A stretch of 63,058 nucleotides of DNA, the filler included, from Rhabdomonas costata (Eukaryota), in the NCBI GenBank assembly GCA_019059605.1. It is 52 parts of 52 records of this genome, joined end to end, with 100 filler letters (N's around TTAATTAATTAA, not from the genome) between each part and the next. Parts side by side here need not be neighbours in the genome. Positions count along the whole stretch, not along the records: positions 41,306 to 42,419 come from JAHMHO010027884.1; 51 more parts are not named here. One strand, written 5' to 3'. The notes under the pieces were generated by a model. It was not told where the DNA came from and ran no database searches. It was given only the letters and a program-made list of their open reading frames with translations. Both the position numbers and the translations under genes were made by a program. This document shows, one piece after another, positions 1-63,058 of this stretch; the first letter of the stretch is position 1, and each line of letters begins with the position of its first letter.

Positions 1-57
1 GGGGGGTGCGCCTAGGGCCGCCAGGGGTGAAATCCGAACTCTCAAGAACGCACAGAC

Positions 58-472
58 GTGTCGGGACATACCTACAAAGAGTACATGCAAGCATTGGGAG
101 CCCATGGAGGCGATGCGCACGCGCACTGGGACACCGCCCGATCCCTGCTAAGCAGTAAGGAAGCCACGACCAGTGCTCCCTTCTTTTCTGGTGGGGAAAA
201 CCAGCCTTCTTCCAGGGGCAGGTTGTGTGCGGTTCGCAGGGGACGACCAGGGCTTCGTGTCGGTGTGGTTCCTGGGGCAAGCCCTGGCGAAGCTCTTCCG
301 AGAGGAGCAGGCCAGGATGCCGCGGCTGGTGTTCTGCTGGAAGGCCCACCACAGCGCCGTCACCGCGATGCGCGTGCTACCCTCTGAGCCCCGCGCGGTG
401 ATCACGGGCTCCACGGACGGCGCGGTGTACATCTGGAGCTACGTCGGGGAGTTCCTGGGTGCTTTGGAGCAG
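58..472 (+). CDS. WD40-repeat protein, two exons (<58-154, 216-472)
   Basis: AHHSAVTAM...VITGSTDGAVYIWS WD40 motif; GT-AG intron 155-215 keeps phase; donor GT at 473. Confidence 0.75.
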
Positions 473-1115
473 GTCCGTGCACCCCCCCCCCCTTCCCTTT
501 GGATACTGTCTGCCGTGTTCGCTGTGGCGTGCCTGTTAAGCAGAGGGTGAATGCTTCCCGTCCGGAAGTAAAGCTTCGGCTTCAAATGAAACTTCAGTTA
601 GCGCAGGAATTGCATCTGAAGGCAAACTCGTCGCAGTGGGGTTCCATCACGCAACACATGGGAAGTGAGAAGTGTGGGAAGTGGGAAGTGAGGTTTTTAA
701 TGAGGTCTGAATGGGCAGGGAAAAGCAGCAAGAGACATACTGTAACTTCTATTGTATATTATCTTTGGTGAATCTGTCTCTCTCAGTGTGAATATGTCGT
801 CTCGCTCATTATTCGATTCACAAGTGCTTCATTACATCAAAACATTTTTATGTTTTCGTATGGTGCAGAAAGAAGAAAACAACACCGTCGAAGGAAAAGT
901 ACAACGTCAGCAGGTTCACAGCGCAGTGCTTAAGCAAAATGATACCGATGCGCATCTCTCACCGTTCCCGGTTCTCCCTCCCCACAGGGCCGCACTGTGG
1001 TCCCTCTGCGGCAGCACCGGGCGTACAACTTCTACGGGGCGCCATCGCAGCGGCCCTCCACCCCGGAGCCCTCCAGCAGCCGCTCCCCTAAGAAGCACAA
1101 CCGCTCCCCACACCC

Positions 1116-1215
1116 NNNNNNNNNNNNNNNNNNNNNNNNNNNNNNNNNNNNNNNNNNNNTTAATTAATTAANNNNNNNNNNNNNNNNNNNNNNNNNNNNN
1201 NNNNNNNNNNNNNNN
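1116..1215. other. Artificial contig spacer (N44-TTAATTAATTAA-N44); first of about 51 identical spacers
   Basis: Identical 100-nt linker recurs every ~1214-1215 bp; TTAATTAATTAA puts stops in all six frames; contig lengths fall from 1115 to 1113. Confidence 0.98.
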
Positions 1216-1677
1216 GTAGTGGCGGAAAACCTGAGAGAAGGCAGAGCGATGGTTTTGGAAGTCAGCTGGACCGCATTGATTACCGATGGGGTCAGAGGGG
1301 AAACCGGAGTCAAAGGCGGAAGTGATAGAAAAGCTGTGATACCAACAAGGGCTCAGTCCGTTCCAAAGCACAGCAGCAAACCAAAAAGAGAGGGAAAGGC
1401 AGGGTTGGTAGTGAGTTCAGGTGTGCATTAATATATAGTTTGGATGTCGTTAAAGCGCAGCGATAGAGACAAAGTCACAAAAGACGAGCCGAGCACACTC
1501 GCAAAACACAATCGTGATGCATCGCTGCTTCGCAAATGTGCGTCGTGATTGCTTTCCTCAGGCACAAGGGTGTCAGATGTGGTTAAGCAAGTCCTCTCTA
1601 CTAGAATGAGGTTTATGATCCTCATTTGATGTCCTCTGGATCCATTGAATGCGGTGTAACGTCTTAAACAAACACAC

Positions 1678-1937
1678 CCCAGGTCCTCCAGCTTCTTTAC
1701 AATCTGCCCTGGCCTCACTGCCGTGCCACGGCCGCCACTGCTGGTGATGGCCGTAGGCCACACCTTCACCACTCCTGTGCTGAAGCTCACCGCACAACGT
1801 GCCACCCCGGGGAGGCCCTCCAGCGCCAGCTCAATCCGCCGCGCACAGGAGCTGCACGACATCCCCGTGACCAGGAAGCTCCTCGCCGCAGCCCCAGCCC
1901 CGGAGGTGGTGGGGGTCGCCTCCACACACGGCTCCGC
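1678..1937 (-). CDS. Heavy-metal-associated (HMA) domain exon, probably a Cu-transporting P1B ATPase
   Basis: FLVTGMSCSSCARRIELALEGLPGV...IVKKLEDLG (GMxCxxC); polypyrimidine-AG acceptor and GT donor. Confidence 0.85.
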
Positions 1938-3709
1938 CTGGGGTGGCAGAAGAGGAGAGGCAACACAAACCATCTTCACAGCTTGAGTCAGAAGCAAGGT
2001 CTTTGAATTATTACTCATTACGACTCATGGTTTACGAAGGTTGCATAAGTTTTTTGATACATCCCAAATACAAACGAACTATCGACCCCAAGTTTGGCAG
2101 TAACGCCGCTAATTTGCCTGTAAACTGGGTGGCGCGAGCAATGCTAGAATAGAATGTTAGAATCACGACAATTCTTGCAAGTCATTTTCTTATGAGGTAA
2201 ACAAGTCCTCCTTCCACGTTCTGGTCGTGAACAGGTGAACCTCTCTTGAGGCTCACATCAACAAACTTGACAAGGCAGTTTCTAACTAAAATGTAGGTAG
2301 TTGGGTGTTCACAGTCTCGCGCCACACAACNNNNNNNNNNNNNNNNNNNNNNNNNNNNNNNNNNNNNNNNNNNNTTAATTAATTAANNNNNNNNNNNNNN
2401 NNNNNNNNNNNNNNNNNNNNNNNNNNNNNNTTTTGGGGGTAGGCTTCCCGGCTAGCGGTCACAAAATCATTCTTCTCGCGCCCGCGCTAAGCTCCAACCC
2501 CCGCAAAACGCCCCGGAAAACGGGTCACAGCCGCAGGGTGTGGTTTTCGATAAGCCTGCTCTTCAACCTTCTTGCATACGGGCCAGGACAAGTGAATTTG
2601 TGACCGCTAGCCGGGAAGCCTACCCTCAAAATGTACAAGCAGCGCCAGTCATCGCCATCACCGACTTCAAGAATAAGCATAACTTCCTGGTACATTTCTG
2701 TCTTTGCTATCAACTACATCTGCATCTGTCACTGCGACAGGCAAGTGGCGGACCATGCAAATTATGCTGAGAGTGTTCTCAACAGCACTGGTGCGAGTGG
2801 AACTCACTTACAGACCTCGTTCACTGCGTCGACCAAAACGACATAGTCCGGAGACGCAGCCGAAGCCTCCGCCTGGGGGTTTGGGGTAGCAACTGGTGTC
2901 ATGACAGAGGCTTTCACAGACTCAGCCAAGGGCTCCGGAGGAGCAACTGCCCCTTTCGCTGCAGCAAGGTTGGCAGCAGTTACCGCGGCTCGGGTCACAG
3001 TGGTAGCGAAGATGGCACTCCTCTATCAAGAACACAGCACAAAAAGTACAACAATAAAGAGAGCGCGCACGATAGCAATCAACGACGCCGAACCTTCCGG
3101 ACTGAATTCTGGAAGGGCGGATAAAGGCTAACCATGACATAACAAGCAAAAGCACTGATGAGCCACCTCCAACCTCAAAGCCTCAGTATGCACGGTTCTG
3201 GAGAAGCAGTTGCCTCCGCCTTCTTTCTGGGAGTTTCAAAGCGAAGAAGAGAAGAAGAAGAAGAGTTTACCCGGCGATCACACCAAATATTACTCGGGCT
3301 GCGTGTTGGCTTGGGCACGAAGCGCGCTGGTGGTTGCCTGACCGCTTGTTGGTGACAACTGTGAACTCTCAGGGGAGACACTCAAGAACACAGACACGCA
3401 CTGGGACAAGAGTGCGAAGGCGATGCACCTACGCACTGGGACCCCGCCCGATCATAAGTGCTGCGCTGGGGGGGCCCTACTTAGAAATAAGATACGACGT
3501 CCAAAATAATAAGCCACACACCTGGCGGCATTTCTCCCAACAACANNNNNNNNNNNNNNNNNNNNNNNNNNNNNNNNNNNNNNNNNNNNTTAATTAATTA
3601 ANNNNNNNNNNNNNNNNNNNNNNNNNNNNNNNNNNNNNNNNNNNNTAAAGTTTTTCAGTCACACTGTACCCAGCGTGCAGTGATTCGCGCGAGCCCCAGC
3701 CAGTTGGGG

Positions 3710-4580
3710 TCAAGTCCTCGACCCGTGCGGGGCTGGAGAGGAGGAGGACCGCGCAGTTTTGCCCCCAACCAACTGTTGATCAACCTCACCCAGGCACTGC
3801 TCCATAAACAGTAGCATGCTGTTGAGCTCCTCCGCTCGCCGAAGCCCTGCAGCGATGTCAATCGGCACACCCTGGTCGCCGCTATGCTGAGCTTTCTGAG
3901 TGAACAGAACAGAAGGAGGGATTTGTCCATATATGCACATCTGAGCAGTCGGGGGGATGGGGGGCCTATGCATCATCATGCGGTGAGCAACTAACTCAGA
4001 CTTATCCCAAAACAGCACGGCAACCTGGATACTTCCGGCAGGTTAAAGTGTTAACACCACATGGAGAAGCTCATTATTCCCATGATGTATCATGTGCATG
4101 CGCTGTGTGGCGTGTGCATGCGCTTGCTTTGGCAACTTCTGACCACCTTGTGCGTGTTTGTGTAAGGGGGCAAAAGTTTGGTGAAGTTACTGGCACGAAA
4201 CCCTCCCCCAGGAAAACAACCATCACCACTGAAACGTTCTTCTCATGGAATGCTACGGCGTATTCAAACAACAGCTCGCCGGTCGGAAGACTGACTGCAT
4301 ATTTTCTGGTCCCATCTCACAAAAAGGAAATTACCTGCACAAGCTTCGTCAGTGCTTTCAAGTGGTAATGCTGGGTGTCCCCCAGCAAGGCCCTGGCGAC
4401 CGCAAAAAGGGGCTCACGGCCCAGCTGGGTGGCGTCTGGAGAGACCGAGACTTCGGCCACGGAGGCCAGCAGGGCGAAGTCGGTGGGGAAGCCCCGCACT
4501 ATGTCATGCACAAGTTCCGGGGTGAGCTCCTCCCGAGAGAGCTTCCGGAGCACCCGGTCACAGGCAGCGGAGAGCCGAAG
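3710..4580 (-). CDS. Hypothetical protein, last two exons (~4580-4335, 3940-3710)
   Basis: GC-rich helical-looking frame ending KLVQ|gtaatt, in phase with ctcag|ATGTGC exon running to a stop; no family recognised. Confidence 0.45.
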
Positions 4581-5090
4581 TCTGGAAGAAGGGGAACGAA
4601 GAAAGTGAGTGAGAGCTTGTGAGCTGATGTACCCGAAGGATGACTACTGACGGCGGGCTCTGCTATCGTTGGGCCTCCATGGCTGCCTCTCTTTCGCAGT
4701 GGATGTCGGCCGCAAATTCTCTTCGGTGCTGCAGCCATTCTTCGCGATGCAAAAACGTGANNNNNNNNNNNNNNNNNNNNNNNNNNNNNNNNNNNNNNNN
4801 NNNNTTAATTAATTAANNNNNNNNNNNNNNNNNNNNNNNNNNNNNNNNNNNNNNNNNNNNGGTTGTGTGTGTGTCGTTTGTCCTCAAAATGTCCCAACCG
4901 AAAAAAAAGCTGATTTTACCTGTACGTGTACCGCTAACCCTCTAACCTGTCGTCCCATGACCTCTCTCATGCGCTGGCCCACCATTGAATCAGTCGCATG
5001 ACTGGCGAAGGCAGCTTTCAAGATGAATAGCTGACCCAACAATATGTTCGCCCTGTCTTCGTCTTTGTTCTGCTTCTGTTCTTTCGTCAG

Positions 5091-5404
5091 GCTGGGATGA
5101 AATGCCAGATCTTCCTACTGCTCGACCAGGCCACTCGCCTGGGCGCTGTGGAGCGGAATAACCAGGACGTCAGCGATAACATTTCCCACACCAACATGCT
5201 GCTGATTGTGCTGTTCGTGGTGGTGCTCGTCGCGGCCTGCGCGGCGGCCGTGGTAATCTCCACGGCGCTGAGCCGGCCCCTGCAGAACCTGACCCAGGGC
5301 ATGAACAAGCTGGCCGTGCTGGACTTGGGCGAGGTGCAGCGCAGCGAGAGCTCGGTGTTCGCGGAAGTGCGGGCGTGCCAAAAGTCCTTCGTTGCGCTGA
5401 ACAG
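5091..5404 (+). CDS. Transmembrane + HAMP domain exon, receptor-type adenylate/guanylate cyclase-like
   Basis: TM helix followed by ISTALSRPLQNLTQGMNKLA...SVFAEVRACQKSF (HAMP pattern); AG/GT boundaries. Confidence 0.7.
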
Positions 5405-6879
5405 GTCATGTTTAAGGGAGGGGGGTTCCCATCCGGCTTTCGTTCTATATTTGCTGTAGCCAGGCTGTTCCCTTTCCCCAATTTTTGTTATGGCGAAGTG
5501 TGTGTTTGAAGCGAAGTATTTTTTAAAACAGAGCTGGTTTTAAACTGACTTGCGTGTTTGGTTTGTGTTGACTCGGCCGGAGCAGTGCTTCAGTTGGCCC
5601 ATACTAAACAGGCGAGACTCTCTGTTTAACTTTGGTCTTTGCTGAGCAGAGGGGTTTTGAGTGGTTTAACGATGTTATGTGATTTACGCTTGGAGGCAGA
5701 AGCACCTACGCATCAACACTGCCATGTGATGCAGTGCTGGTGGCGAGCGCATACATGGCCGTACACCACCATTTGCGAACGCCGTTTACCCCTACCCCAC
5801 CCAGAGAATACATATGGGACTTTTGTGAGAACGAAGCGAAACCATGGCCTGTAGGATGCCCGTTTGGCCCAGCGTCTGTGTGCCTCAGGGACCAGCGTAA
5901 GGCTACTCTTTGCCAGAGTTTTGCCTTATGTCAAGAAACCGCCCCGCAGGAGTTAGTGTGATGAAAAAACCACCCNNNNNNNNNNNNNNNNNNNNNNNNN
6001 NNNNNNNNNNNNNNNNNNNTTAATTAATTAANNNNNNNNNNNNNNNNNNNNNNNNNNNNNNNNNNNNNNNNNNNNTGTTTACTATGAAGAGCATTTTTTT
6101 AGATTGAGTTTTGACAGCTATATCAAGAACTAACTTCAGCCATCGGGTCGCTCCGTGCTGAAACTTTCGGATGAGTTGACAACTCACAGTAATATTTTGC
6201 TTTGAGAAAATGGCGCGTCATCTCAGAAGTATAAAACTAAGAGGTGGGGGTGGACACAACCAACAGGCCGAAAAGGTAAAAACCTGTTTTTTCACCACCC
6301 CCTTTTAGCATCCCTAGTCCTAAAATGATTTAGAGTCCACTTTTTCGGTCGTGCCTTGTGGAGGTGACGCGGGTCATATAGCCATGGACACGCTTATCTG
6401 AATAACCACAAACCTGAGGCAAAACATGCTGAAACTCCTAGAATAACACGAAAACAGATAACCTATTGAATTTGTAGCCAACCTACCTCAATTTTCAGTA
6501 TTAGGTCCTCAAAATCAGCACTTCACAAGGATGCCTGCATGGTTTGCTCACAGAAACTCAATTCTTCTCGTTTTGGTGCGCACGTGCAGCACGTGCCAAG
6601 ATAAAAAGTCCAAGAACCAAAAAGAAAGATAAAATTCCATGCCAATTATTTACCCCCCCCCAAAAAAAACTCCTATTTAGGTAAAAATTGCCCCAAATTT
6701 TGCACAGCTTGTGCGCATTCCCCAGCTATCCAAACTAACGTGTCCACAGCAATACTGGGTATAATCTGAAGGATTCACACGGGAGAGGAAAGAAAAGCAT
6801 GAAGCGATATTGGATGAAAGGTCATCACTGGCTCTGAAGGACGGAGGCTGAGGTGAAGCTACATCGCACAGAGGCACAC

Positions 6880-7065
6880 CTTGGGGTCGTAGCTCAGTTC
6901 AACGGGAAAGCGTCCCCACTCGTGGTGCGCAAATTTGTCAAAGAATCGAGGCAGAAACTTTGACAGAAACTCCACGGGCATCTCGCAGGTGAGCAGATCT
7001 TCATTCTCCTGGCACACTTTCGCCACCAGCAGCATCCATGCAACGCCCCCGGGAAAGCCATAAAT
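6880..7065 (-). CDS. Poly(A) polymerase central-domain exon (not in ORF track)
   Basis: IYGFPGGVAWMLLVAKVCQ...FFDKFAHHEW resembles canonical PAP GFLGGVSWAMLVARTCQ...FFxxFSxWEW; catag acceptor and aag|gt donor, 186 nt. Confidence 0.75.
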
Positions 7066-7892
7066 CTATGTCATGCGAAACATGTATTGAGGGCGGGGGG
7101 TGCAGGACGCTCACGGGTCTTTCTTCTTATCGGAAACCCACCGGAATCCGAAAAGAAGAAAGACCCGTGAGCGTCCTGCACCCAACACCNNNNNNNNNNN
7201 NNNNNNNNNNNNNNNNNNNNNNNNNNNNNNNNNTTAATTAATTAANNNNNNNNNNNNNNNNNNNNNNNNNNNNNNNNNNNNNNNNNNNNGTTGGTGTGTT
7301 TGGGTTGTGGGGGGTTGAGGCGAGGGTGCTTTTCGTTTATTAGTAGCTGGGTTAAGCGTCCTCTTTTTTCATTTTTTGTTCTGTTAGCTTCTCAGCAAAG
7401 GGGTAAGATAAACTGTGCCAGAACCTGCAGCATGATAAAATTAGACAAAAACCCATTCGATATACCGTGTCAGTGCCCCAGATTAAGTTACTTTGGTTTA
7501 TGGGGTTTGGAAAATTCTGGACCACTTTACGGCGTTAAACGTTTAATGCCCACCCACACATACACTCTCCAGTAACCCCCTCCCCCCTCTCAACGTACAG
7601 TGTTTGACATCGTACTGCCACCTACCTTTGGGAAGCCTTTTCCAATTTTGGAATCCCTTGACACAGTCATGGGAGACAGGCACTGGACAGGACAAGCCCA
7701 CTGCTTTCTTTTAATCAAGACAGTGGAAGCAAATGAGAAGGACCCTATTCAAATCGACCTTTCCCATAAACACATCCGTGTTGAGGTCACTCATCTGGTT
7801 CACTGACAGTTCCCTGATATGCCCTTCAAAAGTGCAGAGCGGTGGTGTGCATTTGACAAGCCCCCTTCCCCTTGAAACTCCACAAACTCCAC

Positions 7893-8210
7893 CTGCAGCA
7901 CGGTCTTCAGGGTATCCACAGGCATCAGCAGGACCCGGCTCAGTGCGGCCGCGGTGCTGGCCACAACCGTCTTCACCGCGATGGGGATCGCCGCCGTGGT
8001 GGCAAAGCTGTCGAGGACGTACAGCACCCCGACATTGGAGGCCGTGTCGCAGAACCGGCTGAGAGGGCCCTGGACTAGAGCAGGCAGAAAGCCCTGGTAG
8101 AACCGAGGGATCCCCCCGTCGGCGTAAAGCAGGGCCAGGGCCTCCGAAAGGGCGTAGCCATGGCGGTACTGAAAGCTGAGGGTTGTCCGCAGCCACATGA
8201 AGATCAAAAC
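7893..8210 (-). CDS. Mitochondrial carrier family (SLC25) exon
   Basis: GGIPRFYQGFLPAL and PVDTLKTVLQ (PxDxxK) signatures; AG/GT boundaries, 318 nt. Confidence 0.88.
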
Positions 8211-8908
8211 CTGGGGAGGAAGAGCGAGTCATCGGAAAGAATTGGAAATGACTATGACGAATGGCGGAAGCTGGTCCATAGCTAAGTGGGGAAGCCCGAT
8301 AGAAAGGCAGGAGGCGGGAGAATCAACTTTATACGAACGAACGTGACACTAAAACACAGGTACCCCACGAAAGATGGACGAACACACAATCCGCAAAAAA
8401 AAACNNNNNNNNNNNNNNNNNNNNNNNNNNNNNNNNNNNNNNNNNNNNTTAATTAATTAANNNNNNNNNNNNNNNNNNNNNNNNNNNNNNNNNNNNNNNN
8501 NNNNTGGGTTGTGTTGGGTGAGTTTGTTGGGTGGGGGGTGGAGGAGGGCGCTGATGGTTTCTCTGGGCCTCCGGAGGAAAAGGCTGCCCTCGATATTCCG
8601 TCGGTTGCAGGCTACTGTGACTACTCGGAGATGCAAGTGGATGGCGCAGCCAGTGAGGTGTGCTGCGCAGATACAAGCAGACCAACGTGCAAGGCATGCC
8701 CTCCTGGATATCGCACGCGCATGCTTGTTCACGACAGTTTCACTGAAACATCACTTAACAAATTTATCCGCTGAACGCACGCATACCTCGTGTGAAGCTG
8801 GCAATTCGCCTCCATTGCAACCATGCATCATTTGGGACTCTCAGCAAAGCTTGTCTCCGACCTGGCTGACCTTTTCAGGAGACGTGTTTCTCAATTTTAT
8901 TCTTCCAG

Positions 8909-9610
8909 GGATTGCCAGGCATGGCTGCGGGCCACGACAGCTGCCCCGAGGTTCTTCCCGAAACCGCTTCCTCGTCATCTTCCCCACAGCCTGCGCTGGC
9001 GCCCGTTGGCGTGGTTGTGGATCCCCGGCCTGTGCTTCGCCGGTTGTCATCGCGATGCAGCAATGAAGGAACGGGGGCCACTCGCAGCGAGGGGGAGGCC
9101 GTGGAGGGTGCAGCGGAAGCGGTGCGCAGGCTTCGCGTGATGTGGGAGTTCGCCCTGGTGCTTCATTTCGTGCAGGAGCTGCTGCTTCCCTATTTGGACC
9201 TGCCCCGGGTTCCGGCAGAGGACATCGTATGGCGAGAGCGGATTCTTGGGACGAAGTTTTCCCGGTTTTCTTTGGCAAGAATCGAAGAGCTGCGGTGGGA
9301 ATAACCCTTTGCTTACCTGTGCGTGGTTTTTATAACGGTGTTGTGCATCCAAAATGTTACTCCATGGGCGACTTGTCACGGGGGTAGGAATGCACCCTTT
9401 TTCCTGAGGTGGCTGGAGGTGCCCTTTTTTTTAGCACCTTCAACTCCCATCGAAGTGGGAATTGAGCCTTGCTCTTTGGTACCCCCTACCCTCCGTTGCC
9501 CTGTCCCCTGCTGCGCACTCAGGAAGCGAGCCTGGCTCTTCCCTGGGACAGCCTCACGCCCTACCACTGCGAGCTCCTCACCGAGCTGCACCGCCTGCTC
9601 CTCGGCGACC
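8909..9610 (+). CDS. DDT-domain chromatin protein, two exons (8909-9226, 9523->9610)
   Basis: LRVMWEFALVLHFV...LDLPRVPAEDI|EASL...LLTELHRLLL matches the DDT domain pattern (CECR2/RSF1/DDR4-type); gtatgg donor, ctcag acceptor, phase 0. Confidence 0.65.
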
Positions 9611-9724
9611 ACACAAACCNNNNNNNNNNNNNNNNNNNNNNNNNNNNNNNNNNNNNNNNNNNNTTAATTAATTAANNNNNNNNNNNNNNNNNNNNNNNNN
9701 NNNNNNNNNNNNNNNNNNNGGGGG

Positions 9725-9935
9725 TGTGGGGAGGGAAGGCGGATGCCGCCCAGAACTCCACAGTGTAGTTGGTGGCGTTGGGAATCCCGTTGAAGTGGTT
9801 CAGAAACGCAACGCTGCTGTTGTGGGGAAGGAAGAGCGACATGTCGGGCAGTGCTGCCAAGTCTGTAGTTCCGTCCGCCGTCAGCAGCGCTGTCAGTCCA
9901 CAAAGAGTCACAAAACCCAAGAAAAGGTACCGCAT
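9725..9935 (-). CDS. Possible secreted protein N-terminus (signal peptide; LamG-like NYTVEFW)
   Basis: MRYLFLGFVTLCGLTALLTA hydrophobic leader, several NxS/T sites, TVEFW motif. Confidence 0.35.
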
Positions 9936-12018
9936 TGTTTTTGGAAATGTATATCAGAATTGATGAATAAAAATAGCATAAGAAGGAAAAAGACAAAATT
10001 CTTGGGGAAACGACCCCACACACATGCACACGAAAACTCCGCATGAGGATACATTTTGACATCTCCGAGGGGTGGGGCAGCAGTTGATTTGTGCGGATGT
10101 GTGAATGGGATTGATTCATTGTTCATTTTTCTCTTTTGTCTCAGTTAAGCGTGCTCGCGAGGCGAGAATAACAAGGGAACATTATATGTGAAACCTGCAC
10201 ATGACAGCAACGTGGCAAAATATCACGTGCACGTTTCCGGTCCCCACACAAGAATTGAACATGCACCGAGGTCACCCCTTCCCGCACGCGGTCACGCCGC
10301 AGCCGTGGGCTGTAGGGAGCTCATTTCGATATAATAGTGGTGGGCTGAATGGGAATCGTCGCATCTTTGCATTGCAAAATTGTTATCTCTAATCGTGCTG
10401 CAGACAGAGTGTCGTAAGAATCCGAATCCGAAATGTTGGGAGGACACTTGACGGTGGGAGCAATGGCCACAGCGAGCTTGCCCGCTGTGGCCGCGAGATC
10501 AAGGTGTGACAAGCTAATTAGTTATTTTTCCTGCTGCCTCCCCAATCCCGGATTCCCAAGGGTTTCGAAGGAAACAGCCAAGTAAAATGCACATCGTTGC
10601 TGCGCAGCACTGCGCTTCCCTCTTCTTTGAAAGCACGCTCACTTCCTCCCGAAAAGAACAGAGTGAGGCACCCACAGACATCTAAAATGGCTACTACTCT
10701 GGAAGAGGGAGTGCGAAGGGAGAGATAGAGGCAGAGAAAGGACACAGCTCTTCAAACACAGGAAAAAGAAAGCAAGGGGAGGGGGGAAGGAGGAGCGCTC
10801 GAGCGCGGAGGCAGGAAAGAGTGAAACAAAACACNNNNNNNNNNNNNNNNNNNNNNNNNNNNNNNNNNNNNNNNNNNNTTAATTAATTAANNNNNNNNNN
10901 NNNNNNNNNNNNNNNNNNNNNNNNNNNNNNNNNNCTGCTGCCCTGCACGCTACCAAATCAAAACAAACCGTTTTGTTTCCCCTTCCCACCTTTTCGTTCC
11001 TCCTTGTACTGTTTGTTTGTTGCCGAACTCCTGAACTCCGGTGATGAGGATTGTGGTTTTCTTCTTGTTAAAAAAAAAGGAGTTGATGCGAGGCGGAAAA
11101 AGTGAGGAAGCCGAAGTGGTCTACAGGTCGCTAAATCATGCACAGTTATAGTGGGGCGAGAAGACCAGATGAGAGTTGAACACCAAATCCACTTCAGAAG
11201 ATAGGAAGAATAAACGCACAAAAGGCGAGCAAAAAGAGACAAAAGGAGGAGTTGGAATCGGAATTGCCACCAAGGGCATTGGGGGTAGCACACAAACAAG
11301 GAGCAAAAATATTGCTTTTGCGTGGTAGGTTGCGGATGTCGTCACATCTCAGATGAAATATGCAATTTGCCATCTACGGAAAGGGGTAAAGCGACAGACC
11401 GACACATGCGTCTGTCCACTTCCGCTTACAATCAGAGTGCGAGCAACAAGAAGCCCCATTTCTGAGCAGCACAATTCTGAAAACCGTCACCGAGAAGCGA
11501 GAAGCGAGGAAAAAAGAAAGGAAAAAAGAGGGGGGCTGGAATTGAGATGCCGCCGGGAGAGTGCAGCTGCATCCAATCATCGAATCAACGACAAAAGACC
11601 CAAAATTTAATATCATTCGGCCCCACGACTCCGTCGCAACCCCTACTATACACACAGCCCTATTGAATCTCTGCGAAATGAACCACCTTTACCCCGTTCG
11701 GCGGAGTGTCGCCCTAAGCAGGGCCCTCTTGACTCTGCGGGACCGGGACCATTTTCGCATATCGCTGTCCCATGGGAAAGGGAACCACGAGGGCACCCTG
11801 CATGCACATCGGGCACTCCGTCTCAGCCTCAGCCTGGGCCAGCCAGCACTCCTGCAGGGCAAGGGGTGCGTAGGTGCAACGTCTACCCCGCAACTGAAAT
11901 AGCTCGGATAGAGGCCAAGCTCCTACAGGCAAGCCACCGCCTAAATGAGCCAAGAGACGAAGCAGAGATGCTCCGCACAAGATAAGAGATGAACAATCAG
12001 CGAAACACGCCCCATTTC

Positions 12019-12045
12019 CACACACACACACACACACACACACAC
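12019..12045 (+). repeat. (CA)n microsatellite
   Basis: Direct dinucleotide run at contig end. Confidence 0.9.
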
Positions 12046-12830
12046 CCACCNNNNNNNNNNNNNNNNNNNNNNNNNNNNNNNNNNNNNNNNNNNNTTAATT
12101 AATTAANNNNNNNNNNNNNNNNNNNNNNNNNNNNNNNNNNNNNNNNNNNNCAATGCTTGCGGCTGCTGCGGAAGTCAGACAGCCTTTGCAGAGAGGGACC
12201 CACTGCCGCCGGTCGTTGATTGATTTGCAGTCACTTACCCAACCCCTTCCTTCACGGTCGATTTATGTTTGCCTTAAAACCCCGTTATACCGTATGACGA
12301 CGTTACAACGTATAACGGCGTTATATCGTTTAATGCCCCCCCCCCCAAAAAAAAACCGGCCCAAGAGCGAGTCCTGGCACCGCTGCAGCTGGAGAGGGCT
12401 CCGCCGTAGCGGGTCAACCAGCCTAGCGAGACACATGGGAGGGTCGTGCCTTTTTGCGATGGTGGCTACTAATCAGGCGACGTTGTCAGAATACAGCAAG
12501 CAGTGAGTTTTGAAGGTTATTTATTTAACACATGGCCAGTTACCAACAGCAAACAGCAGACTTCAAACATCGAGCAAAGAAAGGGATGGGGGAGTGACAA
12601 TTTCATTTCTATTTCTCGAGAGGATGACATTTTTCGCATCCGTCTTCCGTCGCCTTACAAAAGGCGAAAAGCGGCATCCCCAATATGCACACACTGCATG
12701 CAAAGTTTTTGATAAAACCAGACAGCATTCAGGAACGCGACTGTATGCGACGCGCGCGCGACGGTTTGTGCAAGGACCTTCTTCTTTGACCAAAGTACAG
12801 GTGTGTTTGTTTGTTCGGAGGGAAGCATAC

Positions 12831-13078
12831 GGCCGCGACACGTCCAGGGTAACGTACAGCAACCAGCTGTTCTCCTTCAGCAACAGCAGTAAGGGCTTGA
12901 GGTTTGGAACCAGGACTGAAGCCGAGCCCGTCACCTCGGCACCCGGCCAGCCAAGAATCCCCGAGGAACGCACCAACAGCACAGTGGTGTTGGCAACGGC
13001 CTCTCCACGCTTCACAGTCGCCCCCAGCTGAGAGGCCACACTGGTGATCAGAGTGGCGCGCATTTGTGCAGCGACATC
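12831..13078 (-). CDS. Hypothetical protein internal exon
   Basis: tttgcag|GATGTC acceptor and gtatgc donor enclose an open frame (DVAAQMRATL...YVTLDVSRP). Confidence 0.4.
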
Positions 13079-13526
13079 CTGCAAAGTGGCGCAAATTAAA
13101 AATACGCAGGGCGGCACCACAAACGTCACCGACCTACCGTCACCGTGTCTGCAGATAAAGTCCGTACAAGTGCCGTGGTGGTGTGGTCTTTCGATAAAGA
13201 AGAATAAAAAAGTTCGGCGAGTATGAAAAACCATGAGCAGAAACTCCCGGAAGTTAAACACAAAANNNNNNNNNNNNNNNNNNNNNNNNNNNNNNNNNNN
13301 NNNNNNNNNTTAATTAATTAANNNNNNNNNNNNNNNNNNNNNNNNNNNNNNNNNNNNNNNNNNNNTGTGGGGGTGTGTTGCATCCGTGATGGCTACTTCC
13401 AATGACTCTTGGTGTGTTTCGTGATCTTCCTTATGGCCTGTCATTTGGAGTTATGCCATTTATATGCATTGGATGTTGAGAGATGCGCTGCTGATGGCCC
13501 TCACTGAACACCTTTATCCCGTTCAG

Positions 13527-14350
13527 ATCACGTCTATTGAGAGCCTGAATATTACCGACGTCTATGAGCCATTGATGGAGGGCTTGGACTCGCAGAAGAT
13601 CCCTCGTACAGTCAGTGCGGTCACCATTACTCTATCCAAGGAGCCGCTGAACAAGGACGACCCCGGGTACCAGCCTCCGCTTCCCTCTGAAGAGGTGTAC
13701 ACCCAGCATGGGGATTCAATGTAATTTGGAACGACAGGGTGTAGACTTTAACTAATTCAAAGATACTGGTGTAATCTTGAATCCTTGAGTGCATTTTAAA
13801 CTCCTGTGAGGCGAGGGGCGTCGCAGATCTCTCCAAACAAAAGGATTTCAAAGGGCACTCCTTTTGGCCTCATTGTGCTGTTGCATGTCACTGTCTGCCT
13901 GCTGCTCTGGTGAACGCAAAAGAGAAGGGGGAAGGGGACAGAAATGTTGCCCTGAAATGCGCGAACCAGCGTTAAATCCATTGGAGAAGTGGCTGTCCAC
14001 TTTTCTAGCATCTTGCCTTCTCTTTTTGTGTTGAGGGTAGCGCGACATCATGACAATCCCTTTGGTTGAGAGAAGAAGCGGCACGACAGAGCAAAGTATC
14101 GTGGATGAGATTAAAAGAAGCCGCGGGGAGGGCCACCGATAGTGGGGTGCAAGTACGTCCTCATGGTCTTCTGCCTCAATTAAGAAAACAGGAGGAGCAG
14201 AAGCAGAAATGGGAGGGTGCATAGTTGCGTCCCACCTTCTTTCTGTATAGACGATGACGGAGGAGCAGGCCCAAGAGGCTCTGGCCAACATGAATGCCTC
14301 CGCCCCAATCAGCCAGCGCCCTGGAACTGCCGCTGTGGCGGCGGGAGGTG
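13527..14350 (+). CDS. Alba/Rpp25-like nucleic-acid-binding protein, exons 13527-13694 and ~14251-14350
   Basis: ITSIESLNITDVYEPLMEGLD...RTVSAVTITLSKEPLNKDDPGYQPP is the eukaryotic Alba/Rpp25 C-terminal signature; canonical splice sites. Confidence 0.88.
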
Positions 14351-17300
14351 GTACATGTTACAACCATTGTGGGACTACCTTTTCTTTGGTTTTTTTGCCT
14401 CACCGACCTGATCTTGTCCCATCTGATCCCTTTTTGTTCCCTATTTACCCTGCAGCACAGCAAAATTTCCCCCAACCCCCNNNNNNNNNNNNNNNNNNNN
14501 NNNNNNNNNNNNNNNNNNNNNNNNTTAATTAATTAANNNNNNNNNNNNNNNNNNNNNNNNNNNNNNNNNNNNNNNNNNNNGTTGGTGTTTCCTGTCGTTC
14601 TCAATTATTCTGAATGTGATTGCTCACCTTCTTTCAATCAAACGAAGTCCCCGTGGCAGAAAAGTTTTGAGTTCTTAAGGTGTGCTGGGAGAGGGAAGGA
14701 CTGGGACACAAATCTTTACCTAACGACTTGCTTCTTTCGCGATCTGGCTTGTACTGGGGTTGGAAAGGGCGAAGCCAAAGCGGTTTTTCCTTTAACAATG
14801 GGCCTGCCGCTTTGATTCCAAACGGGGTGGGCGGCAAGCCGAAGCATTCTCGACGTTACCCTGCTTGCCTTTTAGGCTCCGTAATTAGCTTTCTTTATGG
14901 CTTCTCATCTTCTCAGCCGTATGGCCAGTGGCAAGTGAGGCGCACTAAAAACAATGAGACCTTTGGGCCACCGCACCCTTGTGGTGACGGTGCTGGCCGT
15001 GGCGGTAGGTTTTCTGGCTGGAGCATACGTGGGCCAGTCCTTTGCACTGGGCAAATCCCAGCTGGACCACCCGCTGGTGGACCCACCCCGAGGTTGGCGT
15101 TGATCCTCTTTCGCCTGGCCGACCTTGCACTTGTCTAGTTGTGTGGAGGTACTGGAGGTACTGGAGTTAGTTTTTCTCCGATTACTGAGAGGGCTTTGGA
15201 TATTTCACGGCATGACAGATGTCCAAACCAGTCGAAAGTTGGGAGTCTTTGAAAAGGGCACACACGGATTGAGAGACAGGTTGCAAAGGTGGCTTTCACA
15301 CCACCCAAGAAAAAGCAGAAAAGTTTGTCTGGGTACCAAACCTGCAGAGTGAAAACGCAGGAATGTCACAACCATTCCTCTTACTCATTTGTGTGCACTT
15401 TACCGTCCGCCTTTCACTTCTTGGACTCTCTGTTAGGCTTGGAGCCTTTCTTATTATGTTATTGTCCCCATTGGCTTTGCAGCAGGCCAAAGTCAATCCA
15501 AACGGCCCATACAGCAGTGTCATGATTTCTCCTGTGTGGCTGGAAACTTCTGTCATAGCACTGAAACGGTGGGATGCAACCTTTTCTTTGGGGAGTATTG
15601 GTTACTCTTGAGACTCACTCGAGCGCCGGTATGCAGTGCTGTGCCATGACTCGCCGTGTGATTCGCTTCGCCGCCGCTCCTCTCACCCCACCCCCNNNNN
15701 NNNNNNNNNNNNNNNNNNNNNNNNNNNNNNNNNNNNNNNTTAATTAATTAANNNNNNNNNNNNNNNNNNNNNNNNNNNNNNNNNNNNNNNNNNNNTTGTG
15801 GGAGAGGGAGAGGAGGAGGGTACTCTGCTGAAGCCCTCCCTCATCGTGGGAAAGGGAGAGGAAGGGCTTACCATGGAGTCCAAGGAGGCGCTTCGGGGAA
15901 GGCAGCGAAGGAGTACCTCATTGTTTTTCGGGGGCACGGTCGTCGCGGTGGGGGAATACAAAGGGTGCAAGCTTGCGCTAGTGAGGTCTACGGAGCTGCT
16001 GCGGGGACGAGTGGACAGACCTGTTTGGGTGGACTGGGCCATTTGAACGCTCGAGGTTTGCGAAGCAGGGTGCAAAACGGAGGGAGACAAGGAACGAGGA
16101 GATAATGTGTGTAACAGTGTCGGGCTGGTAAGTGACGGAAAAAATAAAGAAAACTACTGTATCCCGTATTTTTCACATCTACAAACAGAAGAAAGACCCA
16201 ACCAACACAGTTCCCGTTGCAGGTTCACTGATGAATCAGCGTTGCTGGGACTACTTCAGGACTTGAGGTTCAGAGTGTTAGGGTGCCTTTCCTGCCCTTT
16301 TCTTTCCGGGCAAAGGTCCCATTGAAAGGACGCTGACTTGGGGCGCTCAGGGTTGCCGGCCAGCTTCACCCGAAGATAATGAATGACAGTACCACAGCGT
16401 AGGCCACAAGCGTAGTGAGAGGGGACAGGCACACCCCCGGCACTGGACTGCGGCACCTCAGCGGAGGTGCCGCACAAGAACATGTCCAGCACACGAGAGG
16501 CAAAGAGGAGGCAAAGAGTTTCGGGGGTTGGTTCGTGAAATGGAACCTAACGCTCGGGCCTTAGGCAGAAATGACACACATACACACAGACACACACACA
16601 TAGAGGGAGAAGGAGAGGGAGAGGGAGAGGGAGAGAGGAAGCAGACGTCTACTAAGGAATTGAGCTGGGAGAGACACAGTATCGGGAGAAAACACATGTA
16701 ATAAATCGGCCGCAGAAACCATTGTTAGGAAACTGCGGAAGGGGAGGGAAGGTCAAAAAAGGCTCGTCACCCGAATCCAGCATCAAAAAATATCACAACA
16801 ATCTTACAATGTATCACAAAACAAATCTGTTGTACTCTCGAGATCCCTGTTCTCTGTTCCCCGTACCCTGTGCGGTTGCGACTTTCTCAGTGCTCTGGTT
16901 CACCCCCACCNNNNNNNNNNNNNNNNNNNNNNNNNNNNNNNNNNNNNNNNNNNNTTAATTAATTAANNNNNNNNNNNNNNNNNNNNNNNNNNNNNNNNNN
17001 NNNNNNNNNNGGGTTGGGGGGGGGCCGACCCAGCCCGAGATTGCGCACGGAGTGCCCGGCGAGGCTGAGACCCACGCAGGCCACCCCGGGCCCGAGGCTG
17101 GACTGCAGCGTGGCGAGGAATTCGGAGTAGAACTCAACGATGCCTTTTTGAGAGAAGAGAACGAATGGATGTTCTGCGCTGAAAAGGGGCAAACCTGCGA
17201 TCAATGTCAGGAAATCCTGTGCGAAAAAAAGCGGTGAGAGACTCCAGGAAATGCAACACAACCACCCAGCACCGGTCCAAAACAGCGGTGAAGGCACTGA

Positions 17301-19768
17301 TAGTTAATTTTACACAAGACAAACACAGATCGGACTGGTTGAAACGTTTTCAGCGCCGAATGCCGAATGGAAGGAGATAGGGTTTGTGTGATTGCGCTTT
17401 TGTTGACTGTTGACAGAAAGAGGTGAAGCTTCAGTCATCTTCCCAGCCCTGCATTTGGGGACCCCCAAGCGGCTTTCCGTATGACGAAGAGAGGGTGTCT
17501 GTGTGTAAGTGAGGGTAAAAGGGATATACTCTCTGCTGAGCCGCCAAGTGGAGTGATTGCCCCAACCGGGCGGGGAGAGAGAGCAGACTCACGCAGAAAC
17601 CTGGGCTTCCGGGAATGAACACGAACACAAATCGAATGTTTCCATCCGGGCCACCGAAGACAAGGTCCTGCAAAACCAAGGAAATAGTTGCGCTAAAAAT
17701 GATCCTTTTTTTTGTCATTTTTCACATTTTGGGAGACCTAATTGCAGGAGGGGGGGGGTCCTTGCACTTGTTCCCGAATACAAGTCTTCGGTTACGCAGG
17801 TGGTTTGGGGGGCGATGCAGGTGAAAAGGAGAGAGATGTGCGCGGGGTCTTTGGGATTATTTCGATGCTTATTCCGCCGCCGGCTTTCCGAAACCGCAGG
17901 AGCTGTTGGCTTTTCACCGATTCAGACAAGGGTTTCGAGCAGTTCGACACATAGGGCTAAAAAAAGAGCAACAAACAGCAAACAGCACAAAGAGCAACAG
18001 CACATTACCGGGGGAAACTGCAAAACCTCGGCCAGCACCCCGTTCACGTTTCTTATGGTGAGGGAGGGATCGACGCCCCCGGCATTGCAAGGAGTGCCTG
18101 GAGTGCTGGCGGACATCGCCATCTNNNNNNNNNNNNNNNNNNNNNNNNNNNNNNNNNNNNNNNNNNNNTTAATTAATTAANNNNNNNNNNNNNNNNNNNN
18201 NNNNNNNNNNNNNNNNNNNNNNNNTGTTTTGGTGTAAAGTTTCGCGTCGGGGTACAAAACGTTTTTTTTGAGGCCTTAGGTGTCACCTGTCTTTCTCTCA
18301 TTTGGGTTCAAGGTGGGGTTGGGGTTCGGGGTTGGAGTTTGTGTCTTCGGTCTTTGCCTTCGGTCTTTGTGCCTTCGGGTTCCCTCTTCGGAGGTTGGGT
18401 TCGGCATTCGGTCTTCGGTCTCGGTTTCGAGGAAGTCCTTCGGGATCTTCATTCTGGAATAGGACCAATGCTTACGGCCAAGGCTGCAACGCTACCGTAA
18501 AATGCAGGGGAACGCAAGGGATCTAAGGTACCAAGGAATATGTCCGCCACGCTGTCATTGACCCGAAATTGTTGTATGTGTCGCGAAAAGTGACCAGGGT
18601 AGGTATACGGTACGGTACCACTAAGGGTTGGTGAGTGGGTAGGAGTAACGCCACCACCGCCGGACACCACCACCGGATGAAGTAGGGAACAACACATCCT
18701 ACGTTAGGCTAACCACTCCTTCTATATGAGGTGCTACCTTAGGACATGCCACACCACCACCTCCACCACTCAGTGAAGGGATAAAAACAGGTTACAACAC
18801 CATGGCGTACCACACTGGTGCTGGTGACATTCACCCGTCGCCTATCCCAACACCTGCTTCGAGTGCACATGGCTACACTGTAACTGAGCCCCTACGTTGA
18901 TGTAGGCGCGTATCTACTACGGTGTTGTGTCTCTGGATACATGGGGTCATGAACGTGTGACAACCTGTGAGGTACGCCCATGACTCGCCCCATGCCAACT
19001 TAGCCTCACCTCAGCACCTGCACTTGAACAACCTGTGGCGTTCATGCATAGCCTCAGCAACTGTTACCAGCGGCCTTCCACTAAGTACTCCACATTTCAT
19101 TTCCTTGTTTCATACGTGGGATCTCAGCTTGTCGTGCGTACTGGTGTTGGTGTCGTGTCCCGGGTAGCTGTTGTGGATAGCTTCTTCTTGCATGGTCACA
19201 CAGTCCCCATAGGTCTCCTTCCAATCACCTCCACTCCGCTCGACGAAAGACACCGTACCCCAATGAAGCCCTTGACCACCAGGAAGCACCCACCTTGACC
19301 CTCCGAACCCTCACCCTCGAAGGCCAACACCCCAACACANNNNNNNNNNNNNNNNNNNNNNNNNNNNNNNNNNNNNNNNNNNNTTAATTAATTAANNNNN
19401 NNNNNNNNNNNNNNNNNNNNNNNNNNNNNNNNNNNNNNNACAACACGTTCTGAAGGACGCCACAACCAAACGCAAGCCATGGTTGGGTTCAAAGAATCAA
19501 CTTTCAGGTTTCCATGACACATTAAAACGATGTCATACACCACAGATGGTTGCACACAGACCACAACTGGTTTCAAGACGAACACGCGGACACACTAAAA
19601 AGTCGCACCTTCCCCGCGCACTGATCGCAATGTTCGCTTTCCACTTGGATTCGAGATCGAGCCCAGCAAAACCTTTTCAGGCACATTGACATTCCAGATA
19701 CCAGGGCCCGTGAGGGACGGAATCAAGAGAGGAAAAAAGGAAAGAAGACAGAGGGAAGCGCGTCCCAC

Positions 19769-20545
19769 CTCCAGGCATCCCTCAAGGCCGATCCACAGCC
19801 CCAGCTCATCCGTGACAAAGCGGGAGAGGACGTCCGCGTCTACACCCCCTTTGTAGGCCACGGGGGTGCTGGTACCCCTGCGTAAAGCAACCCCATCCAG
19901 AGAGAGACAATCTCTCACAAAGCGCACAATTAACAGCAACAGGGGGGGGGGGCTGTCAGAAAACTTTAAATCGCATTGAACCCGAACGGGTTGCCAACAC
20001 CTTTTGAAGATCCGGAAAGCCGGAAACTCCGAGTTCTTCACCCCGTACTGGTCTGCGAGGTCCTGGTTGACCTTGTCGCCGTAGTCCTCGACCCCGACGA
20101 AGCCGAGCAGGAAGCTGCGATGAGCGGCCATTCCGCTGAGATTGGCGACGCGATGAGTGAACCGGGCCCACTCCGTCTCGTTCTCGCCGTAGGGATAGGC
20201 CACGTCGAACTTCACCAAGAGGTCCAAGCAACCGCAAGCTGCGAATGGACACAGTCAGCAACACCACATTCACCCGGGAAAAACCAAATTGCGATCTGCA
20301 GGATTTGGTATGCACAAAACTTCAGGTGTTTGTTGAGGCACTGGGCCGGTATCTGCTCGTTAGCTCGTTCTGTGATGTACTCCGTTTCCGGGGGGTCGGA
20401 CTGTGACTCTACCCTTCATCAGGTGGGTGCTGTCCCGCACGGCTTTCACGTCGACTCCCCTGATGGGAGTCCCCGGACTCGCGGCACCCCCATGGATGGG
20501 TCCGCTGTTACTCTCACGGGCGGGTCTGTTCTTTCTTGACGGCTC
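19769..20545 (-). CDS. ERP29: ERp29-like ER chaperone, three exons (~20545-20413, 20238-20001, 19877-19769)
   Basis: LLVKFDVAYPYGE...VGVEDYGDKVNQDLADQYGV...FPAFRIF...LWIGLEGCL matches the ERp29 N-domain; both GT-AG introns are phase-consistent; GCTGAC branch site. Confidence 0.88.
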
Positions 20546-20951
20546 AAACAACCCNNNNNNNNNNNNNNNNNNNNNNNNNNNNNNNNNNNNNNNNNNNNTT
20601 AATTAATTAANNNNNNNNNNNNNNNNNNNNNNNNNNNNNNNNNNNNNNNNNNNNCGGGTTGTGTATCCACCTCTGATCTCGCCACTGAACCCAAACAAGT
20701 CTCATTCGAGGCCCTTTCGAGCCAGTTTCAACCAGTTTCAACCAGTTCAAATAGTTAATTTGCTGTTAAAAAGTGTTGGTTTTCAGTGCCCGGTGAGTGT
20801 GAAGGTCTGTATAAAGGTCTCAAAGGTCCATATTTTCATTAGCGGAAGAGTAAGGCTGACTTGACGCGAGACATTTTTGGTGAATACCGGGAAGCTAGCC
20901 GCCTTCCACGTTCTCGATTTCTCGGCAACGGTTTTCTTGTTTTGTCAACAG

Positions 20952-21100
20952 CTGTGGCTCTTGAACTTGGAGAAAACATTACTGATGAGGAGCTTCAAGA
21001 GATGATCCGGGAGGCTGATGTGCTGGACTATGATGGGGCCATTTCAAAGGAAGAGTTTTTCCGTGTGATGAAGAGGGAGAACGCTCTGGTCTCAGGGTAG
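20952..21100 (+). CDS. Centrin/caltractin terminal exon
   Basis: [36 protein letters not shown] is a centrin EF-hand 4 pattern; caacag acceptor. Confidence 0.88.
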
Positions 21101-23099
21101 TGGTCAACCTCTGAGGACCTCATGGAAGCTGGTCCATGTCGGCTGTACGTGACTGTACATCATTTCTGTGTGTTGTTGACTGCATGTCCCGCTTTGTTTT
21201 GCAACGGATTGCGACGCTTTCTGTTGTGAAAGTGCTGTAATTTTTGAACCCAGTTAACATTGGCAGCCTATGGCACACCTACACGCCGATTCGTGGCATT
21301 TTGAAGGGTCCTTTTTTGTACCCCTTTGTCATTTCTCAACACAGCCGCATTTTCAAGGGCACTCTTCAGACCTTTATAGGCGCACAGTGAGCCCAACCTT
21401 TCGGGGGCTACGTATCACATGCGCAAAAACCCACGAATAATGCAAGCGGCACCGAAATGGCACCGAATGCGTTAGTGTGCGGGGACCACTTTTCGAAGGC
21501 GCTTTTCGATAGTTTTTGGTCTTGCCGGATTGATAAAGATGGAAAGGTTCGCGTTTGGGATTCCTGGGAGTAGGTGGGCGGTAGATGGGACAGCTGAGTT
21601 AAAGTGCTCATGCCGCAGTTTGGACGAGGGGTGAAACGTGGTTTTCACCGGACCACTACACTGACTTTGGCCGCAAAGGAATTACAAAACCTCAGGAAAA
21701 ACTGCGGCATGAGCACTTTAACTCAGCTGTCCCATCTACCGCCCACCTACCCCCACACNNNNNNNNNNNNNNNNNNNNNNNNNNNNNNNNNNNNNNNNNN
21801 NNTTAATTAATTAANNNNNNNNNNNNNNNNNNNNNNNNNNNNNNNNNNNNNNNNNNNNTGTGTTGGGTGGGTTTGTGTTTTCAGCATATTGATCATTGGA
21901 GGCTATCTGGGAGGCACCTCCCCAACGACGTGGGCCCTGGCAAGACTGGATCCGGGCGAGTCTCAAGTGTCCCTGTGGGGCACAGGTATGCATCACTGTC
22001 GACGCCCCGTGGTAACTCCACCTTTCTCGACCTTCTGCAATGAACATTTCTTTTTTTTTTCATCCAAACGGTGTGTGCACCCGTTTCACTTCTCTCGCTG
22101 CTGCTGCCCAGATTGTTGGCATCCTCACATGCATAGAGTCTGTCTCGGATGCCCGCACTTCCTTGCCCTGTTCGCGTGAATTTGTGTTCCTGCTGCGGCG
22201 TAAATATGCTCCTTTTACATCTAGAACGCGGTTTATGGAGAACGCGGTCTAACCTGACTGGAGGTTTCGCACCCTTGGACCGCAATCATGCCGCATAGTG
22301 AGTTAACTTCCTTGGTGGGCAGCCTTCAACAGTGTCACCTCCACCTCCACTATCACCATCTTCGTCCTCGAGAACTTTGTAGCAGCGAACGGATGGTGTA
22401 CCGGTGGGGTGGGGTTCCAGGTCGACTTCCGTGCACCGTCTCGGGCTACCATTGCACCGCCGCAGCGGTACTGGAGGCCTTTGAGAATTCTGTCCTGGTC
22501 GGGGTGAACCTGGAGAGCCCAAACCCCAACTACGGAGCTGCAGGTTGGGAGAGGGACTGAAGTGAGTCTCGGCCTGGATAGGACCTGAGGACCTGATACG
22601 GGATGCTTGGAGGCATGATTGCGGGAATTGAGGGAGACCTGTAAAGAGAAAACGCGAGACTACCCGATCTGTGGCTGCATTGGAGCTCCCTTGAAGAATA
22701 CGAAGAGGTAGGAGGAATGAGATCGTTTTATTGGGAAGCGGGGAACCCAAAACCCCCTGTTCATCATGGAAACGCGCCTGTGTCCTGTCACCGTTGCGCG
22801 CGAAAACCCACAACTCAAGCTTGTTTTACGCCCTTCTAGGAGACTACAACTTTTTTCCAATCAGGAGAAAGGGAACGGTTGTTGTCCAAGTGTGTGTGGG
22901 CGATCATTTTATTTAGAAAAATATGTTGAAGGCAGAGCGACTTCAACAAGCCCGGGGCACACTTGGACAACAANNNNNNNNNNNNNNNNNNNNNNNNNNN
23001 NNNNNNNNNNNNNNNNNTTAATTAATTAANNNNNNNNNNNNNNNNNNNNNNNNNNNNNNNNNNNNNNNNNNNNGTGGTGGGTGTGTTTGGTTGGGTGGG

Positions 23100-23468
23100 G
23101 TTCCCGCAATACCTTGGGGGAGTCCTGGGGCAATTCTCCAGCCCGGCAGAGGTCAAATTTGCTGCCCTGGTGGTGGAGCTGGTGGGTCAGCTCATGGCTC
23201 AGAACGGTCTTTGCACTTCCGCTTTTTAGGTCGATGAAGATATGGGGCATAGCGTAGAATCAGATCTCTAGATGAGCGCGTTCACAATACCCCGCCCGTC
23301 ATCTCCAGGCATGACGGTCGATATTTGGAGGTCCGCTTTGTATTGGCGGCAGTCGTCGTCCGATATACGAATGTGGGCGCGTGCCCACCCAACTACCCTA
23401 CTCCTGTAGTCACCGCACCATTTCGCGTCTGAATCTTCTTGCCTTCTGTAGGACATGCCGTGTGCCAT
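23100..23468 (-). pseudogene. Disrupted zincin-like (HExxH) fragment
   Basis: IFIDLKSGSAKTVLSHELTHQL motif; separated from the upstream ORF by stops and a frame change near 23260. Confidence 0.35.
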
Positions 23469-23709
23469 CTCAGAATGTAGAAGTGATTAGTTGGCAACTG
23501 AGAAGAAAAACCGCCCCCTGTCCCTGATCCTTTCATGGCGAATCCAATTTTCTTTTTCGGCGATTGTTAGTTCAAGCTAGAAATTTCGGCGCCCACTGAC
23601 CAAGACGCAGCACTCATCTGGATTCAGTCGACTGGGTTTTTCTTCGGCTGGTTCCGCCTCTTCGGTGGTTGGCGCCTCACTTCCGCTACGCTGTACCCCT
23701 TCCCCATAG

Positions 23710-23844
23710 CCACGAACCAGGTCCTGCTGGCGGAGATGGGCCTGCAGACCCACCTCGCGGCGCTGCTGCTGCACAGCTCCGGCTCGGTCGCTACCCTGCC
23801 CGTGCTGCACGCCACCTCCCGCGCCCTCGCCGTGGTCACCGAAG
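23710..23844 (+). CDS. Helical (ARM-like) repeat exon
   Basis: ccccatag acceptor, NQVLLAEMGLQTHLAALL...HATSRALAVVTE, gaag|gtagct donor. Confidence 0.45.
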
Positions 23845-24287
23845 GTAGCTGGGGGAGGGACGTTCCCCTTTCCCTCGTATCCTACTGTAAATTGTATAAG
23901 TATAAGTCTTTTCATCAGAGTTATGGAAAGGGCGTGGCTCCCCTCGTCATGCACAGCGTTGGTGAGAGTGCCGTGGGCATTTCTTTGAGCGGCAGTCGCG
24001 TGTGTTCATGGCCGTGCCATATGCTGGACGTGAAGATCAAGCCGTCATGTCCACCATGGCTCTCAATGGCTCTCGAGCTGTGATCCTGATTTTTCTTAGC
24101 TTAGAGAGTGCGGTACCAACTTGCGATGTCCAACGCCAGGAATCAAAATTGCCACGGACCCCTTCCTCCTCCCCAACCACCCAACAANNNNNNNNNNNNN
24201 NNNNNNNNNNNNNNNNNNNNNNNNNNNNNNNTTAATTAATTAANNNNNNNNNNNNNNNNNNNNNNNNNNNNNNNNNNNNNNNNNNNN

Positions 24288-24297
24288 CTTCCGATCT
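24288..24297 (+). other. Illumina adapter remnant
   Basis: Contig starts CTTCCGATCT (3' end of Illumina adapter) directly followed by G/T-only primer-like bases. Confidence 0.8.
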
Positions 24298-24822
24298 TGT
24301 GTTTGTTTTGTGGGTTATCTTTTTGGTGTAGTCATTCGAGCCGGCAGCGGGCATATTTCGAATCTGGTGCAAAGCAATGGTTGCCCGAAATGGTCAGGTA
24401 CTTTTGGCGCCTTATTTCTGGATTAAGATCCTGAGGAGTGTGTGGGAGGGTACGAGGGAGGGAGGCTTTGTTTTTGTTGGAGAGTGGGAATGATAAACAT
24501 CGGCAACAGCCCCATCTTAACCCAAGTGAACAATCCCATTCTCCATTGGCAAAGGGCTGATCAGGCCATCCCCCCCTAGCAACAACGGGATAACGCCCAT
24601 TTAATGGAAAGCAGAGTCTCCAGTCTGTGCGTGTGGGAGGAGTTCCCTCAAGGATTCTGGGCCTACATTATATCTGTACTGGAAAAGTGATGCCGATTCG
24701 GATCGACCCCTTGGGGGTCCAGTGTGTACCCGTTATCAACCCCCGTCGCCTTAATACCGCTGTGATACAGAACATGTTGGGAGGTGGTTGGGATTCTCCT
24801 CAGTATGCTTTGTTTTTCCCAG

Positions 24823-25395
24823 GGTGATGGAAGTCGCCCTGCGAAGGCAGCGACATCAAGCTCGGAGCCGGTAAGTGCTGCGCTGTTCTTCTCCCTTTCT
24901 TTGGTGGGGTCACGGTCTGTGATTCTCGACCATTTTTGCAGGATGCCCAGCGTTCCGGACATTTCAGGTACTCGACCCACAGTTTGACACCGGTTGTGGT
25001 GCACTGCGTCCCATGTGATGGTGTCGAACCTCTGACCCTGGGCGAAACAAGTGCTCCCGTTGGGAAGGTGTGTCATTGTCTTCGGTCATTTTCTTGCTTC
25101 TTTTTTTGACATCTCCCGGTTCTGTGTTTGTGAGTTTAGTCACCTCAGTGTCTTCAATTGTTTTCCGCAGATTCCCAAGAGAAAGCACGTAATTATCATT
25201 TCGGGTATTGCCCTGGTTTTGGTCATCGTGGGGGTTGCGCTTGCTCCAGTCCTGATATATTCAAAAAAGGAAGGGAGGCATCAATCTTCCTTTCAAAATG
25301 GAAAGAACACGCCGACCCTCACCATCACAACCTCTTCAACCCCAACTGCAACCACCACGGCTTCTCCAACGACCTCCCCCAGCGCCAGTCCCACC
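24823..25395 (+). CDS. Type II membrane protein with Ser/Thr/Pro stalk, three exons
   Basis: Phase-0 GT-AG chain (24823-24870, ~24942-25067, 25171->); KRKH + hydrophobic helix + TPTLTITTSSTPTATTTASP. Confidence 0.55.
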
Positions 25396-26744
25396 AAAAA
25401 ACNNNNNNNNNNNNNNNNNNNNNNNNNNNNNNNNNNNNNNNNNNNNTTAATTAATTAANNNNNNNNNNNNNNNNNNNNNNNNNNNNNNNNNNNNNNNNNN
25501 NNTTGGGTAACGAGTATGACACGCTTCCGAAACCTTGGGCTTGGGGCTGTTGGCTTGTAATGCGGTGGGTGGTGCGTTGAGTTCGGCGGATAATGTGGGG
25601 TGGTGGGCTATGCGTTCCTTGGGTTAGTGCTGTTTGTTGCCTTCCTTGTCCCGCTTTTCCTCTCCGTTTCTCGATTGCATGGTTCATGGTGTGGGTGTTC
25701 ATGTGTGCGTGTCCTACTCCTGGTGCGTGTGAAAGGTCCCTTACTATCCGGCTTTGCATTCTCAAGTTCCAATCGGACCGCTTGGCATCACCGTTACCCA
25801 GTTGTGTGTAAATTCGGTTGTTTGGTTTGGTTAAGGTTCCGTGTGTTCGCGTGTGGGTGTGGGGGTTGATATGGAGTTGATGGTGTTGGCCTTTAATTTG
25901 TATGCGTGTGTTGTATAGGTATAGGTGCAGGGTATGGTGTCTGCTGTTGGGTTATGTTGTAGCGTTGGCTGTAGCGTCGGTGTTGGCCGTAGGAATAAGG
26001 GCAGGTGTTGGTGTCGGAGTCTGTGTCGTGGTTGTTGGGTCGTATGGTGTCGTCAACCATGCCGTCTCTGTGTCAACACTGCCATCTCTGTGTCCTTGGT
26101 TCCTGTTATGTTGCGTTGGGTGTGTGGTTCTCTCTGTAGCGTTGGGTTAGTGGTTGGTGCTACGGGTGATGTGGTTGTTGGTTCGGAGCGGAGAGTAGAG
26201 TTGGCAAAACCGACAGCGTGCTAACAGGTGCAACGGGACCGAACTGCAATACGCAGCAGCTGAAGCAAAGAAGCACAAAAGGGCCGAATCTAAGATAGGG
26301 AGGCTTCTAAGAGAGGCGCGCTGGCAGAAGAATGAAACAGGCGCACGGAGGCGCAGGGAAGAGCAGATAGAGCACAATAGAGGGTGCTTGTTGGGAGAAA
26401 AAAAGAAAGGAGTGGAGGACGCAGGTCTCGTGCCAAGACGCGGGCGGCGAGAAAAGGCCAAATCCCACCACAGAAACGCACGTGGAGAACACACACATAA
26501 TCCGGAAAGACGAATACCACAAAAACAGGCACGCCAGGAGGGTATAACAGCTTTTACAAGGGGGGCTCACGCCCGAAAACAATGCGCAAGGCGGCCGTGG
26601 GTAAAAACAAAAACACANNNNNNNNNNNNNNNNNNNNNNNNNNNNNNNNNNNNNNNNNNNNTTAATTAATTAANNNNNNNNNNNNNNNNNNNNNNNNNNN
26701 NNNNNNNNNNNNNNNNNGTGGTGGGTGTGTGTGGGGTGGTGGTG

Positions 26745-38935: not shown

Positions 38936-40428
38936 GGTGCATGGACGTGAAGAGAGCCTTGGTCCTGAAGGTGAAACTTAAAAAAAGTGAGAGCGCGATG
39001 GTTGGTGAAGGTTCAAGCCAAACAGGCATGGTGTCTTTTGCTTATATTGCAGCCTGTCCTGTCCTTACGGAGTACGGAGCAAGAGAAATGGGTTGAGTGT
39101 TCTTGACATCGGTGAGTAGGTTGCGATGCACAGTTGTTAAGGTTTCTGGATAAATATTTCTGCGGGATGTTGGGGATTTGTGACGGGGGCGGCCAATGTT
39201 CTGCAGGAACGCCAAGCTCCAAACAGGGACAGGCATTTCAGAGGCAGGGAGGAGAATGAAGACTTTGTCCGATTGCGCTGAACCGGCGTTTTGTTTGTGG
39301 CGACGGCTACATTCTGAGTCCTCAAGGTTTTGGCCGTGTCCCTACTGCAGCGCACTTGGGACAAAAGCCATTCAGTTTCCGAAACGACACTCAGTTTGCC
39401 ACTCATTTGTGGCATCCCTCCAATGGGCCTCTCTTCGTCCCCAAATTTCCATGGCGCTGTTTCTTCTTTTTGCCTTTTTTTTCGCCTGCGCTGATCCGCG
39501 CCTACAGCCCATCGTGTTCGGCTTGAGTGGTGCCCGACCCACTTCCCCGGATTCGGGAAACCTGTTGTTTGGCCCGGTTAACCGCTCGGTGATCCACATA
39601 GCCAGCTTTGAGACGCGATTCCTCATCTCCTGTGGCCTCAGGTGTGACCGAGGTTCGTGCTGATTACCTCACCGCAGGTGGATGGGGGCTGTACTTCCAA
39701 GAGGAAAGGAAAGGTGACAACTGGATGGACCCGATCTTCTCCCCATGTTTACCTACCGCGTCATGCCAAAACAAAGTAACAATTCAAATGGCAAAACCTT
39801 AGGGAAAGCCAGTTTGAACCTTTGCAAATATGAATTTCCTTCCAAATTTGTTTCCCCGTTCACCAGCTTATGAAGAAAGTGCAAAACGTTTCGAAGTTTG
39901 ACAACCTATTGAGAGGCTGAAAGACTCTGCACTTTTCGGAGGGGGGGAGGCAAACTCACATCGTGCGCGTACCATACTACCACACACCCACNNNNNNNNN
40001 NNNNNNNNNNNNNNNNNNNNNNNNNNNNNNNNNNNTTAATTAATTAANNNNNNNNNNNNNNNNNNNNNNNNNNNNNNNNNNNNNNNNNNNNTGTTTTGTT
40101 TTTCTTTGATATATTCTGCCGAGGGTTTTATTCGGAATCCTCGTAAAGTCATCGAAAGGAACTGTGGATACTTCCTTTCCCCCAGCAATTGTGGAGAAAA
40201 GTGATTAGGTTGCTTAAGCACAGCGGTTCCTTCGGTGTCAGCACGGAGCTTGAGTTGCGGACATTTAGTCGCAGAAAGCAACCAGGGGTTCCCTTCTGTC
40301 ATCTCCCCGTGTGGTCACGCACTTAGCACTGCGGACTTTGCGGATTGTATGCATCTATTGATGCTTATTTTTTTTGCGATAAAGAGTGTGTGTGTGCACA
40401 TCACTCAGTACGGCTTCTTTTGGCACAG

Positions 40429-41065
40429 GCCTGCATTGAGTCTCAAACGCAGAAGCCGGTGCCCCTGCAGCCTCTTCCGGCTCGCGACTGCAGCGTCGCC
40501 AGCGCCGCACTGCCTGACGTTAGCCTGCTGTTCGTTGACCGGGCCGTTGTGCTGGACCACCACGCCGGCGAGGTCTACCTCTTGCAACTCTCCGTGGTTG
40601 ACGAGAGCGGCACTGAGGACCAAGAGGTTTGCAGATCGGCTGGAGTATTTACCTTGTGAGGATTCGGGCTTCGTGGATTGGTGGTACGTGCCCCCGGAAC
40701 CCGTTTTGTTGTTCGCGGTGGGAGGATCGGGCTTTGCTAGCCACTAGGTTGGTTTAAGAAAAAGGAAGATTGTGTATGCAGATCCGTTGCTTTTTCTCGG
40801 TGTCTTCGGGGCAGTGGCAAGGTGCTCTCCCAATCTTGTGTCATTAACTGTCCCTGACTGAAGATTATTGTTATGTTTTCTTGGTGAGCTTGTTTGAATG
40901 TCATCGTACCACCTTACTCTGGGTTATCGCCGCTAATTAGCGCAATTATTGGGCGTTGGGGTGGGGACTGCTATACACAGTGGCTGGACCGCACCCAAGG
41001 GGAGTTGCTGGAGCTGCACAGTCGGCCCTCGGGGCATGAAGTCCCGCCCAAGCCTGCTCCGAGGA
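40429..41065 (+). CDS. Aminodeoxychorismate synthase (PabB/anthranilate-synthase-I N-region), exons 40429-40626 and 40981->
   Basis: LPDVSLLFVDRAVVLDHHAGEVYLL and WLDRTQGEL follow the PabB pattern; GT-AG, phase 0. Confidence 0.72.
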
Positions 41066-41305
41066 ATGAGCCCCACAACTTTTGACAACTTTGGTTTCGT
41101 AGTTGGTTGTCACGGCATGTCGGCAATCCTTGAATTGAATTCATTGGAATTTCGTTTTTTCTGACGTGCAATACCGCTCCCGGCTTTGAATATATCAGTT
41201 TAAGTNNNNNNNNNNNNNNNNNNNNNNNNNNNNNNNNNNNNNNNNNNNNTTAATTAATTAANNNNNNNNNNNNNNNNNNNNNNNNNNNNNNNNNNNNNNN
41301 NNNNN

Positions 41306-42419
41306 CACAGTGCACAAGTCGAGAAAAGGAAGAACAAAGTACATCCACTTGATGGGAACGATGCAGGAGAGTGGTCCCCTGCGAAAGGGAAAAGCGACGC
41401 CCGTCGCATAAAAAAACGAGGGCAGCGGAAGGTAATTCACCGGCTTCGCGCTGGTGATCACCACACTGAGGCTAGCGGGCCAAGCTGCGGAACGGCCTGG
41501 CACCGGGATGACCAGAGCGAGAAGGGCCACAAAGAAAAAAACCATTCGCTGTTGAGGGAAATGTGCAGAACATAAACAGAGCAGACAGAAGTTCAAGTGA
41601 CTTGCTACTATTACTACTATTACTACTATTATACCAAACCAGATCAATGGCAGAAACGCTTTACACGGGGATATCAACTTTGACAAATTTATGAGGCAAA
41701 CCGTTTTCCAGAGACAGTGCTACGGTGGACAGGTGCCAGGGCACATTTTGGTGCCGTATGTATGACCTAAGGTCTCCGGTCTCCGGACCATGGCTAAGAA
41801 CAGCGCCTGCTGTTGATAAACCGGTGCGAAGCACTAGGAAACCACCTCCATGGAATAATTTTTCATTTTTGGGGGAACCTACATTTATCGCATATGTCAG
41901 AACACGTTATCTCGCTAATATAAAAGGTAATGGGGTGGTTAGTTTGCTGCAAAGACACTGCAAAGTCATAAAGGGTCTAATAGTGTCCTCGTAAACTAAA
42001 CGCCCCATTTCCCATTGCATCCGCAACATTCACAACTGCTTAGCGCGCGCGTCGTTGAAGCGTAATTCAGGGATTCACACGCCCTGGTTCGGCCTTGACT
42101 TCAGTGATCCAGCCCTTTCCCATTGAAAGGGAAAACGCACTGCACTGGGCAGCTTTGAGTGAGGCCGAATCTGTTGGTTAGAGCTGCCCCTGTCTGCACG
42201 CACATCGGACGGGAAACAGTAAGGTTCTTAGGGAAAGGGGAAGAAACCTAACGAGTAACCGTTGAGCACGCTCCCGAAAATTAGTCATTCGCCACAGTGC
42301 ACAAGTCGAGAAAAGGAAGAACAAAGTACATCCACTTGATGGGAACGATGCAGGAGAGTGGTCCCCTGCGAAAGGGAAAAGCGACGCCCGTCGCATAAAA
42401 AAACGAGGGCAGCGGAAGG
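41306..42419. other. 987-nt circular or tandem unit with exact 127-nt terminal direct repeat; highly structured, no recognisable gene
   Basis: 41306-41432 is identical to 42293-42419; no G/T or A/C primer-type ends; many complementary segments about one axis. Confidence 0.9.
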
Positions 42420-43853
42420 NNNNNNNNNNNNNNNNNNNNNNNNNNNNNNNNNNNNNNNNNNNNTTAATTAATTAANNNNNNNNNNNNNNNNNNNNNNNNN
42501 NNNNNNNNNNNNNNNNNNNTGGATAACTCCGCTCCAATACAGATGCGTTGTTCCGCAAAAGAAGAACTCCACAATGGCGGCACGTCTGCCCCCGGCTATG
42601 TCACCTTTTGGGAGCGATTGTGGTGTGGGAAAAGTGAAGGGTGTGAGACGATATCAGATCAATACACTTGATCGTAGCACGCCTAGCCGTGATTACCATT
42701 TGTGCGTCCAGGGCTCCAGCAGGAAAGTGGAAGAAAGGACGAGGAATGATTTGTTTCAGTGCCGCAACTCCCTTTTACCAATTTCCCCTGTGGTTAACCC
42801 ATGGAGGTTCTCGGAGTGGGGTGAGCATCGCCCGCTTCACAGCTCAAGGAATCTTCACTGCCGACCAAGTAAACAGAGAGGCCAAGAGGCCATAAACCAC
42901 CGCTGGGAGTACCCGTGGAGCTTTGCCGGAGTTGAGCGCGGCGCCCGGCGAAGACCGGCCAGAAGCTCGCAAGCTGCTGAAGGACTGTGGGGCACCTCAT
43001 GGGCATCGCCATGGGCTCGTCAAAACGCCCACCGCCACTGAAATGGCGGGGGTAGGGCACAAAAGGCTACCCGGCTCACCGGCAACCCGGTCCACGTGTG
43101 AACCGGCACAAAGAAAAAAGGTATAAAAACAAGTGACAACACCAATGCGAAAAAAGAAGGCAACTCCAGCTACCGTCTAGCATTGAGCATCAGGATGCAG
43201 GATGCGAAGTAGAGCATCCAACCCACCCATAATTCAGTTGGGCAATTAGTTTGACAGCAACCAACGGCTGAGAATGAACTCGCAGCATAATTCCAATGAC
43301 GCTCTTTATTTTGCTGTCGTGTGCACGTTCCGTTTTGCTGATGATCTTCACTTGGGAAACAGAAAAGCTACTGCTACATTACAAACAGAACAGAGCAGAA
43401 AAGTGAGCCCATGTGTTCGGGGAAAATACGGCCAGCGATACAACAGTGGTAAGCCTGCTACGGGTTTCCTTCCGGGACAGGGCGAACGCGTGCCGAAGAT
43501 AAAGAGAATGTTCCAATACGATTTTGAATAAGAAAGTGCCCAGGTTGCCCGAAGGAACAGAGACGTAGGATATGCAATTTGCACCGATTTAATTTTCTGC
43601 ACGGCAACAAAGCGGCATGCCCCCCCCACCAACNNNNNNNNNNNNNNNNNNNNNNNNNNNNNNNNNNNNNNNNNNNNTTAATTAATTAANNNNNNNNNNN
43701 NNNNNNNNNNNNNNNNNNNNNNNNNNNNNNNNNGTGTGGTGTGGATTTTGCTGATTTTATAGCACTTGGGGGACCCAGCTCACGCAATGTGGGTTGTGGG
43801 GGGGGGTCGTTGGCGGTTGGTGGCTGAGTTTCCTAAGGATTCGTAGGGATTAA

Positions 43854-44618
43854 TTGGGATCACTGTTGAGCGTGCTTTCTTCCCTGACCCATGCTGGATG
43901 GGCTACCTCCCCGCAGCTGGACTCCCGGCAGTTTGGTTCGCTGTACCTGTACTGCCTGGAAACCGAGCTGTACCGCGACATGAACTACACCCTCCGGATT
44001 GCCGTTTGGGACACCCTGGCGAATGCGCTGGTGGTGCAACCCACCAAGCCCAAGCCCAGCCGGCCCCCTCTGCCGCAAACCATGGGGGACCTGGCCCACT
44101 TCTCGGAGCTGGTGTTCCAGGTGGAGCGCTCACTGGAGCGACTGCGGGCGTACGCAGGTACCCGCCTCAACGCCCGTTTATGGTGGTGACTCTGGGCGGT
44201 TGGCGATGGTCCTACGCATATGCCGCTGTGCCCGTTTTCAGCTGCATATACAGCTTTTATTCTTATTTTGGAACCTAATTTTGCCTGTTGCCTCAGGTAG
44301 AGTTGAGAACTCGGTGCCAGAATGTGACTGCATGCTCCTCGATCCCGCACTGATGAACGCCACCGAGAACTGTTGGCTTCTCCTGCTCCGGCTTTTCTTG
44401 GACCAACGAAATCAGGGGTGGCGTACCGCTGCGTGGACTGGCCCGTGCCCGCGGACCAGTACTTGCCCGGCCGGGTGGTGCAATGGACAGCATTCAGCAG
44501 CGCCAGCACGAAGCTGCAGGACAAGTTCCTGGGCCCCACCAAGGGCAGCGTGTTCGTGCTGCGCACCTTCACGGCGCGGCCCATCCGCTCCTACTCCGTG
44601 TTTCCCGAGGAGGAGGAG
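43854..44618 (+). CDS. NAD+-arginine ADP-ribosyltransferase (ARTC, R-S-E clade), exons ~43854-44157 and 44416-44618
   Basis: LYLYCLETELYRDMNYTLR, VAYRC (R), WTAFSSAS (STS-like), YSVFPEEEE (ExE); phase-1 GT-AG intron. Confidence 0.85.
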
Positions 44619-45042
44619 GTCTGCTTTAACCATCATCTAAATGAGTTGTTTGTGCCATTTTCCTCTCCCCCTCCGCCCCGACCACCTTGAGCAGACAGGT
44701 TGCGCGAGAGTAGAACGACCTTTCCTGCTTTGCGTAGTGGCTCTTCGACGCATTTAATCTTTTTTCACTGGACTTGTGTGTTATTGGTTCTTTTTTCACT
44801 CAATTTTTTATAATACGCAACATACCCCAACCCCCAAACACACCCACCACNNNNNNNNNNNNNNNNNNNNNNNNNNNNNNNNNNNNNNNNNNNNTTAATT
44901 AATTAANNNNNNNNNNNNNNNNNNNNNNNNNNNNNNNNNNNNNNNNNNNNTGTGATTTCTGCACGCGAGTGTAAATACCAAGCTGGTGTTCGTTGCTTTC
45001 TTGTCTGTGTTGACCCACCGACGTTTCTCTCGGCGTGGTTAG

Positions 45043-45774
45043 GGAAATCCTGTGGGGCGACGCAATTAAGCCCTCCCGCTACAACATTCGGATGCGGGAG
45101 GACGTTACTTGCCAGAAGCTGTGCGTGACGAAGCCCAAGAAAGAGAACGTGGTGCGTCCTGCGGCCTGGCACTGCCATAAGCACTTTGCATTCGCAGTTT
45201 TTGGAGCTCAACCAATGAGGTCTCGAGCCGAATAATGTCGGATAAGTTTGCCCGAAGGGTTTCCTGACTCGCGTGAAAAGAGGTCTTAAACATTTCAATG
45301 ATGTGCTGGCCGTGGTTTCTTTAAGAAACTGCTGTTTTGTCAGAAAGCAGGGGAAAAATTTCGAGGCCAACGTTCAAAGTTCTAGGGCAGCGCAAAAGGG
45401 CGGGCGGGAGGGCTGCGGATGTGTCGGCACAAAAATTGCTGCTCCGAGAAAACCATAGTTTTGGTATAATGCGATGCATCGATGTTGTTGTTGTTGCCTT
45501 TCTTCGTTTCTATCATGAGTTGGTTGGTTGGTTTCAGGACCGCAAGACGGGCGTTTCGAAGACCCTGAAGAAGTTCAAGCGCCGCATCGACGATGAGTAC
45601 CGGGCTCACTTCATCCTGGACAACCTCCCCGTGAGCGAGGTGTTCATCTGGGAGGGCAGCGCGAGGGGGCTGTTCTATCGCCGCGGGTTCCCCCTGGGCA
45701 CCCCAGCGAACAAGAGCCACCCCACGATGGTCAACAACCACCTCGCTTTCACCATTAAGTACCACAAGCCAGAG
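45043..45774 (+). CDS. Transmembrane 9 superfamily (EMP70/nonaspanin) lumenal domain, exons 45043-45151 and 45538-45774
   Basis: GEILWGDAIKPSRY...CQKLC, IDDEYRAHFILDNLPV, GFPLG, NNHLAFTIKYH. Confidence 0.92.
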
Positions 45775-46818
45775 GTAGTGCCTTTCCACTTCCACTTTGG
45801 AGGCGCCCATCCATCGACACTCAAGCTCACCCATATTGACGATAGTGTGGGACAGGTGGTTTCGCGAATGTTCACACCTTTTCAAAAGTTCACCTGCACA
45901 TTCTCGTCGCACACGACGAATCTCCACAGACACACCTTAGGAGCACTCGGATAACTAACAAGTCTGAGGAGGACGACTATTCCGAGACTTGAACTTGGAC
46001 AGGTGCTAGCATGACCCACACTCGGCCATCGCGAAGGCGTGTACACAACCAAACACACCCCACANNNNNNNNNNNNNNNNNNNNNNNNNNNNNNNNNNNN
46101 NNNNNNNNTTAATTAATTAANNNNNNNNNNNNNNNNNNNNNNNNNNNNNNNNNNNNNNNNNNNNGGGTTGGTGGAGTTCTCCGAGAGCCGCCTTCCCAGT
46201 GCTCCAAATGTGGCTCTGAGCTGAAGGCCAGTGTGCACAGGGGCAAGCCTGGCCTGGTGTACTGGCCAGAAGTGCCTCCTTAGAGTGGAATGGATGGTCC
46301 CCTGCAGGGCTCTAAGCTGATCGTATCCTTTTATTGATCTCTCAGGGGGTTAGGAAGCGATGCACGTGTCCTAAAAAAGGTACACTGCTGAAGGTATGCC
46401 AAATGTTTATATGTACACTGAGCGTGGGTCTAACGAACATTATATGTTGACTACTTAGTGCTTAGGAGACCTTGTTACGTAAAATCTAGCGGATCGAGAG
46501 TGGGCGGGGATAAAGGCGGGATTGATTCAGAAACCGGGAACATTTCTTTACCATTTCTCTTACCTAGTGCCACACATAAAATGATGCGCTTTCCCTGTTT
46601 CAGGTGGTGGAATAATAGCAGTGTATAAGGTGCTCTGTTCTGATTTCCTGCTTGGCTCAAAAACAGCCCTGCACCAAGCGGCATCCATGACATACCAAAA
46701 GTACGCCGTGCGCCGCAACCCGATTACAACCCGCAACACCCAAGCTAGTGGTTGGCAACTTCTACAGAAAGAAGGATTGTGGCATTCATTTAATGTGAGT
46801 GGTGGCGGGGTACGGCAG

Positions 46819-46970
46819 TTCATTGGGGACTGCATCATGGCCTTATGGAATGCCCCTCGCGCGTTGCCTGGCCACCAGCGGGCCGCGTGCTGCGCAGCTC
46901 TAAGGATGCAGACCGAGCTACTCCAACTGTGCGAGGCCTGGGAGTGTGACCCGGGGATGCCCACCTTGCG
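46819..46970 (+). CDS. Class III adenylate/guanylate cyclase catalytic exon
   Basis: FIGDCIMALWNAP...HQRAACCAALRMQ motif; AG/GT boundaries. Confidence 0.9.
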
Positions 46971-47667
46971 GTGCATGCGTGCGTGGCTGGACTTTTTGTG
47001 GTGAATTCTGTATTTGTTTTACTGCCTCAGACACTGCCAATTTTGATGTTAATTGTTTCTGTGCATTTACGGTTTCTACACCGGTCATTGTCTCTTGCTC
47101 TAGTGGGAATATCCTTACCAGCCCCGTTCTCTCACGCTTCTTATGGCTTTTTCCCCCTTCATTCCCATCAGGGAGGTGTGAGTGCTGCCCTACCCAGCAA
47201 AAAGGCTGGCTGAACCATAGCCACTGCATATGCAATCAATGCCTCTTGTTCCCCTTTTTTCCTCGACGACAAAACCACNNNNNNNNNNNNNNNNNNNNNN
47301 NNNNNNNNNNNNNNNNNNNNNNTTAATTAATTAANNNNNNNNNNNNNNNNNNNNNNNNNNNNNNNNNNNNNNNNNNNNGGGGGGGTGGGATTGGCCCCAT
47401 AGCAACGGTTCAAACTCGGAACAGCGCACCTGGCTTGGTGGCAGAATCCGCAGAAGCTTTTTCAGCAGTAGGGCTGGCTTGAGTTCCCTGGAGAGAAAGG
47501 AGCGAGAGAGGAAAATGCACCCACGGGCGAACAAACACAGGGGCGACTTCGAGATGGACCACACATACAGCCGCCTTACTGAGCAGATCACACACAGCCG
47601 CCTTCCTGTGGGAAGCAAGAAAAGGGAAAGGGAGAAATCTGCCACACCTGTGAGGGCGCTGTCCCAG

Positions 47668-48031
47668 CCGCTGCAGCACCGTCCTCGCCGCGGGATATGG
47701 AGGACGACGCCGAGGGTTGGGACGGCACCACGGCGACGTTGCTGGGGATCAGAGAGAGCGGGGAGACTGCTTCACTGGAGGACCCCGAGTTCGAGGACGA
47801 GGACGAGGCTGAGGAGGCCACGCTGGCCAGAGAGGTTGGCGAGATGGGGATCGGGGTGTGTCCGTCCACCGGGGCCCGTTTGACCGGGCAATGGATGCCC
47901 GGGCTGGCTGGCGCCGCAGGGGAAGTGGGCACCGAGGAAGACGAGGCGGAGGAAAGAGAGACCCTACGAAGCAACAGGACGAGAGGTTCCAAATCTGCAA
48001 ACAAAATTGCGCCTCCGATGCATGATAGAAA
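47668..48031 (+). CDS. Acidic low-complexity exon, hypothetical protein
   Basis: Open Glu/Asp-rich frame ending at a gtaagc donor. Confidence 0.45.
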
Positions 48032-48689
48032 GTAAGCTGCAAGGGGTTGCAAGGGGATCAGATCAATGGGAGTGCTGCACAAGGGTTCCCTGAACCAAAC
48101 AAATTCTCACAGCACCCACCTGCCCAATGCCACAGAAGTTTCGAACAATGACACGGACATGAGTACAAAGATTTCAGGAACTCCAGTTTGAACCAGCGAA
48201 AAAAAATCGTGTGGTCAGATGATAAATCGAGCAACAGATAGAAAGCCTCGGACACGAGGCGGTAAAAAGCGATCCAAGGAAGCATTACACGCATTCCAAT
48301 GAACCCTATGCAGGAACGCCGCAAGCTATGATGCCGATGCGTTTGTTTGGAAGATAAGATAGGGTTTGGATAAAACGTCAACTCAGATATTCCTCCTTCA
48401 CCTCGAGTGCAAAGCAGCACGAGCTTACCCCAGGCGGTTGCTGTCCGAGGTGAAGGAGGAATATCTGAGTTGACGTTTTATCCAACCCCACCNNNNNNNN
48501 NNNNNNNNNNNNNNNNNNNNNNNNNNNNNNNNNNNNTTAATTAATTAANNNNNNNNNNNNNNNNNNNNNNNNNNNNNNNNNNNNNNNNNNNNTGTTGTGG
48601 TGATGCAAGCACTTCTAGCCTCCTCGTTCTTCCCCAAGCACTGACCTGGTTGAGTGTGAGAAGAAATCAGGTTGAGTTTGCAGAGGCCT

Positions 48690-49706
48690 CAAGTGCTTTC
48701 ATTACTGCAAACTCAACCTGATTTCTTCTCACACTCAACCAGGTCAGTGCTTGGGGAAGAACGAGGAGGCTAGAAGTGCTTGCATCCCCGCATCGCCGAT
48801 CCGATTGTCGGACACATCCAAGCAGGTCAGGCAGGAGAAAAAGGAGGAAGCTGCCAATGCTTGCATTCCCACATCGTCGACTTTATTGTTGGACAGGTAC
48901 AGGCATGAAAGCTTGCGAAAGAAAGGCGAAGCTGAGAGAGCTTGCACTCCCTCTGACCCGAGTAGATTGCAGGCCATAGCCAAGCAGGTGAGGTTGGGGA
49001 AGAAGGAGGAAGCTGAGAGTGCTCGCATTCCCACGTCGTCGATATGACAGCAGTTCACATCCAAGGAAGTCAGGTTGGGGAAGCAACAGGAAGCTGCAAG
49101 GACTTGCATTCCTCATCGCCGATCGGACAGCAGCTCACATCGAAGGAGGTGAGGTTGCGAAAGAAGGAGGAAGGTGCAAGTGCTTGCATTCCAGCAATCC
49201 CGATATAACAGTTGTTCCCGACATCCAAGTAGGTAAGGTTTGGAAAGAGCGAGGACCGCGAGGGCGCTTCCACTCCCGCGTCGCCGAGCTGGTTGTCGTT
49301 CACATTCAAAGAGGTAAGGTTAGAGAAAAAGGAGCATTCTGCAAGAGCTTGCATTTCCTCATCTCCGATCGAGTTCCGTTCGACATCCAGAGATCTGAGG
49401 TTGGGAAATAAGCAAGCAGAGTGCGCATCCATTTCCGCACCGAGCCCAAGCAAGTGTCCAAAGAGCATCCTGCTTTTCACTGAAATCACCGCGGCGGAGC
49501 AAGCCAGCCGCAAGCACTGAGACGCGATTTGCCCATCCGTGAGGTCTTTCAGGGACCTGAGGTTGAGCACCATCTTCCACTCGGGGGTAAGATTCTCATC
49601 AACCAGCTCTCGAAACAGCTTGCAAACCAGCCGCAGGCAGAGATGCGGAGTTAGCCTCAAAAACCGAACGATGCAGGTCAATACGTCCTCGGAAAGGGAT
49701 AGGGAG
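48690..49706 (-). pseudogene. F-box + RNI-like LRR protein, intronless, two frameshifts (~49110, ~48745)
   Basis: LSEDVLTCIVRFL...LRLVCKLFRELV F-box; about nine 28-aa repeats FPNLTSLDVxxNxIGDxGMQALA; the repeat register continues across the frame changes. Confidence 0.85.
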
Positions 49707-49892
49707 NNNNNNNNNNNNNNNNNNNNNNNNNNNNNNNNNNNNNNNNNNNNTTAATTAATTAANNNNNNNNNNNNNNNNNNNNNNNNNNNNNNNNNNNNNN
49801 NNNNNNGTTTTTGTGGACACCACCTATCATTATTTAAATTGTTTAACTGTATTTCAAATTGATGATTGCACTTATTACATAAAAACCAAAAT

Positions 49893-50848
49893 AATTTATT
49901 GGAGCAGTAAAAATAATGTAACGCCAAGAGAAATTTTTTCATTTTCTAATAAGTTATTTTGGTTTTTATGTAATAAGTGCAATCATCAATTTGAAATACA
50001 GTTAAACAATTTAAATAATGATAGGTGGTGTCCATATTGCGCAAATCCACCTAAAAAGTTGTGCGATGATGCAAATTGTATGTTATGCTTTAACAAATCA
50101 TTTGCTTCTCATGAAAAATCTATTTATTGGAGTAATAAAAATAATATAACACCTAGAAAAGTATTTAAATGTTCTGGAAAAAAATATTTCTTTGATTGTG
50201 ATAAGTGTAAACATTCATTTGAGATAAAATTAGATAACTTAAATAAAGGTTTTTTTTGTGTTTATTGTTGTGATACTAAAACAGTTATTTTGTGTGATAA
50301 CAATGATTGTGTATATTGTTTTGACAAATCATTCGCATCATGTGATAAAGCTAAATACTGGAGTAATAAAAATAAAATAATTCCAAGAAAAGTAGCCAAG
50401 AATTCAAATGATAATTATATATTTAACTGTGATATCTGTAAACATGAATTTACATCTAAACTCAGTCATATCAATAATGATGTATGGTGTCCTACTGTTC
50501 TGTTCCAACTAAAAAAATTTGTAATGATGAAAAATGTAAAAATTGTTTTAACAAATCATTTGCATCATGTTATCAATCCAGATATTGGAGTAATAAAAAT
50601 AAAATTACACCGCGACAAGTTATTAAAGGTAGTGGAAATAAATATTTGTTCATTTGCAATAAATGTAAGAATGAATTTGAAAAGAGTTTAGATCATATTA
50701 GTGGTAAAAGGAATTCATGGTGTCCAATTTGTATACACAAAACAGAATTAAAACTATACAACAATTTAATAAAGATATATCCAAATTTAAAACATAATTA
50801 CAAATTTGAGTGGTGTAAAAAAATTAACTGTTTACCTTTTGATATATC
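49893..50848 (+). CDS. Tandem zinc-ribbon protein with C-terminal restriction-endonuclease-like domain, giant-virus type; frameshift ~50490
   Basis: Four repeats WSNKNxITPRxV...YxFxCxxCxHxF...WCPxC...LCxxxxCxxCFNKSFAS, then CPICIHKTELKLY...FEWCK...LPFDI; very AT-rich, intronless. Confidence 0.8.
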
Positions 50849-52668
50849 TTTATTAAATTGTTGTATAGTTTTAATTCTGTTTTGTGTATACAAATTGGAC
50901 ACCATGAATTCCTTTTACCANNNNNNNNNNNNNNNNNNNNNNNNNNNNNNNNNNNNNNNNNNNNTTAATTAATTAANNNNNNNNNNNNNNNNNNNNNNNN
51001 NNNNNNNNNNNNNNNNNNNNGGGGGTGGGGGTCCTGCGGAGGGTACAGGGGCAACGATAAAGTATCTGAGCACATGCCCACCCACCCTCACCTCTTCTCT
51101 CAACATACAAGCATACATCCGGGGCCAAAATCACAATCGAAACTAAGCAGTGGACACAGAAGAGCAACACGTCGGAAGCAAAGCAAAAGAAAAGAACAGT
51201 GACCAAAAGTAAACACCTCTGTCAGTGTTAAAACGTCCCATCCTGTTAAATCACACATCTCGGAGCAAACAACTGACAGCAACTCGCATCACCCACAGCT
51301 CCAGTCAAGGTGCAAACGACAGCGCTTTGTACAATTCCAAACTTATGAAAGAACCCGACCGAGAACAACACGCTTAAGCTTTACAGGAGGCAGAAATAGA
51401 AAGAGCCAAAGCACACCTGCGCTCGGGCAACCACGTACATCCACTCCTGCAACAAAAAAGGCGGGAAAGGTCCTATGCCTCTCCGACTCGAAAACTAAGA
51501 GAAGGCAGAGAAACCTTTCCGAAAAATCATTGTCAATCATGCCCATGGCTGCGGAAAACGATTTCACATTGAACCCAAAGAGAGCTGGCTGTAGGCCAAG
51601 GTTCAACCAAAAACACAGAGTGACGTATGACGCGAATTGATCTATGACCACGGCAGGTAAATAAGACTTCTCCCTAATCTGTGCATAGAATCAGCCACGG
51701 ATATAGCGCGCGCACACAGACAAAAGAGAGAAAGAACAGAATCTCCCTCTCCTGGACCAAGTCCAAATGAACTTGTTTGGAACCATCTCACCATCTTTCA
51801 GTATGGTGAAATGAGTAATATGAGTGCCCAACTTTCCATAACCCTATCACACGATCTCTGCTGCCCTTTTTCGCTCAAACTTCGAAACTTCGCGCGTGTG
51901 GGGGACCGCCCCAGTGAAACAGAGAGCGCTCAAGGCAAACAGGGGTTCCCCCATATGATACGTGATAAGTGATAAGTGTTGCTGCCCGCCGAGCAGGCAC
52001 CTCGTCGAGAGTTTGATCTCGGAGGCCTTTCAGCTCGAACACCGGCGAAAACTTCACAGTGGGAGGTGATCCTTGCCCCTCCATCGCAGCCGTATTCTCA
52101 ACAAAAGCTGCCACCTGTAGAACCCCACCCCCCCNNNNNNNNNNNNNNNNNNNNNNNNNNNNNNNNNNNNNNNNNNNNTTAATTAATTAANNNNNNNNNN
52201 NNNNNNNNNNNNNNNNNNNNNNNNNNNNNNNNNNGTTGGTGGGGTATTGGTCATCGGGGCGGCGGTGGCATTCCTCTTCTGGTGTGTGTCACGCTCTTTT
52301 GAGTGCCTGCGGCTGTGCTTCCTTGGGATGAGTGGCTTTCTGGGGACTTTCTCGAACCGCTTCATGAATGATTTTCGGGTATGGCATCCCCTTTCCTCCT
52401 CCCATTCTCTCCACTCCATCCCCACACTTCTGTTCATTTTTTCCTGTGCAACTGTACTCTTGTTATCCGCGCCAATGCTGCTGCCACAATCGTTCAATCC
52501 TGAGTCCATCCTGTATACAAAAGAATATTCATGATCGGATGGCTGTGGTTTGGGCCCCCGTCAGGTCTCCGGTCAGAATAAAGGAGACCGCACATTCCAT
52601 TAACTATTAATGAAACGTCAAGTGACTGGAGGACGGAAAAGATTTTTGGGGGAGTGGGTTATTGGTAC

Positions 52669-53232
52669 CACAGAGAGAGCCTCCGCGCTTCCCGTGGCCC
52701 ATTGCACGAAGTTCACGATGGCGTCGGCGACACGGCAGTCCGCCGCAAGCACGTCCTGCCTCAACACAAAGCTGGTGAAGCCCACAATGGAGTAGCTGGT
52801 CTCCCCAGCGGTGTCCACCAGGTCTACGGCAAGGAAAGAAACAAAGCATCGAATTCCACCATAGAAACACATATCAGAGGAGGAAGATGGAGTTAGCGCA
52901 GAGAGAGATAGAGAGAGATGAGAACTGATTCTGCTACAGAGAAATCGCAGGCGTACGGTGGTGCGTTGCGTAGAGGGCAACATTGGCCAATGAAGTCATA
53001 GAGCCGCAGAAGTTTGCGTGATGGATGGCATGAGTTCAGTATGATGCCTTGCAAATCAACACAAGGCTGCGCGAGGAGCTTCACTCAGTTTTGGAATTGA
53101 CGGCTGAAAGTGTCTGTGTGTTGGGGGCGGGGGGCGTGGAGGAAGGATGACACACCACTAGTGAAACGGCTGGTGAAGTTGGCGGTAATCGCGGAGGAAC
53201 CGATGGAGTCCTGGCTGGGCAGAAGGGAGGTC
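52669..53232 (-). CDS. PstS-like phosphate-binding domain, exons 53232-53156 and 52823-52669
   Basis: LLPSQDSIGSSA...FTS|DLVDTAGETSYSIVGFTSFVLR...AIVNFVQWA resembles the PstS C-terminal lobe (YPIxxxT...FxxWA); phase-1 GT-AG intron. Confidence 0.7.
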
Positions 53233-54821
53233 CTGCGCAGTTGCCGTAGGAAGAGACGCTATCGCTTTTGCTTCGCGCTTGTTCGAGCCATCGCCACAAT
53301 AAAAGAAGACGTTCAACCCGAGCCGCTTTGCAATGAACACACAATTCANNNNNNNNNNNNNNNNNNNNNNNNNNNNNNNNNNNNNNNNNNNNTTAATTAA
53401 TTAANNNNNNNNNNNNNNNNNNNNNNNNNNNNNNNNNNNNNNNNNNNNGTTTTTTTGTATGTTTTCATGCATGTTCCTTCTTTTGGTTGGGGATTCTGGG
53501 ATGACTTCTATTTCGTGAAGAACGTTTCTGACTTTTGGGGGCATGGGACCGAGGTGGTGTGATATTTTCGAAAAGGTTTTCATTAGCGTGGAAATTGGCA
53601 TGCAGCAATTCGGTGAGAAGTGGATTATTTTGCTGTCAACGTTTCCGCGTGCTGACTGCACAGCAATGGTGGTATGCTCTCGCAGACACGTGGGAAGTGT
53701 TGGGTTCTTGCTTCCAGCGAAAAAGAGGGAGGGTACTCCAGCCACCCACCCTTTTCCAGCCTTCCCTCCGAGGAGCACACTCATACACAAAAACATTTTG
53801 GCTGCTTTCCTACGTGCCCTTCCGCAGTGCAGTAGAAACGGTCGCTGGCCGGATGAATAGATTTGTGTGTAAGAGATACACCTTGCCTTGCGTTTTGTTA
53901 TCACTCTGGTCCGTTAGCACCGGTAAATCCTGGCTTGGCTTCCCACCTTCATCGATTCTTCTGGCTTTCCTTTGGGACAGCTTTTCATGGACTCGCTGGG
54001 CCTATAATTTTGCTTGTCAGATCCGTTTATTTTTTCAAACTTCCACAATTAATCTGTAATAGCAGGTGTTGAAGATGGTGCTTTGATATTTTCCTCGGGT
54101 GCTCACAATACGGTCCCGCCAAAGAAAAGCCAGAAGAATCGATGAAGGTGGGAAGCCAAGCCAGGATTTACCGGTGCTAACGGACTAGCTCGAACAAGGA
54201 ACCCAATTCTGGCCAACGCCACGAGCAACGTGTGCCTGCACCAATGACCATGCTCCCACACTCTGCAGGCATATCACAACAGCAATCCCGGAGAAAAATT
54301 ACGGCAACCCTAATCCAAGGCCCGCGCGTATACACTAGGGAAAGAAAAGGTTATGCCCCGCCTGCTCCAGATTTCAAAGCTTGGGTCCGTGTCACTGGAA
54401 GCCCATTTTCGGTCCATTACGTTCTCTTTCCCTCAGAGAAATTTCTTTGGCGGGACCGTATTGTGAGCACCCGAGGAAAATATCAAAGCACCATCTTCAA
54501 CACCTGCTATTACAGATTAATTGTGGAAGTTTGAAAAAATAAACGGATCTGACAAACAAAANNNNNNNNNNNNNNNNNNNNNNNNNNNNNNNNNNNNNNN
54601 NNNNNTTAATTAATTAANNNNNNNNNNNNNNNNNNNNNNNNNNNNNNNNNNNNNNNNNNNNTGTTTGTGTTCGCCGTGGTCCTCGCTGCCTTTCGTTGAC
54701 ATCATGCAGCGTGGGGCAAGGGGAGCGCATTCACACCTTCACAGCGCACGACTTTTTGGCTGCCTGCTAAAAAGCGGGGGGCCCTTTGGTCGCGAAAGAC
54801 AATTATTTTTTTCGTCCACAG

Positions 54822-55495
54822 CTACAAAAAATCCATGACTTCCGTTACGCCGTGGAGAACTTTGCAGAGAAATTCGATGCTGTGATGACCTACTATGACA
54901 ACCTGGTAGCCTCTTCCCTGTCTCTCTCTGTCTCGCGGGGGTGGGGGGAATTGGTGCATCCTCCAGTGGACTTTGCACAAGGACGAGGCTATTCTCGTGA
55001 AACAGGGATCATTATTTCTCCTCTCTGCTCACTTCGCACGTGTTGATGTGTTCGTGTTGTTCCGGTAGTTCGCTTGGTTTGGATGCTTTCTCCCCCGACG
55101 CTCTCCACCCACTCAGAATCGCTGCATGCAGGGGCCGCATTTCTTTCGTCATTCCGCAGTGGAGGGGAAGCACGTGCTGTTCTGCGAACAGTTAGGCACC
55201 AAAATGGGAACCCCAGTGGGCGCCGCGGCGACCCAGTGTAACCGCAGCAGAGACCGACGAGTGCAAGCAATAACGCCCAAAAATAAAATACTTGCCCTGC
55301 CTGGCTGTGCTCTCATTAACCATTCCTTTAACGCGGAAAGTCTCATGCCCGATCCGCGCCGATAGGTTGACCGGTACGAGCTGATCGTGGACTACATGTC
55401 CATCCTTGCCGACCACACCACCATTCCTATGTGGCAGTCTATGCTCGCTATTAGCCGTGCCCGGGTGGCCTACATGCGGGAGCGCTGCCTTGTGG
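54822..55495 (+). CDS. Hypothetical protein, short internal exons (54822-54905; 55367-~55495)
   Basis: cacag/gtagcc and gatag splice sites around coding-like frames; no family recognised. Confidence 0.4.
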
Positions 55496-56647
55496 GGGTG
55501 GTTTGTGAGCGCGCGCGCGCACGTCGATGTGTCTGGAAATATAGTGAGGATGAGGTGTTCCGCACCATCCATGCCGCTTGTGGTGACAAAGAAATGAGTG
55601 GACAAACTTCTCGGTCTCAGTTTTCTTTTCAAGGCCCCTGGCGAGATGAATGGGGTGGAACATTGAAAAGAGCGTTGGATCGGAGGAAATGGGGTGGAAT
55701 GAGTTAATGTTTTTCGGCATCCAGTGCTGTGAAGTGGACGCCGCTGATTTGTGCTCGCTTGGACCGGTGCTGAAGNNNNNNNNNNNNNNNNNNNNNNNNN
55801 NNNNNNNNNNNNNNNNNNNTTAATTAATTAANNNNNNNNNNNNNNNNNNNNNNNNNNNNNNNNNNNNNNNNNNNNCCGCCTCAAAAAAGAACTCTGGCCC
55901 TTTGAAACTGGCGCTCATTGGCAGTGGAAGTTGCCACCATGCACTCGGGACATTTGTAAAAATTTTCCCTTCGCCCACCTTCGCCAGCGCTTTTGTCACT
56001 TTTGAACTTCCACTGGCCCGTGCAGCTTACCTGCTGACCACCAAACGTCCCTTTCTATGCCGCATACTGGGTTCTCATCATTCCAAAAAAAAAATATGAG
56101 CGGTTGGCACTCGATACGGGGCGTTCGGCACTTCCTCTGCCTGTTGGAGACCAAGTGGGCAAGTGGTTGCCCCCTGGGACGGGGTTGGTGAACAGCGCCA
56201 GAGTGATGCGATTTCGAGGACGGTTTGTGGTGGTCGCCCCACACATATTCGAGGGCACCAAGCGGAGGGGAGGGGAGCAGAGGGATTCGGCTCCTAGGCT
56301 CCTTCCTATTCGTGTCAAGGCGAGTTGTCAAGACTCACGAGCTCCTCGAGATGTGACACCTCTTCGATTACAATTCGTCTTCTACCATCGAGGTTCGCGG
56401 GATTCCCTCCTCTAAAGCGGGACTGGGGTGTCCTCAGCTAACGCTGGGGAAGGAGATAAACCCCGAGCTTGGAATGCATTTCTCCTCTGCTGCCAGCGGA
56501 GGCAAGACACGTCCTGACATCCCCAAACGAACAATTTTGGGTTCATTGGGGGCGAGTGGTTTGAAAAAATGACCGTTTGGCAGTATCAAGAAGCTTAGCA
56601 CTGCCAAGCGACAAAAGGAAAAGCCATAGGCCAGAGGCTAAATGGAC

Positions 56648-56730
56648 CTTGGAAAGCATGGTGTGGCTGTCGTCATGGCCCGCCTCCAGAAGCAGCACAG
56701 AGACAGTGGGGTCCGCACTGAGCCGGTTTG
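56648..56730 (-). CDS. GMC oxidoreductase (choline dehydrogenase-like) N-terminal exon
   Basis: ANRLSADPTVSVLLLEAG motif; ccacag acceptor and aag|gt donor. Confidence 0.85.
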
Positions 56731-57168
56731 CTGTGGAAAACCAAGACTCCAGAGCGATCATACGACCCGTGGAAAAAAGCAAATGGGGGTGAAGTGGGAA
56801 AAACGGAAAGGGCAAAAAGATAAAGGCACATCTCTGAAGCTGACACCAGCAGTCCGGAAATGCTTGAGACCAATGAGCGGAGGTGATGCAGACAAGCACA
56901 TGCACCCACATGTGGGACAACGCGCAGAAAGCAGGGGCAAGGTGTGGCGCCATCACAACCATACCGTTTTCCGCCCCCCACCACCACCANNNNNNNNNNN
57001 NNNNNNNNNNNNNNNNNNNNNNNNNNNNNNNNNTTAATTAATTAANNNNNNNNNNNNNNNNNNNNNNNNNNNNNNNNNNNNNNNNNNNNGGTGTGGTGTG
57101 CTCTAATTTACAGCATTCACACAAACAAACGCCGCAGTGTGCGCAGCAAAGCGGGCCACCTACCATAC

Positions 57169-58203
57169 CTTCATGTCTCTGCCGTTTCCGCGACCCTGAG
57201 GTGCTCACCACAAGCCTGTTCTTGTCATCCTCAACTTGCGCGTCATCATCCAGGATGACAACCTCGTCGGGAGACTTCTCCCGCTCCCTTCTCTTTCTGC
57301 TGGCAGCAGCACCGCTGCCGCTGCCACCGCCACCAGCAGCAAGGTTCTCCTCTCCCATACCCTCCGCAGCGTCCTCATCCACAACCTCCTCATTTACGCT
57401 CTCGCCGACGGCATTTGCGTCGTCCTCCGTGGGCATGGGGATCTTCGCCCGCGCCCTGGATCTGGCCTTGGCGTTCTTCACGCGGAGCCTCTTGGCGATC
57501 TTCTTGGAGCGGTTCTTGAGGACATAGTCGAAGTCCAGCGTTGCCGCCTTCACGATCATCTTCTTTGGGCGAGGCTTTTGGTCCTTCGTCAGCTCAGGGT
57601 CCACCGGGACATCCTGAAAGCGCTGCCGCGAGTTGACCTGCAGGACGCACCGGCGGGTTTCTGCGAGGTACTGCACCTGCACCTCGGAGGTGTATCCAAA
57701 GGTGCTGGTAAACTCTGCGGTGAGCTTGACCCCCTTGCTGTCAACATAGACATGACCCCCGAGGACGTTCTTCACTGGCTTCTTGCGGGGCCGCGGGGCG
57801 CGGGTGGACGCGGGGTCGATCTTCGCGCTCTCGTGCGCCTTCTCGAGTTCCACGTACTTGTGCGCGGGCTTGGGCTGGTCCCCAAGGGCGCGAAACCTGA
57901 CGTGGCCAGAGAGGATACGCATTGTCTTGTCGTTGGGGTTGCATTTGACTCCCTCGTTGACGGCCTCCAAGGCCTCGGGAAACTTCCGCATCGCCACAAG
58001 GATCTGGATCTTTCGGATCAGGGCCTTGGTGAAGGTGGGGTCCACCTTCAGCGCGGCGTCGCAGTCCGCAACAGCCTTCTCGTAATCCTTCAGCTGGAAG
58101 TACGCCGCGGCGCGGTTGCTGTGCAGCACGGCGCGGTTGTAGGTCGGGGCTCCGTTCAGGGCCTCTGTGTAGGCCTCCATCGCGCCCTGGAAGTCCCCAC
58201 AGC
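57169..58203 (-). CDS. TPR-repeat protein, single exon >1 kb
   Basis: AYTEAL...LHSNRAAAYFQLKDYEKAVADCDAALKVDP...KALIRK (three TPRs), then an unknown domain and acidic tail; gaag|gtatgg donor. Confidence 0.88.
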
Positions 58204-60976
58204 NNNNNNNNNNNNNNNNNNNNNNNNNNNNNNNNNNNNNNNNNNNNTTAATTAATTAANNNNNNNNNNNNNNNNNNNNNNNNNNNNNNNNNNNNNNNNN
58301 NNNGGGGGGGGGTGGTCTATAAGAGCCCATCACAGCTGACTATTAACGCCAACTCAGTCTGCCTTGCATAGAAAAATAGTTGAAAATCCGAAAAGCGCTT
58401 GGTGATCATCCCCTTTCTTTCAGTTTTGCTGTGGCAGATTAAGCTCTGCCCTTCACCACCGGGACCTGTTTGTTGCTCCTACAAAAAACACAATCCCAAG
58501 ATCCTACTGATTCCTTATTACAACCGAAGCATGCCAGAATCCACCAGAGGACCCACTTTTATGTTGGAGGAGCGATTCCTAACGTGACCAGCTTTCCAAC
58601 CACCAACCACTGCCTAAAAAAGCCAGAGGATGTGGAATTTGTTATTTGTTATATGTTTTTTGTTTCTTATTTGTTTCTTTTTCTTTTCTTTTGTTCTTTG
58701 CTTCTTATTTGTTTCCTTTTGCATCATTTATATAATTATTTAATTCTACCAGGGGAAATGTATTCTACACATTGAGCTTTTCATGTGGAAAAGACGCACA
58801 ACCTGAAGGAGAATTAAACAGACGTCTCTTATTACATCAATTCTTCTGTCCCATCGAATGCACTAGCCTCGAAGCGAAGTAGTTATCAAAGTAAAGGCTG
58901 GCTGTCGCTGTATCTGATGCAGACGGGAGAGTCGTTTGAGGAGGACCCTGAAAAATTCGAGGTTTTACTTTTCTTTCTTTTTTATATTCAAACAACCGAA
59001 ATCCAAGTAAACGCCATCTTAACCTTTATTACAAGCAAATAATTGGCACTATGAATTATAGACAAGCTGATAGACAAACACAGGCACCACAAAGAAGAAT
59101 ATGAGTGCAAGGCCTCCGAAGTGACCAAACCTGTGGGCAAGCTATTTGGAGTTCCCCTGGGAAGGTGTACCTCCTCACCTACTTTCTTATTCTGAAATCG
59201 TCGTCATCTCTTCACCATCGTGATTGCGAAGCTTGACACATCGTTCTCTCGATAGTTTGTGGAGTTCAATTAGCCTTCCAGAAGCGTGCGTTTACCGTCC
59301 TCCAGGGTCTGGATGAACATAGTTTATGCCTTGAACTGAATAGGCTGCAAGTTTGGTGAAGGAAACTGGTGCGACGGTAAACGCACGCTTCTGGAAGGCT
59401 AATTGAACCCCACAAACNNNNNNNNNNNNNNNNNNNNNNNNNNNNNNNNNNNNNNNNNNNNTTAATTAATTAANNNNNNNNNNNNNNNNNNNNNNNNNNN
59501 NNNNNNNNNNNNNNNNNGTTGTTGTGTCCTGTCCGGAAGAGCGTGGCTGGCCTCCTCTCATTCCCCCGCCCCCCGACGACTTCCCATCCAGACAGAGAGA
59601 AGGGTGGCAGATTGTGCGGAATGGTGCGGGTTCAGTGCGCGCCAGCACGTCTGCCTAGCTGCACCAGTTGGGGTGACCGGCGCGACCGCTGCGAAGTCTG
59701 AAGAAAAATTCCCGTCAAGTTCATATCGTGTGGGCGTTGGTGTGTGTCAGAAAGATATCTGGATGAGACCTTGGAAGCCTTCATATTCGCTCTCAACGTG
59801 CGCAGGGTTCTTCCATTCTTGTTTTTTCGTCCGGAAAAAGCGTGAAGTTAGCGTAAGAATTTCGGCCCCAAAAATCATTGTTAAAGGCCAATTGAAATCT
59901 ACCTGACCTCCGTTGACATGGGTATGGCCCGGGCTCAGGTGGGAAATTTCATATGTTTGCCTCTCAACAGTCATTGCTGACCAGAAAAAAGTTGTGTGTG
60001 TTCTGGGAGGCGTAAAATGCCCCTGTATGGCGCTGACGTTTTGATTAAAGTTCCCTAACCTGCGTTAAGATGTGAAACACAAGGATTTGCGAGGTGTTTT
60101 GATCCTAATCGGTAATTTCACGCGCAGAAAACGTAAAGACTTGACGACACTCAAAATAGCAAGGATCCGGAAAAGGCTAATAATACTGCATCATTGTCCC
60201 CCCTGGTGGGACAAAAACTGCGCACACGGCAATGACAACAATGTCCAGGGGATTGTTCAACGGGGCTGGGAGGTACAGCGCGCACATACCGTTGACCTGT
60301 CTTTTCGGGCTTTCGGGTGATAGGGGAACGAAATTGACGACACAGATGCTATGAGCAAATTTTGCCTTTTCCCCCCCATTTTTGCCTAATATTGGGTAAT
60401 TTTGAGCATTTTATGGTCGTTTTAGGTCAAATTTGACTCTTATTGGGGGCCTCCTGGAGACTTCCAGAGACTTCACAAGCGAGCAAGGGAAGGTCATGGT
60501 GCAAGTAGGAATTTCAGGGGGAAGACTATTCTTAGTGTCAAAAAGAGCCCTCGGGCAAGGAGCTTGAAAGTTTCTGAAATATTTGCCCGAGGGCTCTTTT
60601 TGACACTAAGAATAGTCTTCCCCCCCAACAANNNNNNNNNNNNNNNNNNNNNNNNNNNNNNNNNNNNNNNNNNNNTTAATTAATTAANNNNNNNNNNNNN
60701 NNNNNNNNNNNNNNNNNNNNNNNNNNNNNNNGGGGGGGTGGTTTTTCTGTGAACAATATTTCTCTCAAGACGCAGCACAAAATAAACAAAGAGCCACCAA
60801 GGTGCAGCAGACCTGTCCCGCAGCATTTTGAGAGAAATATTGTTCACAGAAAAGCCTCCTCGGAAAACTGAAAAAGCAACTCATTGGGTCGATATTGCTG
60901 ACCGAAGGAAGCTGCCCGAGCGGAAGAGGAATGGAGGAAGGGGCTTGAACGGAAGCGGGATGAAAGCCCGGGTCAC

Positions 60977-61375
60977 CTGCGCCTCACTGAATGCCTTGAA
61001 GAGCATACAGACGTGGCCCAGCAGGAGGTTCTTCTCGCTGAGGTGGGCGATCTTCTCTAGGGCCATCACCATCGCCGGCTGCTGTACATGCCGGACTGCA
61101 CGAAAAGGAGCGACACAGAAGGGAAGGAAGTCAAGAGTGTCCAAGAAACAATGATACAAAAGATCGAACTGAGATGCAGTGCCGCCCGCTTGGATCATTA
61201 AAAAATGAATAGTGACAAGTGAATATGAGAAGTGTTCTGTTTGTTTCTGCTCGCACCCCCTCCATACTCTCACCCACCCACATGAGGATGACATACAGAC
61301 ACGGATGGCCAGCTCGATGTCCAGATTGCTGAGGGCATGGTCCCCCAGAGCCTGCCAGCACTCCGTAAGGTTCAG
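60977..61375 (-). CDS. WDR19: Intraflagellar transport protein IFT144/WDR19, exons 61375-61297 and 61095-60977
   Basis: ECWQALGDHALSNLDIELAIRVFRHVQQPAMVMALEKIAHLSEKNLLLGHVCML matches IFT144 (AIRVYR...MVMSLE...NLLAGH); phase-1 GT-AG intron. Confidence 0.85.
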
Positions 61376-61442
61376 CTGACAGGAGCCCTTCCAGCACTCT
61401 GTTTTTGGATGGGTAGAGGTATTGAAGGAAAGTCATGTAATC

Positions 61443-61500
61443 GTGTGTGTGTGTGTGTGTGTGCGTGCGCGTGTGCGTGTGCGTGTGCGTGTGCGTGCGT
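61443..61500 (+). repeat. (GT)n/(GCGTGT)n microsatellite
   Basis: Alternating purine-pyrimidine run inside an intron. Confidence 0.9.
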
Positions 61501-61961
61501 TTGACCCCCCAACCCCCATCCCTTTTCCGAAGGGGTGGGGTTTGGAAACGCCACGTCCTCGCGCCCACCCAAATAAATCTCTCGGGAATTCGCACCCCGC
61601 AATGCCCAGCACGCCTCACCGTACCAGAAGGTGCTGGCCTCCTAAATCCAACTCAGCAAAAATATGTGCCGCGTGTGAAATAGCCAACAGGCTTACCGAT
61701 TCCTCTTGCTTCGACTGGGGAGGGATAATGAGGACGGAGCCCAGTGCCATTGTGGTCTGACGAATGCATCGCTTTGCAATGCGCTAGTTGAGGGAAACGA
61801 GGGTAACTCCTTCCTAAACTCCCTAAAACGGAATGAGAAGCCCCANNNNNNNNNNNNNNNNNNNNNNNNNNNNNNNNNNNNNNNNNNNNTTAATTAATTA
61901 ANNNNNNNNNNNNNNNNNNNNNNNNNNNNNNNNNNNNNNNNNNNNTGTTTTTTGTTTGCAG

Positions 61962-62870
61962 GGCTGGCGTCCTGCGTGGGGTTCTTTGGGGTGTACCTTC
62001 TGGGGATCGCCCTTGGGCAGCAGCTGTTTGCGTCCCGCCCGCCGTTTCGCAGCGATGGTGCGTGCAGTGGCAACATCATGCACTGCTATACCGGTGGTGG
62101 TTATGGGGTGGGACGGGTGGTGGGGTGTGCCCTGGCGAGCTGCACCGCGCTGTGGGCGGTTGTAACCATTTGGGTGCAGCCGCCATCGCGCCGGCTGTGC
62201 AACGCGGCGTACGGACTGTGGGTGGTGGCATGCAACCTGCTGTTTCTGTGGGGCTTCCTGGGGATCGAGGCTCTGGCGGGACAGGTCTGCTGAACATTTG
62301 GACGCGCTGTCGCATGGCTCTTCTATTTCTTCAACAAAGTTTCTCAGACAGAAAGAAGTATGTTGATGAAGGAGTCCCAGTAAGCCTAATTTTTTGTCTA
62401 AAGATGCATGAATTCCTTCGGAAAAGTCTTTTTTCTTGCCCTCGAGCTTGTCCAAGTTGGAACAAGATAGATTCCAGCACGCCAAAGTCTTTCAAAGAGG
62501 GCCGTCCGGGGTCAGTCAGAGTCCATCAGTGACGTGTTGGTCGGGAGGGTTTGCCACGCACACAGTGAAATATACAGAGATTCTGGGAGCGTGTCAGTAC
62601 GTGAAGGGGGGGGGGCGGTGTCGCTGGGTACTACTGGAGAAACTGCAGTTTTTTTTCTTCGCAAAACTTCAGCCACAGTGTGCCAAAAGAACAAGAACAC
62701 TCTGCTTGAGTTTCCAAAATGGGAAAAGGTGTGTTGTTCAGAGAGGGCACTCAGAGGGGATTTTGCGGTGTCCATTGGAACTGCAGGAGCCAGTGTCTGC
62801 GGTTGTACGCTCCGTCAGTGCCAACGCGATGGTGGTGTTCGTTGCCGCCAATCTGCTCACAGGTGCGCGG
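61962..62870 (+). CDS. PIGW: GPI inositol acyltransferase PIG-W/GWT1, exons 61962-62284 and 62787-~62870
   Basis: GLASCVGFFGVYLLG, PSRRLCNAAYGLWV, NAMVVFVAANLLTG are GWT1 motifs. Confidence 0.88.
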
Positions 62871-63058
62871 GTGAGTGTGTTTGCAGCTCTCCGTCATGTT
62901 TCCTGCCGTCCCTCATCGGGACGGAACCCGCACCGTTTAGTATAGCAAAGTTTTTGCTACTCGATTCCAGGCCCCAGCCCGCCTCTTGCAAAGACGCCAT
63001 TTTGTCTTGTTCATCTCCCTCTCCCTCCTGAGACCCTTATAAGTATAATGTGGACACA

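Follow-up and report, generated by a model that had tools for sequence, protein, structure and literature searches.

A non-coding 987-nt assembly cycle in Rhabdomonas costata, read as a probable head-to-tail repeat of the host genome

The locus described here is a single contig of 1114 nt (JAHMHO010027884.1), located at positions 41306-42419 of the analysed stretch of Rhabdomonas costata DNA (GCA_019059605.1). This stretch, in the following termed the window, has a length of 63,058 nt including filler and is composed of 52 separate contigs of 1104-1139 nt each, which are not strictly ordered by length and are set apart by spacers of the form N...TTAATTAATTAA...N. Comparison of the contig with itself revealed an exact repeat (repeat family D2), whereby the 127 nt at 41306-41432 are 100% identical to those at 42293-42419, with a spacing of 987 nt. 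The first-pass annotation of this DNA had reported that the first and the last 127 nt are equal and delimit a monomer of 987 nt, which is precisely what was found. A script applied to every contig identified a terminal overlap of more than 10 nt in one of the 52 contigs, this being the contig at 41306-42419 alone, and an exact terminal match of 127 nt cannot arise by chance. In widely used de Bruijn assemblers, k does not exceed 127. The contig is accordingly divided into the 987-nt unit at 41306-42292, representing one turn of the assembly cycle, and the second copy of its first 127 nt at 42293-42419, representing the k-length overlap by which the assembler marks a closed cycle and which contributes no extra sequence. 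The unit is non-coding, with a GC content of approximately 0.49-0.50, and neither subrepeats nor periodicity were found within it, as the best identity at any circular lag was 0.292 as compared to a shuffle-maximum mean of 0.295. Relatives of the unit were not found among the other 51 contigs either, where the best non-self matches extended over at most 21 nt with E values of at least 2. By eye, a 6-bp palindromic stem (GCGACG CC CGTCGC) followed by a run of seven A residues was noticed at 41394-41407, to which no function was assigned.

Around the circle, the longest stop-to-stop frames comprise 141, 99 and 98 aa, and the longest frames starting with ATG comprise approximately 80 aa, as read from the printed frames. 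Considering that the 52 contigs contain 134 open frames with a length of 110 aa or more, a frame of 141 aa is ordinary for this DNA. When 26 unit frames of at least 35 aa were searched against Pfam at E ≤ 0.1, no family was found above noise. A match to SPIN90_LRD (E 0.024) was discarded as noise, having reached 15 bits as compared to a cutoff of 27, and a match to PriX (E 0.22) was likewise rejected as noise. Reading TGA as Trp (table 4), five unit frames were searched against Pfam without any family being found. For the longest frame, which comprises 138 aa within the contig, 0 of 87 candidates scored in a word search, and exhaustive comparison by phmmer with 1.84 billion representative proteins yielded no match at E ≤ 1e-3. 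Codon log-odds were trained on six Pfam-supported host ORFs, for which values of 0.026-0.237 were obtained when each was left out in turn; the values of five unit frames were 0.029, -0.145, -0.12, -0.108 and -0.13, and the codon usage of the unit is hence non-coding-like. Under the alternative codes 4, 6 and 10 the frames grow to 172-260 aa, but no reason was found to assume such a code and the resulting frames were set aside. The 987-nt unit carries no gene.

The search with Rfam 15, carried out with both strands of the contig at 41306-42419 including the junction, gave no match at E ≤ 1, and thus neither a hammerhead, HDV-like, twister or hairpin ribozyme nor a 5S, snRNA or spliced-leader RNA is present; across the whole window, no Rfam match reached the gathering score and no tRNA was identified by ARAGORN. 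This is in line with the first-pass annotation, in which 5S, tRNA, snRNA and spliced-leader sequences had not been recognised in the unit, and it bears at the same time on the idea of a circular RNA replicon, i.e., a viroid-like cccRNA, an obelisk or a retrozyme, being the source of the contig. According to their published description, obelisks are defined by a genome-spanning rod-like fold along with an Oblin ORF and are of approximately 1 kb in size, whereby this length and the apparent circularity are the only features that the unit has in common with obelisks and viroid-like cccRNAs. A rod-like RNA fold is absent from the unit, both strands of which were predicted to fold into multibranched and shuffle-like structures (+ strand, z -1.01 with 3 of 20 shuffles being as good; - strand, z -0.85 with 4 of 20). 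Oblin proteins have a length of approximately 200 aa, which is not approached by any ORF of the unit, the longest having 141 aa. Among local structures, only an imperfect hairpin of approximately 85 nt at 41926-42012 (palindrome of 60% over 124 nt, E 8e-4) is notable, with z values of -2.69 as DNA and -2.82 as RNA. In a control, which covered 23 of the 52 contigs on the + strand at fixed grid positions, used 30 mononucleotide shuffles for each window and is therefore roughly comparable only, 140-nt windows with z ≤ -2.7 were found in 7 of the 23 neighbour contigs. The hairpin is hence ordinary for this genome and was rejected as a special feature.

A Rep-dependent circular ssDNA satellite was considered along with the RNA replicons. 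Non-coding circular ssDNA satellites are known, i.e., the deltasatellites of geminiviruses and components of nanovirus size, and the origin of Rep-dependent ssDNA replicons is a stem-loop that has the nonanucleotide NANTATTAC in its loop. The unit resembles them in its small size and in the possession of words fitting NANTATTAC: a microsatellite, (CTACTATTA)x3, is located at 41605-41631 on the + strand (TRF: period 9, 3.0 copies, 100% matches; also scored as period-3) and holds two ACTATTAC words which fit this motif and constitute two of the six motif matches of the window. However, these words are part of a 3x9-nt microsatellite rather than of the loop of a GC-rich stem, and no stem-loop was found around them, as the DNA fold of 41560-41690 (131 nt) had a z of +1.16 with 179 of 200 shuffles being at least as good; the candidate Rep-type origin was consequently rejected. 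Furthermore, the Pfam search with the 26 unit frames of at least 35 aa revealed no Rep protein, and no helper virus was found in the window. Within INPHARED, the only matches were those of this microsatellite, a low-complexity stretch of 30 nt, to A/T-rich regions of Staphylococcus phage, and they were dismissed as microsatellite noise. Three exact probes of 20-24 nt (41732-41755, 42119-42140 and 41392-41412), distributed over two scans of metagenome, three of viral (IMG/VR) and one of prokaryote genome contigs, gave no match; as diverged relatives are missed by such probes, this evidence is weak.

The nature of the library was deduced from the neighbouring contigs, for which Pfam revealed RVT_1, ERp29_N, TPR, F-box/LRR, EMP70 and HMA, i.e., ordinary eukaryotic domains. 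Most informative among these is a fragment of a TM9SF/EMP70 gene at 45014-45775, which is split over two reading frames, whereby the frame at 45014-45232 matches profile positions 25-61 and the frame at 45325-45951 matches positions 58-123. The gap of approximately 385 nt between the two matches (roughly 45152-45537) starts with GTGCGT and ends with TTTCAG, and a second donor is located near 45775; the gap is a canonical GT-AG spliceosomal intron. As this intron is retained, the contigs are understood to represent the genomic DNA, rather than the transcriptome, of a eukaryote with introns, which renders a circular RNA replicon unlikely as the source of the contig at 41306-42419. Taken together with the missing ribozyme, rod-like fold and Oblin-sized ORF, this leaves the viroid-like or obelisk origin proposed in the first-pass annotation without support, and the ssDNA satellite proposed there shares this fate, since neither a Rep protein nor a nonanucleotide stem-loop is present. 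A replicon of either kind was therefore judged to be largely refuted and is given hardly any probability.

The ends of the contigs document how the DNA was obtained. A start run of at least 8 nt consisting of G/T only is present in 34 of the 52 contigs, an end run of at least 8 nt consisting of A/C only in 39, and both together in 23. In total, 50 contigs possess a primer-like run at one end at least, with a typical length of approximately 10 nt and a maximum of 33 nt. This pattern fits the assumption that the window contigs are assembled discrete amplicons from a whole-genome amplification that presumably employed degenerate G/T primers. As counted from the run table, the two contigs having neither primer-like end are those at 41306-42419 and at 3646-4760, so the earlier statement that both ends of the former are devoid of the primer signature of most neighbours was borne out. 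Yet the cycle was broken at an arbitrary point, which by itself accounts for the lack of primer ends in the unit, and this lack hence provides no independent evidence. The contig at 3646-4760 has no terminal overlap and its sequence is otherwise unremarkable.

Amplification by degenerate primers, as documented by the primer-like ends of 50 of the 52 contigs, would also be compatible with the cycle being an artefact, namely a head-to-tail chimeric junction formed during amplification or library preparation, by which a linear amplicon was falsely closed. Incomplete clean-up of the data, as indicated by the start of another contig at 24288-24299, would fit this reading as well; the sequence found there, CTTCCGATCT, resembles the 3' terminus of an Illumina adaptor, and adaptor trimming was hence incomplete. 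However, a primer-to-primer junction, i.e., an A/C run abutting a G/T run, occurs nowhere on the cycle, and the longest G/T-only and A/C-only runs of the unit (10 and 10 nt) are shorter than the medians of 12 and 12 nt identified for the interiors of the other contigs. Moreover, a chimeric edge would usually be less frequent than the true path of the linear amplicon and would be removed by the assembler, leaving behind tips with primer ends. A chimeric closure was consequently assigned only a slim chance. Inside the other contigs, runs consisting of G/T only reach a length of 71 nt, and such long runs suggest that some of the amplicons are chimeric or concatenated.

The same graph outcome would be expected if an element, dispersed or present in two copies, carried direct terminal repeats of 127 nt or more which were collapsed during assembly; a small non-autonomous LTR/TRIM-like element or a local duplication of the R-Y-R type would be of this kind. 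The host possesses retrotransposons: an open frame of 371 aa at 26720-27832, which spans its contig (26718-27832), matches RVT_1 (E 5e-26) and, weakly, an integrase core, and is a fragment of a retrotransposon pol gene. Several polypurine tracts were furthermore noticed in the unit by reading, e.g., around 42230-42246 and 41326-41344. LTR and TRIM elements are characterised by repeats of the form TG...CA and by boundaries at which a primer-binding site and a polypurine tract are located. Against such an element, inspection by eye revealed neither a polypurine tract directly preceding TG nor a CA preceding a primer-binding site of the TGG type, and neither a second copy nor a solo repeat is present in the other 51 contigs. 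The terminal-repeat element is thus regarded as a decidedly unlikely source of the cycle.

In terms of composition, the unit is host-like. Its dinucleotide-signature distance to the host pool ranks 18th among the 52 contigs, and when a third-order Markov model of the host was applied, the unit had the fourth lowest fit of the 52, albeit continuous with the others; the foreign contig with 25% GC at 49807-50920, described below, is a clear outlier by both measures. In the unit, depletion of the dinucleotide TA is weaker (0.76) than in the host pool (0.53). Given its GC content of 50% and its host-like dinucleotide signature, the unit does not look organellar. These properties are relevant for the assumption of a genuine extrachromosomal circular DNA of approximately 987 bp, which may be an eccDNA that arose by excision from a repeat, an organellar minicircle of the 'empty' non-coding kind or a plasmid-like molecule, in each case being replicated in trans by the machinery of the host or of an organelle. 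A closed cycle lacking flanks is exactly what such a molecule would yield, and the unit shares both its size of approximately 1 kb and its closed contig with eccDNA and with the organellar minicircles of kinetoplastids and dinoflagellates, among which 'empty' non-coding minicircles are known. Its place among the only two contigs having no primer end, its being unlike any other contig of the window and its low rank in the Markov fit are consistent with this assumption too.

Minicircle systems comprise numerous classes, equal in size and with a conserved core in common, and the canonical kinetoplastid minicircle holds CSB-1 and CSB-2, in order, together with the universal 12-mer CSB-3. GGGCGT, the kinetoplastid CSB-1 hexamer, occurs three times on the minus strand of the unit, which would fit a minicircle, although approximately 0.5 occurrences of a 6-mer are expected by chance. 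The universal 12-mer GGGGTTGGTGTA is, however, absent from the unit, with three mismatches at the best site; words resembling CSB-1 and CSB-2 lie dispersed at minus-strand positions 73, 229, 308 and 911, in an order and spacing that are not canonical. Sibling circles were not found: the 51 other contigs of the window, which belong to the same length bin, have at most 21 nt in common with the unit. The unit therefore differs from organellar minicircles in having no core shared with siblings, no universal 12-mer and no recognisable gene or guide-RNA-like content, as well as in GC content and dinucleotides that are not those of an organelle. Unlike this host, kinetoplastids are not known for spliceosomal introns, and the introns of the host hence argue against a kinetoplastid host. 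Of the organellar minicircles, which had been listed among the options in the first-pass annotation, the kinetoplastid type is, on account of the missing 12-mer and the missing sibling classes, unsupported. Against a small DNA circle in general, neither a replication protein nor an origin-like signature was found, the hairpin at 41926-42012 being ordinary for this genome, and a PLSDB search in distant mode revealed no match to the unit. A small DNA circle of whichever of these origins is considered possible but unlikely. Doubtful to a still higher degree is the more specific proposal of a real, non-coding and extrachromosomal DNA circle of approximately 1 kb that behaves as a minimal replicon, either plasmid-like or of the 'empty minicircle' kind, and depends entirely on the machinery of the host, of an organelle or of a co-resident giant virus, for which the hairpin at 41926-42012 would be the only candidate cis element. 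If the circle were real, a gene-less DNA circle of 1 kb that is stably maintained in a protist-like host would represent a useful minimal system in which to study how replication and segregation are accomplished in trans; the sequence holds no indication of this.

The reading that is preferred here assumes that the unit is a non-coding head-to-tail repeat of the host nuclear genome, which was collapsed to a graph cycle, and it was judged to be the probable one, albeit not by a wide measure of confidence. Copies of the unit would lie head to tail, either in a satellite-like tandem array or at least as a tandem duplication. Reads spanning the boundary between two successive copies would turn the de Bruijn graph into a closed loop, which the assembler would print as one monomer plus the k-length overlap of 127 nt. 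The flanks would be missing on account of thin or absent coverage in a patchy, primer-bounded whole-genome amplification. Identical satellite monomers give rise to a single cycle in the de Bruijn graph and TAREAN relies on the same circular signature for the identification of satellites (PMC10760446). A tandem repeat is the simplest explanation, as the unit is non-coding and host-like, the hallmarks of a replicon are absent and the DNA was obtained in primer-bounded pieces. Accordingly, of the alternatives put forward in the first-pass annotation for the closed unit, i.e., a circular molecule or the monomer of a tandem array, the cycle as such was borne out and the tandem option is favoured, leaving aside the viroid-like RNA, the obelisk, the ssDNA satellite and the kinetoplastid-type minicircle.

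Several observations count against a tandem array of this host. Internal periodicity and higher-order structure are absent from the unit, and neither a diverged monomer nor an edge of an array was found in the other 51 contigs. Many classical satellites have monomers shorter than approximately 1 kb and are more AT-rich than a DNA with 50% GC. The elevated TA value and a Markov fit in the lowest tenth of the contigs speak against a host repeat, too. Moreover, a true circle would yield exactly the same contig as a tandem array does; the chromosomal tandem arrangement of the unit is inferred. Comparison with satellites and other tandem repeats having long monomers, as recovered from short reads in the form of graph cycles by SRF or TAREAN, revealed a k-mer-graph cycle, a non-coding sequence, a host-like composition and a monomer followed by a k-length overlap as common features. 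The unit differs from satellite DNA in having no subrepeats or higher-order structure and no match in any of the collections searched, and it is known here from one monomer cycle. Most likely, the unit therefore adds a new sequence to a class of DNA that is well known, and the feature, although real, is ordinary. In short-read assemblies of eukaryotes, 1-kb contigs that end in a k-length overlap routinely result from tandem repeats, and they are not to be counted as candidate circular replicons unless they possess a Rep gene, an origin, a ribozyme or a rod-like fold, or are backed by coverage.

Beyond the unit, the neighbouring contigs yielded some observations of their own. Word-based search with the ERp29-like ORF revealed no homologues, and a 21-mer of the dinoflagellate spliced leader has no match with up to three mismatches in the window. 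On the minus strand at 48747-49705, an F-box/LRR gene is present in two overlapping frames (49073-49705 and 48747-49112), both of which show strong LRR_6 matches, and the change of frame near 49073-49112 is explained by either a short intron or a frameshift. The contig at 49807-50920 has a GC content of 25% as compared to approximately 53% in the rest and holds an open frame of 294 aa with three stretches of the DUF4379 treble-clef zinc finger. The closest relatives in IMG/VR are six giant-virus contigs, four of which are named GVMAG, with identities of 45-51% and E values of 3e-52 to 8e-64. Like the contigs of the host, this contig starts with a 10-nt G/T primer run, and a giant virus or an inserted viral fragment was hence co-amplified with the host cell.
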